The translations under genes and the position numbers were made by a program. Shown one piece after another: positions 1-64,000 of a stretch of DNA of 64,000 nt (within the stretch, counting starts at the first letter, position 1; every line of letters begins with the position of its first letter). The notes under the pieces are model-generated. The model worked only from the letters and a program-made list of their open reading frames with translations, searched no databases and was not told the DNA's origin. The stretch covers positions 34,144 to 98,143 of the forward strand of contig JADKGB010000013.1 in NCBI GenBank assembly GCA_016717225.1, given 5' to 3'. Source of the DNA: Flavobacteriales bacterium. Its GTDB lineage: Bacteria > Bacteroidota > Bacteroidia > Flavobacteriales_F > PHOS-HE28.

Positions 1-33
1 CACGACCAGCCGAATGTGCCGATATGTCTTGTC

Positions 34-456
34 TCAAACGTCCACGTGGTAAAGGTCCCGGCTATTGCGTGCTATGCCCGGTACATGAAAGCCGCCGGGT
101 TGCGGGATCACTTCGATCAGATCGAACACGGTGCATTCGCGTGGCAATGGGGCGAAGACCAAGGTGAATTCCATGGCTGCATTTTCGGGTACACGCATCC
201 AGTAGGGCGCATACGTGATGCCTTCGGCATGCAGCAGCTCACTTCGGTGCCCGGTATGGTAGCAGATCAAGAAGGTGCTTTGCCAAATGCGGATGAGATC
301 GCCCAATTCGCTGGTATAACGGCAACGTACAGTCACTTGCCCGCGCTCATCGATGTTCGTGAGCAGTTCACTTTTGAGCGCCGGTTCTACAGGCGCCGAG
401 ATGGAAGGCGCATCAGGCGTTTCCACGGCATCCAAAAGCGGATCTGACTTGTGCAT
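34..456 (-). CDS. hypothetical protein (minus-strand frame preferred over overlapping plus ORF 16..447, which has an Arg-rich junk-like tail)
   Basis: 140 aa ORF with a protein-like composition. It lies on the same strand as the downstream T9SS gene. No family recognised. Confidence 0.3.
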   Translation of the reverse strand: MHKSDPLLDAVETPDAPSISAPVEPALKSELLTNIDERGQVTVRCRYTSELGDLIRIWQSTFLICYHTGHRSELLHAEGITYAPYWMRVPENAAMEFTLVFAPLPRECTVFDLIEVIPQPGGFHVPGIARNSRDLYHVDV

Positions 457-586
457 TCTTCTTCAAATGTAACGATGCCGAGTGGTCGGTGTGAAGGCTT
501 GGTTCTGTCGCTCATGTATCGCCCCCGGACCGATGCTCGATGTTGATCGCGCATTGGTCCGGGGGCGACCAGAACGTGTGTGATCT

Positions 587-1597
587 CTACAACTTCACCA
601 ATCGCTTCATGCCTGTTGCTCCGGTATCATCGGTTACACGCACCAAGTATGCACCAGCTGGTAATCCGATAATATCCAACGATTCACGCTGAACACCAGC
701 CCCGAAAGTTCGGCGTGCTACCGTGCGCACCACTTTGCCGGTAAGGTCCAGTACGTCGATATTCAAGGCATGGCCACTTCCCAAGCCGTAGATCACCTCC
801 ACCTGGTCGATGGCCGGGTTGGGCATCAGGTCCACACCAATATCATGGCGAGCAGCTTCCTCAAGACCTATCGCGCTGGCATCGGCGTACGTAGCGCTTG
901 AATCAGCGAACGAGAATCCGAATATCGAGACCGTAGTGCGATCCACAGAGAGGATGGGCGCATGCACGCCGGGTTTGTACCATCCATAAGTATCATTGTC
1001 ATATACCGAGGCGGGGTTGTATTGGTTATCCACCATGTTCTTCAAAAAGTGGACGCGGAGCACGTTGCTTACCGAGCCCCATGGCAGTACCACTGTTCCC
1101 CAACCATCAGCATTTCCTGTGATACTCGAGGTGCGCGCCCAGGTGGTGGTGCCATCGGTCACACTGCATGTGGAATTGTCCGTGAAGTTGTTGTTGTAGT
1201 TCAGCGGGTAGCTTACGTAAGTGAGGCGGTCGGAGCAGGTGCCTGTGAAGCCTCCAACCGCAAAGCCGTCTTCTTCAAAGCCCGTAGCCGACCCACGGAA
1301 GAATATGTAATCGCCGCCGGTTTCATCCTGTGCCACTGTGGCATTGGGGAACGTGCCGCCAAGCCCTGTCTGGGCTAAGGAAACGTAGCTTACGGTGTTG
1401 GTGCCAACGCTGGGTAGCGAGGCAAAGTCCCAGATCTGGCTCGGGCCACCAGAACCGGGAGCGGAGTACTCGCTGACCACGAAGGTGACCTGTTCTCCGG
1501 GTATTGGGGTTACGGCACCTGCGCCCAATGTCGGCTGGGCCATGGCTGAAAGACAACTGGTGACAAGTACAAGGGAGGTCGCGTAGCGTTGTTTCAT
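587..1597 (-). CDS. secreted protein with T9SS C-terminal sorting domain (Por_Secre_tail)
   Basis: Internal start MKQRYATSLVLVTSCLSAMAQ is a signal peptide. The C-terminus ...GAYLVRVTDDTGATGMKRLVKL is a typical T9SS CTD. The ORF track reports a longer N-terminus (to 1711). Confidence 0.75.
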   Translation of the reverse strand: MKQRYATSLVLVTSCLSAMAQPTLGAGAVTPIPGEQVTFVVSEYSAPGSGGPSQIWDFASLPSVGTNTVSYVSLAQTGLGGTFPNATVAQDETGGDYIFFRGSATGFEEDGFAVGGFTGTCSDRLTYVSYPLNYNNNFTDNSTCSVTDGTTTWARTSSITGNADGWGTVVLPWGSVSNVLRVHFLKNMVDNQYNPASVYDNDTYGWYKPGVHAPILSVDRTTVSIFGFSFADSSATYADASAIGLEEAARHDIGVDLMPNPAIDQVEVIYGLGSGHALNIDVLDLTGKVVRTVARRTFGAGVQRESLDIIGLPAGAYLVRVTDDTGATGMKRLVKL

Positions 1598-1896
1598 ATG
1601 GTTGTGTTCGTAAGCCTGCAAATTAGTGAACGGGTGGGAATGAACGTTCGGTCTTGAATTCCGCCTTTCCCAACCGAGCTGTTGCTCCATATGCTCCAAC
1701 GGTGTTCCCATTCAACAAACTCAGGGAACTGAACGGGTAGGCATGCGTTCTTCAACTTCCATGCTTCGGCACGTGTACGAGCATTCCGTGGATCCTGCAC
1801 GCCGTTCATACACCATCCGTCCACGTGCCAATGCGCTGCGCATCTTTGCGCCGTAGTAAAACCAAACCAACCCATCGGCTCGCGCCGAACATTCGC

Positions 1897-2490
1897 ATGA
1901 ATCGTTCCCTCATTACCTTGATCGTACTTGGCGGCATCGTCGCCTTGATCGCCATGTGGGCCATCGGCTTCCAGCGTTCCACTACCGGCCTCAACGAAGG
2001 CGTTGGAGAGCAATGGAGCAACGTGGAAAATGCCTATCAGCTCCGCTCGGACAAAACCAAGAACCTGGTGGAGATCGTGAAAGGAGCTGCTGATTTCGAG
2101 AAAAGCACGCTTACCGCAGTGATCGAAGCGCGCGCCAAGGCCACGAGCATTCAACTTAAAGTTGATGACCTTACCCCGGAGAAGATCGCTGAGTTCGAGA
2201 AAGCCCAAGCTCAACTGAGCGGTTCACTTAGCCGCTTGCTCGTGGCGGTGGAACAATACCCGAACCTGAAAGCCACCGATGCTTTCCGCGACCTTCAAGC
2301 CCAATACGAGGGCATGGAGAACCGTATCGGTGTAGAGCGCCGCAAATTCAACGAAGTGGCACGTGCGTTCAATACCAAGATCAAGCAGATGCCGAACAAC
2401 CTGCTCGCGGGCTTTTTCGGCTTCAGCGAGAAAGGCTACTTCAAGGCTCAGGAAGGCACGGAGAACGCGCCTGATATCAGTTTCAAGTGA
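1897..2490 (+). CDS. lemA: LemA family protein
   Basis: MNRSLITLIVLGGIVAL TM anchor followed by the conserved LemA core (NAYQLRSDKTKNLVEIVKGAADFEKSTL...). ATG confirmed at 1897. Confidence 0.9.
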   Translation: MNRSLITLIVLGGIVALIAMWAIGFQRSTTGLNEGVGEQWSNVENAYQLRSDKTKNLVEIVKGAADFEKSTLTAVIEARAKATSIQLKVDDLTPEKIAEFEKAQAQLSGSLSRLLVAVEQYPNLKATDAFRDLQAQYEGMENRIGVERRKFNEVARAFNTKIKQMPNNLLAGFFGFSEKGYFKAQEGTENAPDISFK

Positions 2491-2933
2491 CACCGGTCAG
2501 CGCTGAAGAGTTTCTCGGTCCAGCGGATCTGGAACGTGTGCGCGCTGCCATCCGCGCTGCAGAGGCTCGCACCAGTGGTGAGATCCGTGTGCATTTGGAC
2601 GATACGATCGTCGATGATGTGATGGACCACGCTGCTTTCGTTTTCGAAGAGTTGGGCATGCATCGCACCAAGGATCGCAATGGGGCCATGATCTACGTGA
2701 GCGTTTCGGAACGCCGTGCCGCCGTGATCGGCGATGCGGGCATCCATGCAAAACTGCCCAACGGCTTTTGGAACGATACGCTGAACGTTATCCTCGAAGA
2801 GTTCAAAGCTGGCCGCTATTGCGACGGACTTTGCAAGGGTGTCGAACAACTCGGGGGCCAGCTACGTGAGCACTTCCCTTACGAACGGGGTGACCTGAAC
2901 GAACTAAGTGACGATATCAGTTTCGGCCGATGA
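2487..2933 (+). CDS. TPM domain-containing protein
   Basis: Lies between lemA and a second TPM-domain gene (ATGA overlaps at both ends), as in the common lemA-TPM-TPM operon. Call rests on operon context and general resemblance to the TPM/TLP18.3 family. Confidence 0.8.
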   Translation: MTPVSAEEFLGPADLERVRAAIRAAEARTSGEIRVHLDDTIVDDVMDHAAFVFEELGMHRTKDRNGAMIYVSVSERRAAVIGDAGIHAKLPNGFWNDTLNVILEEFKAGRYCDGLCKGVEQLGGQLREHFPYERGDLNELSDDISFGR

Positions 2934-3730
2934 AACAAGCGTTGTTCGCCCTTTTGCTGCTTGTCGGTTTGCCGTTCGGATCGCAAGCGGCAGTTGATCC
3001 GTGTTTGCCGGCGAAACCGACAGACCAGGATCGGCTCGTCTTCCAATACACTCCGTGGCTGAAACCGGACGAGGTGGCGCGCTTGAACGATGTGTTGGTG
3101 CAGTTCGCCCGCGAAACAAGCAACCAGATCGCCATTGTCATCGTGGATTCGCTGTGTGGTTACAATGTCAGCGACTTCGCTTTTGACTTGGGCGAAGCTT
3201 GGGGATTGGGTGGGGCGAAAATGGACAACGGTGTTGTTCTCCTGGTGAAACCTACCGGCGGCCCCGGAGAAAGGAAGGTCTTTATCGCCACTGGCTATGG
3301 GTTGGAAGGAGCTATTCCGGACGCGGTATGTCGACGCATCGTTGACGAGGAGATCGTACCGCGTTTCAAGAACGGAGACTCCTTCGGTGGATTGAACGCG
3401 GCCATCGGTACATTGATGAAGTTGGCCAAGGGCGAGATCAACGCGAAGAGCTATGGTACCCGCAAAGTTCCCTTTAGCGGACTGCTGACCATCCTGGCCA
3501 TTTTCGTGGTGATCATCCTCGTGGCAATATCCCAACGGAACAAAGTGCGCACGTATGCAAGAACGAACAATATCGACTTCTGGGCCGCCTGGTGGTTATT
3601 GAATCAAGCCAGTCGCAGCCACCGTGGTACCTGGGGCGGTTTTAGCGGAGGTGGCGGTGGTGGAGGTGGCGGGTTCGGCGGCTTCGGTGGTGGAGGTTTT
3701 GGTGGTGGTGGAGCTGGTGGATCCTGGTGA
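2930..3730 (+). CDS. TPM domain-containing protein (YgcG-like) with TM segment and Gly-rich C-terminal tail
   Basis: Signal peptide, TPM domain, TM helix, then a [21 protein letters not shown] tail. Overlaps the preceding gene by 4 nt. Confidence 0.8.
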   Translation: MKQALFALLLLVGLPFGSQAAVDPCLPAKPTDQDRLVFQYTPWLKPDEVARLNDVLVQFARETSNQIAIVIVDSLCGYNVSDFAFDLGEAWGLGGAKMDNGVVLLVKPTGGPGERKVFIATGYGLEGAIPDAVCRRIVDEEIVPRFKNGDSFGGLNAAIGTLMKLAKGEINAKSYGTRKVPFSGLLTILAIFVVIILVAISQRNKVRTYARTNNIDFWAAWWLLNQASRSHRGTWGGFSGGGGGGGGGFGGFGGGGFGGGGAGGSW

Positions 3731-3733
3731 TCG

Positions 3734-4510
3734 ATGGGGTATACGAAGTGGATATTCGGAACGCTGGGGTTCGCGTTGAGCGGAACGCCCATTGGTGCGG
3801 TTGTGGGCTTCGCATTGGGCTCCTTGTTCGATAACGTCAGTGTCGGTCGGCAGCCGAACGACGGTTCGGATGATCCTCGCGCACGATCGACCGCCGGAGG
3901 CCAGCGTGCCGGGCAACAAACAGCAACCGCAGGCGATGTGGCGTTGAGCCTTGTTGTCCTGACAGCTGCGGTTATGAAAGCCGATGGCAAGGCAACACAG
4001 GGCGAACTAGGCCACGCGCGAACGTTCTTCAACAAACAATTCGGGCCGCAGCACGCTGCCGAGTTGCTTCGGCTCTTGCGCGATATGCTCCAACGCAGCA
4101 TTCCACTGCGCGATGTATGTGAGCAGATGCGCGGGCATCTCACACACCCGGAACGTCTCCAGCTGCTGCATTACCTGATCGGCCTCGCGTATTCCGATGG
4201 CCAATTGGATCACGCTGAGAGGCAAGTGATCCAGAACATCGCATACTATCTAGGCATTTCAGAGAAGGACCTCGCTTCTATGCATGCGATGTTCACCAAG
4301 GCCACACCAAGTGCCGCTTATGCTGTGCTTGAAGTGGATCCCAAAGTGAGCGACGAGGAACTGAAAAAAGCCTACCGCCGAGCAGCCATAAAGCACCATC
4401 CGGACAAGGTTGCCCACTTGGGCGAGCAGTTCCAGAAAGACGCTGCCGAGAAATTCAAGAAGGTGCAAGAAGCCTGGGACCGCGTGAAGAAGGAGCGGGG
4501 GATGAATTGA
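3734..4510 (+). CDS. djlA: DjlA-like co-chaperone (N-terminal TM, TerB-like domain, C-terminal J domain)
   Basis: The C-terminus ...SDEELKKAYRRAAIKHHPDKV carries the HPD J-domain motif. The middle region is TerB-like. Confidence 0.8.
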   Translation: MGYTKWIFGTLGFALSGTPIGAVVGFALGSLFDNVSVGRQPNDGSDDPRARSTAGGQRAGQQTATAGDVALSLVVLTAAVMKADGKATQGELGHARTFFNKQFGPQHAAELLRLLRDMLQRSIPLRDVCEQMRGHLTHPERLQLLHYLIGLAYSDGQLDHAERQVIQNIAYYLGISEKDLASMHAMFTKATPSAAYAVLEVDPKVSDEELKKAYRRAAIKHHPDKVAHLGEQFQKDAAEKFKKVQEAWDRVKKERGMN

Positions 4511-4556
4511 TCAGTTCGAACGTTGTAACGGCCAACGGGTAACTGCTACGTCGTCT

Positions 4557-4606
4557 TATACAATTTCGCAGTACAGATCGGCCTGATCTGTACTGCGAGA
4601 TTGTAT
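4557..4606. terminator. bidirectional hairpin terminator between convergent djlA and kup
   Basis: Near-perfect inverted repeat tacaatttcgcagtacagatc-ggcc-gatctgtactgcgagattgta, giving a ~21 bp stem. Confidence 0.6.
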
Positions 4607-6603
4607 TACATCCCTTTCCCGATCCTCTTCAGGGGGAATGAGCTTTTTTGTTGGATGACCAAGGGTACTTGTTCCACCACGGTCACATTCGGATCCAATC
4701 CAAAAGCCTCGCGGTCGCTTAGTGCAACGTGTTTCAACGCGAAATAGGCATCCAGGATCATGTCGTCGCGCAACGTGAATTCATTCTCCACGCTCATCAC
4801 TCGCTCCGTCAGAATGTAGCAGATGTCCGTGTGGAAGTCGCCCTTTTTTATGCTCTCGTATTTGCTGCTGAATTCAAGCTCGTGCTCGCTCTCCATTTCT
4901 TCGAGCACGCGCCTGAAGAGTTTGTTGATCCGTGGTTGAACACGGAAGCCCAGATCGAAATCGACCCGGATCACCTTGTCGTCGATCAGTTCTTTCACAC
5001 GATACTCCATCGTGAACGGTTCGTCCGTGTAGTTCACATGCACGAACCAATAGATGTCCGCGCGTTTCACCTTCATCGCTAAAATGCTGTCCATGACCTG
5101 CTTCTCAACGTTACCTGGATTGTCTGCCTTGGTAAGGTAGACCAAGTGGGTGGCGAATTTCGGGATCTCCTTGTCGTCGCTCAGGTCACGCAGTAATTGT
5201 GCGTATTTGCTCAGTTGCACGAATTCCAATAGTCGGTTGGTGATCTTCCGAGCTCGGTACCAGATGTACATGACACCCATCAGCAGAAGAACGGATAGTA
5301 TGAACCAAGGTCGCTGAGCGATCTTCACCACATTAGCTACGAAGTAGGCTGTTTCTACAGAGAAGAACACGGTCATGATCGGTAGTACGATCGCCAGGTG
5401 CCAACGCCTCACGTAGCGCAGGTATCCGTACATCAGCGTTGTGGTCATCAACATGGCCACAACAATGAAGAATCCATAGGCCGAAAGCATTGATTCGCTA
5501 TCGCGGAAAACGTAGAGCACGATCATGCAACCAACGAACAGCAACCAATTCACGCTGGGTATGTATATCTGCCCGCGCATTTGTGTAGGGAATTTCACCT
5601 TCACACGTGGCCAAAAATTCAAGGTGATGGCTTCGTTGATCAACGTGAAGGATCCACTGATCAGGGCCTGGCTTGCGATGATCGTGGCCAACGTGGCGAT
5701 CAAAACACCTATCAACAAGAAGCCATGTGGCATCATTTCGTAGAATGGGTTCAGATCACCGAGGTATTTGTTGTTATGGCTCAATAACCAAGCCCCCTGG
5801 CCCATATAGTTGATTATCAACGCAGCCTTCACGAAGATCCAACTGACCTGTATGTTCTTGCGCCCACAATGGCCAAGGTCACTGTATAGTGCTTCGGCGC
5901 CCGTGGTGCAAAGGAAAACCGCACCTAGTATCCAGAACCCATTTTCGTAGGTGGTAAGCAGCCGGATCGCGTAGTAGGGGTTCAAGCACTGGAACACGTG
6001 CGGATAGTGCACCAATTGCCAAGCGCCCAACACCAGCAACATGCTGAACCAAACGAACATGATAGGGCCGAACGCGAACCCCACCACTTTGGTGCCGAAG
6101 CGCTGGAAGAAGAACAGGAGGGCAAGTATTGCCACGACTATCCCTACAGTTAAACTATTGCCCGGTGCGATCAAGTCCTCGAACGCGGGAACGCCTTCCA
6201 GTCCTTCTATCGCCGACGAAACTGAAACCGGAGGAGTGATGATGCCATCTACCAACAATGTGGCTGCTCCAACGATAGCCGGTAGATAGATCCATTTTGC
6301 GTAGCGACGAACCAAGGCGTAAAGGGAGAATATACCGCCCTCTCCGCGGTTGTCTGCGGTGAGCGTAAGTAGTATGTACTTGAATGTGGTCTGCAGCGTA
6401 AGGGTCCAGATCACGCAACTGATACCACCGAAAACAAGGTCTTCTGTGATCTCTCGAACCCCGATGATCGTTTTGAAAACGTATAAAGGTGATGTTCCGA
6501 TATCACCATAGATGATACCCAGGGTGACCAACATGCCCGCCATTGACAGCGGATGCGTATGACTCTTGTTCATGATGTGCGCAACAATGAATGACCAAGA
6601 CAA
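4606..6603 (-). CDS. kup: potassium transporter Kup (KUP/HAK/KT family)
   Basis: N-terminal ...MAGMLVTLGIIYGDIGTSPLYVFK matches the Kup signature (E. coli Kup has 622 aa; this ORF is 665 aa). Start may be the internal MNKSH at ~6573. Confidence 0.9.
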   Translation of the reverse strand: MSWSFIVAHIMNKSHTHPLSMAGMLVTLGIIYGDIGTSPLYVFKTIIGVREITEDLVFGGISCVIWTLTLQTTFKYILLTLTADNRGEGGIFSLYALVRRYAKWIYLPAIVGAATLLVDGIITPPVSVSSAIEGLEGVPAFEDLIAPGNSLTVGIVVAILALLFFFQRFGTKVVGFAFGPIMFVWFSMLLVLGAWQLVHYPHVFQCLNPYYAIRLLTTYENGFWILGAVFLCTTGAEALYSDLGHCGRKNIQVSWIFVKAALIINYMGQGAWLLSHNNKYLGDLNPFYEMMPHGFLLIGVLIATLATIIASQALISGSFTLINEAITLNFWPRVKVKFPTQMRGQIYIPSVNWLLFVGCMIVLYVFRDSESMLSAYGFFIVVAMLMTTTLMYGYLRYVRRWHLAIVLPIMTVFFSVETAYFVANVVKIAQRPWFILSVLLLMGVMYIWYRARKITNRLLEFVQLSKYAQLLRDLSDDKEIPKFATHLVYLTKADNPGNVEKQVMDSILAMKVKRADIYWFVHVNYTDEPFTMEYRVKELIDDKVIRVDFDLGFRVQPRINKLFRRVLEEMESEHELEFSSKYESIKKGDFHTDICYILTERVMSVENEFTLRDDMILDAYFALKHVALSDREAFGLDPNVTVVEQVPLVIQQKSSFPLKRIGKGM

Positions 6604-6856
6604 GGAACAGCGCGCACGGGAGTAGGGGTTGGCCGTTCTTATGAGGACCTTCTATGGTCGCTTGGCGGGGCGAATTAACTACTTGGAAGCGAACAACGCA
6701 CAGGTCTTTTGATGAATGGCTCTTTTGGGCCAAGGAAGACATGGTACAAAGCGTATGGACCGGTCGCCGATAGTTGTTCCAAAGCCTCCCTTGCTATGCT
6801 TGGAACCATGCGCCGGGCAAGGATCAGTAGCTTCGTGCATCGCTGAATATTCTGCT

Positions 6857-7687
6857 ATGGAAAAACTGTCCTCATTGATCCTCGGTGCAGCACTTGTCGC
6901 TTTCTCTGTGGTCGCCAAAGCCTCCGATGGCCCTGCTGGCCCCGATCAGAACATCTGCACCAACTCAACGGTACTGTCTGCTGATGCACTGGGCTCCGGT
7001 GAGCAAGGCATTTGGTCGATCTTCTCTGGAAGCGGCACATTCTCTTCTCAAACATCAACGGTCACTACGGTCAGTGGTCTTTCAATTGGTGAGAATGTGA
7101 TCCAATGGACCATCCTCGGTAACGGTGCACCGGTTATCGATCAGGTCGTTATCGCCGTGTTCGATCCAACACTACCAGCGGCATCTGCTGGACCGGATAG
7201 TGTGCTCTGCGCGGCTAACCCCACCATGTTCTTGTTGGCCGACCCATTGCCTTCTCTTGTGTTGGGCACTTGGGTGGTTTCAAGTGGAACGGCCACGGTT
7301 GCTTCTCCTACGGATCCGCATTCCTCCGTAACCGTCCAAGGCAGTGGGCCAGCCACGTTGACCTGGATCCTGTTCAATGGCCCTTGTGGTCAATCCGAGG
7401 ATGCGGTCACTTTATCCCTTCAGGAATGTGAAGTGGGCTTGGCAGAAATTCCGCTGAACGCTGCGCGTGTCCTGTTCGATCCGATCCAGGAACGGATCAC
7501 TGTCAATGGCCCACTTTCACTGGAACGGGTGGAGGTCTTTGACGCTACTGGGCGTTCTGTGAACGTGACGAATGCCAGTGGGAGCAGCATTTCCATTCCC
7601 ATGCGGGGCAGGGCAGAAGGCGTGTATTTGGTGAATCTTGTTTCTCCAACGGGTTCTTTGACCCGCCGCGTTGTCATCGGGCGCTGA
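6857..7687 (+). CDS. secreted repeat protein with T9SS C-terminal sorting domain
   Basis: Signal peptide MEKLSSLILGAALVAFSVVAKA. Repeated Ig-like units (ENVIQWTILGNG.. / LTWILFNGPCG). CTD ...GVYLVNLVSPTGSLTRRVVIGR. ATG confirmed at 6857. Confidence 0.7.
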   Translation: MEKLSSLILGAALVAFSVVAKASDGPAGPDQNICTNSTVLSADALGSGEQGIWSIFSGSGTFSSQTSTVTTVSGLSIGENVIQWTILGNGAPVIDQVVIAVFDPTLPAASAGPDSVLCAANPTMFLLADPLPSLVLGTWVVSSGTATVASPTDPHSSVTVQGSGPATLTWILFNGPCGQSEDAVTLSLQECEVGLAEIPLNAARVLFDPIQERITVNGPLSLERVEVFDATGRSVNVTNASGSSISIPMRGRAEGVYLVNLVSPTGSLTRRVVIGR

Positions 7688-8459
7688 TCACCAACCGGTG
7701 ACAAGCAGTTTTCGGGCTGCACCTGGACCGCATTTCTGCCATTTCGAGTAGGCTTGTGCCGCCCGTTCGCGCATTTGCTCATTGCTTTCGTTGCACACCC
7801 AACCTTGTAGAGCGGCGTCCAGCGTATAGGCTTCCGGCGCCATCAAACCAGTAGTCCAGAGCAGAGGTGTGGCCCCGGTAGCCTTCAACGGAGCGTTGAA
7901 GAACCGTTTGCTGATGCACGCGAGAATGACGGCCTCTCTTGTCGCTATTCGCTGGTTGGCGGGGTGCAGGCGGTGCGAAATCCATTAACCCGTCATGGCC
8001 GCAGTAGGCTATCAGATCCGCGGATCCACCAATGGCCAGTTTTATATCACCAACTTGAAGGGTGGTTGGATCATACCCCCCGGCGTAGCTCAAGAAATCG
8101 TTCGTTGCTTGTTGGATGAACTTGCCATCGTACGCATCAGCCACGAGGAACACGTTCTCGGTTACGTGTTTCCAGGTGATCCGTTCCAGAATATTCGTTC
8201 GTGGGTACGTCGAACGCTCGATCCGTTTCCATTCCTTGCTTTTGTTGAACCAGCTGCGCACACCATAAGCCGCACCCCAATACAGATTTCGTTCGGTGTC
8301 CTGGCCATTGCCCAATACGGCCGGTACGGGCACGATCCCCTGGTTCACGTTATCGCACAGGGCCACCACCACATGGATCACGCGTTGCGCGCTACCCAAA
8401 TGGGCGACCATGATCGCCCACGCGAACAGCGTCAACGGTAAACAGTGCCTTGCAGCCAT
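7688..8459 (-). pseudogene. exported hypothetical protein, apparent frameshift near 7930-7990
   Basis: The N-terminal 160 aa (signal peptide MAARHCLPLTLFAWAIMVAHLGSAQ ... LIAYCGHDGLMDF) are in one frame. A protein-like C-terminal ~100 aa (..ILACISKRFFNAPLKATGATPLLWTTGLMAPEAYTLDAALQGWVCNESNEQ..) continues in another frame. The in-frame continuation is low-complexity Pro/Arg junk. Confidence 0.45.
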
Positions 8460-8663
8460 GCGGTCATCATGTTATCGTCCAGTAGTTTTCCGATCACCCG
8501 ATGATGCGAATGCGCGAACGGGTTGTTCCTGTACAACGCCTCGGCCGGCACTCCTATTTCGTAATGATCTGCATCATCTACCTTAGCCAACCGCCTCCCG
8601 TTCCCGATCCAAGTGGATCAGGGTTTTCGGAAATCAACCCCCCCTTTCGCAGCACTTTTTATC

Positions 8664-10303
8664 ATGCGCAATTTCTCGCTGCTCTTTTTCGTCTTCGGAA
8701 TCTCGATAGGGCAGGCCCAGACGATCGGTCTGTTGGAATACTCACCTGGGAATCTGGACGGTTATGTGCTCTTTGCACCTATCCCCAGTACCACCACGTA
8801 CTTGATCGATAAGTGTGGGCGCGAAGTCCACGCCTGGCCCAGTGCCTACAAGCCAGGACAGTCGGTTTACATGTTGGACAACGGATCGTTGATACGTCCC
8901 GCGTCTATTCCGAATAACGTTTTCACTGCTGGTGGAAAAGCCGGTGCGGTCGAGCGGATCTCCTGGGATGGTGTGTTGGAATGGAGCTACCAGGTCAGTG
9001 ATACCGGGCAATGCAGTCATCACGACGTTTACCCGATGCCGAATGGGCACGTTCTCGTTCTGGCGTGGGAGAAGGTCAGCGTTGCCGAAGCGTTGGCGCA
9101 GGGTCGTGATCCGGCACTTCTAACCAATTCGTTGTGGCCAGAGAAGATCCTGGAACTTGAACCGATCGGCGAGAACCAAGCCAACATCGTTTGGGAATGG
9201 CATACATGGGACCACTTGGTGCAAGAATTTGATGATACCAAACCGAATTTCGCTCCCACCTCGGAACACCCGGAACTGGTTGATCTGAATTATGGTAACG
9301 GCATGGCGCAGGCGGATTGGATCCATGCGAACGCGCTCGACTACAATGCCGATCTGGACCAGATCATGATCAGTGCGCACAATTTCGACGAGCTCTGGGT
9401 GATCGATCATAGCACGACAACGGCCGAAGCCGCCTCGCATTCAGGTGGAACACAAGGTCACGGCGGGATCTGCTTTACCGTTGGGGAAATCCGGAAGCCT
9501 ACGGGCGTGGAACGGAAGCGGACAAGCGCCTTTTCGGCCAGCATAACACCCAGTGGATCAGGCCCGGGCTACCGCGCGCTGGTGAGGTTTTGGTCTTCAA
9601 CAACGGGGCTGGCAGGCCGGGTGGTCAGTATTCCTCGGTTGACATATTCGAAACACCGGTTGATGGGAATGGCGGTTATCCGATCGGTGTGGGTGTTCCT
9701 TTTGCTCCCGCAGCACTGGATTTCCAATGGACGGAACCGGTTCCGACGGATCTGTTCGCCCAGCGCATTTCCGGTGCACAGCAGTTGCCGAACGGAGGAT
9801 TACTTGTTTGTGATGGCCCTGCCGGATCTCTTTTCGAGTTGGGAACCAACAATGAGAAAGTGTGGCGGTACATCTCGCCCGTGAATTTGAACGGTCCTAT
9901 GACCCAAGGTGCGCCAGCCATTTTGAACACGGTATTCCGTTGCACGTGGATCGCCTCGAACCATCCGGGTCTGAATGGCCATGACCTCACTCCCGGTGAT
10001 CCCATCGAACTGGAACCATTGGCGAATGCGTGTACCACATCCAACCACCTCGAAGAAGCTGAGAACCCAGGCTTGATGGTCTTTCCTGATCCGACCTCTG
10101 GACCTGTTCAGCTTTCGCTGAACGGAGGTATCAGTTCTGTTTCCGTCACGGATGCACAGGGTAGGAGTATGGGTGTGCACCCATTGGTATCGGCAACAGG
10201 CAGAATGAGTGTGGATCTTTCCTCACTTGCGGATGGTATCTACTTGATACAAGCCGAACAAGACGGAAAGCGCTTTACCTCCCGCGTACTTGTTTCCCGT
10301 TAG
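8664..10303 (+). pseudogene. arylsulfotransferase (ASST) family protein with T9SS C-terminal domain, frameshifted at ~9465
   Basis: The N-terminal part resembles the ASST family. The second frame carries ...DLLYRWGNPEAYGRGTEADKRLFGQHNTQWIRPG..VLVFNNG and ends in the T9SS CTD GIYLIQAEQDGKRFTSRVLVSR. The frames rejoin if ggcggg is ggcgggg (a one-G deletion). Confidence 0.75.
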
Positions 10304-11109
10304 GCACCGGCATTCTTGCTCGCTCGTAAGGCATACACCATCGGTAGTTTGGCTTCCATGCCCTTGATCATGAACTGGCCATCGGCAGTGGCAACAGTAT
10401 TCTGAAAGCAGTCGTAGGGCGAACGGTCGTATTCGCGGAAGACATCCAGGCGAAGGCCTGCGATGATAAGTGCTTGCACCACATCTGCCAGGGAATGGTT
10501 CCATGCGAACGATGGCAGTTGTAATGGGGCGTTCCGAACGGCGTAGGTCCCGGACTCGTTCTCCTCGATCACTTCGCGATTGAAATAGGAGTATTGTACC
10601 CGTGAGAAGTCGTTGCTGTACATCCAGAGAGCCGGATGGAATTCAGCGAAGACCAATCGCCCACCAGGCTTCAAGTATGCTGCGATGTTCGCCGCCCAAG
10701 CGCTCAACTCGGGGAGCCAGCCAATGGTGCCGTATGTGGTAAAGACCACATCAAACCTTCCTTCGAGTTCTGTACGTCGGTCCAACACATTGCCCTCGAT
10801 GAATTCAGCACGAATGCCACAGCGATCGCTCAATTCTCGCGCTTTCGCAACAGCTTGGTCCGATAGGTCCAGTCCGGTGACGTGGGCGCCCAACCGTGCG
10901 AGTGAAAGTGTGTCCTGGCCGAAGTGGCATTGCAGATGCAACAGGTCTTGCCGGTTCACATCGCCCAAGAGATCCAACTCTATCCGGTTCAGCGTGCTTT
11001 TGCCATTCACGAAGGCCTCCACATCGTAGAACTGGGACGCATAGTGAAGCTCGGTGCGAGCATTCCACAGGGCTCGGTTCGCTTCGAAATGTGCGCGATG
11101 ATCATCCAT
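10300..11109 (-). CDS. class I SAM-dependent methyltransferase
   Basis: Assigned from general resemblance to class I SAM-dependent methyltransferases (no motif traced). Start MDDHRAHFE overlaps the upstream gene's stop (ATGA). Confidence 0.8.
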   Translation of the reverse strand: MDDHRAHFEANRALWNARTELHYASQFYDVEAFVNGKSTLNRIELDLLGDVNRQDLLHLQCHFGQDTLSLARLGAHVTGLDLSDQAVAKARELSDRCGIRAEFIEGNVLDRRTELEGRFDVVFTTYGTIGWLPELSAWAANIAAYLKPGGRLVFAEFHPALWMYSNDFSRVQYSYFNREVIEENESGTYAVRNAPLQLPSFAWNHSLADVVQALIIAGLRLDVFREYDRSPYDCFQNTVATADGQFMIKGMEAKLPMVYALRASKNAGA

Positions 11110-11786
11110 TACTTCGCAAGTGGGACCTGCTTTTCCTGTACGGGTTGAAAGGTCCCATCCTTCATGCCCCAGATCACCCAACGTTCGTGATCGCCTTCAG
11201 TGAATTTCTCCATGTTGCTCACCATCGTGAGCACGCCTTTCTCGTATTTGTAGGTGCTTCCACCGCGATGTCCTGGGCCTGCGTACCACTGAGAGCTCAC
11301 CATTTGCCGATCATGGTCGAACATGGGTTGCTGGATGCTATCGAGCATGCGCGACGATGTGAATTGGTTCGTTGCGGCATCCCACAACCAATAGCGGTGC
11401 TCGGCGTTCGTAAGGTCCGCCGCTGCTTCCATGATGCTGATGTCCTTGCTGCCGTTGAAGTCGTAGTCCAGCAGTTGCACCGCAGGGAATTGGCCATCAG
11501 GCATCGGGCAAGGGCAGGTCATGTTCTCGATCGCCAACCGTTGGAACGGTTCCTTGGCTCCTTTGGCACTTACCGAGATCGCATCAACGGAGCATTGCAC
11601 ACCCATGCTCATATGCATGTGTGTGCTCACGAGGAAGCGGATGTCCCGAAGGCTGTCGGTGAACAGGTAGCTTTCTTGTTTTGGTTTCTGTTCCGCAGCT
11701 GCAGCAGATGGGATATCCGCAGCCGCTTGTGGCACTGAGCTTCCTATGCACGCGAACAGGAGCAGAACCGGAAATAGACGGAGCAT
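11109..11786 (-). CDS. hypothetical exported protein
   Basis: Signal peptide MLRLFPVLLLFACIGSSVPQAAA. Translationally coupled to the downstream methyltransferase. No family recognised. Confidence 0.6.
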   Translation of the reverse strand: MLRLFPVLLLFACIGSSVPQAAADIPSAAAAEQKPKQESYLFTDSLRDIRFLVSTHMHMSMGVQCSVDAISVSAKGAKEPFQRLAIENMTCPCPMPDGQFPAVQLLDYDFNGSKDISIMEAAADLTNAEHRYWLWDAATNQFTSSRMLDSIQQPMFDHDRQMVSSQWYAGPGHRGGSTYKYEKGVLTMVSNMEKFTEGDHERWVIWGMKDGTFQPVQEKQVPLAK

Positions 11787-11810
11787 CGGAGCGATCGTTT
11801 GAGTTGCAAA

Positions 11811-11843
11811 AGAAGCAGGGCTTCCAATTGGAAGCCCTGCTTT
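11811..11843. terminator. hairpin terminator downstream of the lolA-like gene (minus strand)
   Basis: Perfect 13 bp stem aagcagggcttcc-aatt-ggaagccctgctt. On the minus strand it is followed by CTTTTGC. Confidence 0.5.
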
Positions 11844-11862
11844 CGGTCAATTTCGGGAAGGA

Positions 11863-12511
11863 TCAGCGTACATCGTTGATCTCTACTCCGGGGAACTTGG
11901 CCTTGTCGAACGTGAACACACTCTCGTACAGGTCCACGTTGGGGCTGAATTTCTTGAGCATGTATGTCACTTCGTTGCCCTCTTTGTAAAGCACCTTCAC
12001 CAGCTTGGGTTCCATTTTCGCTTTGTCCACGGATAGGATCACGGTGTGATAGGGCTTCTTACCAGGTTCCAGAGGGAACAACTTGAGCACTTGCACAACA
12101 GTGCCGTCGGCTTCCTTTTTCTTCAACGAACGTGCTTTTGAATCCCTGCTCATAAATGCTGAAGATCTTTGTGGGGTCCAGTTCCTTGTCCATATCCGCT
12201 GGGTCGCTGATGGTTACCTCGTTGCTCTTCTTGCTGTAAGTCCAAATGGCCTTGCCGTCGTTCACAACGGTGTTGTCCGTAAGCGTGAGGCGGAAGAGTT
12301 TGCCTTTCACTTTCACGTTACCGTCCTGCTTCACGTTCAATTTGCCCGCGGTGTTGATCAGCGTGCTGCTGAAATCGGCTTCGAAACTGGTGTACGCGCG
12401 ACTCTTCGCGATCAACTTGTCGATGATGGCTTTGCTCTTGGGGTCGTCCTGTGCACGAACAGTGGCGGTTCCGAGTATCAATAGAGCGAGGATGAGAAGG
12501 GTCTTCTTCAT
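11863..12511 (-). pseudogene. lolA: LolA-like outer-membrane lipoprotein carrier protein, frameshifted at ~12118 (A/T homopolymer)
   Basis: MKKTLLILALLILGTATVRAQ ... KIFSIYEQGFKSTFVEE in one frame. KEADGTVVQVLKLFPLEPGKKPYHTVILSVDKAKMEPKLVKVLYKEGNEVTYMLKKFSPNVDLYESVFTFDKAKFPGVEINDVR in the other. The two frames meet at gaagaaaaagg. Confidence 0.7.
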
Positions 12512-12615
12512 GTGGGCGAAATTAGCCGACCGCTGATGGCAAGGGTTGTGCCGAATTGTACCAGGGCTTGAAAAGGTTGACCGGAGAAGTGGTTCAGGCC
12601 CTGCGGACTTTGTCT

Positions 12616-13152
12616 TCAGGCCTTGGTCCGTTTCTTCGGAGCGGCCTTGGAAGTGGATCTCGCGGCCGCTTTCTTCACCGGCTTCGGCTTCTTCCACGTC
12701 AACATGGTGCCTTTGCATTTGGGGGAACCGCACTTGCATTCCCACGCTTTCAATTCCGCGGCTGTGGGTGGCTCGCTCAACACGATACCGTAGTCGTAGA
12801 TGATCTCTTCACCGGTCTTGATGTTCCGCTTGGCTTCGATGATCACTTTGTCTTTCGTGCGGTCTTTGCCTTTGGCTGTATGCACAAAAGCCACACCGTT
12901 CGGTTCGCATCCGGTGTTGATCCAGCGCGCATCGTTGCCATCCCGGTTGGCATCGATGACCCACTGCTTGTTCAGGATGAAAATGAACGTATGTCCGCTC
13001 TCGATATCGGAACTGTACCGCTCATCGGCCTCGGCATGCGTGATCAGCTTGCCTTTGTATTCCATGATATCCTCGCCTTTCTTGATATCCTCGAGGGCGA
13101 AGACGCCGTTACCGTGGATCTTCGATCGGCGCATTACTACTTTGTTCTTCAT
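12616..13152 (-). CDS. SET domain-containing protein (putative protein-lysine N-methyltransferase) with post-SET Cys cluster and Lys-rich C-terminal tail
   Basis: IHGNGVFALEDIKKGEDIMEYKG, then RWINTGCEPNG (the NHSCxPN-like motif), then GEEIIYDYG (the ELxxDY-like motif), then post-SET CKCGSPKCKG. Tail KKPKPVKKAAARSTSKAAPKKRTKA. ATG confirmed at 13152. Confidence 0.8.
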   Translation of the reverse strand: MKNKVVMRRSKIHGNGVFALEDIKKGEDIMEYKGKLITHAEADERYSSDIESGHTFIFILNKQWVIDANRDGNDARWINTGCEPNGVAFVHTAKGKDRTKDKVIIEAKRNIKTGEEIIYDYGIVLSEPPTAAELKAWECKCGSPKCKGTMLTWKKPKPVKKAAARSTSKAAPKKRTKA

Positions 13153-13261
13153 GGGCTGGTTTGGGGCCGCGAAGTTGCATGAATGGAACCATAGATGCAC
13201 GCGGATGCACACAAGTAATCCACGACCATGAACATTCTTTTGCGGCGAGGAAAAGCGGCGC

Positions 13262-14687
13262 TCAGAAATACGCCGTACACACGATCACCGCGGTGATCAC
13301 ACAGATCAGGTCCACCAGTAACATTACCCCTAGCGTGTAACGGCTGTTCTTCACGTTCACACTTCCGAAGTAGAGCGCGACCACATAGAACGTTGTTTCT
13401 GCCGCGCCTTGGAAGAGGCACGAGAGCTGCCCGGTGAGGCTGTCCGGGCCATAGGTCTTCATCGCATCCAACATGAAGCCGCGTGATCCTCCTGCGCTGA
13501 ACGGGCGCATAAGCGCGACCGGTATGGCATCGATCACTTGCTTGTCCACGCCTACCAGTCCCATCGTCCACGAAATGCCGTCCATTACAATGGTCATCAA
13601 TCCGCTGTTGCGGAAAATGCTGAGCGCCGCAAGCATCGCGATCATGTAAGGCAGCACCCGAAGGCCCGTGGTGAAGCCATCCTTCGCGCCGTGGATGAAC
13701 GAGTCGAACATGTTGGTGCCTTTCTCCGTGAAGTATTTCTCGAAGAGGAACGCATAGCCCACGATCATTGCGATGATCGCCAGCAGCATGCCATTGCTCA
13801 GGTTATCGGTGAAGTGGAATTTCTGAACACCTGTGAGCTGCGTGATGTAGGTCATCAACCCGCCAATGATGCCGCTGATCAACAACACGAACAACATCAC
13901 CGGTAGGTTGAACAGGTTGATCCGCTGGCGAAAGCCCACGATGAACAGCGCCGCTAACGTGCCTACGAACGACGTGACGCATCGGGATCATGATGTCCGC
14001 TGGATTCGCAGCGCCCTGTGCAGCACGATAGCCGATGATGCTCGTGGGCAGCAGCGTGAGCCCGGCTGCATGCAAGCACAGGAACATGATCTGGCTGTTC
14101 GATGCTTTGTCTTTCGTGGCGTTGCTCTCTTGCATGCTCTCCATCGCCTTCAAGCCGAACGGAGTGGCTGCGCTGTCCAGACCAAGGAAGTTCGCCGCGA
14201 AATTCAACGTCATGAAACCGTAGGCCGGGTGCTCATGAGGCAGATCAGGAAAGATCCGGCGGAAGACAGGGGAGAGGAAGCGCGCGAGTTTTTCCATGGC
14301 GCGTGAGTCTACCAAGAGGTTCAACAGGCCGCAGAAGAACGTGAGGTAGCCGATCAACGGTAGCCACAGATCGGTGATCGTGCCGCGACAGGTCTGGAAC
14401 AGCCCGTCGGCCGGTTGTTTGCCGATGTTCGCACTTAGTACGCCGCCCTTGCTCAACTTGAAAAGCGTATCGCCGCGTTGAACACCATTCTCCCCAGCAT
14501 TGCGCAATTCGATGAGGAAGGCTGTGCTGGCGATCGTCATCGTATCGCGCTCCGCCACCACCAGGGCGTCGCCCTGCTTGCCGTTCACCATGCTGCCCAA
14601 GGTGTACTGCCGTCCAGTGAACAACATCACCAGGATGTAGCCGATGCTGAGAAGAAGTATGAAGGTCCAGAAACGGCTGAGGGCCAT
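13262..14687 (-). pseudogene. nucleoside-recognition (Gate) domain membrane protein, SpmA/SpmB-like fusion, apparent frameshift at ~13985
   Basis: The SpmA-like N-terminal half (MALSRFWTFILLLSIGYILVMLF...) and SpmB-like C-terminal half (..FIVGFRQRINLFNLPVMLFVLLISGIIGG...) are in different frames. The junction is near ..NPADIMIP. Confidence 0.65.
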
Positions 14688-14733
14688 GTGTTGTTCGGTG
14701 GTTGGACAAAGCAGCAATGGAATGCGATCCATT

Positions 14734-14810
14734 CGTGCTCCATCCCCACTCGTGGCGAACAAACCGATGTGAAAGAGATGTCAGTGATGCGTCGGCGAGT
14801 GCGATCTTGG
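14734..14810 (+). repeat. copy 1 of an ~77 bp direct repeat (91% identical to copy 2 at 16784..16860)
   Basis: cgtgctccatccccactcgtggcgaacaaaccgatgtgaaagagatgtcagtgatgcgtcggcgagtgcgatcttgg. Ends 30 bp upstream of the hydrolase ATG. Confidence 0.85.
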
Positions 14811-14841
14811 CGCCCCAAGCATCCCCACAGATCCCCGCAAC

Positions 14842-16670
14842 ATGCCCCTAATGAAGAATGCGCTCTCCTGTTTCCTGATGATCGCATTGTTTGGTTCCTG
14901 TTCCGATCCCGGGCCGGCGGTGGTGGCGAAAGACCCCATCCACGAAGTGGAAACCGGCCTTTGTTATCCCAACTACCTGGTAGGCGACTCCACTTGGACC
15001 ATTGAGGAGCGCATGGCGCATTACGGTGTGCCCGGCATGAGTATCGCGGTGATCAAGGACAACAAGATCGCATGGATCAAGAGTTACGGTGTTGTGGACA
15101 AGGAGACCAAAGAGCCCGTTACGGACGCCACGCTCTTTCAGGCGGATCCATCAGCAAGCCGGTTTCCACATATGGCGCGTTGAAGCTGGCAGAGCTGGGC
15201 CTGATCGCATTGGATGCTGATGTGAACACGCAATTGCATTCGTGGAAACTGCCGGAGAATGAGTTCACGCAGAAGCAGAAAGTAACCCCGAAGTTGTTGC
15301 TTGGCCATATGGCAGGCACCACTGTGCACGGCTTTCTCGGCTACAGCCCCGACCTGCCCGTGCCCTCGCTTGTGCAGGTTCTGAGCGGTGAAGCTCCTGC
15401 AAATTCGCCACCCATCGTTGTGGACAAGCTGCCAGGCGAGAGTTTCCGCTATTCCGGCGGCGGTTACTGCATCATCCAGCAATTGATGATCGATGCCAAG
15501 GGCGCGACTTTTCCCAGCATCATGGATGAATTGGTGCTGCGCCCGTTGGGAATGACCAAGAGCACATACGATCAACCCCTCACCGGTGAACACCTGAAAA
15601 TGGCCGCCACAGGCTACGTGCCCGATGGATCCATGACCAAAGGGAAGCGACATACGTATCCCGAAATGGCTGCGGCAGGATTGTGGACTACGGCCGAGGA
15701 CCTCGCGCGCTATGTGATCGACGTTCAGCGTTCGTACAGCAGCGACAGTGGCGCTGTGATCTCCAAGGCTTCGGCCGCGATGATGCTGTCGCCGTACATG
15801 GAACCCTTTGCAGGCGTGGGCATGTTCCTGCGGATGAACCAAGGTGAAACTTCTTTCGGACACGGAGGTTGGGATGAAGGTTTCTCGAGCGAATGCGTCG
15901 CATACCGCGACAAGGGCTACGGTGTGGTGGTCCTTACCAATGCCAACCAGCCGGACTTCATCAGTGAGGTGATCCGTTCCGTAGCGCGGGCTTATGCCTG
16001 GAAGGGATATGTACCCACGTACACGAAACTGGAAATGGATCCCGCAGCGCTTGGAAGGGTAAGTGGGCGCTACCGCCTTTCAGGAAACTCCTTGACGACC
16101 ATTTCACATTCAGGTGGCCGCTTGTTCCAGCAGGCCATGGGCGAGGAGCCGGTTGAAATGTTCCGGATATCGGATTCCACCTACATCAGTCGGGACGGCG
16201 ACTTCCCTATCCAGTTCAAGGGATCACCAGCAGATAGCACGATGATCATGGTGAGTTGGGATACCGAAAAATGGACTGCCGCGTCAAGCTACCCAAGGTT
16301 GCAGGAAAATGACCGCCTGCCGATCGAGATGGTCCTCTCCGGTGATGTGGAAGGGGCCCTCATCGCTTACCGAACACGCTTGGTTGCGGATCCCAAGGAT
16401 CAGTCCATTTCCGAACAAGCGATCAACGATCTGGGCTACCAATTCCTCGGCAATGCAAAGATCGTGATGGCCAGGGATCTGTTCAACTTGAACAGGCAGC
16501 TATATCCCCAAAGTGCCAATACGAACGACAGTTACGCCGAAGCCTGCCTGAAGAACGGAGAAAAGGATCTGGCGCTGACCTATTACAAAAAAGCCGTTGC
16601 CATGGACCCCACCAACAGCAACGCGGCGAGGGTGATCAAGGAACTGGAGGGGAAGGAGGCTAATAAGTAG
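14842..16670 (+). pseudogene. serine hydrolase of the beta-lactamase (class C/PBP-like) family with C-terminal TPR-like region, frameshifted at ~15145
   Basis: MPLMKNALSCFLMIALFGSCS lipoprotein signal. ...YGVPGMSIAVIKDNKIAWIKSYGVVDKETKEPVTDATLFQA, then in the other frame GSISKPVSTYGALKL (the S-x-x-K active-site motif). The frames rejoin if gcgga is gcggga (a one-G deletion). Confidence 0.75.
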
Positions 16671-16783
16671 CATTCCATCCCGAACGTTCCAGATAGGGAA
16701 TGACCGCTATGGGACTCGAGCATCGTTGTCTGACCACAACCAAGTTCACACGCTGCGGACCTTTCTTGTTTTGAGTAGCTGCC

Positions 16784-16860
16784 CGTATTCCATTCCCACT
16801 CGTGGCGAACAAACCAATGTGAAAGGGATGTCAGTGATGCGTCGGCGTGAGCGATCTTGG
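16784..16860 (+). repeat. copy 2 of the ~77 bp direct repeat
   Basis: cgtattccattcccactcgtggcgaacaaaccaatgtgaaagggatgtcagtgatgcgtcggcgtgagcgatcttgg. Lies in a 900 bp non-coding region upstream of the RND efflux operon. Confidence 0.85.
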
Positions 16861-17577
16861 AGTTCCCGATTCAGCCGAACTCAACGGCGGGGTCCAGCGT
16901 TGAACGATCGCGCGAAAATGAAAAAATGTGAAACCGGGATCATGCCCCGGAACAACCTGATAAGTTCGCCGCCGATTTAGAAAGATGCTCCATCCCGCGC
17001 CCAACAGAATATTGCATGTCATCGTAGCATGTGCGTTCTGGTTCGGATTACAGATGTGCTTTCCGCAGGTGCTTCATGCAGCGGATCTCCCTGGTACGTT
17101 GGAAGAGATCAGCTGTCGCTCCATGGACCCGGAAGATCAGAATGGGAACCCGTGTCTGGGCTTCGGGCATGACATCTGCCTTCCACAGGGACTAACGATC
17201 TGCGCATCTGTGTTGGTGAACGCGCCCTGCCGGTCCTTGGAAACCGCTCATGGCCGTGGAAGCTTGTCGCTTCTTGCTTTAGAGGGTATCCAGCCCTCAG
17301 CCCCTTGATCCGACCAGTCCCGGTCCGCTGACCGGATATGCGGCCTCGTTTCCAGAGCGGCCGTTCCCTGTGAACACAGGCTTTCCGTTTACCGCGTCTT
17401 TCATTCTTGGTGGCGACCGACCCAATGGGCATGGGGCCTCCGCTTCCCGATCACCGATCCATTCTTGGTATGTTCAACAGCAGTCCTTCCATCGATCTGA
17501 AGTCTTCCCCGAAACAGGACCATCCACAACACCGGACGCTCCGGAGCGTTGAGGGAAATGGCCGCCGACAACTGGCC

Positions 17578-18684
17578 ATGGACCTCCCGCGTTCGCGTTG
17601 GCCCGCGTGGTCGCTCCTTGTAAGTCTGTGCCTTACGTTGTTGCTTGTCGGATGTGGTGCGCATGAGGAAGCCGTAGAAGTGGAGGACCCGAAGTATCCG
17701 GTCACCAGCCCGTTGCTCGCAGATACCATCGTTCAAAGCGACTACGTGTGCCAGATCCACTCTGTACAACACATCGAGTTGCGAGCGCTGGAGAAGGGCT
17801 ACCTGCAGGACATGCTGGTGGATGAAGGGCAGAAGGTATCGGAGGGACAGCTCCTGTTCCGGATCCGGCCAGTGCTTTATCAGGCCGAAGTGCAAAGGGC
17901 GCAGGCTGAGGCCGAGTTCGCGGAGATCGAGTACCGCAACACCAAGACCTTGGCGGACAGCAATGTGGTATCTCCCAACGAACTGGCGATGGCGCAGGCG
18001 CGCTACAACAAGGCCAAGGCTGAATTGGCCGCGGCCCAGGCTCACCTGGGATTCACCGAGATCCATGCACCGTTCAACGGCATCATCGGCAGATTCCATG
18101 TGCGGAAGGGTTCTTTGTTGGATGAGGGCGAACTGCTGACGGAGCTTTCGGACAACAGTTCCATGTGGGTCTACTTCAACGTGCCTGAAGCCGAATACCT
18201 GGAGTACAAGAAAAGATCCCTTGGCGGAAATGGTACCAAGGTGAAGTTGAAGATGGCCAATGGCCAGCAATTCGACCAGCAAGGCGAGATCACCGCCATC
18301 GAATCCGATTTCAACAACACCACGGGCAACATCGCGTTCCGCGCCACATTCCTCAACCCGCAAGGATTGCTGAGGCATGGGGAGACCGGCAACATCCTGA
18401 TGGACTCGGAGCTGAAAGGTGTACTGCTCGTACCACAGAAGGCCACCTTCGAGGTGCTCGATCACCGGTACGTTTATGTGGTCGGTAAGGACAGCGTACT
18501 GCACACGACACGCGTGGAGATCGGCCCTGAACTGCAGCACCTGTTCGTGGTGAACAGCGGGTTGAAGCAGGACGATCGGTTCCTGTTGGAAGGCCTCCGC
18601 AAGGTGAAGGACAAGGACAAGGTGGACTTCGAGTTCACCCCGCCCGATTCGGTGATGACGCATCTGGACCTGTACGCCGAGTGA
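17578..18684 (+). CDS. efflux RND transporter periplasmic adaptor subunit (membrane fusion protein)
   Basis: Lipoprotein signal ..LLLVGCG. Coiled-coil and beta-barrel regions typical of the HlyD/AcrA family. ATG at 17578. Confidence 0.9.
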   Translation: MDLPRSRWPAWSLLVSLCLTLLLVGCGAHEEAVEVEDPKYPVTSPLLADTIVQSDYVCQIHSVQHIELRALEKGYLQDMLVDEGQKVSEGQLLFRIRPVLYQAEVQRAQAEAEFAEIEYRNTKTLADSNVVSPNELAMAQARYNKAKAELAAAQAHLGFTEIHAPFNGIIGRFHVRKGSLLDEGELLTELSDNSSMWVYFNVPEAEYLEYKKRSLGGNGTKVKLKMANGQQFDQQGEITAIESDFNNTTGNIAFRATFLNPQGLLRHGETGNILMDSELKGVLLVPQKATFEVLDHRYVYVVGKDSVLHTTRVEIGPELQHLFVVNSGLKQDDRFLLEGLRKVKDKDKVDFEFTPPDSVMTHLDLYAE

Positions 18685-18707
18685 TCGGACGGCTTAACAC
18701 CTGAGAC

Positions 18708-21700
18708 ATGTTCAGAAACTTCATACAGCGGCCTGTATTGGCCATCGTCATCTCGGTGCTCATCCTGTTCGTGGGTGGGCTGGCGATCAAGCAATTGCCC
18801 ACGGCGCAGTTCCCGGAGATCGCGCCCACTACGGTGAACATCTTCATCGCTTACCCGGGTGCCAGCGCGGACGTGCTTACCAAGTCCACGATCATCCAGC
18901 TGGAAACGGCGATCAACGGCGTGCAGGGTATGCGTTACCTCGCCTCGGACGCCACCAGCGCCGGTGAGGGCACCATCCGCGTGATCTTCGAACCGGGCAC
19001 CGATCCCAATGAGGCCGTGGTGCGCGTGAAGACCCGCGTGGACCAGGTGATGCCCAACCTGCCGTTGCTCGTGCAGCGCGAGGGCGTGATCATCACCCCA
19101 GTGCAGCCCAGCATGCTCATGTACGTGAACCTCTACGGCGACGGAAAGGACGCGGACGAGCTCTTCCTCTATAACTACGCGTTCACGCAACTGATCCCGG
19201 AGATCCAGCGGATCCCCGGTGTGGCGCAAGCGCAGATCCTCGGTAGCCGCAAGTACGCCATGCGCGTTTGGATGAAGCCCGATCGCATGCGGGCCTATAA
19301 CATCTCCGCTCAGGAGATCATGACGGCCATGGAAGAACAGAGCCTGATCGCTAGGCCCGGCCGTCTGGGCCAGAGTTCGGGCATCGACGCACAATCCTTC
19401 GAGTACGTGCTCATCTACAAGGGCCAGTTCAACGAGCCCGAAGAGTACCGGAACATCATTATCCGCGCGAATGAGGAAGGGGAGATGATCCGCCTCCGCG
19501 ACGTCGCGGATGTCGAGCTGGGCAGTGAGTTCTTCGACATCTATTCCAACTTGGACGGAAAGCCTTCCGCTTCCATCGTGTTGAAGCAGACGCTGGGCAG
19601 CAACGCCAGCGAGGTGATCGCGCAGGTGAAGGCCAAGCTGGGCGAACTCGCCAAGTTCATGCCCCCCAGCATCGACTACAAGGTGAGCTACGACGTGTCC
19701 ACCTTCCTCGATGCCTCTATAGAGCAGGTGTTGCACACGCTGCGCGATGCCTTCATCCTGGTAGCGTTGGTGGTCTTCCTCTTCTTGGGTGATTGGCGTT
19801 CCACGTTGATCCCGATCCTCGCCGTGCCCGTGTCGCTCATCGGGGCCTTCTTCGTGATGCAAATGTTCGGCCTGTCCATCAACCTGATCACGCTGTTCGC
19901 GCTGGTGCTGGCCATCGGTATCGTGGTGGACAATGCCATCGTGGTGGTGGAAGCGGTGCACGCCAAGATGGAAGGGAACCATCATCTCACCCCGTACGCC
20001 GCGGTGAAGGAGGTGATGGGCGAGATCGGCGGTGCCATCATCGCCATCACGCTGGTGATGGTCTCGGTGTTCATCCCCATCTCCTTCATGACCGGCCCGG
20101 TGGGTGTGTTCTACCGCCAGTTCTCCATCACCATGGCGGGCTCCATCATCATCTCCGCAGTCGTAGCGCTCACGCTCACACCCGTGCTCTGTGCCATGCT
20201 GATGAAGCCGCACCACGGCACGCACCGGAAGAAGTCGATCATGGACCGCTTCATCGATGCCTTCAACCGAGGCTTCGAGCGGATCACCGGCCGCTACGTG
20301 GCCATCCTGAACAGGATCGTGGTGCGGCGCCTGCTCACCTTCGGGTCGCTGGCCGTGTTCTGCGTGGCGATCTGGTTGACCAACCAGGTACTGCCGGCGG
20401 GCTTCATCCCCAGCGAGGACCAGGGCACCATTTACGCCATCGTTCAGACGCCGCCCGGTTCCACATTGGAGACCACCAATGAAGTGGCGCGTGATCTCCA
20501 AAAGATCTGCAAGGAGATCCCCGAAGTGGAATCCGTCTCGTCGCTCGCGGGTTACGAGATCATGACCGAGGGCCGCGGATCGAACGCGGGCACCTGCCTC
20601 ATTGATCTGAAGCCTTGGCACGAGCGCAAGAAGAACGTGACCGAGGTGATGAAGGAGCTCGAGGAGAAGACCAAGGACCTGGGTGCGGTGATCGAGTACT
20701 TCGAACCACCCGCCGTTCCGGGCTTCGGCTCCTCAGCCGGGTTCTCCCTGCGCATGCTCGACAAAACGAACGGCACCGATTACCACGAGTTCGAGCGCGT
20801 GAACAATGAATTCATGGACGCGCTCCGTAAGAGGAAGGAACTCACCGGCCTGTTCACCTTTTACGCGGCCAACTTTCCGCAGTACGAAATGATCATCGAC
20901 AATAAGCTGGCGATGCAGAAGGGCGTGTCCATCGGCAAGGCGGTGGAGAACCTGAACATCCTGATCGGCAGTACCTACGAACAAGGTTTCATCCGCTTCG
21001 GCCGATTCTTCAAGGTGTACGCCCAGGCAGCGCCGGAGTATCGCCGTTATCCCACGGACCTTACCGGCCTGTTCGTGAAGAACGAGGAGGGCGAGATGGT
21101 CCCGTATTCCTCTTTCATGCACTTCGAGAAGCGCCTCGGCCCGAACGAGATCACGCGCTACAACATGTACAATTCCTCCACCATCCGTGGTCTTTCCGTG
21201 GAAGGATACACCAGTGGCGACGCCATCAAGGCGATCCAGGAAGTGGCCAAGGAGAACCTGCCCAGGGGCTACGATATCGCTTGGGAGGGCCTGTCCTACG
21301 ATGAGGCCAAGCGCGGGAACGAGGCCATCTACATCTTCATCGTCGTGCTCATCTTCGTGTACCTCGTGCTCGCCGCCCAGTACGAGAGCTTCGTGCTGCC
21401 GCTGGTGGTGATCCTTTCACTGCCGGTAGGCGTCCTCGGTTCGTTCCTGCTGCTGAAAGCGATGGGGCTGGCGAACGATGTGTACGCGCAGATCGGTATC
21501 ATTATGCTCATCGGCCTGCTGGGCAAGAACGCGGTGCTGATCGTGGAGTTCGCTGTGCAGAAGCAGCGCGCGGGAGCCACGGTACTGGAGGCGGCCATCG
21601 AAGGGGCGAAGGCCCGGTTCCGCCCGATCCTCATGACCTCCTTCGCCTTCATCGCGGGCCTTGTCCCGCTGGTGACCGCATCGGGTGCCGGTGCCATCGG

Positions 21701-21950
21701 GAACCGCACCATCGGTTCATCCTCGCTGGGTGGAATGCTCGTCGGTACGCTGATCGGCGTGCTGGTGATCCCCGGCCTCTACTACGTGTTCGCCACCATG
21801 ATCCAAGGCCGCAAGCTCATCAGCGATGAACGCGATGAACCTGTATCGGAACAGTTCGTCCGCACTGGCGAGGAAGCGAATGAATCGAAAAGACCTATAA
21901 GATGCATTGAACGCACGCCTGAGGACCTGCTCAAGCGCAAAAAGGATTGA
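18708..21950 (+). CDS. efflux RND transporter permease subunit (HAE1/AcrB family)
   Basis: 1080 aa with MFRNFIQRPVLAIVISVLILFVGGLAIKQLP. AcrB-like throughout. Confidence 0.95.
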   Translation: MFRNFIQRPVLAIVISVLILFVGGLAIKQLPTAQFPEIAPTTVNIFIAYPGASADVLTKSTIIQLETAINGVQGMRYLASDATSAGEGTIRVIFEPGTDPNEAVVRVKTRVDQVMPNLPLLVQREGVIITPVQPSMLMYVNLYGDGKDADELFLYNYAFTQLIPEIQRIPGVAQAQILGSRKYAMRVWMKPDRMRAYNISAQEIMTAMEEQSLIARPGRLGQSSGIDAQSFEYVLIYKGQFNEPEEYRNIIIRANEEGEMIRLRDVADVELGSEFFDIYSNLDGKPSASIVLKQTLGSNASEVIAQVKAKLGELAKFMPPSIDYKVSYDVSTFLDASIEQVLHTLRDAFILVALVVFLFLGDWRSTLIPILAVPVSLIGAFFVMQMFGLSINLITLFALVLAIGIVVDNAIVVVEAVHAKMEGNHHLTPYAAVKEVMGEIGGAIIAITLVMVSVFIPISFMTGPVGVFYRQFSITMAGSIIISAVVALTLTPVLCAMLMKPHHGTHRKKSIMDRFIDAFNRGFERITGRYVAILNRIVVRRLLTFGSLAVFCVAIWLTNQVLPAGFIPSEDQGTIYAIVQTPPGSTLETTNEVARDLQKICKEIPEVESVSSLAGYEIMTEGRGSNAGTCLIDLKPWHERKKNVTEVMKELEEKTKDLGAVIEYFEPPAVPGFGSSAGFSLRMLDKTNGTDYHEFERVNNEFMDALRKRKELTGLFTFYAANFPQYEMIIDNKLAMQKGVSIGKAVENLNILIGSTYEQGFIRFGRFFKVYAQAAPEYRRYPTDLTGLFVKNEEGEMVPYSSFMHFEKRLGPNEITRYNMYNSSTIRGLSVEGYTSGDAIKAIQEVAKENLPRGYDIAWEGLSYDEAKRGNEAIYIFIVVLIFVYLVLAAQYESFVLPLVVILSLPVGVLGSFLLLKAMGLANDVYAQIGIIMLIGLLGKNAVLIVEFAVQKQRAGATVLEAAIEGAKARFRPILMTSFAFIAGLVPLVTASGAGAIGNRTIGSSSLGGMLVGTLIGVLVIPGLYYVFATMIQGRKLISDERDEPVSEQFVRTGEEANESKRPIRCIERTPEDLLKRKKD

Positions 21951-23397
21951 TGAATACGACAGCAACAATGAGCCGATCGATCAACCAACTGGCGACCTTT
22001 TCCCTTCTGGCGCTGCTCTCCTTTTCTTCCTGCGTGCCGGCATTGAAAATGCGTGAGGCACGGAAGGCCGAACCCGCCACGTATGCGGGCGTTTACGATA
22101 CCACGGACGCTGCCACTACGCAATGGCGACAGTTCTTCAAAGACCCCGATCTGCGCGCGCTGGTGGACAGTGCCCTGGCCAACAACCAGGAGCTGAACAT
22201 CATGCTGCAGGAGATCGCCATCGCCCGGAACGAGGTGCGCGCGCGCAAGGGCGAATACCTGCCCTTTGTTGACTTCAGCGCGGCCGCCGATGTGGAGAAG
22301 GTGGGCCGCTACACGCGGAATGGTGCCGTGGAGGAGGCGTTGAACATTGATGAGGACAAGGCGTTCCCCGAACCACTGCCGAACTTCATGCTGGCCGCGC
22401 GGGCCTCATGGGAGCTCGATGTCTGGAAGAAACTGCGCAACGCCAAACAAGCCGCTGTGATGCGCTACCTGGGTTCTGTGGAGGGCAAGAACTTCATGGT
22501 GACCCAACTCGTCGCCGAGATCGCAGATTCCTACTACGAATTGATGACGCTGGACAACCAGTTGGAGATCCTGCGCAGCAACATCGCCATCCAGCAGGAC
22601 GCATTGGAGATGGTGAAATTGGAGAAGCTGGCGGCGAAAGTCACGGAACTGGCCGTGCGCCGGTTCGAGGCCGAAGTGCTGAAGAACCGCAGCAAGCAGT
22701 ACGACATCCAACAGCGCATCGTGGAAACGGAGAACCGGATCAACTTCCTGGTGGGCCGCTATCCGCAGCCCGTAAAACGCAACGCCCAGGCGTTCTCCAC
22801 CCTTGTGCCCGATACGATCTACGCGGGTCTGCCATCCCAATTGTTGTCTTACCGCCCCGACATCCGCAAAGCCGAACTGGAAATGGCCGCCGCCAAGCTG
22901 GATGTGAGATCGCCAAGGCGAACTTCTATCCAAGCGTGCGCCTCACGGCGGGCGTGGGGCTGAACGCGTTCGATGCGGCGCTCCTCACCGAAACGCCGGC
23001 ATCGCTGCTCTACACCGTGGCCGGTGACCTGGTCGCACCGCTGATCAACCGGAACGCCATCAAGGCCGTATATGCCAATGCGAACGCCCATCAGATCCAG
23101 GCGGTGTACGATTACGAACGCACTGTGCTGAACGCTTACGTGGAAGTGGTGAACCAGCTCTCCAACATCAGCAACCTGCGCAGCAGCTATGACCTGCGCG
23201 CGCAACAGGTGGCCACATTGAACAGTTCCATCACCATCTCGTCCAACCTCTTCCGTTCCGCCCGTGCGGACTACATGGAAGTGCTGCTCACCCAGCGCGA
23301 TGCCCTCGAATCACGATTCGAACTGGTGGAAACGCGCAAGCAGCAGATGAACGCCATGGTGAACGTATACCAGGCCTTGGGTGGTGGTTGGAAGTGA
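21947..23397 (+). pseudogene. efflux transporter outer-membrane factor (TolC/NodT family), frameshifted at ~22906
   Basis: Lipoprotein signal ..SFSSC. ...RPDIRKAELEMAAAKLDV in one frame continues as EIAKANFYPSVRLTAGVGLNAFD... in the other. gtgag is likely gtggag. The 4 nt overlap with the RND gene indicates an operon. Confidence 0.8.
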
Positions 23398-23517
23398 TCG
23401 GCTGTAGGAACCGGTCCATCGGTATGGAAGGGCCGAAGGCCATGAACGGTTGTGTTCATGACCAAGGTTCCGATCATCCAACGGAGCGAACGCGGTAGCT
23501 CGATCATCCCGACCGAG

Positions 23518-24294
23518 CTACCTCGCGGGTTCTGCCGGAGTCGGGGTCTTGGGCTTGCGCAAGTCCAAATTGTACGTGAGGATCACATGCAGTGTGCTGT
23601 TCATTTCCACGAGGTCGGCACCATTCGCGGCTCCAGGACGCTGCAACGTTTGCAGCAGGTAGCCCACCTGCACGTTTCCTTGCTTGTTGAATTGATAACC
23701 GACCAGACCGCTGATACGGTTCTGGTTCATGAGGTCCAACCGGGCATTGTCGCCGAAGTTCAGGAACAACTCATCATAAGCGCTGAGGAACCAGGCCTTG
23801 GGTTCCACCTTTTCGCGCTTGCCCAACGGCAGGGTGGCCATCAGCCGTAACCGGAATCGCGATTGGTAGAGGTACGTGTCGAACGTATAACCGGACTCCG
23901 ATGATGCATCCGCGTTCTGCAGGGCGATGAACCGTTCTTCCATGCGGTAGCGGTGCTGCAGGGCCACCTTGCCCACACGAGCCGTGAACTGGATCTGCTG
24001 ATACGCTTGGTGCTCCCAGCTGCCGGTCTTGATGGGCCATGCGCCGTAACGGTAGTTGTAGTAGTAGCTGTACCCGGCGGTGAACATTACCTCCGGGTTC
24101 AGATGAAAGTTGATCGCCGGGCGGATCAGCAGCTGTTGGGGCATCGCGCCCATTTCCGCTTGGCGGATGTGTACTTCGGTGTGGAAGCTCCAGTGGTCCG
24201 AGAGTTTGTGGTCGCCGAAGTGCGAGATCCACAAGTGGCTATTGCGATCCGTCACCCGCTGGCCGTGAGCCACGCAGGATGCGCTCAACAGCAT
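23518..24294 (-). CDS. DUF2490-like outer-membrane protein
   Basis: Signal peptide MLLSASCVAHGQ. Beta-rich composition with W/Y/R motifs resembling DUF2490. Lies downstream of the lytS/lytT pair on the same strand. Confidence 0.55.
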   Translation of the reverse strand: MLLSASCVAHGQRVTDRNSHLWISHFGDHKLSDHWSFHTEVHIRQAEMGAMPQQLLIRPAINFHLNPEVMFTAGYSYYYNYRYGAWPIKTGSWEHQAYQQIQFTARVGKVALQHRYRMEERFIALQNADASSESGYTFDTYLYQSRFRLRLMATLPLGKREKVEPKAWFLSAYDELFLNFGDNARLDLMNQNRISGLVGYQFNKQGNVQVGYLLQTLQRPGAANGADLVEMNSTLHVILTYNLDLRKPKTPTPAEPAR

Positions 24295-24344
24295 TACACA
24301 TATGGAGCCCCGGAGCGCTCGTGTGGCCTTCACACGGGCGAAGA

Positions 24345-25127
24345 TCACTCTTCCGATCGCACACCGCCCATCCACTCCTTGAACGATCGCGCCTTCTCAC
24401 GGCTCACCATGGCTTCCGTGGGCGAGGCAGGTGAGAGGATCACTTTCAGCTTCCCCTGGAAATGCTGGTGGACAACCGAGATGGCAACAACACTGGCGAT
24501 GGTGGCTCGGTTCAATCGGTAGAATGCGGAAGGATCCAGCAGCTCTTCGAGCTCATCGAGCGGTTGGTCGATGGGATAGCGGCGCCCTTCACGCGTGGTC
24601 AGCTCGGTGATGCCGTCACTGCTGGTGAAGTACGCGATGTCACTGGCGAGCAGCGGCAGCAACTTCACACCCACCTTCACCAGGAATCGCTCTTTGTACT
24701 TCGGTGTGCGTTGCGTTATGCGCTCGATCAACTGTGACAGGTCGGGCAGCTCGCTTTGTTTGTTCGCCGTGAGGGCCTTGAACTTGGCCACGCCGCGCAG
24801 GAGGTCCTGTGCTTCGATCGGTTTCAGCAGGTAGTCGATGCCGTTGGTGCGGAAGGCCTCCAACATGTACTCGTCGTAGGCCGTGGTGAAGATGATGGGG
24901 CAGGGGATCCTCACCTGCTTGAAGATCTCGAAGCTCAGGCCGTCCGATAGTTGGATGTCGCTGAAGATGAGGTCGGGGGCTTTGTGGTGATCGAACCAAC
25001 GAACGGCCTCGCTGATCGCGTCGATCACTTCCAGTACTTCGAATTCCGGATGATGCTCTTGCAGGAGGCCATTGAGGCGCCGGTAGGCGGGTGCCTCGTC
25101 CTCGATGATGAGCACGCGCTGTGGCAT
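24345..25127 (-). CDS. LytTR-family two-component response regulator
   Basis: MPQRVLIIEDEAPAYRRL receiver domain (D..D, LSDG). C-terminal LytTR DNA-binding domain. Confidence 0.9.
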   Translation of the reverse strand: MPQRVLIIEDEAPAYRRLNGLLQEHHPEFEVLEVIDAISEAVRWFDHHKAPDLIFSDIQLSDGLSFEIFKQVRIPCPIIFTTAYDEYMLEAFRTNGIDYLLKPIEAQDLLRGVAKFKALTANKQSELPDLSQLIERITQRTPKYKERFLVKVGVKLLPLLASDIAYFTSSDGITELTTREGRRYPIDQPLDELEELLDPSAFYRLNRATIASVVAISVVHQHFQGKLKVILSPASPTEAMVSREKARSFKEWMGGVRSEE

Positions 25128-26176
25128 CAAGCGCGAACGGTTTCAGGGTGAGCGGCCATTTCCAACAAGGGCAGGGCCACCAGGAAGTGCTCGCGCGTTT
25201 CGATCACATCCACCTGGCGATCGCTCAGATAGGCGTAGCGCTGCTTGATATTGGCCAAGCCTGTCCCCGTGCTGCCTTCCACGGTCTGTTTGCGGCGCAG
25301 GTTGTTGCGCACGATGAGCGAGCGGCCGTTCTCCACGTAGATGTCCACCCGCAGGGGTGACGCGATACTGGCGACGTTGTGCTTCACGGCGTTCTCCACG
25401 AGCATCTGCAGGGTGAGCGGCGCGATCAGCAGCGACCGCGATCCTTCGTCCACGTTCAGGCGGATGTCGATGCTCTGCTCGAAGCGCATCTTCATCAGGT
25501 AGTTGTACGCTTCCGTGAATTCCAATTCGGTGCGCAGGTCCACCACTTCTTTGTCCTTGTGCTGGAGAATGTAACGGTACACGTCACTGAGTTTCTGCGT
25601 GAAGCGCGCGGCCTGCTGGGCGTCTTCGTCAATGAGCGTCACCAGCGTGTTCAGGCTGTTGAACAGGAAGTGCGGACTGATCTGGTTCTTCAATACGCTC
25701 AGTTCGGATCGCAGGTGCTGGCTCTTCACCTCCTCGGTTTCCAACAACTGCTTCTTCCACTGCCCGAAGAAGTAACCTGCTTCGTAAAGCGTACCCACGA
25801 AGAAGGCGATGCCCATGTTCATCGCGGTGCGCACCCAGAAGGCGTTGGCCAGGTATTCGTTGTTCTGGAGGTTGAATCGGATGAGGGCTTCACAGATGGT
25901 GGTGTCCACGATCATGTTGTAGCTGCCGACCAGTGCGATGCTCAGCAGGACCCGCTTCCATGTGTGGGAAGCCTCCGGCAAGCGCCTCCGCATGGCCATG
26001 ATGATGGTGTAGTCGCCCTGCCAGATGATGGCCGTGATGCTGATGGACAGCAGGAAGTTCCATGCTTCATACGGTGGCTCGTTGTAGATGAGGCCTAGCG
26101 CACCGCCCAGCAAGGGGATGCCGATGATGCGCGGCCAAGGTTCGCGGAGCAGGAAGCGGAAGGCGTTGCCGGCCAT
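25127..26176 (-). CDS. LytS-like sensor histidine kinase (His_kinase family)
   Basis: TM N-terminus. ...HFLFNSLNTLVTLID (H-box of the LytS/YehU type). ATPase motifs ..VENAVKHN.. and GTGLANIKQRY. Its stop overlaps the response-regulator start. Confidence 0.85.
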   Translation of the reverse strand: MAGNAFRFLLREPWPRIIGIPLLGGALGLIYNEPPYEAWNFLLSISITAIIWQGDYTIIMAMRRRLPEASHTWKRVLLSIALVGSYNMIVDTTICEALIRFNLQNNEYLANAFWVRTAMNMGIAFFVGTLYEAGYFFGQWKKQLLETEEVKSQHLRSELSVLKNQISPHFLFNSLNTLVTLIDEDAQQAARFTQKLSDVYRYILQHKDKEVVDLRTELEFTEAYNYLMKMRFEQSIDIRLNVDEGSRSLLIAPLTLQMLVENAVKHNVASIASPLRVDIYVENGRSLIVRNNLRRKQTVEGSTGTGLANIKQRYAYLSDRQVDVIETREHFLVALPLLEMAAHPETVRA

Positions 26177-26443
26177 GTGAACAGAGCACTAAAGTAGAGC
26201 CCTGGACTTGCGCTGCTCGCATGTCGCAAGGGTGGAACGCACGGATCCGGGGGTGAAGTGACGGATGTCGGGGTTGGAACCGCTGCAGCATCCGGTGGAG
26301 TGGAGATCAACGGTCCACCGGTGGAAAATGGCGATCCAACAACCGGACTTGTCGTCCTGCGGTAGGGCATGAGGCACCGCGCAGGCAGCCACGCCACTTT
26401 CGCGGCATCAACGATCACCCCACACGCACACATCCCATCCGTC

Positions 26444-28852
26444 ATGAGCCGAACGATCACCCGCGCAACGCTGCTGTCCCTCCTGTTCACCCCGCTTTTC
26501 GGACTCGCCCAAACCCAGGTGGTGAAGGGCGTAGTGAAAGACATGGACAGCGAAGAGCTCCTTCCCGGCGTCAGTATCGCCGTGATCGATATCGATCCCA
26601 AGCTCACCACCACCTCGGATATCGATGGACGATTCCGGTTGGAAGCTGTCCCGCTGGGTCGGCACACGCTGGCCTTCAGTTTCGTTGGTTATAAGAACGT
26701 CACCGTGCCCAATGTGCTGGTGACCGCCGGGAAGGAGGTGGTCCTGGAGATCGGCCTCGAAGGGTCTGTGGAACAATTGAACGCCGCCGTGGTAACGCGC
26801 GACAGCAAGAAGGACCGGCCGATCAACGACCTGGCCAAAGTGAGCGCGCGGACCTTCAGCCTGGAGGAGGTCACGCGTTACAGCGGGGGGCGCAATGATG
26901 TGGCCCGGCTCGCCACGAACTTCGCCGGGGTCAGCGGGGCCAACGATTCACGCAACGACATCATCGTGCGCGGCAACAGCCCCAGCGGCCTTCTTTGGCG
27001 CGTGGAGGGATTGCCCATCGGTTCCACCAACCATTTCGCCACGCTCGGCACAACGGGCGGGCCGGTGAGTGCCTTGAACACCAACCTGCTGCGCACGAGC
27101 GATTTCCTCACCGGTGCGTTCCCGGCGGAATACGGCAACGCCAATGCCGCGGTCTTTGATGTGAAGTTCCGCAACGGCAACACCGACAAGCACGAGTTCA
27201 CCGGACAGATCTCGGCCTTTACAGGTGCTGAACTGGTGGCCGAAGGGCCGATGAACCGCGAGAAGCAGAGCAGCTATCTGGTGAGCTACCGCTATGGTCT
27301 GGCCAGCCTGGCTGCCACGGGAACCAGCGCCAAACCCTACTTCCAGGATCTGGGCTTCAAACTGAATTTCGGCAAGAGCAAACTGGGCCGCTTCGAGCTC
27401 TTCGGTATGGGCGGCAAGAGCAGCATCGACTTCTTCGGGGCGAAGGTGGACAGCACGGACCTCTTCGCCGACCCCAGCCAGGACGCGTATGTGGCCAACC
27501 AGCTCGCGCTGGCCGGCCTCAGCCACTTCTACCAGTTGGACGAGAAGAGCTACATCAAGACCACGCTGGGCACCACGTACATGAGCAACCGCTACGACCA
27601 GGACAATATCATACCGGGCACCAGCGATCAACCAGAGCGCAAGTACCGGGCGACCGAGGTGAACGACCTGGAGCAGCGCTACACGGTGAGCAGCCAGTAC
27701 AACCGCAAGTTCAGCCCGCGCTTCAACCTGCGTGCGGGGGTGGTGAACGAGTTGATCGCCCTGGACAGCAAGGTACAGGACCGCGATGATCGCGCCGGGA
27801 TCCCGATGCGAACGCGGACAGCATTCCGGACTACTTCATCACCGTGCGCGACGTGAACGAGACCAGTGATCTGCTCCAGGTGTATGCGCAGGGCGAGTAC
27901 AAATTCACCGACCGACTGGAATTCACCTTCGGCCTGCACAGCCAGTACCTCGACATGACCAACGACGTGATGGTGGGGCCGCGCACCGCGATCAGCTGGC
28001 AGTTCAAGCCGAACCAACGTTTCTCGCTCGCCTACGGCCTGCATGGCCAGATGGTGCCGATGCCCATCCTCGTGCGCCTCGCGCCCGATGCCAATGGAGA
28101 CCTGGTGCGCACCAACGGCAACCTCTCCTTCATGAAGAGCCACCATGTGGTATTGGCCTACGACCGTCGCTTCGGTGACAACTGGCGGTTGAAGGCGGAA
28201 GCCTACTACCAATCGCTCTTCGATCTGCCCGTGGACAGCTACAGCAGCTCCTACAACGCCGTGAACGAAGGCGCCAACTTCATCTTCACGGAGCGGAACA
28301 ACCTGGTGAGCAAAGGCACCGGCACCAACCAAGGGGTTGGAACTCACCATCGAGAAGTTCCTGAGCAAGGGCTACTACACCCTGGGTACGGTGTCCCTCT
28401 TCCAGTCGCGCTATGAAGGCAGCGACGGCGTGGAGCGCAGCACGTCTTTCGAGAACGGCTATGTGGCGAACGCCCTCATCGGGAAGGAGTGGGGCATCGG
28501 CAAGGCCAAGCGCAACTTCGTGACCTTCGATACCAAGTTCACCACCAGCGGCGGCCGCCCCTACACCCCGATCGACCTGGAAGCCACGCGCGCCAACGCC
28601 GGTCGGGAAGTACTGCAAGAGGACAAGGCCTACAGCAAGACCTATCCCGACTACCTGCGCTTGGATGTGAAGCTGGGCGTCCGCTTGAACAGTAAGAGCA
28701 AGAAGATGAGCCACCAGTTCTTCGTGGACCTGCAGAACATCACCAACCGGGAGAATGTGTTCGTGGACCGCTACAACCCGGTGACTGACCGCATCAACAC
28801 GGTGTACCAGAACGGCTTCTTCCCTGATTTCATGTACCGTATACAGTTCTGA
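26444..28852 (+). pseudogene. TonB-dependent receptor (CarboxypepD_reg + plug + barrel), two frameshifts (~27799 and ~28345)
   Basis: MSRTITRATLLSLLFTPLFGLAQTQVVKGVVKD... (carboxypeptidase-regulatory-like domain and plug). The protein is split over three frames and ends ...NGFFPDFMYRIQF (aromatic C-terminal residue). Both junctions lie in ggg/gggg runs. Confidence 0.8.
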
Positions 28853-30078
28853 GCGGACGCTGCGATCGAGCGGTTCGTGAGGGGTTGGGCGTCGCCCCCC
28901 CCGCCGGGCCCTCCCCCCCTCTTCCAGTTCGTGAAATTCCCACCATTGAAGAGATACACCCCGCCCGAAGTCCCGATCCAAAGCTGCCCATTGGCATCTT
29001 CGAAAAGGCTTTGGACGTTCTTGAGGCCAGCACCGTCCCGTTCCGTGTAGCAGGTGAACTTTTTTCCATCGAAGGCGCAAAGGCCGTACGCGCTCGCTCC
29101 GATCCAAATGATCCCCGCGCTGTCCTGGTAGATCACCCAAACCTGCTCGCCCAGCACCCCATCCTTTCTGCCATATGCCGTGAATGTCTTCCCGTCGTAC
29201 TTGCAGAGCCCTCCCTTGCGGGTACCGAACCACAGGTTCCCGGCCCTATCCTCCATGACGGTCTGCACGAAGTTGTTGCAGAGCCCGTCAGCTTCAGAAA
29301 GGTTGGTCAGCGTTTTCCCATCGTAGCGATAGACGCCTCCGCCATTGGTAGCGAACCAGATGTTCCCGGCCTTGTCCTGGATCATCGAGTTGATCTGTTT
29401 CGGGTACTTGTAGTAGGGGAACTTTGAAAGGTCCGAAGCAGGGATCGGGAAGGAGGTAAAGGTCTTGGAGCCTGTCCTGAGCGAAGCCGAAGGATCGAAG
29501 CGCGACACGCCTTCTTCGGTACCGAACCATAGACCTCCAGACTTGTCCACCAACAAGCAATACACCTGATCACTGGCCAGGCCATCCTTCGTTGTGTAGC
29601 GAGTGAATTTTGTTCCGCCTGCACTGAGCGTTGCCGCAGGGTCGTAGCGCGATACGCCACCTCCCGTGGCGAACCACAGATCACCATGCTCATCTTGGGA
29701 AATGCCCCCGACCCAATTGCCGCTGAACCCTTCCTGCGGCGTGAAGTACGCGAGCGACTTTCCTTCTGTCCTCAGCGAGGCCGACGGATCATATCGCGCA
29801 ACACCGTCGCTGGTGGTGCCGAACCACATGTTGCCGTCCCGGTCCTGGAATATCCGGCGGATGTACTGGCTGATCTGTTCGGTGGAAGTGGGCGGGTTCT
29901 GAAGGCGGGCCGCGAGTGTTGCGCTGTCCGGTTGCGCGGCCGGTGGTGGAGTTGAGCCGCCAGCACGCTCCGGCGGTGCAGATGACTTGACTTGTTCCGT
30001 GCAGGAAGAAACGAACAGCAGCGACCCGAGCAGGAGGGTGGACAGCTTGTATCGGCCGGATCTTCCGCTCTGAAGCAT
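28771..30078 (-). CDS. two-component-regulator propeller (Y_Y_Y-like beta-propeller) repeat lipoprotein, 3' end uncertain
   Basis: Signal MLQSGRSGRYKLSTLLLGSLLFVSSC. Repeated ...GNLWFGT..GG..RYD units. The C-terminal GGGPGGGG is encoded by C8/C7 runs. The ORF overlaps the convergent TonB-dependent receptor by ~80 nt, which suggests a frame error near 28890-28920. Confidence 0.65.
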   Translation of the reverse strand: MLQSGRSGRYKLSTLLLGSLLFVSSCTEQVKSSAPPERAGGSTPPPAAQPDSATLAARLQNPPTSTEQISQYIRRIFQDRDGNMWFGTTSDGVARYDPSASLRTEGKSLAYFTPQEGFSGNWVGGISQDEHGDLWFATGGGVSRYDPAATLSAGGTKFTRYTTKDGLASDQVYCLLVDKSGGLWFGTEEGVSRFDPSASLRTGSKTFTSFPIPASDLSKFPYYKYPKQINSMIQDKAGNIWFATNGGGVYRYDGKTLTNLSEADGLCNNFVQTVMEDRAGNLWFGTRKGGLCKYDGKTFTAYGRKDGVLGEQVWVIYQDSAGIIWIGASAYGLCAFDGKKFTCYTERDGAGLKNVQSLFEDANGQLWIGTSGGVYLFNGGNFTNWKRGGGPGGGGDAQPLTNRSIAASAQNCIRYMKSGKKPFWYTVLMRSVTGL

Positions 30079-30134
30079 GGTGCAATTGAACAAGTCGGAT
30101 CAAACCTAACCGGGTTTCCATCTCGGACCGCGTG

Positions 30135-30403
30135 ATCACCTGTACAAGCCGAACGCTCATCCACTCAACCACGGATCCGAGTTGTACAAGCCGGGCACGC
30201 GATCAGTGAAGGTCCGTTCGGCCCTGTACACCTGCGGCTCGGTGGCGTTCCAATGCCGTACGGTCTTGTACAGAAAGGCGCTCAACTTGGGCATGAATGC
30301 GGGACGATCGCACAACAATGCCGGTGGCATGTACAGCCGCGTTGAGCATCGCGCCGGTCTTCCTGTACACGAATGCTCCTGCCTTGTACGGGGGGGGGGG
30401 GGG
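30135..30403. repeat. array of seven YYTGTACA palindromic motifs at a ~42 bp period, terminating in a G14 homopolymer
   Basis: TGTACA at 30141, 30184, 30226, 30267, 30330, 30364 and 30385 (truncated). G14 at 30390..30403. The surrounding region 30094..30944 has no credible ORF. Confidence 0.8.
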
Positions 30404-30944
30404 AACCCCGCCTGGGAAGTGTTCGTGGGCAAAGCCGGGCAACTCCAAGTCATGAGCGGACCGCACTTCCCGAACCATGCCATGCTTTTTACGAGCCCGG
30501 CGGAGACGCTGGAGGAGGCAGGGCGCACCGCACGCCATCGTGGCGCGTTCCGGCCGCCGAAGAACGTCCGGCGGGCAGACCTGCTTCGTTGCGCTCAGCG
30601 GCTCGAAGAGGCGCGCGACACGGAACTCACGCGAACCACTTGACTGCCTTCCTTAAGTAAGCTCGGTCGAGGCTTTGAACCGCAAGATTCCAAGCCACGC
30701 CGGGGAGCGAACTAACAACCGAGCGCTCGAGCAGGATGGAGGTTCCTGTACCGTTGCGCGCTTATCAACCGGTTCCTTCCGGAATAGTAGCGATATACGC
30801 GGCGCTATGCTAACCAATTGACCACCAGTAGCGAGAACACCTTCGGCCGGCGCCGGGGGGCAATCTGGCTGAATGCGTTCACCAATCGGTGGCTTTGTCG
30901 GCAGATTAACTGCAAGAATCTGCTCTTTCATCATAACGCATTAT

Positions 30945-33692
30945 TCAAAATCCCCCCATCCCAGGCCCCGCCGGCACACCTGCATTGAGGTGCGCATGCA
31001 ACGCCGCCTCATTCGGGATCAACACCCGCCGCGCCTTCGAACCTTCAAATCCACCGAGGATACCTGCTGCTTCCAACTGGTCCACGATGCGGCCTGCGCG
31101 GTTGTAGCCGAGCTTCAACTTGCGTTGGATCATGCTCGTAGAACCTTGCTGTGTTTGCACCACGATGCGGGCGGCTTCTTCGAACATGCTGTCGCGGTCG
31201 CCGTCGTCCACATCGCCGCCGCCTTCGCCTTCTTCGGTGGGTACTTCGGGTAGGATGAGCGCATCGGGGTAACCGCGTTGGTTGCCGATGAACTCGGTGA
31301 TCTTCTCCACTTCCGGTGTGTCCACGAAGGCGCACTGGATGCGGATAAGGTCGTTGCCGGTGCTCAGGAGCATGTCGCCACGACCGATCAGCTGGTCGGC
31401 GCCGCCGGTGTCCAGAATGGTGCGGCTATCGATCTTGCTCGTAACGCGGAAGGCGATGCGCGCCGGGAAGTTGGCCTTGATGGTTCCGGTGATGATGTTC
31501 ACGCTCGGGCGCTGCGTAGCGATGATCAAGTGGATGCCGATGGCGCGGGCGAGCTGTGCAAGTCGGGCGATCGGCGTTTCCACTTCGCGGCCAGCGGTCA
31601 TGATCAGATCGGCGAACTCGTCCACCACCAGAATGATGTAGGGGAGGAAGCGGTGGCCGTTCTCCGGGTTCAAGCGGCGGCTGATGAACTTGGCGTTGTA
31701 CTCCTTGATGTTCCGCACCTGCGCGTTCTTCAGCAGTTCATAGCGGTCGTCCATCTCGATGCACAAACTGTTCAGCGTGGCCACCACTTTCTTGGTGTCG
31801 GTGATGATGGCTTCACCTTCGCCTGGCAGCTTCGCCAGGAAGTGCCGCTCGATCTTGTTGAAGAGCGTGAGTTCCACCTTCTTTGGGTCCACGAGCACGA
31901 ACTTGATCTGGCTCGGGTGCTTCTTGTACAGCAGCGAAACCAGGATCGCGTTCAAACCAACCGACTTGCCCTGACCGGTAGCGCCCGCCATGAGCAAGTG
32001 CGGCATCTTGCTGAGGTCGGTAACGAAGGTCTCGTTGGTGATGGTCTTGCCCAGAACGATGGGCAGGTCCATGGTGGTGTTCTGGAATTTCTCGCTGGCG
32101 ATCACCGCGCGCATGCCCACGATCTGCGGCTTGCTGTTCGGTACTTCGATACCGATGGTGCCCTTGCCGGGGATCGGCGCGATGATGCGGATACCGAGCG
32201 CGGCGAGGCTCAGGGCGATGTCGTCCTCCAGGTTCTTGATCTTGCTGATGCGCACACCCGCCTGCGGGATGATCTCGTAAAGCGTAACGGTGGGCCCGAT
32301 GGTCGCCTTGATCTTGTCGATGCCGATGTTGTAGTGGGAGAGGGTCTCTACGATGCGGTTCTTGTTCGCTTCGAGTTCCTCTTTCGTAACGGTGAGTTCA
32401 CCTGTGCCGTGATCGACCAAGAGATCGATCGGTGGCAGCTCATAGCTCGAGAGATCCAACTTGGGGTCGTACTCGCCGAACTCTTGCAGCTTGGCTTCGA
32501 TCTGCGCTTCCGTTAGCACTTCGTCTGCCGCAGGCGCTTGCACGCTCATGCCGCCAACGTTCATGGGAATGGCCGCAATGATCGGATCGATCGGTGCGCT
32601 TTCCGCAAGTGGGCTGTCCGTTTCCAATTCCAGTTCAAGCCCGTCCTCGTTTTCTTCGGATGGCAATTCTTCGTCACCGGAAGGGTCAACTTCAAAGTCC
32701 ACGGAATTCGAAAGCTCGGTCGTCTCTTCTTCCACCGTTTCCTCTACCTCGAACGCAGGCCCTGCTTTGGGTGTGGATGCCAGGATGTTCGCCGCTGCGA
32801 TGGTTTCGCGCATCGTGTTGGGTGTGCTCCAGCCTTCTGCATCCTCACTTGTGTTCGAAGTCTGCTCGTCCGCCTCTTCGACAGCATTTTGCTTCCGCTC
32901 AAGCAGCGCGGTCAGCCAACCGAACGATGGATTGAACGTGAATACACCAAAAGCCGCAGCGCTGAAGAGGATCAACGCACCCGCACCAAAACCACCCAGC
33001 CAGGAACTCAAGTGCGCATTGATGGTGTAGCCGATGCCACCGCCCAGGAACATGTATTCGCTATGCGCGAAGAAGAAGCCCAGCAGCGTGGGCACCCAGA
33101 AGAGGGACATCACCGTCCACCGGAAGGTTTTGTTGCGTGGCAAGAGCCATGTGCCCAGCACCACGCGCAAGCCACCGATAAAACTCCACAGCACCGTGGC
33201 GAACGCAGCGATACCGAACCACTTGTAGATGAACTGGTGACTTACGAGCGCTCCCAGCTTGCCGAGCCAGTTCTCCACATGCACCGCCGGGCTGAAGATC
33301 TCACCCCACGGGCGCGACATCAGGTCCTGATCGATGCGCCAGGTGATCAAATAACTGGTGAAAGCGACCAGCAGGTACACCGAAGCGAGTACCAGGAAAA
33401 GCCCGCCCACTTTGTGCGCGCGCTCGTCCGCCAGAAAGGCCTTTACGCGCGACCACTTGCTTTCTGCTGCCGCTTCTTTCTTCTTCCGGGGCTTGCGCTC
33501 CTTCGCCGGAGCCGCGTCCTCAAGGTCTTGCACTTCTGTAGGATCCGCATCGCGGACTTTGTTCTTTTTCTCGCTGGCCACTGTGGTGTGCTTTGATAGC
33601 CGCGATCCATGCCAATGGGCTTGGTGCGCTGACCGAGCGAAACTACCCGGTGCCACAGTGGAGAACGGATGCCGGAACGCGGCTATTATCAA
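30945..33692 (-). CDS. ftsK: DNA translocase FtsK/SpoIIIE
   Basis: N-terminal TM segments. Pro/acidic linker. ATPase core (LLMAGATGQGKSVGLNAILVSLL, VVDEFADL) and C-terminal gamma domain (..MIQRKLKLGYNRAGRIVDQLE). The true start is probably an internal GTG (MASEKKNKVR) at ~33585. Confidence 0.9.
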   Translation of the reverse strand: MIIAAFRHPFSTVAPGSFARSAHQAHWHGSRLSKHTTVASEKKNKVRDADPTEVQDLEDAAPAKERKPRKKKEAAAESKWSRVKAFLADERAHKVGGLFLVLASVYLLVAFTSYLITWRIDQDLMSRPWGEIFSPAVHVENWLGKLGALVSHQFIYKWFGIAAFATVLWSFIGGLRVVLGTWLLPRNKTFRWTVMSLFWVPTLLGFFFAHSEYMFLGGGIGYTINAHLSSWLGGFGAGALILFSAAAFGVFTFNPSFGWLTALLERKQNAVEEADEQTSNTSEDAEGWSTPNTMRETIAAANILASTPKAGPAFEVEETVEEETTELSNSVDFEVDPSGDEELPSEENEDGLELELETDSPLAESAPIDPIIAAIPMNVGGMSVQAPAADEVLTEAQIEAKLQEFGEYDPKLDLSSYELPPIDLLVDHGTGELTVTKEELEANKNRIVETLSHYNIGIDKIKATIGPTVTLYEIIPQAGVRISKIKNLEDDIALSLAALGIRIIAPIPGKGTIGIEVPNSKPQIVGMRAVIASEKFQNTTMDLPIVLGKTITNETFVTDLSKMPHLLMAGATGQGKSVGLNAILVSLLYKKHPSQIKFVLVDPKKVELTLFNKIERHFLAKLPGEGEAIITDTKKVVATLNSLCIEMDDRYELLKNAQVRNIKEYNAKFISRRLNPENGHRFLPYIILVVDEFADLIMTAGREVETPIARLAQLARAIGIHLIIATQRPSVNIITGTIKANFPARIAFRVTSKIDSRTILDTGGADQLIGRGDMLLSTGNDLIRIQCAFVDTPEVEKITEFIGNQRGYPDALILPEVPTEEGEGGGDVDDGDRDSMFEEAARIVVQTQQGSTSMIQRKLKLGYNRAGRIVDQLEAAGILGGFEGSKARRVLIPNEAALHAHLNAGVPAGPGMGGF

Positions 33693-33775
33693 CAGGGGAT
33701 CGTGGCGTGGCTCAAGCGACTACCCAGCCGCTGGATATCACCCGGTTCCTCAAGGGAAAGATTTCCCGGTCAAGG

Positions 33776-34489
33776 TCAACTCTGGAACGTGCTCAGCACC
33801 TCCTCCAACTCGTGGTGGAGTACCTCTGGAGCAACCTTGTCGTACTCCCCCTTGGCCTTGAACTTGATCGGATCCACTGGGCCGGCGGTAACAGATGTGG
33901 CGTTCAGTTGCATGCGCATGCCGTACTGTACCATTTCATACCGGAGCAGAACGCCCGGTATCTCGCTGTAGGGCCCATACCAATTGGGCGTTTCCATTTC
34001 AATGGCGTCAGTGTACCAGAGTTCAGCCTCCGGTTGATCGATGTTGGCATAAACGGCGATCGCCTTTTTGCAAGGGTAGCCAGCGATGGTGTCCGTGATG
34101 TTCGTGAACACAATGGTGAAGGCTTGTGATTCCTTGTTGAAGGAAACCAGGTCGCGCGGGTGCAGTTCGCTCACGAGCTTTTTGCTCATCACACTCATGT
34201 GATAGTTCATCACTTGGTCCTCCGTGTTCACCATCATGCTGGTATGGAAAACGCCCATGCCGGCGCTCAGATCGGCCATTTGTTGCCCATCGCCGAAGTA
34301 CAACAGGGTTTTTTCGGGCAGCATACCCGCCATCAGGCCGTTCGGGTCATAATCAGGGAAGGTGAGCGCGTATTCGATCACGCCTTCCTTGATCTTCCGA
34401 TGGAGCAGGGAATTGCCGCAACCATTGATCAATAGGGGTATAGCGACCACTGCGGGGGCATACCAAAGCTGAATGCGGTAAATGTTCAT
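33776..34489 (-). CDS. hypothetical lipoprotein
   Basis: Internal start MNIYRIQLWYAPAVVAIPLLINGCGNS (lipobox). No family recognised. Confidence 0.5.
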   Translation of the reverse strand: MNIYRIQLWYAPAVVAIPLLINGCGNSLLHRKIKEGVIEYALTFPDYDPNGLMAGMLPEKTLLYFGDGQQMADLSAGMGVFHTSMMVNTEDQVMNYHMSVMSKKLVSELHPRDLVSFNKESQAFTIVFTNITDTIAGYPCKKAIAVYANIDQPEAELWYTDAIEMETPNWYGPYSEIPGVLLRYEMVQYGMRMQLNATSVTAGPVDPIKFKAKGEYDKVAPEVLHHELEEVLSTFQS

Positions 34490-34622
34490 GTTGCGGTTCG
34501 TCAAGTGAAGGTGGCCGCTGATACGGAAAAGGGTAGCTGTTCGTTTCGAGTGATCAATTCGCTCGGTATCTCTGTTCAACCTTCGGCGTGATCTTTGGTC
34601 TCACCGGAACGATCCCGAAACC

Positions 34623-36020
34623 ATGTCTTCTACTTCCCCTCGGTTGGCGCAACATCTTTTTTGGCGTGCAGGTATGGGGCTTACCCCAGCCGAACTCACC
34701 GCCCGCTCGAAGAAGGAGTATGGCGAACTGATCGAGGAGCTTTTCAGCACGGCCAAGGATTTCGTTCCGGTGCGCACCGAGCATGCCGTAGCCACCGAGG
34801 ACGGGTACAAAGGCATGAAGAGCACGGAACAATTCAAGTTCCGCAAGGCCAGCAGGGACGCGAACTACCGCTTGAACGCACTTTGGCGCCAGCGCATGAT
34901 CACCACCGAGGGATGCCTGCGCGAAAAGATGGCGCTCTTCTGGCACGGCCACTTCGCTGCTTGGAGCCACTGGAGCACCAGCACCGAGCAATACCTGAAC
35001 ACGCTTCGTAAGCACGCCTTGGGCAATTTTGGAACGATGCTGAAGGCGATCAGTCGTTCGGCCGAAATGCTCGAATTCCTCAACAACCAGCGCAACAAGA
35101 AGGACGCGCCCAATGAGAATTTCGCCCGGGAACTGATGGAACTGTTCACGCTGGGAAGAGGGCACTACACGGAACAGGACATTCATGAAGCGGCACGCGC
35201 TTTCACGGGCTGGGCGTTCAAATTGGAATCCGCGGAATTCATTTTCCGCGAGAAACAGCACGATTTCGGGGAGAAGACCTTCCGTGGCAAGACCGGCAAT
35301 TTTGATGGCGATGACATTCTCGACCAGTTGCTCGCGGATAAACAAACCGCGCGTTTCATCTCGAACAGGATCTACCAATGGTTCGTGAACGCTGGCACTC
35401 CGAACGAAGCCTTTGTTTCGTCCATGGCTGATCGGTTCTTCGGAAGCGGTTACGACATCGCGGACCTTATGCGTTTCGTTTTTGCCAGCGAGGTGTTCAA
35501 GAGCAGTTTGGGTGCGCGCATCAAATCTCCCGTGGAACTGATCTGTGGGCTGGACAAGAACTTCCGCATCCGTTTCGAGCTGGAAGAGAATGCTCTTTTC
35601 GTACAGCGCATGTTAGGCCAGGAGTTGTTGTACCCGCCCAGCGTAGCCGGTTGGAAAGAAGGCACCGGCTGGATCGACAGCAACTCGCTCATGCTACGCT
35701 TGAAGTTGCCTGCGGCTTTGCTCAACCAAGGCTCGCTCGATTGGGACGCTCCCGCGAGCAGCCCGCAGGAGAATGATATGATGATGTCCATGACCGGCGG
35801 CGACGCCCCCATGCGCGATGGCAAAGGCCGCGTGTTCCGCACCCTGCCCGATAAAGCGGCTTTTCTCGCCCAGTTGGATCCGCACATCACGAACGATGCA
35901 TTGTTCAGCATGCTGCTGCAAGTGGATCCGAGCGATGCCCTGCGTGCCAACGTTTCGCAAGGTGATCTGATGGAACGCGTGCTCGAGATCCTTTCTTCAC
36001 CCGAATACCAACTCTGCTGA
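34623..36020 (+). CDS. DUF1800 domain-containing protein
   Basis: ..HLFWRAGMGLTPAEL.. and the FWHGHF motif are typical of DUF1800. Paired with a downstream DUF1501 gene. Confidence 0.85.
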   Translation: MSSTSPRLAQHLFWRAGMGLTPAELTARSKKEYGELIEELFSTAKDFVPVRTEHAVATEDGYKGMKSTEQFKFRKASRDANYRLNALWRQRMITTEGCLREKMALFWHGHFAAWSHWSTSTEQYLNTLRKHALGNFGTMLKAISRSAEMLEFLNNQRNKKDAPNENFARELMELFTLGRGHYTEQDIHEAARAFTGWAFKLESAEFIFREKQHDFGEKTFRGKTGNFDGDDILDQLLADKQTARFISNRIYQWFVNAGTPNEAFVSSMADRFFGSGYDIADLMRFVFASEVFKSSLGARIKSPVELICGLDKNFRIRFELEENALFVQRMLGQELLYPPSVAGWKEGTGWIDSNSLMLRLKLPAALLNQGSLDWDAPASSPQENDMMMSMTGGDAPMRDGKGRVFRTLPDKAAFLAQLDPHITNDALFSMLLQVDPSDALRANVSQGDLMERVLEILSSPEYQLC

Positions 36021-37201
36021 TGAAGCGCCGCGATTTCCTTCGAAGTACAGGGCTTGTCAGCGCCTCACTGATGATGCCCCGCTTTCTGCAAGGCATGGCA
36101 CCCGTAAAGAGCCAGAACGGACGGAAGTTGGTGGTGGTCCAGCTTTCCGGTGGCAATGATGGCTTGAATACCGTGGTGCCTTTTCGGAACGATATCTACT
36201 ACGCACTCCGCCCTCAATTGGCGTTGGCCCGGGATAAGGTTCTGGGTTTATCGGACGAGCTTGGGTTGAATCCGGGGATGGCCGCAATTCAAGCGATCCA
36301 CGAGGCGGGTGAGCTCACGATCCTAAATGGTGTCGGGTACCCCCAACCGGACAGGTCCCACTTCCGCAGTATGGATATCTGGCATACGGCCAGTGCAAGC
36401 GATGAGTATTTGCAGACCGGATGGTTGGGCCGCTATATGGATGCAACGGAAGCAAAAGCGCATGACGTGATCGAATTCGGCGGAACGCTTTCCCTTGCCA
36501 ACAAAGGCGCGCAGATGAAAGCTCTGGCATTGAACGAGCCAGCGCGCTTCTATGCGAGTACGCGCGAACCATTTTTCGCCAAGCTCGCCCAGGTACAGCA
36601 TCGGGAGCAGCACCAACAACTCGGCTATTTGTATCGTACCATGACCGAGACCTATCAAAGTGCGGGCTACATCCAAGAGCATCTGCGTCCTCGTTCAACC
36701 GAGGTGATCTTTCCGAAAAGCGATCTGGCCAAGCAGCTGCGCAATGTGAGCGCGTTCATTCAAAGCGGTATGGAAACGAGTGTTTACTATACCAGTTTCG
36801 ACGGGTTCGATACGCATGTGAACCAACTGGGGCGGCAGCAGAAGAACCTCACGCAGCTGTCCGAGGCCATCGGCGCATTTTGGAACGATCTGAAAGCCGC
36901 TGGCAAACAAGAGGACGTGTTGATCATGGTCTTCAGCGAGTTCGGCCGTCGAGTAAAGCAGAACGCCAGCAACGGAACGGACCACGGCACCGCGAGCAAC
37001 CTCTTCCTGATCGGTTCCAGCCTGAAAAAGCCCGGCTTTTTCAACGCGATGCCCTCGTTGAGCGACCTCGATGAGAACGGCGACCTGAAGTTCGCGGTGG
37101 ATTTCCGCTCGATCTATTCCACCCTGCTGGAGGGGTGGTTGGGGCTGGCACCAGCCGCTGTTGGATTGGGGTCCTTCAGGTCGTTGCCACTCTTATCCTA
37201 A
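36020..37201 (+). CDS. DUF1501 domain-containing protein (Tat-secreted, sulfatase-like fold)
   Basis: Twin-arginine signal MKRRDFLRSTGLVSASLMM. The DUF1800-DUF1501 pair is a conserved arrangement. Confidence 0.85.
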   Translation: MKRRDFLRSTGLVSASLMMPRFLQGMAPVKSQNGRKLVVVQLSGGNDGLNTVVPFRNDIYYALRPQLALARDKVLGLSDELGLNPGMAAIQAIHEAGELTILNGVGYPQPDRSHFRSMDIWHTASASDEYLQTGWLGRYMDATEAKAHDVIEFGGTLSLANKGAQMKALALNEPARFYASTREPFFAKLAQVQHREQHQQLGYLYRTMTETYQSAGYIQEHLRPRSTEVIFPKSDLAKQLRNVSAFIQSGMETSVYYTSFDGFDTHVNQLGRQQKNLTQLSEAIGAFWNDLKAAGKQEDVLIMVFSEFGRRVKQNASNGTDHGTASNLFLIGSSLKKPGFFNAMPSLSDLDENGDLKFAVDFRSIYSTLLEGWLGLAPAAVGLGSFRSLPLLS

Positions 37202-37704
37202 AACTCCTTGAAAAAGTCATAGGCCACATGCAAAAGGAGCATTAACAGGTAGGTGAAGATGACCATCAGGAAAAGCTCCCGCAGTTCTGTTCCGCTGAGT
37301 CCATTGTCCCTGTGATCGATCCACGTGCGCGAAGACTTGAATCGCTTGTAGTTCCCTGTTTGATCAATAGGTCGAACGGTATTCCAAAAACCGGCACCGG
37401 GGTATTCAACGTCGCCCTTGGTGATCCGATCAGGTTGAAGTGGAAGCGGCATTTCCGGGCTCTCCTCGTCCATGATCCATGTGCGCGGAAGGCCCGGTAT
37501 CGTGTGAGAAATGCTCCTCAACTTGATCGGGGCATGCGCAGACTGTTCGATCTCGACGAACGAAACATCTTCGATCGTACTGCCCACTTCGGCGGTATTT
37601 GTATACGGATCGGTGATCATGATCGTCGGCTTCGACGTGCAAGTTGCTGATCCCGCAGGATCTTTCCAACAGTTTTCTTCAAGAAAGAAGACCGGTGCGA
37701 TCAT
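37198..37704 (-). CDS. hypothetical C-terminally membrane-anchored protein
   Basis: 168 aa with a C-terminal TM helix LFLMVIFTYLLMLLLHVAY. Lies downstream of the M23 peptidase on the same strand. Weak call. Confidence 0.35.
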   Translation of the reverse strand: MIAPVFFLEENCWKDPAGSATCTSKPTIMITDPYTNTAEVGSTIEDVSFVEIEQSAHAPIKLRSISHTIPGLPRTWIMDEESPEMPLPLQPDRITKGDVEYPGAGFWNTVRPIDQTGNYKRFKSSRTWIDHRDNGLSGTELRELFLMVIFTYLLMLLLHVAYDFFKEF

Positions 37705-37734
37705 GAAGGACCACTGCGGGCGCAGTGATCCTGG

Positions 37735-39469
37735 TCAGTGCAAAAATTCCGCCTTGAGCGTGGTCGTGTTCCCACGTTCATCGCTCACCACCAATTCCAA
37801 CTGATGGTTGCCTTTGCCACTGCTGTGCTTATCGAACGTATGGATCAGTTGTTTCCTCTTTTGGTCGAATTCGAAAAGGATCCACTCGCCATCCAACCGA
37901 CCCACGTATTTGTCGATCCCGCTCAGGTTATCGGTAACTTGTATTCGAAGGCTGTCCCGGCCTGTCATCACTGGAACAAGGTCGAACGCTGTCACCTTGG
38001 GTGGAATGGTGTCGATCATCACGCTGTAATCCCCGAAGCCTCGAACTTTGGCCGTTACCCAGCCGTCGGTATATACCCCGCCAACAGGGGAGGGCTGACC
38101 CTTTTCATCGAACTTCACTACAAGAAGTTTGCTTTCCCGGCCCTTGGAGGCCACAGCATCCACCTTTATGGCAAGCTGTCCAGCTATGTGCAATGGTGTC
38201 AATTTATCGTGCAGTGCAAGGGTAGGAGCGAACGGTTCTTTTGAAGGCCCGCTCTTCCAGCTGATGCGCTCGTTGGCGTATAGTGAATTCGCTGGTAAGA
38301 CAAAGCGGAATTCAGGGGTGTTGATGCTGTTCTCTGTGTTGTATGTAAACAACTGACCTGCCTCCAATGACTTCGGCCATTGTGCAGCTTCCTGACTTGT
38401 TGCGCCTAAAAGGGTGAACGGAAATACGCTCCTGTTGCCGTTCGCATCAATGGCCTCGACGAGGATCTTGTAAGCTTTGCCCGGGAGGAGCGTCATCCGT
38501 CCCTGGGCGGTTTCGTTGCCGTAAAGCTCCAACTTGTTGTTCGGCAGCTTGTAGCAGCGGTTGTAATTCATGTCGTTCCCCTTGAACAATCCGTAGTCCA
38601 TGAACGCGTTGGCGTAGCGCTGCAGATCGAAATTGATCTCGTCCAGATCCGCGCTGAACGTGGCTACCCCGTCCACGCTCACCTTCAAACCGCGTATACC
38701 GCAGGTGCTTCCACTGTTGCTGTATCGGTCGATCACATTCACCGAGAGACCAACCGTTCCAAAGGCCATTGGCGTTAGGTCGCCCTTGATCGTATACGCA
38801 CCATCCTTGCCTGCGAGCACGTATCCGCGGGCTTTAGCGGGGTACGGTTGTGCCCGGGAGCTGCTGTCCAGTGGGTCTATTCGCAGGCCAAAAAAGCTCG
38901 GGGAACGCTGTCGGGAATGTCCATGCCAAAACGCTCCGGATCCAGCGCATGCTGGTCGTTGGTTCGCCGCACTTCAAAGTGCAAGTGGGGCCGCCGCTGC
39001 CACCTGTATTCCCGCTATTGGCCACAACCTGACCTTTCTTCACCGCTAGTTCTCCTGGAGAGAAGGTCAGATCCACTTCGAAGGCCTTCGCTTTGTATTG
39101 CCCGTCGAGCGCAGCTCCTGCGATGGTGCCGGAATAGTTCCTGAGATGACCGTACACCGTGGTGTACCCGTTGGGATGGTCTATGTACAGGGCCTTCCCA
39201 TAGCCCCACGGACTCACCTTTATCCGGCTCACCCAACCGTCGCCAGCAGCCTTCACCGGGATCCCTTCTTTACTCTCCGTCCGCATATCCAACCCGCTAT
39301 GGAAGTGATCGTTCCGGAGCTCCATGAAGTTGCCGGAAAGCGAGATCGGTATGTCCATGGGCGGGGAAAACCGTGGCAGGACAGGGGCGAATTGACCACT
39401 TGATACAACGGTTATCAATGAGCTGAATATCAGTAAATTGATCTTCGTCAATTCAATTCGATCGGTCAT
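37735..39469 (-). pseudogene. M23 family metallopeptidase with large C-terminal domain, two frameshifts (~38985 and ~38901)
   Basis: Signal MTDRIELTKINLLIFSSLITVVSS. HFHSGLDM...GYGKALYIDHPNGYTTVYGHL. The GGPHLHFEVRR motif is only readable after restoring one C in a cccc run. The C-terminal 360 aa lie in a third frame reached via another cccc/ccccc run. Confidence 0.75.
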
Positions 39470-39649
39470 TGTTCTTCTCCTTCGTTTGCCGCTCATGTGC
39501 GAGTGGTGCAATCTATCCGCGGCCGTCTCTGCCGTTCCGTTAAGTGCAGCGGCTTCTGTCAACATGAACGGGTTCATACAAAGACCGTACGCAGTTCACC
39601 CCTCATCTTATCTTTGGCACGGACCCTTACGGTCTTCAATTCCAAGAAC

Positions 39650-39940
39650 ATGAGCGACCTCGCCACCCGGATACGCCAAGTGCACGCGCACGTGGGCGGG
39701 CTGCGCAGTGAGCGCGACAAGCTGGCCGATACGGTTTCCTCGTTGGAAGAGGGAGCACGTGAAACGAAGCGGAATGTCGAGGTGCTTCACGCACGCATCA
39801 TGGAGCTGGAACGCGAGAACGAGGTTCTCCGTTTGGTAAAGCCGGCAGCAGCTGCCGAAACTGACCGATCGGGATCGAAGGAACGGATCGATGAACTGGT
39901 GAGCGAGATCGATCGCTGCTTGGCCCTTTTGAAAAATTGA
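39650..39940 (+). CDS. small coiled-coil protein (ZapB-like) upstream of zapA
   Basis: MSDLATRIRQVHAHVGGLRSERDKLADTVSSLEE...LERENEVLRL is predicted coiled coil. Its stop overlaps the zapA start. Confidence 0.55.
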   Translation: MSDLATRIRQVHAHVGGLRSERDKLADTVSSLEEGARETKRNVEVLHARIMELERENEVLRLVKPAAAAETDRSGSKERIDELVSEIDRCLALLKN

Positions 39941-40239
39941 CCACAGCGACCTCCACCATGAGTGAATCATCGATCAGGATCGAATTGGCCGGACGTGCTT
40001 ATCCACTCACCGTTCACCCGAACGAGGAGGAGAATATCCGTAAGGCCGCTACCGAGATCAACGAAAGCATCTCCCGCTTGAAGGCATCCTATCCGATGAC
40101 CGACAAACAGGATCTCTTGGCCATGGCCGCTTTGGAAGTCACCACGCGCGTCCTGAACCAAGCTACGCCCCAAGCCCACGCTGAGGATATCGAAGCGTTG
40201 GAAGACCTGGAGCGACTGCTTTCCGAGATACGCGGCTGA
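39937..40239 (+). CDS. zapA: cell division protein ZapA
   Basis: SIRIELAGRAYPLTVHPNEEENIRKAATEINESI. Lies immediately upstream of rny, a conserved arrangement. Confidence 0.8.
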   Translation: MTTATSTMSESSIRIELAGRAYPLTVHPNEEENIRKAATEINESISRLKASYPMTDKQDLLAMAALEVTTRVLNQATPQAHAEDIEALEDLERLLSEIRG

Positions 40240-40296
40240 TCCACCTTCGCTCCCCGGAGTACTCCAAGGGTCCACTGAACCAATTCACGTGGACAC

Positions 40297-41844
40297 ATGG
40301 ATATGAACATCATCACTGCACTGATCGGGGCCGTTGTGGGCCTTGTCGCCGGAGGAGGGATCGTTTACTTCCTCCTCAACAGCATTATGACCAAGCGCCG
40401 CAGCGCCATTTTGAAGGAGGCCGAAGCGGAGGGCGAGGCCCGAAAGAAAGAAAAGCTCGCTGAGGCCAAGGAAAAGTTCCTGCAGCTTCGCGAGGAGCAC
40501 GAGAACGAGGCACGCGAGAAAGAGAAACGCGCCAACCAGGCTCTCGAAAAAAGCAAACAGCGGGAGCAGCAATTGAGCCGTCAGCAGCAAGACCTGAGCA
40601 ACAAGGAACGCCAGCTGGATGGGCTGAAAAAGGACCTGGAAAGCAAACTTCAAGGGCTGGATCGCCGCCAAGAAGACGTGGATAAGAACCACGCCAAGCA
40701 AGTGGCTATGCTGGAGAAGATCGGCAACCTGAATGCCGAAGATGCCAAGAAGCAATTGATGGAGAACCTCCGCGATGAGGCGCGCACTGCGGCCATGTCG
40801 CACACCAAAGAAGTGACCGAGGAGGCCCGGCTCACCGCGAACGAGGAGGCCAAGCGCATCATCATCCAGACCATACAACGCACAGCTACAGAGCACGCCG
40901 TGGAGAATGCCGTGAGCGTTTTCCAGATCGAGAACGACGATGTGAAGGGCCGGATCATCGGGCGTGAGGGGAGGAATATTCGCACACTGGAAGAGGCCAC
41001 TGGGGTGGAGATCGTTGTGGACGACACACCGGGTGCCATCATTCTCAGCTGCTTCGACCCTGTTCGCCGTGAAATGGCACGTCTCGCTCTGCACCAATTG
41101 GTGAAGGATGGTCGTATTCACCCCGGTCGTATCGAAGAAGTGGTCGCCAAGACCAAGCGCCATCTGGAGGAAGAGATCGTGGAGATCGGTAAACGCACCT
41201 GCATTGACCTGGGCGTTCACGGCTTGCACGCCGAACTGATCAGGATGGTAGGCCGCATGCGTTACCGCAGCAGCTATGGTCAGAATCTCCTGCAGCACAG
41301 CCGCGAAGTGGCCAACCTGAGCGCCACCATGGCCGCCGAACTGGGCCTGAACGTGAAGGCCGCGAAACGCGCTGGCCTGCTCCACGACATCGGCAAGGTT
41401 CCCGATGAGTCTCCTGAGCTACCACATGCGATCCTGGGAATGCAGATCGCCGAGAAATACGGTGAGAAGCCGGATGTTCTCAATGCCATTGGTGCCCACC
41501 ACGATGAGATCGAAATGACGGGGCTGCTTAGCCCGATCATTCAAGCGTGCGATGCCATCAGTGGTGCGCGCCCTGGTGCCCGCCGTGAGGCCATGGAACA
41601 GTACATCCAGCGACTGAAGGACCTTGAGAATTTGGCGATGAGCTACTCAGGTGTGCAAAAGGCGTATGCGATCCAAGCTGGCCGAGAGCTGCGTGTAATG
41701 GTGGAAAGTGAACGCGTAACGGACGCCGAAGCGGATACGATCAGCATGAGCTTGGCCGAGCGCATCCAGAATGAAATGACCTACCCTGGCCAAGTGAAGA
41801 TCACCGTGATCAGGGAGCGAAGGAGTACGGCTGTAGCGAAGTAA
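40297..41844 (+). CDS. rny: ribonuclease Y
   Basis: N-terminal TM, coiled coil, KH domain ([15 protein letters not shown]) and HD domain (LLHDIGK). 515 aa. Confidence 0.95.
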
Positions 41845-41889
41845 ACGCTCCGGTATTCATTCGCGGAAATATCAGGGATCCAACTGGCC

Positions 41890-42594
41890 ATGGGCACCGA
41901 AAAGCGCTTTATTGCCGGTGAGAAGCTTGATGTCTTCCAGTGGGATGTGCGCAATTGGTCTCGTGCTTTGCCGCTATGGAGGCGCCATTTGATCCATCCT
42001 CCAGGTAGTCTGGCTCTTGCCATTGGTGAGCGTGATGGAGGGTTGAGCTTGATGCTCGCGGAAGCAGGCTATCGGACCTCGTGCACAGATGTTCATCCGC
42101 CGAGCGACCGGGCTCACGAACTACACCGCGCCCATGGGGTGGACGCACTGGTCGAATACGAAGTTCAGGATGCGACCGCATTGACCTACGATGCCGATCG
42201 GTTCGATGTGGTTATTTTCAAGAGCGTGATCGGAGCCTTGGGTTCGAAGGACCGCCAACGCCAAGCCCTCCTTGAAATGCTGCGCGTTCTGAAACCTGGT
42301 GGTGTCCTTCTGTTCGCCGAGAACTTGAGCGCCACCATGTTCCACCGATGGCTTCGAACACGGTTCGTGGCTTGGAACTCGTATTGGCGATACCTCTCTT
42401 TCCCTGAAGACCTGGACCTCTTCAAGGGCTACGAGCGACTGGAAATAAAGACCTGTGGATTTGTGGCCAATTTGGGTCGAACTGAGCGTCAGCGCGACAT
42501 ACTGGCGAGCGCAGATGCTTTTCTCGCACCGATCGTGCCTTCAACTTGGAGGTACATCGCATACGGCGCTGCATTCAAGCCAGCGCACGACTGA
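41890..42594 (+). CDS. class I SAM-dependent methyltransferase
   Basis: 234 aa. Resembles class I SAM-dependent methyltransferases (e.g. ..VLKPGGVLLFAENL segment). Confidence 0.75.
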   Translation: MGTEKRFIAGEKLDVFQWDVRNWSRALPLWRRHLIHPPGSLALAIGERDGGLSLMLAEAGYRTSCTDVHPPSDRAHELHRAHGVDALVEYEVQDATALTYDADRFDVVIFKSVIGALGSKDRQRQALLEMLRVLKPGGVLLFAENLSATMFHRWLRTRFVAWNSYWRYLSFPEDLDLFKGYERLEIKTCGFVANLGRTERQRDILASADAFLAPIVPSTWRYIAYGAAFKPAHD

Positions 42595-42603
42595 ACTCTA
42601 CAT

Positions 42604-43587
42604 TTGGCGTCGATCATGTCATCATCGCTTGTTCTCGTTACCGGCGGCTCCGGCTTCATTGGCTCACATGTCTGTGATGCTCTGGTGGCCGGTGGTAATG
42701 AGGTTCGGTGTTTCGACAACCTTGCCACCAGCAAGCGGAGCAACATCGCTCATCTTGAAGGGAGATCCGGGTTCATGTTCGTTGAGGGGGATATCTGCAG
42801 GATCGAAGAACTGAAAGCAGCCATGAGCGGAGCATCTGCCGTGGTACACCTCGCAGCGTTGGGAAGCGTGCCCCGTAGCATCGCTGATCCCTTGCCCAGC
42901 GAGGCCGCCAATCTCGCTGGTTTCGTGAATCTATTGGAGGCTGCACGGCATACAGGTGTCAAACGCATCGTATACGCCAGCAGCAGTAGCGTTTATGGCG
43001 ATAGTGCCGAACTACCCAAGCGCGAAGGCACCGAAGGCCGGCCACTTTCACCGTACGCGGTTACCAAGTGCATGGACGAAGCGTATGCTCATTTGTACCA
43101 TCACATGCACGGCCTGCAATTGATCGGCCTGCGGTTCTTCAATGTCTTCGGCGAGCGCCAGGATCCTGAAGGCCCGTACGCCGCCGCGATCCCCAAGTTC
43201 ATCCGTGCCTTTTTGAAGCACGAATCCCCCGTTGTGAACGGTGACGGAGGCCAAACACGTGATTTTACTTACGTGGCTAACGCTGTTCACGCTGTTCTGT
43301 GCGGATTGGCGGCCAAGGATGATGCGGCCGGTGAAGTGTTCAACATCGCCTATGGCGATCGGTTTGATCTGCTTGGCGTGATCGGCCATTTGCGATCGCA
43401 CCTGGCGCGTATCGATCCGGAAATTGCGCATATAGGCGTGAAGCATGCTCCAGACCGCCCCGGAGATGTGCGCGATTCGCTTGCGGATGTGAGCAAAGCG
43501 AAGAAACTCTTGGGCTACGCCCCGAAATTTGACCTGAACGCAGGATTGGATCGAGCAGTGCCTTGGTATGCAGAGCACTGGCGTTGA
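42604..43587 (+). CDS. NAD-dependent epimerase/dehydratase (UDP-sugar 4-epimerase, WbpP/TviC-like)
   Basis: LVTGGSGFIGSH Rossmann motif and YAVTK catalytic motif. The WbpP/TviC-like subtype is tentative. Confidence 0.85.
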   Translation: MASIMSSSLVLVTGGSGFIGSHVCDALVAGGNEVRCFDNLATSKRSNIAHLEGRSGFMFVEGDICRIEELKAAMSGASAVVHLAALGSVPRSIADPLPSEAANLAGFVNLLEAARHTGVKRIVYASSSSVYGDSAELPKREGTEGRPLSPYAVTKCMDEAYAHLYHHMHGLQLIGLRFFNVFGERQDPEGPYAAAIPKFIRAFLKHESPVVNGDGGQTRDFTYVANAVHAVLCGLAAKDDAAGEVFNIAYGDRFDLLGVIGHLRSHLARIDPEIAHIGVKHAPDRPGDVRDSLADVSKAKKLLGYAPKFDLNAGLDRAVPWYAEHWR

Positions 43588-43611
43588 GTTCATGCTGCTT
43601 TCAAATCACGC

Positions 43612-45408
43612 ATGAGCCCACACGAGATCATTGTTCTGTGCACGGTGCTGGGTGCTTTGGTGCTCTTCATCAGTGAAAAGCTCGGCATTGATCTGGTAGC
43701 TCTTTTGATACTCATGGTTCTCGTTGGAACAGGCGTTATCACCCCCAAAGAGGCTCTTAATGGCTTTAGTGATCCAGCCACGATCACCGTGATGTTCATG
43801 TTCGTTCTTAGTTCAGCACTGCTGCGCACTGGAGCTGTTAGCACCATTGGCCCGAAGCTCTCTCGCATCTTTCGCGCCAACCCCGCGCGGGGGATGTTCG
43901 TATTCGCGCTCTGCATCGGTGGCGTCAGCGCCTTTGTGAACAACACACCTGTGGTCGCGCTGTTGTTGCCAGTGGTGGTGCAAATGGCTCACAGCAGCGG
44001 ACAAGCACCTAGCAAGCTCCTTATTCCCTTGAGCTACGCTACCATTTTCGGAGGTGTTGTCACCTTGCTTGGTACCAGTACCAATATTGTTGTTAGTGGT
44101 GTTCTTACTACACAAGGAAGGCCGGGGTTGGGTATGTTCGATCAAACGCCGTTGGGCCTGGTGTTCCTGGTTGCCGGTGTTTTGTACCTCACTTTCATCG
44201 GGCGGAAGTTGCTGCCCGATCGTAGGGCATCCAAGGATCTTGGCGACAAGTTCAGCATGCGCGGGTATGTGACGGAGATCCAGTTGTTGGCTGGCGCGCC
44301 TGCGGTTGGCCAGCGCATCATGGACAGCACGCTGGTGAAGGAACTCGACATGGATATCATCGAGATCAGACGTGCTGATCAGCGATTCACACTACCCAGT
44401 GGTGATCAGGTGCTTGAGGCCGGGGATGTGCTCAAAGTACGATGTGATCTGGCTCGGATCCGCGACTTGAAGGACCGTGCCCACATTACCATGGAGCCTG
44501 TTCTCACCTTGGCCAACGACGATCTGCGCAAGCGAGGCACAACACTGGTGGAACTGGTGATCACCGCCAGCAGCGATCTGGAAGGCAAGTTGCTCGGTGA
44601 GGCGGACCTCATCCGCAAGTACCGTGCTGTTCCGCTTGCGGTTCGGCATAGGGAGGATGTTGTTCACGAGCGACTGCACGACGTGGTGCTGCGCGCTGGT
44701 GATGTGATCCTGGCGGAAGTCCGCAGCCATTATGTGGCGACGCTCAAGAAGCTGGAAACCACCCAGGACAGCCCGTTCGTGATCCTTACCGAACAAGAAG
44801 GAGTGGCCATTTTCCAGCGAAAGCGGTTCGCCTTTGTCGCCTTGGTCCTGCTCGCCGTGGTGGTGCTTTCGAGCATGGAACTAGTACCCATCGCCATCGC
44901 CACACTGGGCGCGGTGGTGCTTCTGGCGGTTACGCGGCTGATGAAGATGAAAGATGTGTACGAAGCAGTCGAATGGCGCATCGTTTTTCTTCTCGCCGGA
45001 ACCCTTAGCTTGGGTGTGGCCATGGAAAAATGCGGGCTGGCCGATCGCCTCGCACATGGCCTCGTCGACGTGCTTGGTCCATTTGGCCCACGATGGGTGA
45101 TCTGCGGCCTCTATCTGGTAACGCTCATACTTACCGAATTGATGAGCAATACGGCGACAGCGGCCTTGGTAACACCTATCGCACTTGCAACTGCTGAAGC
45201 ATTGGGATTAAGTCCCATGCCGTTCATCATGACGGTCGTATTCGCCGCATCACTTGGCTTTATGACACCCTTTGGATACCAGACCAATGCTATGATCTAC
45301 GGTGCGGGGCAGTACAAAAGCGTCGATTTCTTGCGCGTCGGTGCACCGCTCAGCTTGATGTTCTGGATACTTGCCACGTGGCTCATCCCGGTCTTCTACC
45401 CGCTCTGA
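43612..45408 (+). CDS. SLC13/DASS family permease with two central TrkA-C domains
   Basis: 598 aa. CitT-like TM repeats flank two TrkA_C-like soluble domains. Confidence 0.85.
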   Translation: MSPHEIIVLCTVLGALVLFISEKLGIDLVALLILMVLVGTGVITPKEALNGFSDPATITVMFMFVLSSALLRTGAVSTIGPKLSRIFRANPARGMFVFALCIGGVSAFVNNTPVVALLLPVVVQMAHSSGQAPSKLLIPLSYATIFGGVVTLLGTSTNIVVSGVLTTQGRPGLGMFDQTPLGLVFLVAGVLYLTFIGRKLLPDRRASKDLGDKFSMRGYVTEIQLLAGAPAVGQRIMDSTLVKELDMDIIEIRRADQRFTLPSGDQVLEAGDVLKVRCDLARIRDLKDRAHITMEPVLTLANDDLRKRGTTLVELVITASSDLEGKLLGEADLIRKYRAVPLAVRHREDVVHERLHDVVLRAGDVILAEVRSHYVATLKKLETTQDSPFVILTEQEGVAIFQRKRFAFVALVLLAVVVLSSMELVPIAIATLGAVVLLAVTRLMKMKDVYEAVEWRIVFLLAGTLSLGVAMEKCGLADRLAHGLVDVLGPFGPRWVICGLYLVTLILTELMSNTATAALVTPIALATAEALGLSPMPFIMTVVFAASLGFMTPFGYQTNAMIYGAGQYKSVDFLRVGAPLSLMFWILATWLIPVFYPL

Positions 45409-45428
45409 GGAAGGTCGCAGGCCGATGC

Positions 45429-46223
45429 TCAGCGCAGAACAGCCAGGAAATTCGTCGTGCGGAACTGCTCATGGGTCTCGTAGTAGTGCTCCAACCTGAA
45501 CAGATAACCGGACGGTGTGATCCTGTACAAGTCCATGCCCAGTGGCTCGAAGAAGTACCAGAAATCGCGGAAGTAGGTGTGCGTGTCGATGTTGGCCCCG
45601 CCGAATTCCAACGTGATCATGCCTATCGCCTTTTTGGCGAACATGCCTTTCGCGCCCTTGAAGCAGTCGAGTTCGTGGCCTTCGATGTCCACTTTCAGCA
45701 AGTCGATGCGATCTATACCCTTGGCCGCGCAATAGTTGTCTACAGTATCGATCACCACGGTTTCGCTGCCCTCGTAATTCATTCCGAAGTGGTCGAGGTT
45801 GCGTTTGGTCAGGCTGGCGATCTCGCTACCCGCATGGTCGTAATGCAGAACAGCCTCACTCTTCTCCGCGCCCAGCCCGATATTGTTCAAGTGGACCTTC
45901 GCTTTACCAGCCGCGGTCTTTGCCAGATGCTCGAATGTCTGTTTACCGGGTTCGAAACAATGCACTTCAACATCCTGGCCTTGCATTTGCGCAAGGGCCA
46001 TTGTGAGGAACTGCCCGCGGTTGCTGCCCACGTCGAAGATCCTGTACGGTCCTTTCGATCGCTTCTTCAGATGTTCCAGGATCACTGTTTCGCCGCTGGC
46101 GGAGACTCCAGCTCCTGAGCCGATGCCCATGAGTTCTTGTGCTATTTGCACGTTCTTCTGCAGCAAGCGTTGGGCGAAACGGCTGGCGGTGAGATCAGCA
46201 AGGACCCTCATCAGTACGGACAT
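45429..46223 (-). CDS. FkbM family methyltransferase
   Basis: IFDVGSNRGQF... and ..EFGGANID.. resemble the FkbM family. Confidence 0.8.
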   Translation of the reverse strand: MSVLMRVLADLTASRFAQRLLQKNVQIAQELMGIGSGAGVSASGETVILEHLKKRSKGPYRIFDVGSNRGQFLTMALAQMQGQDVEVHCFEPGKQTFEHLAKTAAGKAKVHLNNIGLGAEKSEAVLHYDHAGSEIASLTKRNLDHFGMNYEGSETVVIDTVDNYCAAKGIDRIDLLKVDIEGHELDCFKGAKGMFAKKAIGMITLEFGGANIDTHTYFRDFWYFFEPLGMDLYRITPSGYLFRLEHYYETHEQFRTTNFLAVLR

Positions 46224-46491
46224 GAATGAACCGGTTTCGTTAAGTGAACGGGCTTTTACGGGCTTCGCTGCTATTAGTTAAGGTCGAAAGTAGCGGTGTA
46301 CATATCCACCTGTTCGGATAGCACTACTCGTTCTCCACAATGAGCCATGGGTTCCGCTACTTCCAGATGCTCGATCCGTATTGCCCATGCATCATCTGGT
46401 CGAGGCGTTGATACACATTGCAGCCAACGACTCTGCAGGGATCCCGTGAAATTGGGATCGCGGTTGGTGATCTTGTTCTCGCTCCGCCTCG

Positions 46492-47406
46492 CTATATCCC
46501 TGACGCGAATGACCAATTTCGAATACTGCGGTCGTCGCTGGCCGTAAGCAAACAACCATCAGCGCACCAAAGCACGTCGTTCACGCTGTGCGTGTGCCCT
46601 CCATTTTTCAGGTCGATGCGGTCCAACTGGTCAAAGGTCTTCGCATCCCAGATCTTCACGGTCTTGTCGCGGCTTGCGGTTGCGCAGAGTGAACCATCGG
46701 GGTTGAAGGCGATGCCGTAGATATTCGCACGATGAGCAGGGATGGCCTGTATCGCTTTGAAGTTCGAGGAGGTCCGCCAGAAGCGCAGTTGGCCATCGCG
46801 GCCTCCTGAAATGAGCACCGGTTTTTTCGGATGCCAGCAAACACTGGCCGCGCCGGTCTTATGGCCTGTGAGCCTATGGATTTCGTTCATGTCCGTGGTC
46901 TCGAGCACACGGATGGATCCATCCAAAGACGCTACGGCCAGCATTGAACCATCAGGACTGATCGACATTCCGCGGATCTTCTCCTCGCTGAGCGGGATCT
47001 GCCGTTCGAGTTCCATCGAGGGTACCTTCCACACACTGATCGTTCCATCACCACCAGAACAAATGATGCGCTCGTTCCCGAACGGAATGATCCGGAAAAT
47101 GCCTCGTTTGTGCGCTTGCAGCAACCTGACCTCTTCGCGCTCCACAAGGTCGATCACATGCAACCCACCTTCGCTGTTCCCGATGAACAGGAGTTTGCGT
47201 TCCTGATCATGGTGAATGGTGTAGATCGACTTCAGCGCATCGGCGATCAACTCGCCTGCATCCGGCGTACGCGTATCCCACCGCACAACACGGCCATCGC
47301 CACTCGCACTGAAGAAGAGGTTCGGGTGGGCGGTGCCCGCTATTGCATGAACCGCACCCCGGTGGCCAACGAAGATCGATCTCCGTTCAAAAGCTGTATT
47401 CTTCAT
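46492..47406 (-). CDS. WD40 repeat-containing protein
   Basis: Seven repeats with GH...WD-like units across the whole 304 aa. Confidence 0.8.
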   Translation of the reverse strand: MKNTAFERRSIFVGHRGAVHAIAGTAHPNLFFSASGDGRVVRWDTRTPDAGELIADALKSIYTIHHDQERKLLFIGNSEGGLHVIDLVEREEVRLLQAHKRGIFRIIPFGNERIICSGGDGTISVWKVPSMELERQIPLSEEKIRGMSISPDGSMLAVASLDGSIRVLETTDMNEIHRLTGHKTGAASVCWHPKKPVLISGGRDGQLRFWRTSSNFKAIQAIPAHRANIYGIAFNPDGSLCATASRDKTVKIWDAKTFDQLDRIDLKNGGHTHSVNDVLWCADGCLLTASDDRSIRNWSFASGI

Positions 47407-47505
47407 TCGTCCGCTTAATGCGAAAAGAACGCTGCATCGTGCGCTCTTCGCATGATCAGGCGCGAAGACGTAATGTTCGAAAATGGTTGCGTCGAATGCT
47501 GTTGA

Positions 47506-48147
47506 TCAGACCAACCGATCGACTTGTGCGGCTGCCTTGCGCTTCTGGTCCGGAGGCATAGTGCCGAAGATGTAGTCCCAGAACGGGCTGCTTACGCCAA
47601 AAGCACCATCATCACCAACGAAATGGTGCAGGTTGTGGTGTTTCCAGATCAGGGAGAGGAAGTTCTTGGGTGGCTTGTACATGTGTATGGCGTAGTGTGC
47701 CGCCAAGTAGGTGCTGTATCCGAAGAGAAATCCGCCCCCGAAGGCATATCCGAATTCGCCCATTACCAAACGGAACAAAGCGATGAAGAGCACCGCCAAC
47801 ACCAAACTGACAATAGGCGGCAGGGCTAACCGGGACTTGTCTCGCGGGTGGTCATGGTGTACCCCATGTATGGTGTACTGGAATTTCTTGCGCTTTTCCG
47901 TGGGAGCAGGGATGTGATACAGGTATCGATGCATCACGTACTCTATAAGTGTGAAGAACACCGCTCCAACGAGGAAAAAAACAGCTGCACTTGTCCAACT
48001 CACGTCCAAAACGGCTATCGAGTACCACAATGTGATCACTCCTGCGCTCCAGAACAGCGTTAACGGCACTGCAATGTGCGTTTTGGTGAGCGCCTCGAGG
48101 ACAGGATTTTCGAAGATCTTTCCAGGACCGGGTTTGGGAGTCGCCAT
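47506..48147 (-). CDS. fatty acid hydroxylase superfamily (sterol desaturase-like) membrane protein
   Basis: His boxes HRYLYH, HGVHHDHP and HNLHH. Confidence 0.75.
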   Translation of the reverse strand: MATPKPGPGKIFENPVLEALTKTHIAVPLTLFWSAGVITLWYSIAVLDVSWTSAAVFFLVGAVFFTLIEYVMHRYLYHIPAPTEKRKKFQYTIHGVHHDHPRDKSRLALPPIVSLVLAVLFIALFRLVMGEFGYAFGGGFLFGYSTYLAAHYAIHMYKPPKNFLSLIWKHHNLHHFVGDDGAFGVSSPFWDYIFGTMPPDQKRKAAAQVDRLV

Positions 48148-48171
48148 GATTTTGCCTTAGCGGCGGCGAAT

Positions 48172-50421
48172 TTAGTTACCAGTTGGCCGCACTTTGCTGC
48201 CGATCGTCAGTCTTAGTCCACCGAATACACTTCTGCCGGGTGCCGGGTTGTAATAACGCCCACCAGGATCATTGACCTGGATCCAGCTGGTGTACTTCTG
48301 GTCCAAGAGGTTTTCCACGTGAACGAAGAAGAGTGGGGCTGTGGTTGTTCGTCCCAACCGCATGCTTAGGCGAACATGGAAAACACTTGAGCCTGAAACC
48401 GAGGCGTCCAGGTTTTTGGAAGCACGTGCAGAACTCCGGCCCTGCCAGCCAATTTCCAAAGCACTTCCACGGTTGTGCACGATCCGGGTCAACAGCGAAG
48501 CTGCCAGATCCGGAATACCGGGAGCGCGGTACTCAATTCCATCGGCCGTGGAGACGGAATTTACTTGTGCACTGGCAGAGCCTGTTCCAAATAGGGTCCA
48601 GGCATTTTTTGGCGATGAGTTCGCCTCAACGGTGACTTCCACTCCGCGTTGCTGGGCACGGCCTTCATTCCGATAGATCGTGCTCTCAGTTGTTTGAACG
48701 GCGGTGATCGGAAGCTCCGATCGACGGGTGTACCAGTTCAGTGAAATGCGCGCTGGCGTGGTGTCGGATCCCCAGTGGATCCCCGCTTCCAGTTCATTTA
48801 TCAGCTCAGGATCCAAGTCTGTATTGAACACGCCCGTGGAACCGAGCAATTCTGAAATGGTTGGGCGGTTCACACTCTCCGCATAACGCACATGGGCCTT
48901 GATGCCGCGGACCACCAGATACTCCAACCCAAGCATTGGAGTTGGCCTGGCGTTCGTTTTTGCATTCTGCTCAGTGGCAACAAGAAGATCGTTGTGGCGG
49001 TACGCTGTTCGCTCCAAACCAAGACCGACCAGAAGGAAAATACGCTTGCTCACTTTCGTGGTCGTTAGCGCGAACGCGTTCAAATTTCCAACCCGGGAAT
49101 CGCCTTTTGTCTTCACGTCGCCGTACACGGCATTCGCATAGGTGTTCTCCTGAAGCTGGTCCCTTTCCAGCAAGGCTTCCACGCCGAATTCCCATGAGAT
49201 CGGCAACTTTACCAGCGCGTGATCCCCACTGATCGAGAGCCTGGCCCCGGCGGCGCGAATGGTTTCCACCTTGTAGCCGGATAGTGCAGCCGTTGTACCG
49301 AACGGGTTCTTCTTGTCGATCAGCTGCGCGTGTACGCCGCTGCGAATGCGGATGCTCTTGCCCATGGCCAGTTCGGTGGCAATGCCGCCCATGATCTGTT
49401 GCTTTTCGATGCGCGCATCGATCAATTTGGAGTATGGCCTTGCACTTCGCGGGTCATTCGCCGCGGTCAGGCTGTCAATGCTGCCCGGAAGCGCCCAAGA
49501 GGCGTTCTGCCAAGTGAGAAAAACCTGGGTGATCCCCCGTTTATGCAGAAACCGGGATGTTGCGAACGCCTGATCATGTGCATTCCATTCCTGCGCCCGG
49601 TATCCGTCGTTCCGCTGGCGGACCACACCAACTGTAATGGCATTTTTTCCTTCGGAGCTGCGGGCCAACGCACCTGCGCGGAAGTAGCCGTAAGAACCGG
49701 CTATTCCCTCGATAAGCAAGTCCCGGCCCAATGCGTTCCTGAACGGTGCTGTTGTCAGCAACATGCCACTGGGTGCGCTCCCGAAAACAGGGCTCCCAAT
49801 ACTCCGCACAATGTCCACGGATCCTACAAGGAGCGGATCCAGTATTTCCAAGGGTGTGCTGCCATCCGCAAGCGTTAGCGGGAACGGTCCCCAATACACT
49901 TTCACGCCGCGCACGCCAAAAGTCGATCGGATCAAACTGCCCCGGATGCTTAATCGCTGTGACCCCCCGTTGCCGCGCTGATCCCATTGCACGCCCGGTG
50001 CCGTTTGCGCAGCATTGCGCAGTGACGATCGCTCGTAGCCCGCGAGCAAAGTGCTGTCAACAGAATAATTCGCGGCCAACGCCTGCCTGTCCTGCTTTCT
50101 GGGCCATGGCTCCACCGTGATCGTCGGCAATTCGTTCGAGACGCGGGTCAATTGCAACTGCCCCATCAGTTCCGCCTCGGCAAACGACATCGATAGAGCC
50201 ATATGTCCTAGCGCCCTCACTTCGAAACGTGCGCAACTTTTAGCCAGACAGATGCGCCCGTTCCTGTCACTGATCGCACCAAGCGTTCCATCGGTACACA
50301 ACACTGTGCAACCAACGATGGGCTTTTGGTCTTCGGCATCCACCACTATGAAACACGACTGGCCCCTACCAAGTGTGGTAAAGGCCAGCGCGCAACAAAG
50401 GATCGTACTGCGCAGGATCAC
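48172..50421 (-). CDS. TonB-dependent receptor (intact)
   Basis: 749 aa. Signal peptide, CarboxypepD_reg-like N-terminus, plug, barrel and an aromatic C-terminus. Confidence 0.85.
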   Translation of the reverse strand: MILRSTILCCALAFTTLGRGQSCFIVVDAEDQKPIVGCTVLCTDGTLGAISDRNGRICLAKSCARFEVRALGHMALSMSFAEAELMGQLQLTRVSNELPTITVEPWPRKQDRQALAANYSVDSTLLAGYERSSLRNAAQTAPGVQWDQRGNGGSQRLSIRGSLIRSTFGVRGVKVYWGPFPLTLADGSTPLEILDPLLVGSVDIVRSIGSPVFGSAPSGMLLTTAPFRNALGRDLLIEGIAGSYGYFRAGALARSSEGKNAITVGVVRQRNDGYRAQEWNAHDQAFATSRFLHKRGITQVFLTWQNASWALPGSIDSLTAANDPRSARPYSKLIDARIEKQQIMGGIATELAMGKSIRIRSGVHAQLIDKKNPFGTTAALSGYKVETIRAAGARLSISGDHALVKLPISWEFGVEALLERDQLQENTYANAVYGDVKTKGDSRVGNLNAFALTTTKVSKRIFLLVGLGLERTAYRHNDLLVATEQNAKTNARPTPMLGLEYLVVRGIKAHVRYAESVNRPTISELLGSTGVFNTDLDPELINELEAGIHWGSDTTPARISLNWYTRRSELPITAVQTTESTIYRNEGRAQQRGVEVTVEANSSPKNAWTLFGTGSASAQVNSVSTADGIEYRAPGIPDLAASLLTRIVHNRGSALEIGWQGRSSARASKNLDASVSGSSVFHVRLSMRLGRTTTAPLFFVHVENLLDQKYTSWIQVNDPGGRYYNPAPGRSVFGGLRLTIGSKVRPTGN

Positions 50422-50483
50422 GGGCCGAAAGTATTCCGCCGCCTTTCCACTCGCCCCTTGCCCCTTAACAGCTTACTTCTTCC

Positions 50484-50978
50484 TCACTTCTTCTTGAAGT
50501 CCAGCGAGACCGAGTTCATGCAATACCGCATGCCGGTTGGCTTCGGGCCATCATCGAACACATGCCCCAAGTGCCCGCCGCATCGGCTGCACACCACTTC
50601 GGTGCGCGTCATGCCAAAAGCTCCGTCGGTATGTTCGGCAACGGCCGTTTTTTCGATGGGCTGATAAAAGCTGGGCCAACCGGTTCCACTATCGAACTTG
50701 GTATCGCTACTGAACAACTCTTGACCACAAGCCGCACATAAGTACATCCCTTGCTCATGGTTGTCCACGTATTTGCCAGAAAAGGCCCGCTCGGTGCCTT
50801 GCTTGCGCAACACATCGAACTGTTCAGGCGTCAATTGCTTCTTCCACTCGTCGTCGCTTTTCATTACGGTATAGGTTGGGGCTTGCTGCGTTGTTTTGCT
50901 GGGCTTGGGCGTTTGGCCGCAGGCTTGGGTGAAGGTAGCTGCTGCCAGTGCCAGGATCCAGAATGGCTTGTTGTTCAT
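50484..50978 (-). CDS. msrB: peptide-methionine (R)-S-oxide reductase MsrB (lipoprotein)
   Basis: [20 protein letters not shown] lipobox. CxxC...CxxC zinc motifs and GWPSF/RYCMNS catalytic motifs. The ORF-track poly-Gly N-terminal extension is translation of the poly-C tract. Confidence 0.9.
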
Positions 50979-50985
50979 GGGGCAA

Positions 50986-51036
50986 CCCCCCCCCCCCCCC
51001 CCCCCCCCCCCCGCCCCCCCCCCCCCCCCCCCCCCC
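50986..51036. repeat. 51 nt homopolymer tract C27-G-C23 (poly-G on the msrB coding strand), 8 nt upstream of the msrB ATG
   Basis: Read directly: C run 50986..51012, G at 51013, C run 51014..51036. Confidence 0.9.
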
Positions 51037-51168
51037 GGAGCATCGGGTGGCATATGCATGAACACGTGTCGTAGGGAAGACGTTCACTCGGACATACGAT
51101 GGTTGCCAGGTCTTGGATCACATTAGCCCTTCACTCTTACATTCGCAGCCCTTTCCACAGAACCCACC

Positions 51169-51245
51169 GGACATTTAGCTCAGCTGGTTCAGAGCACTAC
51201 TTTGACAGAGTAGGGGTCACTGGTTCGAATCCAGTAATGTCCACC
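51169..51245 (+). tRNA. tRNA-Val (anticodon GAC)
   Basis: Cloverleaf: acceptor GGACATT/AATGTCC. D arm GCTC..GAGC. Anticodon stem CTACT/AGTAG with loop TTGACAG. T arm ACTGG-TTCGAAT-CCAGT. Discriminator A. CCA not encoded. Confidence 0.9.
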
Positions 51246-51321
51246 CGTTTTCGCCAGTGACGATTTTAACGAGCGCGTTGGTTGATCTCGCCGAAACGAA
51301 ATCGCCTCGCTTCAACTTATC

Positions 51322-51849
51322 ATGAACCGCTCCCTGATCCTTTCGATATTGGCACTTCTGGGGGTGTTCGTGCTCTTCGTACGCCAAAGTTCGATGCTGG
51401 ACGAGTTGAGGAAAGGCAGGATTACTGGTGCCATAACCTCTGCACCGTTGAATACTACCAATGCTGCACCGGTTGTTGAGGTCGCGCATTATATGGGCCG
51501 CATTCAAAGCCACGCTGAAAAGCTCTGGTGGGCTGGCCAGGCGGGTAATTTGGAATTGGCCAAATTCTACCGGCATGAGATCAAGGAGGAGATGGAAGAG
51601 ATCGCCAACGCGGGCATCACGAACGATGGGATCCGTGTTAGCGAGAACATGAAGGTCTATGGTATTCGTGCCATAGACGCACTGAAGGCACAGATCGCTA
51701 CGGACGGATTGAAGGACTTTCCTGCGCGCTACGAAGCGTTGGTGAATACCTGCACGAGTTGCCATGCGGTTTCGGGCCATCCCGAACTGCGGATCCGCGT
51801 TCCACTGGAGAACCGCTTCACCGGCCAGGACTTTTCGATCAAACCCTAA
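51322..51849 (+). CDS. membrane-anchored protein with C-terminal CxxCH motif (possible class II c-type cytochrome)
   Basis: N-terminal TM MNRSLILSILALLGVFVLFV. Helical core. Single heme-binding motif NTCTSCHAVSGH near the C-terminus, as in cytochrome c'/b562-like proteins. Confidence 0.5.
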   Translation: MNRSLILSILALLGVFVLFVRQSSMLDELRKGRITGAITSAPLNTTNAAPVVEVAHYMGRIQSHAEKLWWAGQAGNLELAKFYRHEIKEEMEEIANAGITNDGIRVSENMKVYGIRAIDALKAQIATDGLKDFPARYEALVNTCTSCHAVSGHPELRIRVPLENRFTGQDFSIKP

Positions 51850-51900
51850 CGTGACCGCGCCGGCTCTCCCCCGTCGTAAGGCCATCAACTGTTCCACCAG

Positions 51901-52485
51901 TTGTTCAAGAGCAGGACAAAACGAGACCAGTCGCTGACCGACGAGGAATTGGTGTCCGTGCTCCAGAAGGAGATGGATGCTGAACGCTTTGCTGTGCTCT
52001 ACGACCGCTATTCACCCAAAGTCTTCCAGAAGTGCATCGGCATGACACGGGATCGTGACTTGGCCAAGGACCTCACACACGACATTTTCGTCAAGGTATT
52101 CCTGAACCTTTCCAAATTCGATCATCGCAGCAAGTTCGGTACGTGGGTTTACAGCATCACCTACAACTACTGTTTGGACACGATCCGCAAGAGCAAACGG
52201 TTGCGTGAAGAGGAGATCGATGAGCGCACAGAAGAAGGGGTGCCTATGGACGAAAGCAGCGAGGCCCAGTTGCTCGGGTTGCGGGCAGAGCGATTGGACC
52301 ATGTGCTGAAAGAGATCGAAGCGACCGATCGCGCGATCTTGTTGATGAAGTACGAGGACGAGCTTTCTGTAGTGGACATGCAGGATGCATTGGGCTTGGG
52401 TGAGAGTGCTGTGAAGATGCGTTTGCTGCGTGCGCGTGAACGAGCTATGGCGAAGTACGCCGAACTTTATCCGGAAGAGCTATGA
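51901..52485 (+). CDS. RNA polymerase ECF-type sigma-70 factor
   Basis: Region 2 (..YSPKVFQKCIGMTRDRDLAKDLTHDIFVKVF..) and region 4 (..LSVVDMQDALGLGESAVKMRLLRARE..). Non-ATG (TTG) start likely. Confidence 0.85.
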   Translation: MFKSRTKRDQSLTDEELVSVLQKEMDAERFAVLYDRYSPKVFQKCIGMTRDRDLAKDLTHDIFVKVFLNLSKFDHRSKFGTWVYSITYNYCLDTIRKSKRLREEEIDERTEEGVPMDESSEAQLLGLRAERLDHVLKEIEATDRAILLMKYEDELSVVDMQDALGLGESAVKMRLLRARERAMAKYAELYPEEL

Positions 52486-52685
52486 GCGAGAACCCGTTCA
52501 AGATCATCCGGTCCACCGACCAACCGCCCGAATCGCTCCGAAAGGAAGTGGTGAGCAGTGTGAAATTCCTCATGCTCATGATGCGGTTCGTTCAACTTTT
52601 TGTGGCCGACTTCTCGTTGGCCTTGTTCGATAAGGTGCGCAAAGCCGATGGCGGTGATGCGGCACAAACAAAACCACGTAAATAA
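52482..52685 (+). CDS. small hypothetical protein (candidate anti-sigma factor)
   Basis: 67 aa. Its ATG overlaps the sigma-factor stop (ATGA). Hydrophobic segment FLMLMMRFVQLFVADFSLALF. Weak. Confidence 0.3.
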   Translation: MSENPFKIIRSTDQPPESLRKEVVSSVKFLMLMMRFVQLFVADFSLALFDKVRKADGGDAAQTKPRK

Positions 52686-52695
52686 ACCGCTCTCC

Positions 52696-53538
52696 ATGGA
52701 CCTTGAACTTTTGAAGAACAGCCTGCGCCACGCGTTCGAGCAGTACATCGTGGCCATCATCAGCGGCCTTCCAGGTATCATCAGCGGGGTCATTGTTCTA
52801 TTGCTCGGTTGGTTGATAGCCAAAGTGTTGCGCGGTATTGTGAAGAGTATGGCCAGCCGCTCGGGCCTTGATGGCATGATGGAGAAAAGCGGGTTCTCGA
52901 AGGTGCTCTCCAAAGTGGGTATTTCGAAGATCTCGTCCTTCCTGAGCGGCCTTGTGTACGCATTCATTTGGCTCATTTTCATCGTCGCTGCTGCCGATGC
53001 CATGCACCTTACGGGTGTTACGAGCGCCATCAACGCACTCTTCGCCTATATGCCAACGTTGTTCACGGCGTTGGCCATTTTCCTGGTGGGTCTTTGGGGC
53101 GGTGAATTGGTGAAGAACGCGGTTGCCACCATGATGGAAAGCGTGGGTTTGAGCGGTGGAAAGGTGCTCGCCTCCGTTCTGTTCGGGATCATCGTGCTGT
53201 TCACGTCCATTACCGCGCTGAACATGGCCGGGGTCGATACGTCGTTGATCACATCCAATATCGTGGTTGTGATGGGGGGCATCCTCATTGCATTTTGTAT
53301 CGCATATGGCTTTGCGGCACGTGAGATCCTGACCAATATCCTGAGCAGTTACTATGGAAAGGACCGTTACAAACCCGGCATGCGTGTGCGTATTGGAACG
53401 GATGAAGGAGTGATCGAAAAGATCGATAGCATCAATATCGTGTTGCGCACACAGGATCGCTTGGTTTTGTTACCCACCAAATTGCTGATCAGCGAGCGGG
53501 TTGAGGTGATCGGCGAAATTCCTGCTACTGAAGAGTGA
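52696..53538 (+). CDS. membrane protein with conserved TM-helix repeats and MscS-like C-terminal beta domain
   Basis: Repeated TM segments (GLPGIISGVIVLLLGWLIAKVL ...). C-terminal GMRVRIGTDEGVIEKIDSINIVLRTQDRLVLLPT. Confidence 0.55.
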   Translation: MDLELLKNSLRHAFEQYIVAIISGLPGIISGVIVLLLGWLIAKVLRGIVKSMASRSGLDGMMEKSGFSKVLSKVGISKISSFLSGLVYAFIWLIFIVAAADAMHLTGVTSAINALFAYMPTLFTALAIFLVGLWGGELVKNAVATMMESVGLSGGKVLASVLFGIIVLFTSITALNMAGVDTSLITSNIVVVMGGILIAFCIAYGFAAREILTNILSSYYGKDRYKPGMRVRIGTDEGVIEKIDSINIVLRTQDRLVLLPTKLLISERVEVIGEIPATEE

Positions 53539-53577
53539 CGAGATCGATCTTTCGCGTCCTTAGCCAAGTCAACTCAA

Positions 53578-54414
53578 ATGCATGACAGCGTGAACGAGCA
53601 GATCGGACAAGTGAACGTATGGGGCCAGAAGGCCATGAGCCTTGCCATGGATTATGCCCCCAAAGTGCTTATGGCACTGCTGGTACTTTGGGTCGGTGGT
53701 ATGCTTATTCGCATGGTGGCCCGGTTGCTGGGAAAAGTATTGGATCGCAAGGGGGTAGAACCCACGTTGAAGCGTTTCCTGCACAGCTTGGTGACCATCT
53801 CCCTGCGCATTCTGCTGTTCATCACAGCCATCCAGATGATGGGTGTGGAGACCACCAGTTTCGTAGCGATCATCGGTGCCGCTGGCCTTGCAGTGGGCCT
53901 CGCCTTGCAAGGAACGTTGGCCAATTTCGCTGGTGGAACCTTGATCCTTCTTTTCAAACCGTACAAGGTTGGTGACCTGATCGAAGCCCAAGGAGTATTG
54001 GGCAATGTGAAAGAGATCCAGATCTTCACAACCGTGCTGCTTACACCTGAGAACAAGACCGCGATCATTCCGAACGGAGCCATGGCCAATGGCAATATCA
54101 TCAACTACAGTGCTGATGGGAAAATGCGCGTTGATCTAACGTTCGGCATCAGTAACGATACTACCATCAGCAAAGCTCGTGAAGCCCTTTTGGCAGCGAT
54201 GCAAGCGAACCCACTTGTTCTTCAAGCTCCTGCACCTTCCGTTACCGTGAACAAGCTTACGATGGATGGTGTCGAGCTTGCCGTTCGCCCATGGTGCGAC
54301 CCTGCACATTATTGGGACGTGTACTTCGGCGTCTATGAACAAGGCCGAGATGCACTTATCGCAGCTGGAGTTAAAGGCCCTCAAAAGGAAGTGAACGTGC
54401 ACAACATCGACTGA
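53578..54414 (+). CDS. mscS: small-conductance mechanosensitive channel MscS family
   Basis: Three TM helices, then ..FKPYKVGDLIEAQGVLGNVKEIQIFTTVLLTPENKTAIIPNGAM. Confidence 0.9.
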   Translation: MHDSVNEQIGQVNVWGQKAMSLAMDYAPKVLMALLVLWVGGMLIRMVARLLGKVLDRKGVEPTLKRFLHSLVTISLRILLFITAIQMMGVETTSFVAIIGAAGLAVGLALQGTLANFAGGTLILLFKPYKVGDLIEAQGVLGNVKEIQIFTTVLLTPENKTAIIPNGAMANGNIINYSADGKMRVDLTFGISNDTTISKAREALLAAMQANPLVLQAPAPSVTVNKLTMDGVELAVRPWCDPAHYWDVYFGVYEQGRDALIAAGVKGPQKEVNVHNID

Positions 54415-54458
54415 CCACCAACTTTTCGGAAGCAACCACCACCCCCAACCAAAAAACC

Positions 54459-55424
54459 ATGAAACGACTACTAACCCTCACCATCGCCTCCTTGCCCGTG
54501 ATATGCGCACAGGCCCAGGACGCTACCAAGGTCATTCGCGAGTCCGCACCTCTATCCGCAGCGGATTCTACCGGTAAGGAATGGACCAAAGGCGCAACTT
54601 TCAACATCAACCTTACCCAGGTCAGCTTGACCAATTGGGTTGCCGGTGGGAACAACAGTGTTGGAGGGATCGTGCTTTTCAACGGCTTCGCCAACCGCCA
54701 CAAGGGAAAATACGTTTGGGATAATTCCTTGGTGTTGGCTTTTGGTGGCCAAATGCAAGCGCCACAGGGGTACAGTTTTGCGGATGGTGCTCCTACGAAA
54801 ACCGATGATCGTATCGAGTTGAACAGCAAGTGGGGACGCGAGATCAAGAAGCCGTGGTATTTCTCTGCGTTGGGCCAGTTCAAGACACAGTTCACTGAGG
54901 GCTTTGATGGATCGAACAACCGGATCTCGAACCTCTTAGCGCCTGCTTACCTCATTTTGGCAGTTGGTCTTGATTACCGCCCGAACGACAACTTCTCGGT
55001 CTTCATTTCGCCAGCAGCCATGAAGTTGACCATGGTGAACGACAAGACATTGTTCGGAGGAAGCACGGATAAGGACCTGCGCGTGTTCGGAGTGAAGAAC
55101 GGCAGCACTACGGAGGTGGAATTTGGGGGTTACCTGCGCGCTCAATACAAGAAGGATCTCGCGAAGAACTTCACCTTCCTGACACGTGGTGATCTGTACA
55201 GCAACTATTTGCGAAATCCACAGAATGTCGACGTTACCTGGGAGACATTGTGGACACTGAAGATCACCGACTGGTTCGCGGCATCGTTCAATACGCTGTT
55301 ATTGTACGATCACGACATCGATGTGCCCAAGTTGAAGGACGTTGATGGTGTGAAAGTGCCATTTGCTGGACCCGGAACACAGTTCAAGCAAACACTCGGA
55401 ATTGGCTTGACCTGGAAGCTCTGA
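54459..55424 (+). CDS. outer-membrane beta-barrel-like exported protein (possibly DUF3078)
   Basis: Signal MKRLLTLTIASLPVICAQA. Alternating beta pattern. C-terminal ..GIGLTWKL. Confidence 0.45.
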   Translation: MKRLLTLTIASLPVICAQAQDATKVIRESAPLSAADSTGKEWTKGATFNINLTQVSLTNWVAGGNNSVGGIVLFNGFANRHKGKYVWDNSLVLAFGGQMQAPQGYSFADGAPTKTDDRIELNSKWGREIKKPWYFSALGQFKTQFTEGFDGSNNRISNLLAPAYLILAVGLDYRPNDNFSVFISPAAMKLTMVNDKTLFGGSTDKDLRVFGVKNGSTTEVEFGGYLRAQYKKDLAKNFTFLTRGDLYSNYLRNPQNVDVTWETLWTLKITDWFAASFNTLLLYDHDIDVPKLKDVDGVKVPFAGPGTQFKQTLGIGLTWKL

Positions 55425-55448
55425 CCAGTCACTTGACCATTGAAATCA

Positions 55449-55485
55449 CAACCCCGACACATCGTGTCGGGGTTGTTTGTTTTTC
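55449..55485. terminator. bidirectional rho-independent terminator between convergent genes
   Basis: caaccccgacac-atcg-gtgtcggggttg followed by TTTGTTTTT. Confidence 0.65.
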
Positions 55486-57484
55486 AACGGTAGAGCCACT
55501 CGCCGTGAATGGGCTGGAAGTAGCTGTAAAGCACAGGATCCCCTTGCCGAACGCGAACGCTGAGTGAACTGATCGACACTTTTTTCTGGCCCGGATTGTA
55601 GAGATATGCTTTCAGACTGAGCCCTTGGCCGTGGCCAGGAAGATCAGCCAATTTTACGGCCGTGATCAACGCTGAACGATCCTTTGTATGCGGCAGTTGG
55701 AGAAGCTCAGAGGCACGATAGAAAACAGTGCTATCCCCATTTTTCAATTCGGCAACAAGTCGCAGGTCGCACGAAGGTTCCGAACGTTCCACGTCCGCGC
55801 GTATTTCAATTACATCGTTGTCGGTCCTCGCTAATTCGCTCACAGGTTTTTCGAACAGCGCGCCGTATTCGTGTCCTGTGAAGTCCCATCGTTCCAGCGC
55901 GAGAAATGGAGCGTTGGCGGGATCGGAAACCAGTTTGATGGAACTATCGATCACCCAATCTTCGCCGCCAATGGCTTGCGGAGTTCTCAGTCCTTTGAGG
56001 TCAGTGTCATCTATTCGGTTGCTCGGAGGACTTGATCGGAACAGAAATGTTTGCCCATCGTTCCTATCGACGCGTTTCACGAGGAATGGGAATCGCACTT
56101 GCACCTTGGCCACGTTCTCGGGCTGGGCATGGGTGGTTTGTCCATAGAAACAACTGCTCACTTCTGTGGCGGCCAAAAGGCTGTCCAAAATCCAAGGTGG
56201 CTGCGTTCTCAGATTGATGTATGGAGCTTGTGATGGATTTACGCACCATAGCTTCCGATAGAATCCCATGACTTCTTCGGGGAGGTCGACAATGGCGAGT
56301 GTCCCATTTTCTTCCGCATCCATGGTTCCTTGCACGATGTCCTCGTACTTGCTGGTCCTGACCATCTCAAAATGCCTGCGTTCTGTTGCCAGCGTCCAGG
56401 TTGCAATTGTCGCACAAATGCCGGCAATCACAATTCCGTGCTTCGGAGCCAAATGACGCAGCCCGGCAAGGATCCCCATGAGCAGATAAGGGAACGAGAA
56501 AAGAACAACGCTGTATTGTAGCACAGGTGACCTGAAGACCGAGTAAGCATAGCCGATCACCAGTGGCAGTAGACCCCATACGAACGTAATGACCAGAAGA
56601 GGAGCGGAAGCGCCCCCCTTATGCTTGATGCGCAAGTAGAGCGAACCGCAACAAAGCATCAATAGCAGCAAGGCAAACAAGGCTGAACAATGGGCGATCC
56701 ACCACACATAGTCCAAGACCCATTCCGGACTTGGCGACGTAAGCCATTCGTCCAAGCCTTTCATACCGAGTTGCGCGAAGAAGAGCGGGATGTTCGGTAC
56801 ATAACCCAGCACAATGATCCCACATGCGATCAAATAGGCCCTGCGTTGTTCCGCATTGATCAAGAACAGCCCCGTAATGCAGATGAACGCGGCGAGCATC
56901 AACGAGAAGTGATGCGTGTACGCACTAAGAACTGCCGAAATACCCAGCCCGATGAGGTGTTTTCGTTGCCCGTTCCCAATGAAACGTGTAAGCTGATCAG
57001 CCAGCAGCGCTGTTGTGAAAAAGCCCATCGCGTAGGGTCGAGCGATCTGCCCGTACATCACCGTGTATTGCATGGAGGCCATCAATGCAGTACCGATCAG
57101 CGCTGCTGTGCTGCTCGTCCAGGCATGCATCACGCGGTACAAAAAGAACAATGCGAGAACGGACATCAAGATGAACGGTGCTTTCACTGCGCCATCTCCG
57201 AAGCCGAACAGTTGTGTCCAGCACCACAGGAAGGCATGCGTTCCAGGTGGATGGGTATCTACGCCGACGACTCCTTTGGAGATCGCTTCGGAGAGCGTTG
57301 AATAGTCCACACGCACCAATGCGCTGATCTCATCGTGCGTAAAAGGGATGCTCGGAAAACCCCAACAGCGAAGTACCAGAGCCAGGGTCAGGAAACAGGC
57401 CAGCGCGATCTTCTCGGCAAACGAACCCGGAAGGAATGATCCAGCATCCGATCCGAGCTGATCGCGCCAATTGGTTCTATCCAT
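55484..57484 (-). CDS. glycosyltransferase family 39-like (ArnT/PMT-type) membrane protein with C-terminal extracytoplasmic domain
   Basis: N-terminal ~420 aa are polytopic TM, with a DE-like motif ..FTHDEISALV in the first loop. The C-terminal 250 aa are soluble. ATG at 57482-57484. Confidence 0.7.
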   Translation of the reverse strand: MDRTNWRDQLGSDAGSFLPGSFAEKIALACFLTLALVLRCWGFPSIPFTHDEISALVRVDYSTLSEAISKGVVGVDTHPPGTHAFLWCWTQLFGFGDGAVKAPFILMSVLALFFLYRVMHAWTSSTAALIGTALMASMQYTVMYGQIARPYAMGFFTTALLADQLTRFIGNGQRKHLIGLGISAVLSAYTHHFSLMLAAFICITGLFLINAEQRRAYLIACGIIVLGYVPNIPLFFAQLGMKGLDEWLTSPSPEWVLDYVWWIAHCSALFALLLLMLCCGSLYLRIKHKGGASAPLLVITFVWGLLPLVIGYAYSVFRSPVLQYSVVLFSFPYLLMGILAGLRHLAPKHGIVIAGICATIATWTLATERRHFEMVRTSKYEDIVQGTMDAEENGTLAIVDLPEEVMGFYRKLWCVNPSQAPYINLRTQPPWILDSLLAATEVSSCFYGQTTHAQPENVAKVQVRFPFLVKRVDRNDGQTFLFRSSPPSNRIDDTDLKGLRTPQAIGGEDWVIDSSIKLVSDPANAPFLALERWDFTGHEYGALFEKPVSELARTDNDVIEIRADVERSEPSCDLRLVAELKNGDSTVFYRASELLQLPHTKDRSALITAVKLADLPGHGQGLSLKAYLYNPGQKKVSISSLSVRVRQGDPVLYSYFQPIHGEWLYR

Positions 57485-57929
57485 GTTCACGAGCCAGATC
57501 GCGTTGCACGTCTTTTTCTTTGAGGCTATCGCGTTTGTCGTAGGTCTTCTTTCCCTTGGCAAGCGCAATGTCAACCTTGGCCAATCCTTTTTTACTGAAG
57601 AAGACACGCACGGGCACGATGGTCATGCCTTGGTCTTTCAGTTTGCGCTGAAGTTTCTTCAGCTCTGTTCGATGCAATAGAAGTTTACGGTCGCGCTTGG
57701 GCTCGTGGGCATAGTGTCTCGCTTTCTCGAAAGGCTGAATGGTCATGTTGCGAAGCACGAGTTCATCCCCAGCGAAGGTGCAAAAAGCATCCGTGATGTT
57801 CGCGTCGCCCAAGCGAAGACTTTTCACTTCACTCCCAACCAGTTGGATACCGCATTCGTAGGTCTCCAAAAAGAAGTACTCGAACGCGGCACGCCGGTTC
57901 TTCACTTCGGGCATTACGGGTGTGGTCAT
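57477..57929 (-). CDS. smpB: SsrA-binding protein SmpB
   Basis: 150 aa. Resembles SmpB (tmRNA partner). The assignment is from memory of the family, not from a traced motif. Confidence 0.9.
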   Translation of the reverse strand: MTTPVMPEVKNRRAAFEYFFLETYECGIQLVGSEVKSLRLGDANITDAFCTFAGDELVLRNMTIQPFEKARHYAHEPKRDRKLLLHRTELKKLQRKLKDQGMTIVPVRVFFSKKGLAKVDIALAKGKKTYDKRDSLKEKDVQRDLAREHG

Positions 57930-57987
57930 TCCAACATCCCTGTTGATGGGAAAGGCGAAGATGCGGGGTATGTGCCGAAGTTCGCTC

Positions 57988-59859
57988 TCAACGAACGATC
58001 AACACCGGCACTTTCACCCGGTGGCGCACGGCATCCACTGTAGCACCCAACAACAGGTCCTTCAGCCCTTTATGGCCGTGGCCGCCCATCACCAGCAGAT
58101 CGCATTGACTCGTATTCACGATAGCGCTGATGGCACGCACTGGATGGCCGTGACCGGTCCGGCTCCATGCTCGGAAGCCGAGTTCTTTCAGCCGGTCCAC
58201 GTAATGCTTCAGGTTTTCCGCGTCGCGCTGTGTTTCGTGGTCCGTGCTCAGTTCGCCAGCGTAACGCGCCGCCGCTGATTCGGTGATGTGTATGAGCATG
58301 TATTCCGCTTCCTTGCCACCTTGTGCAACAGCCGCATCGATGCTACGTTGGTCCACACCGCTGAAATCAACGGCAATGCAAATGCGCTCGTAACGCTTTA
58401 CATTGGGGGGGAGGAGTTCAGGCGCAGCGTCATGCAGGTGTTTTTTAGCCCGGCGTCGAGGTTTGAAGAACGGTTTGAACGCTACATAGATCAGAAGCAG
58501 GAACGCTGCGATCACCACCGGGATCACCAAGACATCCACCCAGATCGCCTGTTCACCGGCAACTGTGCGCCATTCGCTGATCTGCTGCACCACCAAACGG
58601 GCGTTCAACGAAACGATGATGATCGCGGTGAGCCACGCCAGGGCTTGCACCCAGCGTTTGATAACGTGTTCGCCCATGCGCACTTTGTCGCTGGTGAAGT
58701 GGATCAGCGGGATCACGGCAAAGCCCAATTGCAGGCTCAGGATCACCTGGCTCAACACGAGCAATTCCCCCAATGAACCTTCACCGAACCAGACGATGCA
58801 CACCACGGCTGGCACAATGGCGATCATGCGCGTGATCAAGCGGCGCAACCACGGGCGAATTCGCAGATCCAGGTAGCCTTCCATGATGATCTGTCCAGCG
58901 AGCGTGCCGGTGATCGTGCTGCTTTGCCCACTGCCGATAAGCGCGATAGCGAAGAGAGCAGGAGCGAGGTTCCCGAACAGCGAGCGCAATAATTCGTGGG
59001 CTTGGTCGATCTCAGCCACGTCCGTATGACCCGTTGTGTGGAATGCAGCTGCAGCCAGGATCAGTATCGCCGAATTCACCAGGAAGGCAACGTTCAGCGC
59101 GATCGTCGTATCGAAGAAATTGAATCGGATGGCATCACGAATACCCTTGGGGTCGCGACCATGCTTGCGTGTTTGCACAAGCGACGAATGCAAATACAGA
59201 TTGTGTGGCATCACCGTTGCGCCGATGATGCCAATGGCGATATAGAGCGCATTCCCTTCCAAAGCAGAAGGCACCAAGCCCTTGATCAGGGATCCGAATT
59301 CAGGTTGCACAATGAACATCTCTGCCAAGAAAGACAAGCCGATCATGCTCACGAGACTGATGATGAAGACCTCCAGCACGCGCATGCCGCGGTGCATAAG
59401 GAACAAGATGATCAGCGCATCGGCCGCTGTAATGAGCACACCGGTTAGCAACGGTAGTCCGAAGAGCAGGTTCAATCCGATGGCCATGCCGATCACTTCT
59501 GCAAGATCGCACGCGGCAATGGCGATCTCTGCGAGTATGTACAGCGGGATGTTCACCCAAGGTGGATAGGTGTGACGACTAGCCTGTGCAAGGTCGAGCC
59601 CACGTACTATCCCGAGCCGCGCGCTGAGGCTTTGCAATAGCAAGGCCATCAGGTTGCTCATCAGCAGCACCCACAAGAGTTTGTATCCGAAGGCGCTTCC
59701 ACCCGCGATGTCCGTGGCCCAGTTACCGGGATCCATGTAGCCAACGCTCACCAAATAGGCCGGGCCTATGAACGCGAGCAACTTGCGCCAGCCTTTCGCA
59801 ACAGGTACGGCCACGCTGCCGTGAACTTCGCTTAGCGACTTGTGTTCCCTGTCTTTCAT
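57988..59859 (-). CDS. mntH: Nramp-family divalent metal (Mn2+/Fe2+) transporter MntH fused to a C-terminal universal stress protein (UspA) domain
   Basis: GPAYLVSVGYMDPGNWATDIAGG Nramp signature. C-terminal ~140 aa ..ICIAVDFSG...LLVMGGHGHKGLKDLLLGATVDAVRHRVKVPVLIV is a Usp fold. Confidence 0.9.
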   Translation of the reverse strand: MKDREHKSLSEVHGSVAVPVAKGWRKLLAFIGPAYLVSVGYMDPGNWATDIAGGSAFGYKLLWVLLMSNLMALLLQSLSARLGIVRGLDLAQASRHTYPPWVNIPLYILAEIAIAACDLAEVIGMAIGLNLLFGLPLLTGVLITAADALIILFLMHRGMRVLEVFIISLVSMIGLSFLAEMFIVQPEFGSLIKGLVPSALEGNALYIAIGIIGATVMPHNLYLHSSLVQTRKHGRDPKGIRDAIRFNFFDTTIALNVAFLVNSAILILAAAAFHTTGHTDVAEIDQAHELLRSLFGNLAPALFAIALIGSGQSSTITGTLAGQIIMEGYLDLRIRPWLRRLITRMIAIVPAVVCIVWFGEGSLGELLVLSQVILSLQLGFAVIPLIHFTSDKVRMGEHVIKRWVQALAWLTAIIIVSLNARLVVQQISEWRTVAGEQAIWVDVLVIPVVIAAFLLLIYVAFKPFFKPRRRAKKHLHDAAPELLPPNVKRYERICIAVDFSGVDQRSIDAAVAQGGKEAEYMLIHITESAAARYAGELSTDHETQRDAENLKHYVDRLKELGFRAWSRTGHGHPVRAISAIVNTSQCDLLVMGGHGHKGLKDLLLGATVDAVRHRVKVPVLIVR

Positions 59860-59862
59860 GCC

Positions 59863-60519
59863 TCAGGCGTTCTCTACTTGCAAGTGATGGATCACGTCCT
59901 TGCTGAGGCTGAAGGCCGATCCCCGTTGCGGTTTGATGTCCATGCTGCCGTCGAACGCATGTACGTCCTGTACGGACAGGGTGGTGCCGATGCGCAGACC
60001 TTTCGCGTCGAGCAGGCGTAGCAATCCGTCGGTGGTCTCGCTTACCGCCGCAATGCGCACGCTCTCGCCGGGCTTGCACGTGTTCAGGCGCTTTGTCTTG
60101 CGGGTGCGCAGCTTGCCTTGCTTGTCCGGTATGGGATCCCCGTGCGGGTCGAAATGCGGATGGCCCAGGTACTCGTCCAGTTTGTCGATGAGCTTCTCGT
60201 TGGCCACATGCTCCATTTGTTCGGCCACTTCATGTACTTCATCCCAACCGAAGCCGAGGCGTTCCACCAAGAACGTCTCCCACAAGCGGTGCCTGCGCAC
60301 GAGCTGCAAGGCGATGGCTTGTCCCTTGGCGGTGAGCTTCGCGCCGTAGTAGGGTTCGTGCTTCAGCAGGCTCTTGCCGCTCAGCTTCTTCAGCATGTCG
60401 GTGACGCTGCTGGCCTTGGTGCGCAGGCGTTCCGCGATGTCCTTCGTGAACGCGCTCTCGCCCTCTTGGAGCAGGGCGTACACGGCCTTGATGTGGTCTT
60501 CTTCGCTGCGGGTGAGCAT
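59863..60519 (-). CDS. mntR: DtxR/MntR-family metal-dependent transcriptional regulator with FeoA-like C-terminal domain
   Basis: HTH ..FTKDIAERLRTKASSVTDMLKKL... Metal-site residues. Lies 4 nt upstream of mntH. Confidence 0.85.
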   Translation of the reverse strand: MLTRSEEDHIKAVYALLQEGESAFTKDIAERLRTKASSVTDMLKKLSGKSLLKHEPYYGAKLTAKGQAIALQLVRRHRLWETFLVERLGFGWDEVHEVAEQMEHVANEKLIDKLDEYLGHPHFDPHGDPIPDKQGKLRTRKTKRLNTCKPGESVRIAAVSETTDGLLRLLDAKGLRIGTTLSVQDVHAFDGSMDIKPQRGSAFSLSKDVIHHLQVENA

Positions 60520-60548
60520 GACGGTCTGCGGCGAATGTAGAAAATAAA

Positions 60549-60562
60549 TTAGGGACGCCTAA
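60549..60562. promoter_or_regulatory. candidate DtxR/MntR-family operator (TTAGG-N4-CCTAA palindrome) in the divergent mntR / TonB-receptor promoter region
   Basis: aaTTAGGgacgCCTAAaa matches the TTAGG...CCTAA core of DtxR-type boxes. Lies between the mntR start (60519) and the TonB-dependent receptor start (60588). Confidence 0.5.
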
Positions 60563-60587
60563 AAAACGATCTACTTTCGCCGGCAGA

Positions 60588-62823
60588 ATGCGCTTCGCTC
60601 CACTCCTCATCGCCTTCCTGATCGCTGCATACGCCTCGGCCCAGAGCGGCACCCTTCGTGGCCGGGTGATGGATGCAGCAGGCCCGGTTCCGTTCGCGAG
60701 TGTCGCGGTTCGAGGAACCGGCGCTTCCGCAGCAACGGATCAGGAAGGACGGTTCACCTTGATGGATGTCCCGGCAGGGCGGCGTGTCTGGTAGTCATGG
60801 CCATCGGTTTTGAGCGCTTGGAAACCACGGTTCATGCCGTGGCCGGTGGCACGACCGATCTCGGGGATGTGCGGCTGGTGCCCACATCCGGAGAGCTGGA
60901 AGAGGTTGTCGTTACCGGCACGCTGAAGGAAGTGAGCCGCAGTGAGAGCCCCGTTCCGGTGGAAGTCCTTTCCTCCGCGTTCTTCCGCAAGAACCCGAGC
61001 CCGGCGCTGTTCGATGCGGTGGGCATGGTGAACGGCGTGCGCCCGCAGATCAATTGCAGCGTGTGCAACACGGGGGACATCCATATCAACGGCATGGAAG
61101 GTCCGTACACGATGGTGCTGATCGACGGCATGCCGATCGTGAGCGGGCTCAGCACCGTGTACGGCTTGAGCGGTATCCCCAACAGTTTGGTGGAGCGCGT
61201 GGAGGTGGTGAAGGGACCCGGGTCCGCGCTGTACGGCAGCGAGGCCATGGGCGGCATCATCAATGTGATCACAAGGACCCCGTGCTCGCGCCACGGTTCA
61301 GCGCCGATGTGTTCGGCACCACGTGGAACGAATGGAACGCGGATCTCGGCATGCGCTTGGGCAAGGGGCGTGCGCGCGACCTGCTCGGGGTGAACCTGTT
61401 CCGCTACAACGACCCGCGGGACATCAACAACGATGGCTTCACGGATGTCACCCTGCAGGAGCGGGTGTCCGTCTTCAACAAGTTCGACCTGCAGCGACCA
61501 CAGCACCGCTTGGCGAGCCTGGCCGCGCGGTACGTTACCGAGGACCGGTGGGGAGGCCAGTTGCAGTGGACCGATGCCGACAAGGGGAGCGATCGCGTGT
61601 ACGGCGAGAGCATCAACACCGAGCGCTACGAACTGATCGGCCAGTACCAATTACCGCTGCGCGAACGGGTGATCACGCAGTTCTCTTTCAACAGCCACGA
61701 GCAGGACTCGTGGTACGGCGTGGCACCGTTCCGCGCGCAGCAAAAGGTCTTCTTCTCGCAAATGCACTGGGCCCGCGATATGGGCCTTCGGCATGATCTG
61801 TTGCTCGGTGCCGCTTACCGATACACCTGGTATGATGACAACACGGTGGCAACGCGCGATGAAGCCTCCCGCACGCCACTGCCCGGCCTGTTCGTGCAGG
61901 ATGAATGGGCGATGACCGATGCCCAGAAGCTCCTGCTCGGGTACCGGGTGGACCATGATCAGGAGCATGGTCTGGTGCATTCGCCGCGCGTGGCCTACAA
62001 GTGGGCGCCCACAGGGCGCTTCGCTGTGCGCGCGAGCTTTGGCACCGGCTATCGCGTGGTGAACCTCTTCACCGAAGACCACGCGGCGCTCACCGGCGCG
62101 CGGGAGGTGGTGATCGCCGAAGATCTGCAGCCCGAGCGATCGCTGAACGGCACATTGAACATCGTGCGCAAGTGGCCCGGCGTGAAGCACTTCTTCGGCC
62201 TCGACCTCTCCCTTTTCCACACGCGGTTCAGCAACCGCATCCTGCCGGACTATCTGGTGGACCCCGACCTGATCGTATACGACAACCTCAACGGCTTCGG
62301 GATCTCCCAAGGGGTCAGCCTCAACGCCGAGGCGCGGTCGGGGAAAAACCTGCGGCTGATGGCCGGGGCAACGTGGATGGACGTGTATACGCAGGAGGAT
62401 CTCGCCGATGGCATTTCGCAGCGGCAGGACGCGTATTTCGCTCCGGACTGGTCGGGCACCTTAACGGTGAGCTTGGCGCTGCCGAAGCGCTGGAGTATCG
62501 ACCTCACCGGCCAGTGCTACGGACCGATGCGCCTGCCCGTGCTGCCGAACGATTTCCGGCCCGAGCGCTCGCCCACTTACGCTATCGTGAACCTGCAGGT
62601 GAAGCGGCCGATCGGCGAACATTTCGAGTTGTACGGCGGGGTGAAGAACCTGCTCGACTTCGTGCCCAGCGACCCGCTCATGCGGCCCTTCGATCCCTTC
62701 GATCAACAAGCGGGCGACCCCACAACGAACCCGTACGGCTACACCTTCGACACGTCCTATATGTACGCCCCGGTGCAAGGGGCGCGAGGGTTCTTCGGGG
62801 TGCGGTACACGCTTGCGGACTGA
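60588..62823 (+). pseudogene. TonB-dependent receptor, two frameshifts (~60790 and ~61281)
   Basis: Signal and CarboxypepD_reg (..GTLRGRVMDAAGPVPFASVAVRGTG...). Plug (..VVKGPGSALYGSEAMGGIINVITRTP). Barrel ending ..GFFGVRYTLAD. Split over three frames. The second junction is an acccc/accccc run. Confidence 0.8.
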
Positions 62824-62945
62824 CCGATTGGTTCCGCTTGCCCGGGTAACCGCCGATGGAAAGGATGATAGGAATATACGCTGAAGGGGCCTCCCGTAAG
62901 CCTGTATGTGTCGGACTTTGCAGTCGCGGGTACTTTCGCGGCCCG

Positions 62946-64000
62946 ATGTACGCTCTGATTCGACCACTCCTCTTTCTGCTCTCCCCGGAGCGCGCGCACA
63001 AAGTCACGTTCTCAATACTGGAGCTTGCGAAAAATGTGCCCGGAGCGTTGGCACTGGTAGGCGGTATGCGGCCACCGGCAAACGCGGCCGTGGATGTCAT
63101 GGGCCTGAAATTCCCCGGACCCGTTGGTCTCGCCGCTGGCATGGACAAGGATGCGAAGCACGTCGACGCGCTTGGGCATATCGGCTTCGGGCATGTGGAG
63201 ATCGGTACTGTAACGCCATTACCACAACCTGGCAACGATCGTCCGCGTCTTTTCCGCCTGAAGGCCGATCGAGCCTTGATCAACCGCATGGGGTTCAATA
63301 ACGAAGGAGTCATTGCTGCCTCATCACGACTGAAGGATCGTGTACCGGGGATCATCGTCGGTGGTAACATCGGAAAGAACAAGGTGACGCCGAACGAGAA
63401 CGCGGTGGACGACTATTTGAAGTGCTTCGAGGTGCTGCATCCTGTGGTCGACTACTTCGTGGTGAACGTGAGCTCGCCGAACACTCCGGGGTTGCGTGCG
63501 TTGCAGGAGAAGGAGCCATTGTTGGCCCTCCTTTCCACGCTGACAACAGGGTGAGGGGCAGCGCAGTTGCACGAGAGCAACGCATCCACTCGACGACCAC
63601 CTATCCTGCTGAAGATCGCTCCTGACCTAACCAATGAACAGCTCGACGACGTGGTGAGCGTGGTGAAGGAGAGCGGCATTCAAGGCGTGGTGGCAACGAA
63701 CACGACGATCTCGCGTGAAGCATTGAAGATGCCAAAGAGCGAACTTGATGCGATCGGCGCAGGAGGGCTGAGCGGTGCGCCGGTCCGGGCCAGAAGCAAT
63801 GAGGTGCTGCGCTACCTGCGCGCGCGACTACCCAGACCCTTCGTGCTCATCGGCGTTGGTGGAATTGACAGCGCCGAAGCCGCGATCGAGAGATTGGAAG
63901 CTGGTGCCGATCTTGTGCAGGTGTATACCGGTCTCATTTATGAGGGTCCAGCGTTGTTGAAGCGCATCAATGAAGCATTTGTGACATGGAAGGCAAACAA
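62946..64000 (+). CDS. pyrD: dihydroorotate dehydrogenase (quinone), class 2, with an in-frame TGA at ~63552 (3' partial, continues beyond the window)
   Basis: MYALIRPLLFLLSPERAHK... GFGHVEIGTVTPLPQPGN...GGNIGKNK. After TGA the same frame continues ..RRPPILLKIAPDLTNEQLDDVV..GIDSAEAA.. Confidence 0.8.

Follow-up and report, generated by a model that had tools for sequence, protein, structure and literature searches.

Phase-variable homopolymeric tracts are the contingency loci of Neisseria, Haemophilus, Campylobacter and Helicobacter, and contingency tracts in bacteria are roughly 6-20 nt long. Genomic islands linked to tRNA genes form another class of variable site and insert at the 3' end of the tRNA. 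Homopolymers can also be technical in origin, and errors in such runs are a known class for nanopore basecallers of the flip-flop generation (PMC6591954). At the locus described here, a much longer run of C27-G-C23 lies between msrB and a tRNA-Val gene in the window, by which we mean the whole stretch of 64,000 nt that was analyzed. The tract is most likely not biology. It is probably a technical insertion of ~54 nt, a sequencing or consensus error that survived polishing inside a correctly assembled junction.

Both the sequence and the run table confirm the 51-nt tract reported by the first-pass annotation, with C27 at 50986-51012, the single G at 51013 and C23 at 51014-51036. The distance to the msrB start codon had been given as 8 nt and is corrected here to 7 nt, since only TTGCCCC (50979-50985) separates the tract from the ATG, which is the reverse complement of 50976-50978. 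The other end of the tract lies 132 nt from tRNA-Val(GAC). As proposed, the tract occupies the expected position of the msrB promoter and 5' end, and the poly-Gly N-terminus in the list of reading frames is indeed the translated tract, within a GTG-started ORF of 193 aa. The second homopolymer that had been noted, G14, is likewise present. Together with C27 and C23 it accounts for the three G/C runs of at least 10 nt in the run table; the longest other homopolymer in the window is 8 nt. In 1.31 Mb from 102 loci of other assemblies, including 41 kb of the sister MAG, no G/C run of at least 10 nt was found. Base composition (C = 0.28) would predict ~1e-8 C runs of 23 nt or longer. On these three counts chance cannot explain the tract, which lies far beyond it. 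The features discussed below are collected in Table 1.

Table 1. Features of the msrB/tRNA-Val junction and of the second G/C-rich region in the window
Feature	Position	Strand	Description	Basis
Homopolymer tract	50986-51036		C27-G-C23 on +, G23-C-G27 on the msrB strand	sequence and run table
msrB	50484-50978	-	164 aa; N-terminal signal peptide and cysteine lipobox (TQAC)
msrB-side flank	50979-50985	-	TTGCCCC; identical in closest relatives	alignment
Garbled tRNA-side flank	51037-51050		window GGAGCATCGGGTGG, relatives AGATCGTGTGG; one T>G substitution on this strand plus extra G and C bases	alignments
Conserved spacer of the divergent candidate promoters	51051-51168		holds tRNA-side -7-like box TACATTCG (51138-51145)	alignment
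tRNA-Val (anticodon GAC)	51169-51245	+	divergent from msrB; Rfam RF00005, 67.5 bits	ARAGORN; Rfam
Predicted tract-free forms of the junction			GCCACACGATCTTTGCCCCATG; GATCTTTGCCCC; k-mer CACACGATCTTTGCCCCATGAAC
Second G/C-converted island	28884-28925		contains C8 and C7	comparison with L088, L101, L102
Private 1,011-nt segment	29934-30944		between ftsK stop and conserved propeller-gene body; contains G14
G14 homopolymer	30390-30403			run table

The MsrB protein of the window is identical to NCBI MBK9760250.1, for which GenBank annotates the 164-aa form starting at the ATG; the neighboring proteins are MBK9760247-253 (locus tags IPO90_*), and Pfam PF01641 is listed for MsrB homologues. An extension by poly-Gly was also looked for in MsrB from other assemblies and was rejected, the longer homologues having ordinary N-termini. 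Beside tRNA-Val, at 51322-51849, a protein of 175 aa is encoded that begins with a signal anchor and carries a CxxCH motif (CTSCH) toward its C-terminus. Its only Pfam match, to cytochrome c', is weak (E = 0.09). The protein is conserved in all relatives, where an ECF sigma factor and a 67-aa protein accompany it.

Relatives of the locus were retrieved via 90% protein clusters of MsrB and its neighbors. The eight contigs obtained comprise Logan SRR20217191 (L081), the sister MAG JADKHP01 (L082; locus tags IPP33_*), four ENA assemblies (L083-L086), an ENA MEGAHIT contig (L087) and NCBI JANNYL01 (L099). Two of them are thus MAGs from NCBI, one is from Logan and five are from ENA. They stem from at least six independent assemblies and span 83-99% DNA identity; none is of the same strain as the window. 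The tract is absent from all eight (L081-L087, L099). Each of them reads GCCACACGATCT/T[TC]GCCCCATG at the site, where the slash marks the insertion point, and the alignment contains no G run there in any of the eight. On the msrB strand, the window reads GCCACCCGATGCTCC-(G23-C-G27)-TTGCCCCATG, which corresponds to TTGTTCATGGGGCAA-C27-G-C23-GGAGCATCGGGTGG on the + strand. The blastn alignments to the relatives stop at 50985 and resume at 51042, and the difference from all relatives amounts to an insertion of ~54 nt if two extra C's on the msrB strand are counted.

In seven of the eight relatives, msrB adjoins tRNA-Val with the same conserved spacer, and both flanks of the tract are collinear with these seven contigs, so the check on msrB-tRNA-Val synteny bears the arrangement out. 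The sister MAG is 98-99% identical to the window; the msrB side of the site gives 98.9% and the tRNA side 97.6%. Because the seven relatives keep msrB next to tRNA-Val, the tract is best read as an insertion and not as a chimeric join; the msrB/tRNA-Val junction itself is genuine, with ~54 nt inserted into it. The only independent contig found for the same strain (L096; Logan SRR11673999), 100% identical over 916 nt, stops short of the site. Exact-protein look-ups with the MsrB of the window, its 175-aa neighbor and P0122 found no contig, and scans of metagenome contigs with the msrB start and with the conserved spacer block gave no match. In a search of genome contigs with MsrB, the relatives among the matches listed were all at or below 71% identity.

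The two flanks of the tract differ in quality. On the msrB side the sequence is clean, whereas on the tRNA side it is altered over ~14 nt, always to G or C. Degradation of one flank only, toward the base of the homopolymer, is a mark of a technical artefact, and this is the pattern found at the tract. In the relatives, a -7-like box, GATCTTTG, ends 4 nt before the ATG of msrB, and the tract is inserted exactly there, splitting the box as GATCT/TTG. A motif scan of the sister MAG found GATCTTTG to be the only 5-of-6 match to TAnnTTTG on the msrB strand. Together with TACATTCG on the tRNA side it is a candidate Bacteroidota -7 box, a promoter role being suggested by the consensus only. The spacer block at 51051-51100, GTGAACGTCTT[CG]CCTACGACACGTG, is kept in L081-L086 and L099 down to 83% overall identity and holds a CACGTG palindrome and an imperfect inverted repeat. 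This block may be an operator common to the divergent msrB and tRNA-Val promoters.

Long G/C runs are extremely rare in real sequence but common in assemblies. At least 120 IMG/VR contigs (L105-L224) carry G/C runs of at least 40 nt. Among the IMG/VR matches listed, 98 of 120 contigs (82%) have the run within 100 nt of an end and 19 have it internally; in 16% it lies more than 300 nt inside the contig. Many of the internal runs show one G/C-rich flank, as judged by eye. Some of the IMG/VR datasets with runs have low IMG identifiers and were taken as older; because of these, long runs may extend beyond recent two-colour instruments.

A technical insertion is favored because the tract is absent in relatives, has no seed run and shows one-sided G/C garbling, and also because of the base rates just given and of a second island that breaks a conserved stop codon (see below). 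The absence extends over all eight related contigs and at least six independent assemblies. The true sequence of the site would then most likely be GCCACACGATCT/TTGCCCCATG, as in the sister genomes. Several observations do not fit easily. As every relative is of another strain, an insertion that is recent and private to this one would look no different in the comparison. The run is internal to a contig of 109,377 bp, whereas most runs among the IMG/VR matches listed are at contig ends, and the rest of the window is clean. The possibility that the whole contig is of poor consensus was considered and rejected, as there were 0 gaps against the MEGAHIT contig over 10.5 kb. The private substitutions of the window, G at 50853 and C at 50886 among them, are mostly transitions, have no strong G bias and are as numerous as those in relatives. 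Because these substitutions are ordinary and gaps are absent, the apparent consensus defects are local, not general.

From the accession and the locus-tag series, we infer that the window comes from the project of Singleton et al. 2021; part of the Supplementary Data of that paper lists WGS prefixes of the form JADJ.. (PMC8012365). In this project, PromethION R9.4.1 reads were basecalled with Guppy 2.2.3 flip-flop, assembled with CANU 1.8 (corMinCoverage=0) and polished by Racon with nanopore reads, twice by medaka and by Racon with HiSeq X 2x150 reads (PMC8012365). The pipeline keeps low-coverage regions. It also leaves homopolymer errors, because two records of one species from the same project (L103, JADJCX010000005.1; L104, JADJJQ010000005.1) differ by ~17 one- or two-base indels in 12 kb, the majority of them at short G/C runs; several genes are split differently in the two records. 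These differences point to residual nanopore homopolymer errors. The same artefact was sought in other MAGs of the project and was not seen in 41 kb of JADKHP01 and 42 kb of JADJCX01/JADJJQ01, a sample too small to be informative.

HiSeq X uses four-colour chemistry, so that the dark-cycle mechanism of poly-G formation is not expected, and this argues against the technical reading in its usual form. Likewise, the assembly of two-colour Illumina poly-G reads, which the first-pass annotation had offered as the cause, misfits a pipeline with a CANU nanopore backbone and HiSeq X polishing. Searches of the literature on poly-G artefacts, flip-flop basecalling and HiSeq X yielded no mechanism for the tract. 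The run could have arisen in a nanopore read, in medaka or in the Racon step that used short reads. Although a nanopore consensus normally needs several reads that agree on an insertion, the site lies ~12 nt from a real structural-variant breakpoint of co-occurring strains (see below), and few reads may have spanned the haplotype; with few spanning reads, an error could come to dominate the consensus. An indel of 54 nt is too long for a short-read mapper whose alignment band is 50 nt. Short-read polishing would for this reason leave the tract in place, neither removing nor validating it.

A scan for divergence islands against sister genomes revealed a second region of the same kind. At 28884-28925, an island stands in place of the final 11 codons of the propeller-protein gene and of its stop. 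Three relatives (L088, L101, L102), two of them Illumina assemblies, have the common sequence AACTGGACGAAGGAGGATGCGATAGGACCT.ATTGATCGG including the propeller stop, whereas AACTGGAAGAGGGGGGGAGGGCCCGGCGGGGGGGGCGACGCC is found in the window. In the 21 nt that precede the common GGGCGAC, every A/T is changed to G/C and the stop is lost; the deposited product, MBK9760230.1, has 435 aa compared with 401 aa in the three relatives. The island is probably a second consensus defect, and its A/T-to-G/C signature, shared with the flank of the tract and destroying a common stop, supports a technical origin for both. The other divergent islands look like ordinary substitution.

The G14 run lies in a different setting. 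Synteny of ftsK and the propeller gene held in part: the genes are adjacent in three relatives, in which the propeller gene starts within ~10 nt of the ftsK stop, but 1,011 nt in the window correspond to 175 nt in these relatives. Searches of this private segment against Pfam, Rfam and plasmids found nothing, and clear repeats were not seen in it; it has a weak coding signal, being mostly non-coding by codon score. Its last 160 nt encode an alternative propeller N-terminus with a plausible lipoprotein signal peptide, and at least this part looks like real DNA. About seven TGTACA-like motifs are found at 30140-30400 within the segment.

The foremost alternative, which we regard as unlikely, is that the tract is real. 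One activated-sludge Flavobacteriales strain would then have gained a private insertion, ~50 bp of poly(dG).poly(dC), at a distance of 7 nt from the msrB start, and the single -7-like box of msrB would be split by it. It would agree with the high quality of the surrounding consensus, with the exact rejoining of the native sequence and with the general dispensability of msrB genes. The spacer is in addition a genuine hotspot of structural change, and G14, G8 and G7 recur in non-coding DNA of the genome, which could reflect a genome-specific process. On the other side, the tract has no counterpart or seed in the eight relatives, its 51 nt are far above known bacterial contingency tracts, the 1.31 Mb of other loci hold no G/C run of 10 nt or more, and both the A/T-to-G/C garbling and the stop-abolishing island are hard to make by a known mutational process. 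If real, the tract would be an exceptional homopolymer as well as a natural knock-out of the promoter, and it would rank among the longest homopolymers reported for bacterial chromosomes. It would probably silence msrB, or else transcription would depend on a G-quadruplex, an i-motif or the tract length, and the recorded length itself could be wrong. Taken with the private G14 and G8/G7 runs, a real tract would point to a process, not described so far, by which long G tracts are written into non-coding DNA; we consider this rather improbable.

The more specific proposal of a phase-variable tract is not supported, because slippage has no seed: the relatives are without a G run at the site. Nor was variation in tract length seen among strains, as the relatives lack a tract altogether. 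Four or more G runs of at least 3 nt, the pattern that defines a potential G-quadruplex, are trivially contained in G23-C-G27 on the msrB sense strand; no such element is conserved in the orthologous promoters of the eight relatives.

The first-pass annotation had also suggested an insertion hotspot beside the tRNA gene, and one part of this holds, as the structure of the msrB/tRNA-Val spacer varies between strains. In two other strains of the species (L087 and L090) a cassette of ~2 kb replaces the spacer (window 50998-51136; 1-313 in L087, 1-1931 in L090), the two contigs overlapping at 92.8% identity. The cassette carries the gene of a 448-aa protein bearing a T9SS C-terminal sorting domain, along with an ORF of 87 aa. 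The cassette junctions fall just beyond the two candidate -7 boxes, the one on the msrB side ~12 nt from the insertion point of the tract. The link to tRNA integration is not supported, since the cassette and the tract both lie 5' of tRNA-Val; no integrase was seen among the cassette genes, and no direct repeats fitting tRNA-linked integration were found.

A technical origin had originally been framed as a false bridge, in which two-colour poly-G tails join unrelated msrB-side and tRNA-side DNA. The technical origin stands as the best reading of the tract; the chimeric join does not, as both flanks are collinear with the seven contigs. Long poly-G runs are common in short-read assemblies and the degenerate flank, present on one side only, looks like a decaying read tail, but the shared spacer on both sides, the similar identity to the sister MAG across the site, the nanopore backbone and the HiSeq X short reads make this version very improbable. 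Scarcely credible, too, is the idea that the T9SS-protein cassette left the tract behind when it was imprecisely excised or recombined, untemplated G's being added as the break was repaired: the msrB-side cassette junction is near the insertion point, but the two are not identical, the window keeps the complete native spacer that is absent in the cassette strains, so that no excision is needed, and we know of no repair pathway that adds ~50 identical bases.

The main value of the locus is as a flag for data quality, since a high-quality MAG in the public record appears to contain at least two local consensus defects. One gives gene callers a spurious poly-Gly extension of msrB, and the other, at 28.9 kb, removes a stop and lengthens the deposited protein. 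Such defects can mislead surveys of promoters, G-quadruplexes or phase variation in MAG collections. Conserved synteny can separate an artefact within a true junction from a chimeric join, and each needs a different fix.

Compared with the known systems, the tract is like contingency loci in that a G/C homopolymer separates promoter elements from the start codon, here too of a gene that is non-essential. It differs from them in being ~3-5 times longer, with a length (23 + 27 nt) that does not fit maintenance by slippage, in having no tract in eight relatives and no observed length series, and in splitting a candidate -7 box instead of tuning promoter spacing. Residual R9.4.1 homopolymer errors come from the same project and pipeline as the window, but they alter existing runs by 1-2 bases, whereas the tract adds ~54 bases where no run exists. 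From technical poly-G/C runs, in which dark-cycle or decaying read tails enter a consensus, the tract differs as follows: it is internal to its contig, it joins no unrelated DNA, and it occurs on a nanopore backbone with four-colour Illumina reads, a setting in which the usual cause would not be expected. In its other properties the tract resembles these runs, which are frequent in public assemblies, reach at least 40 nt with a single stray base, have one G/C-degraded flank and are absent from independent assemblies of relatives.
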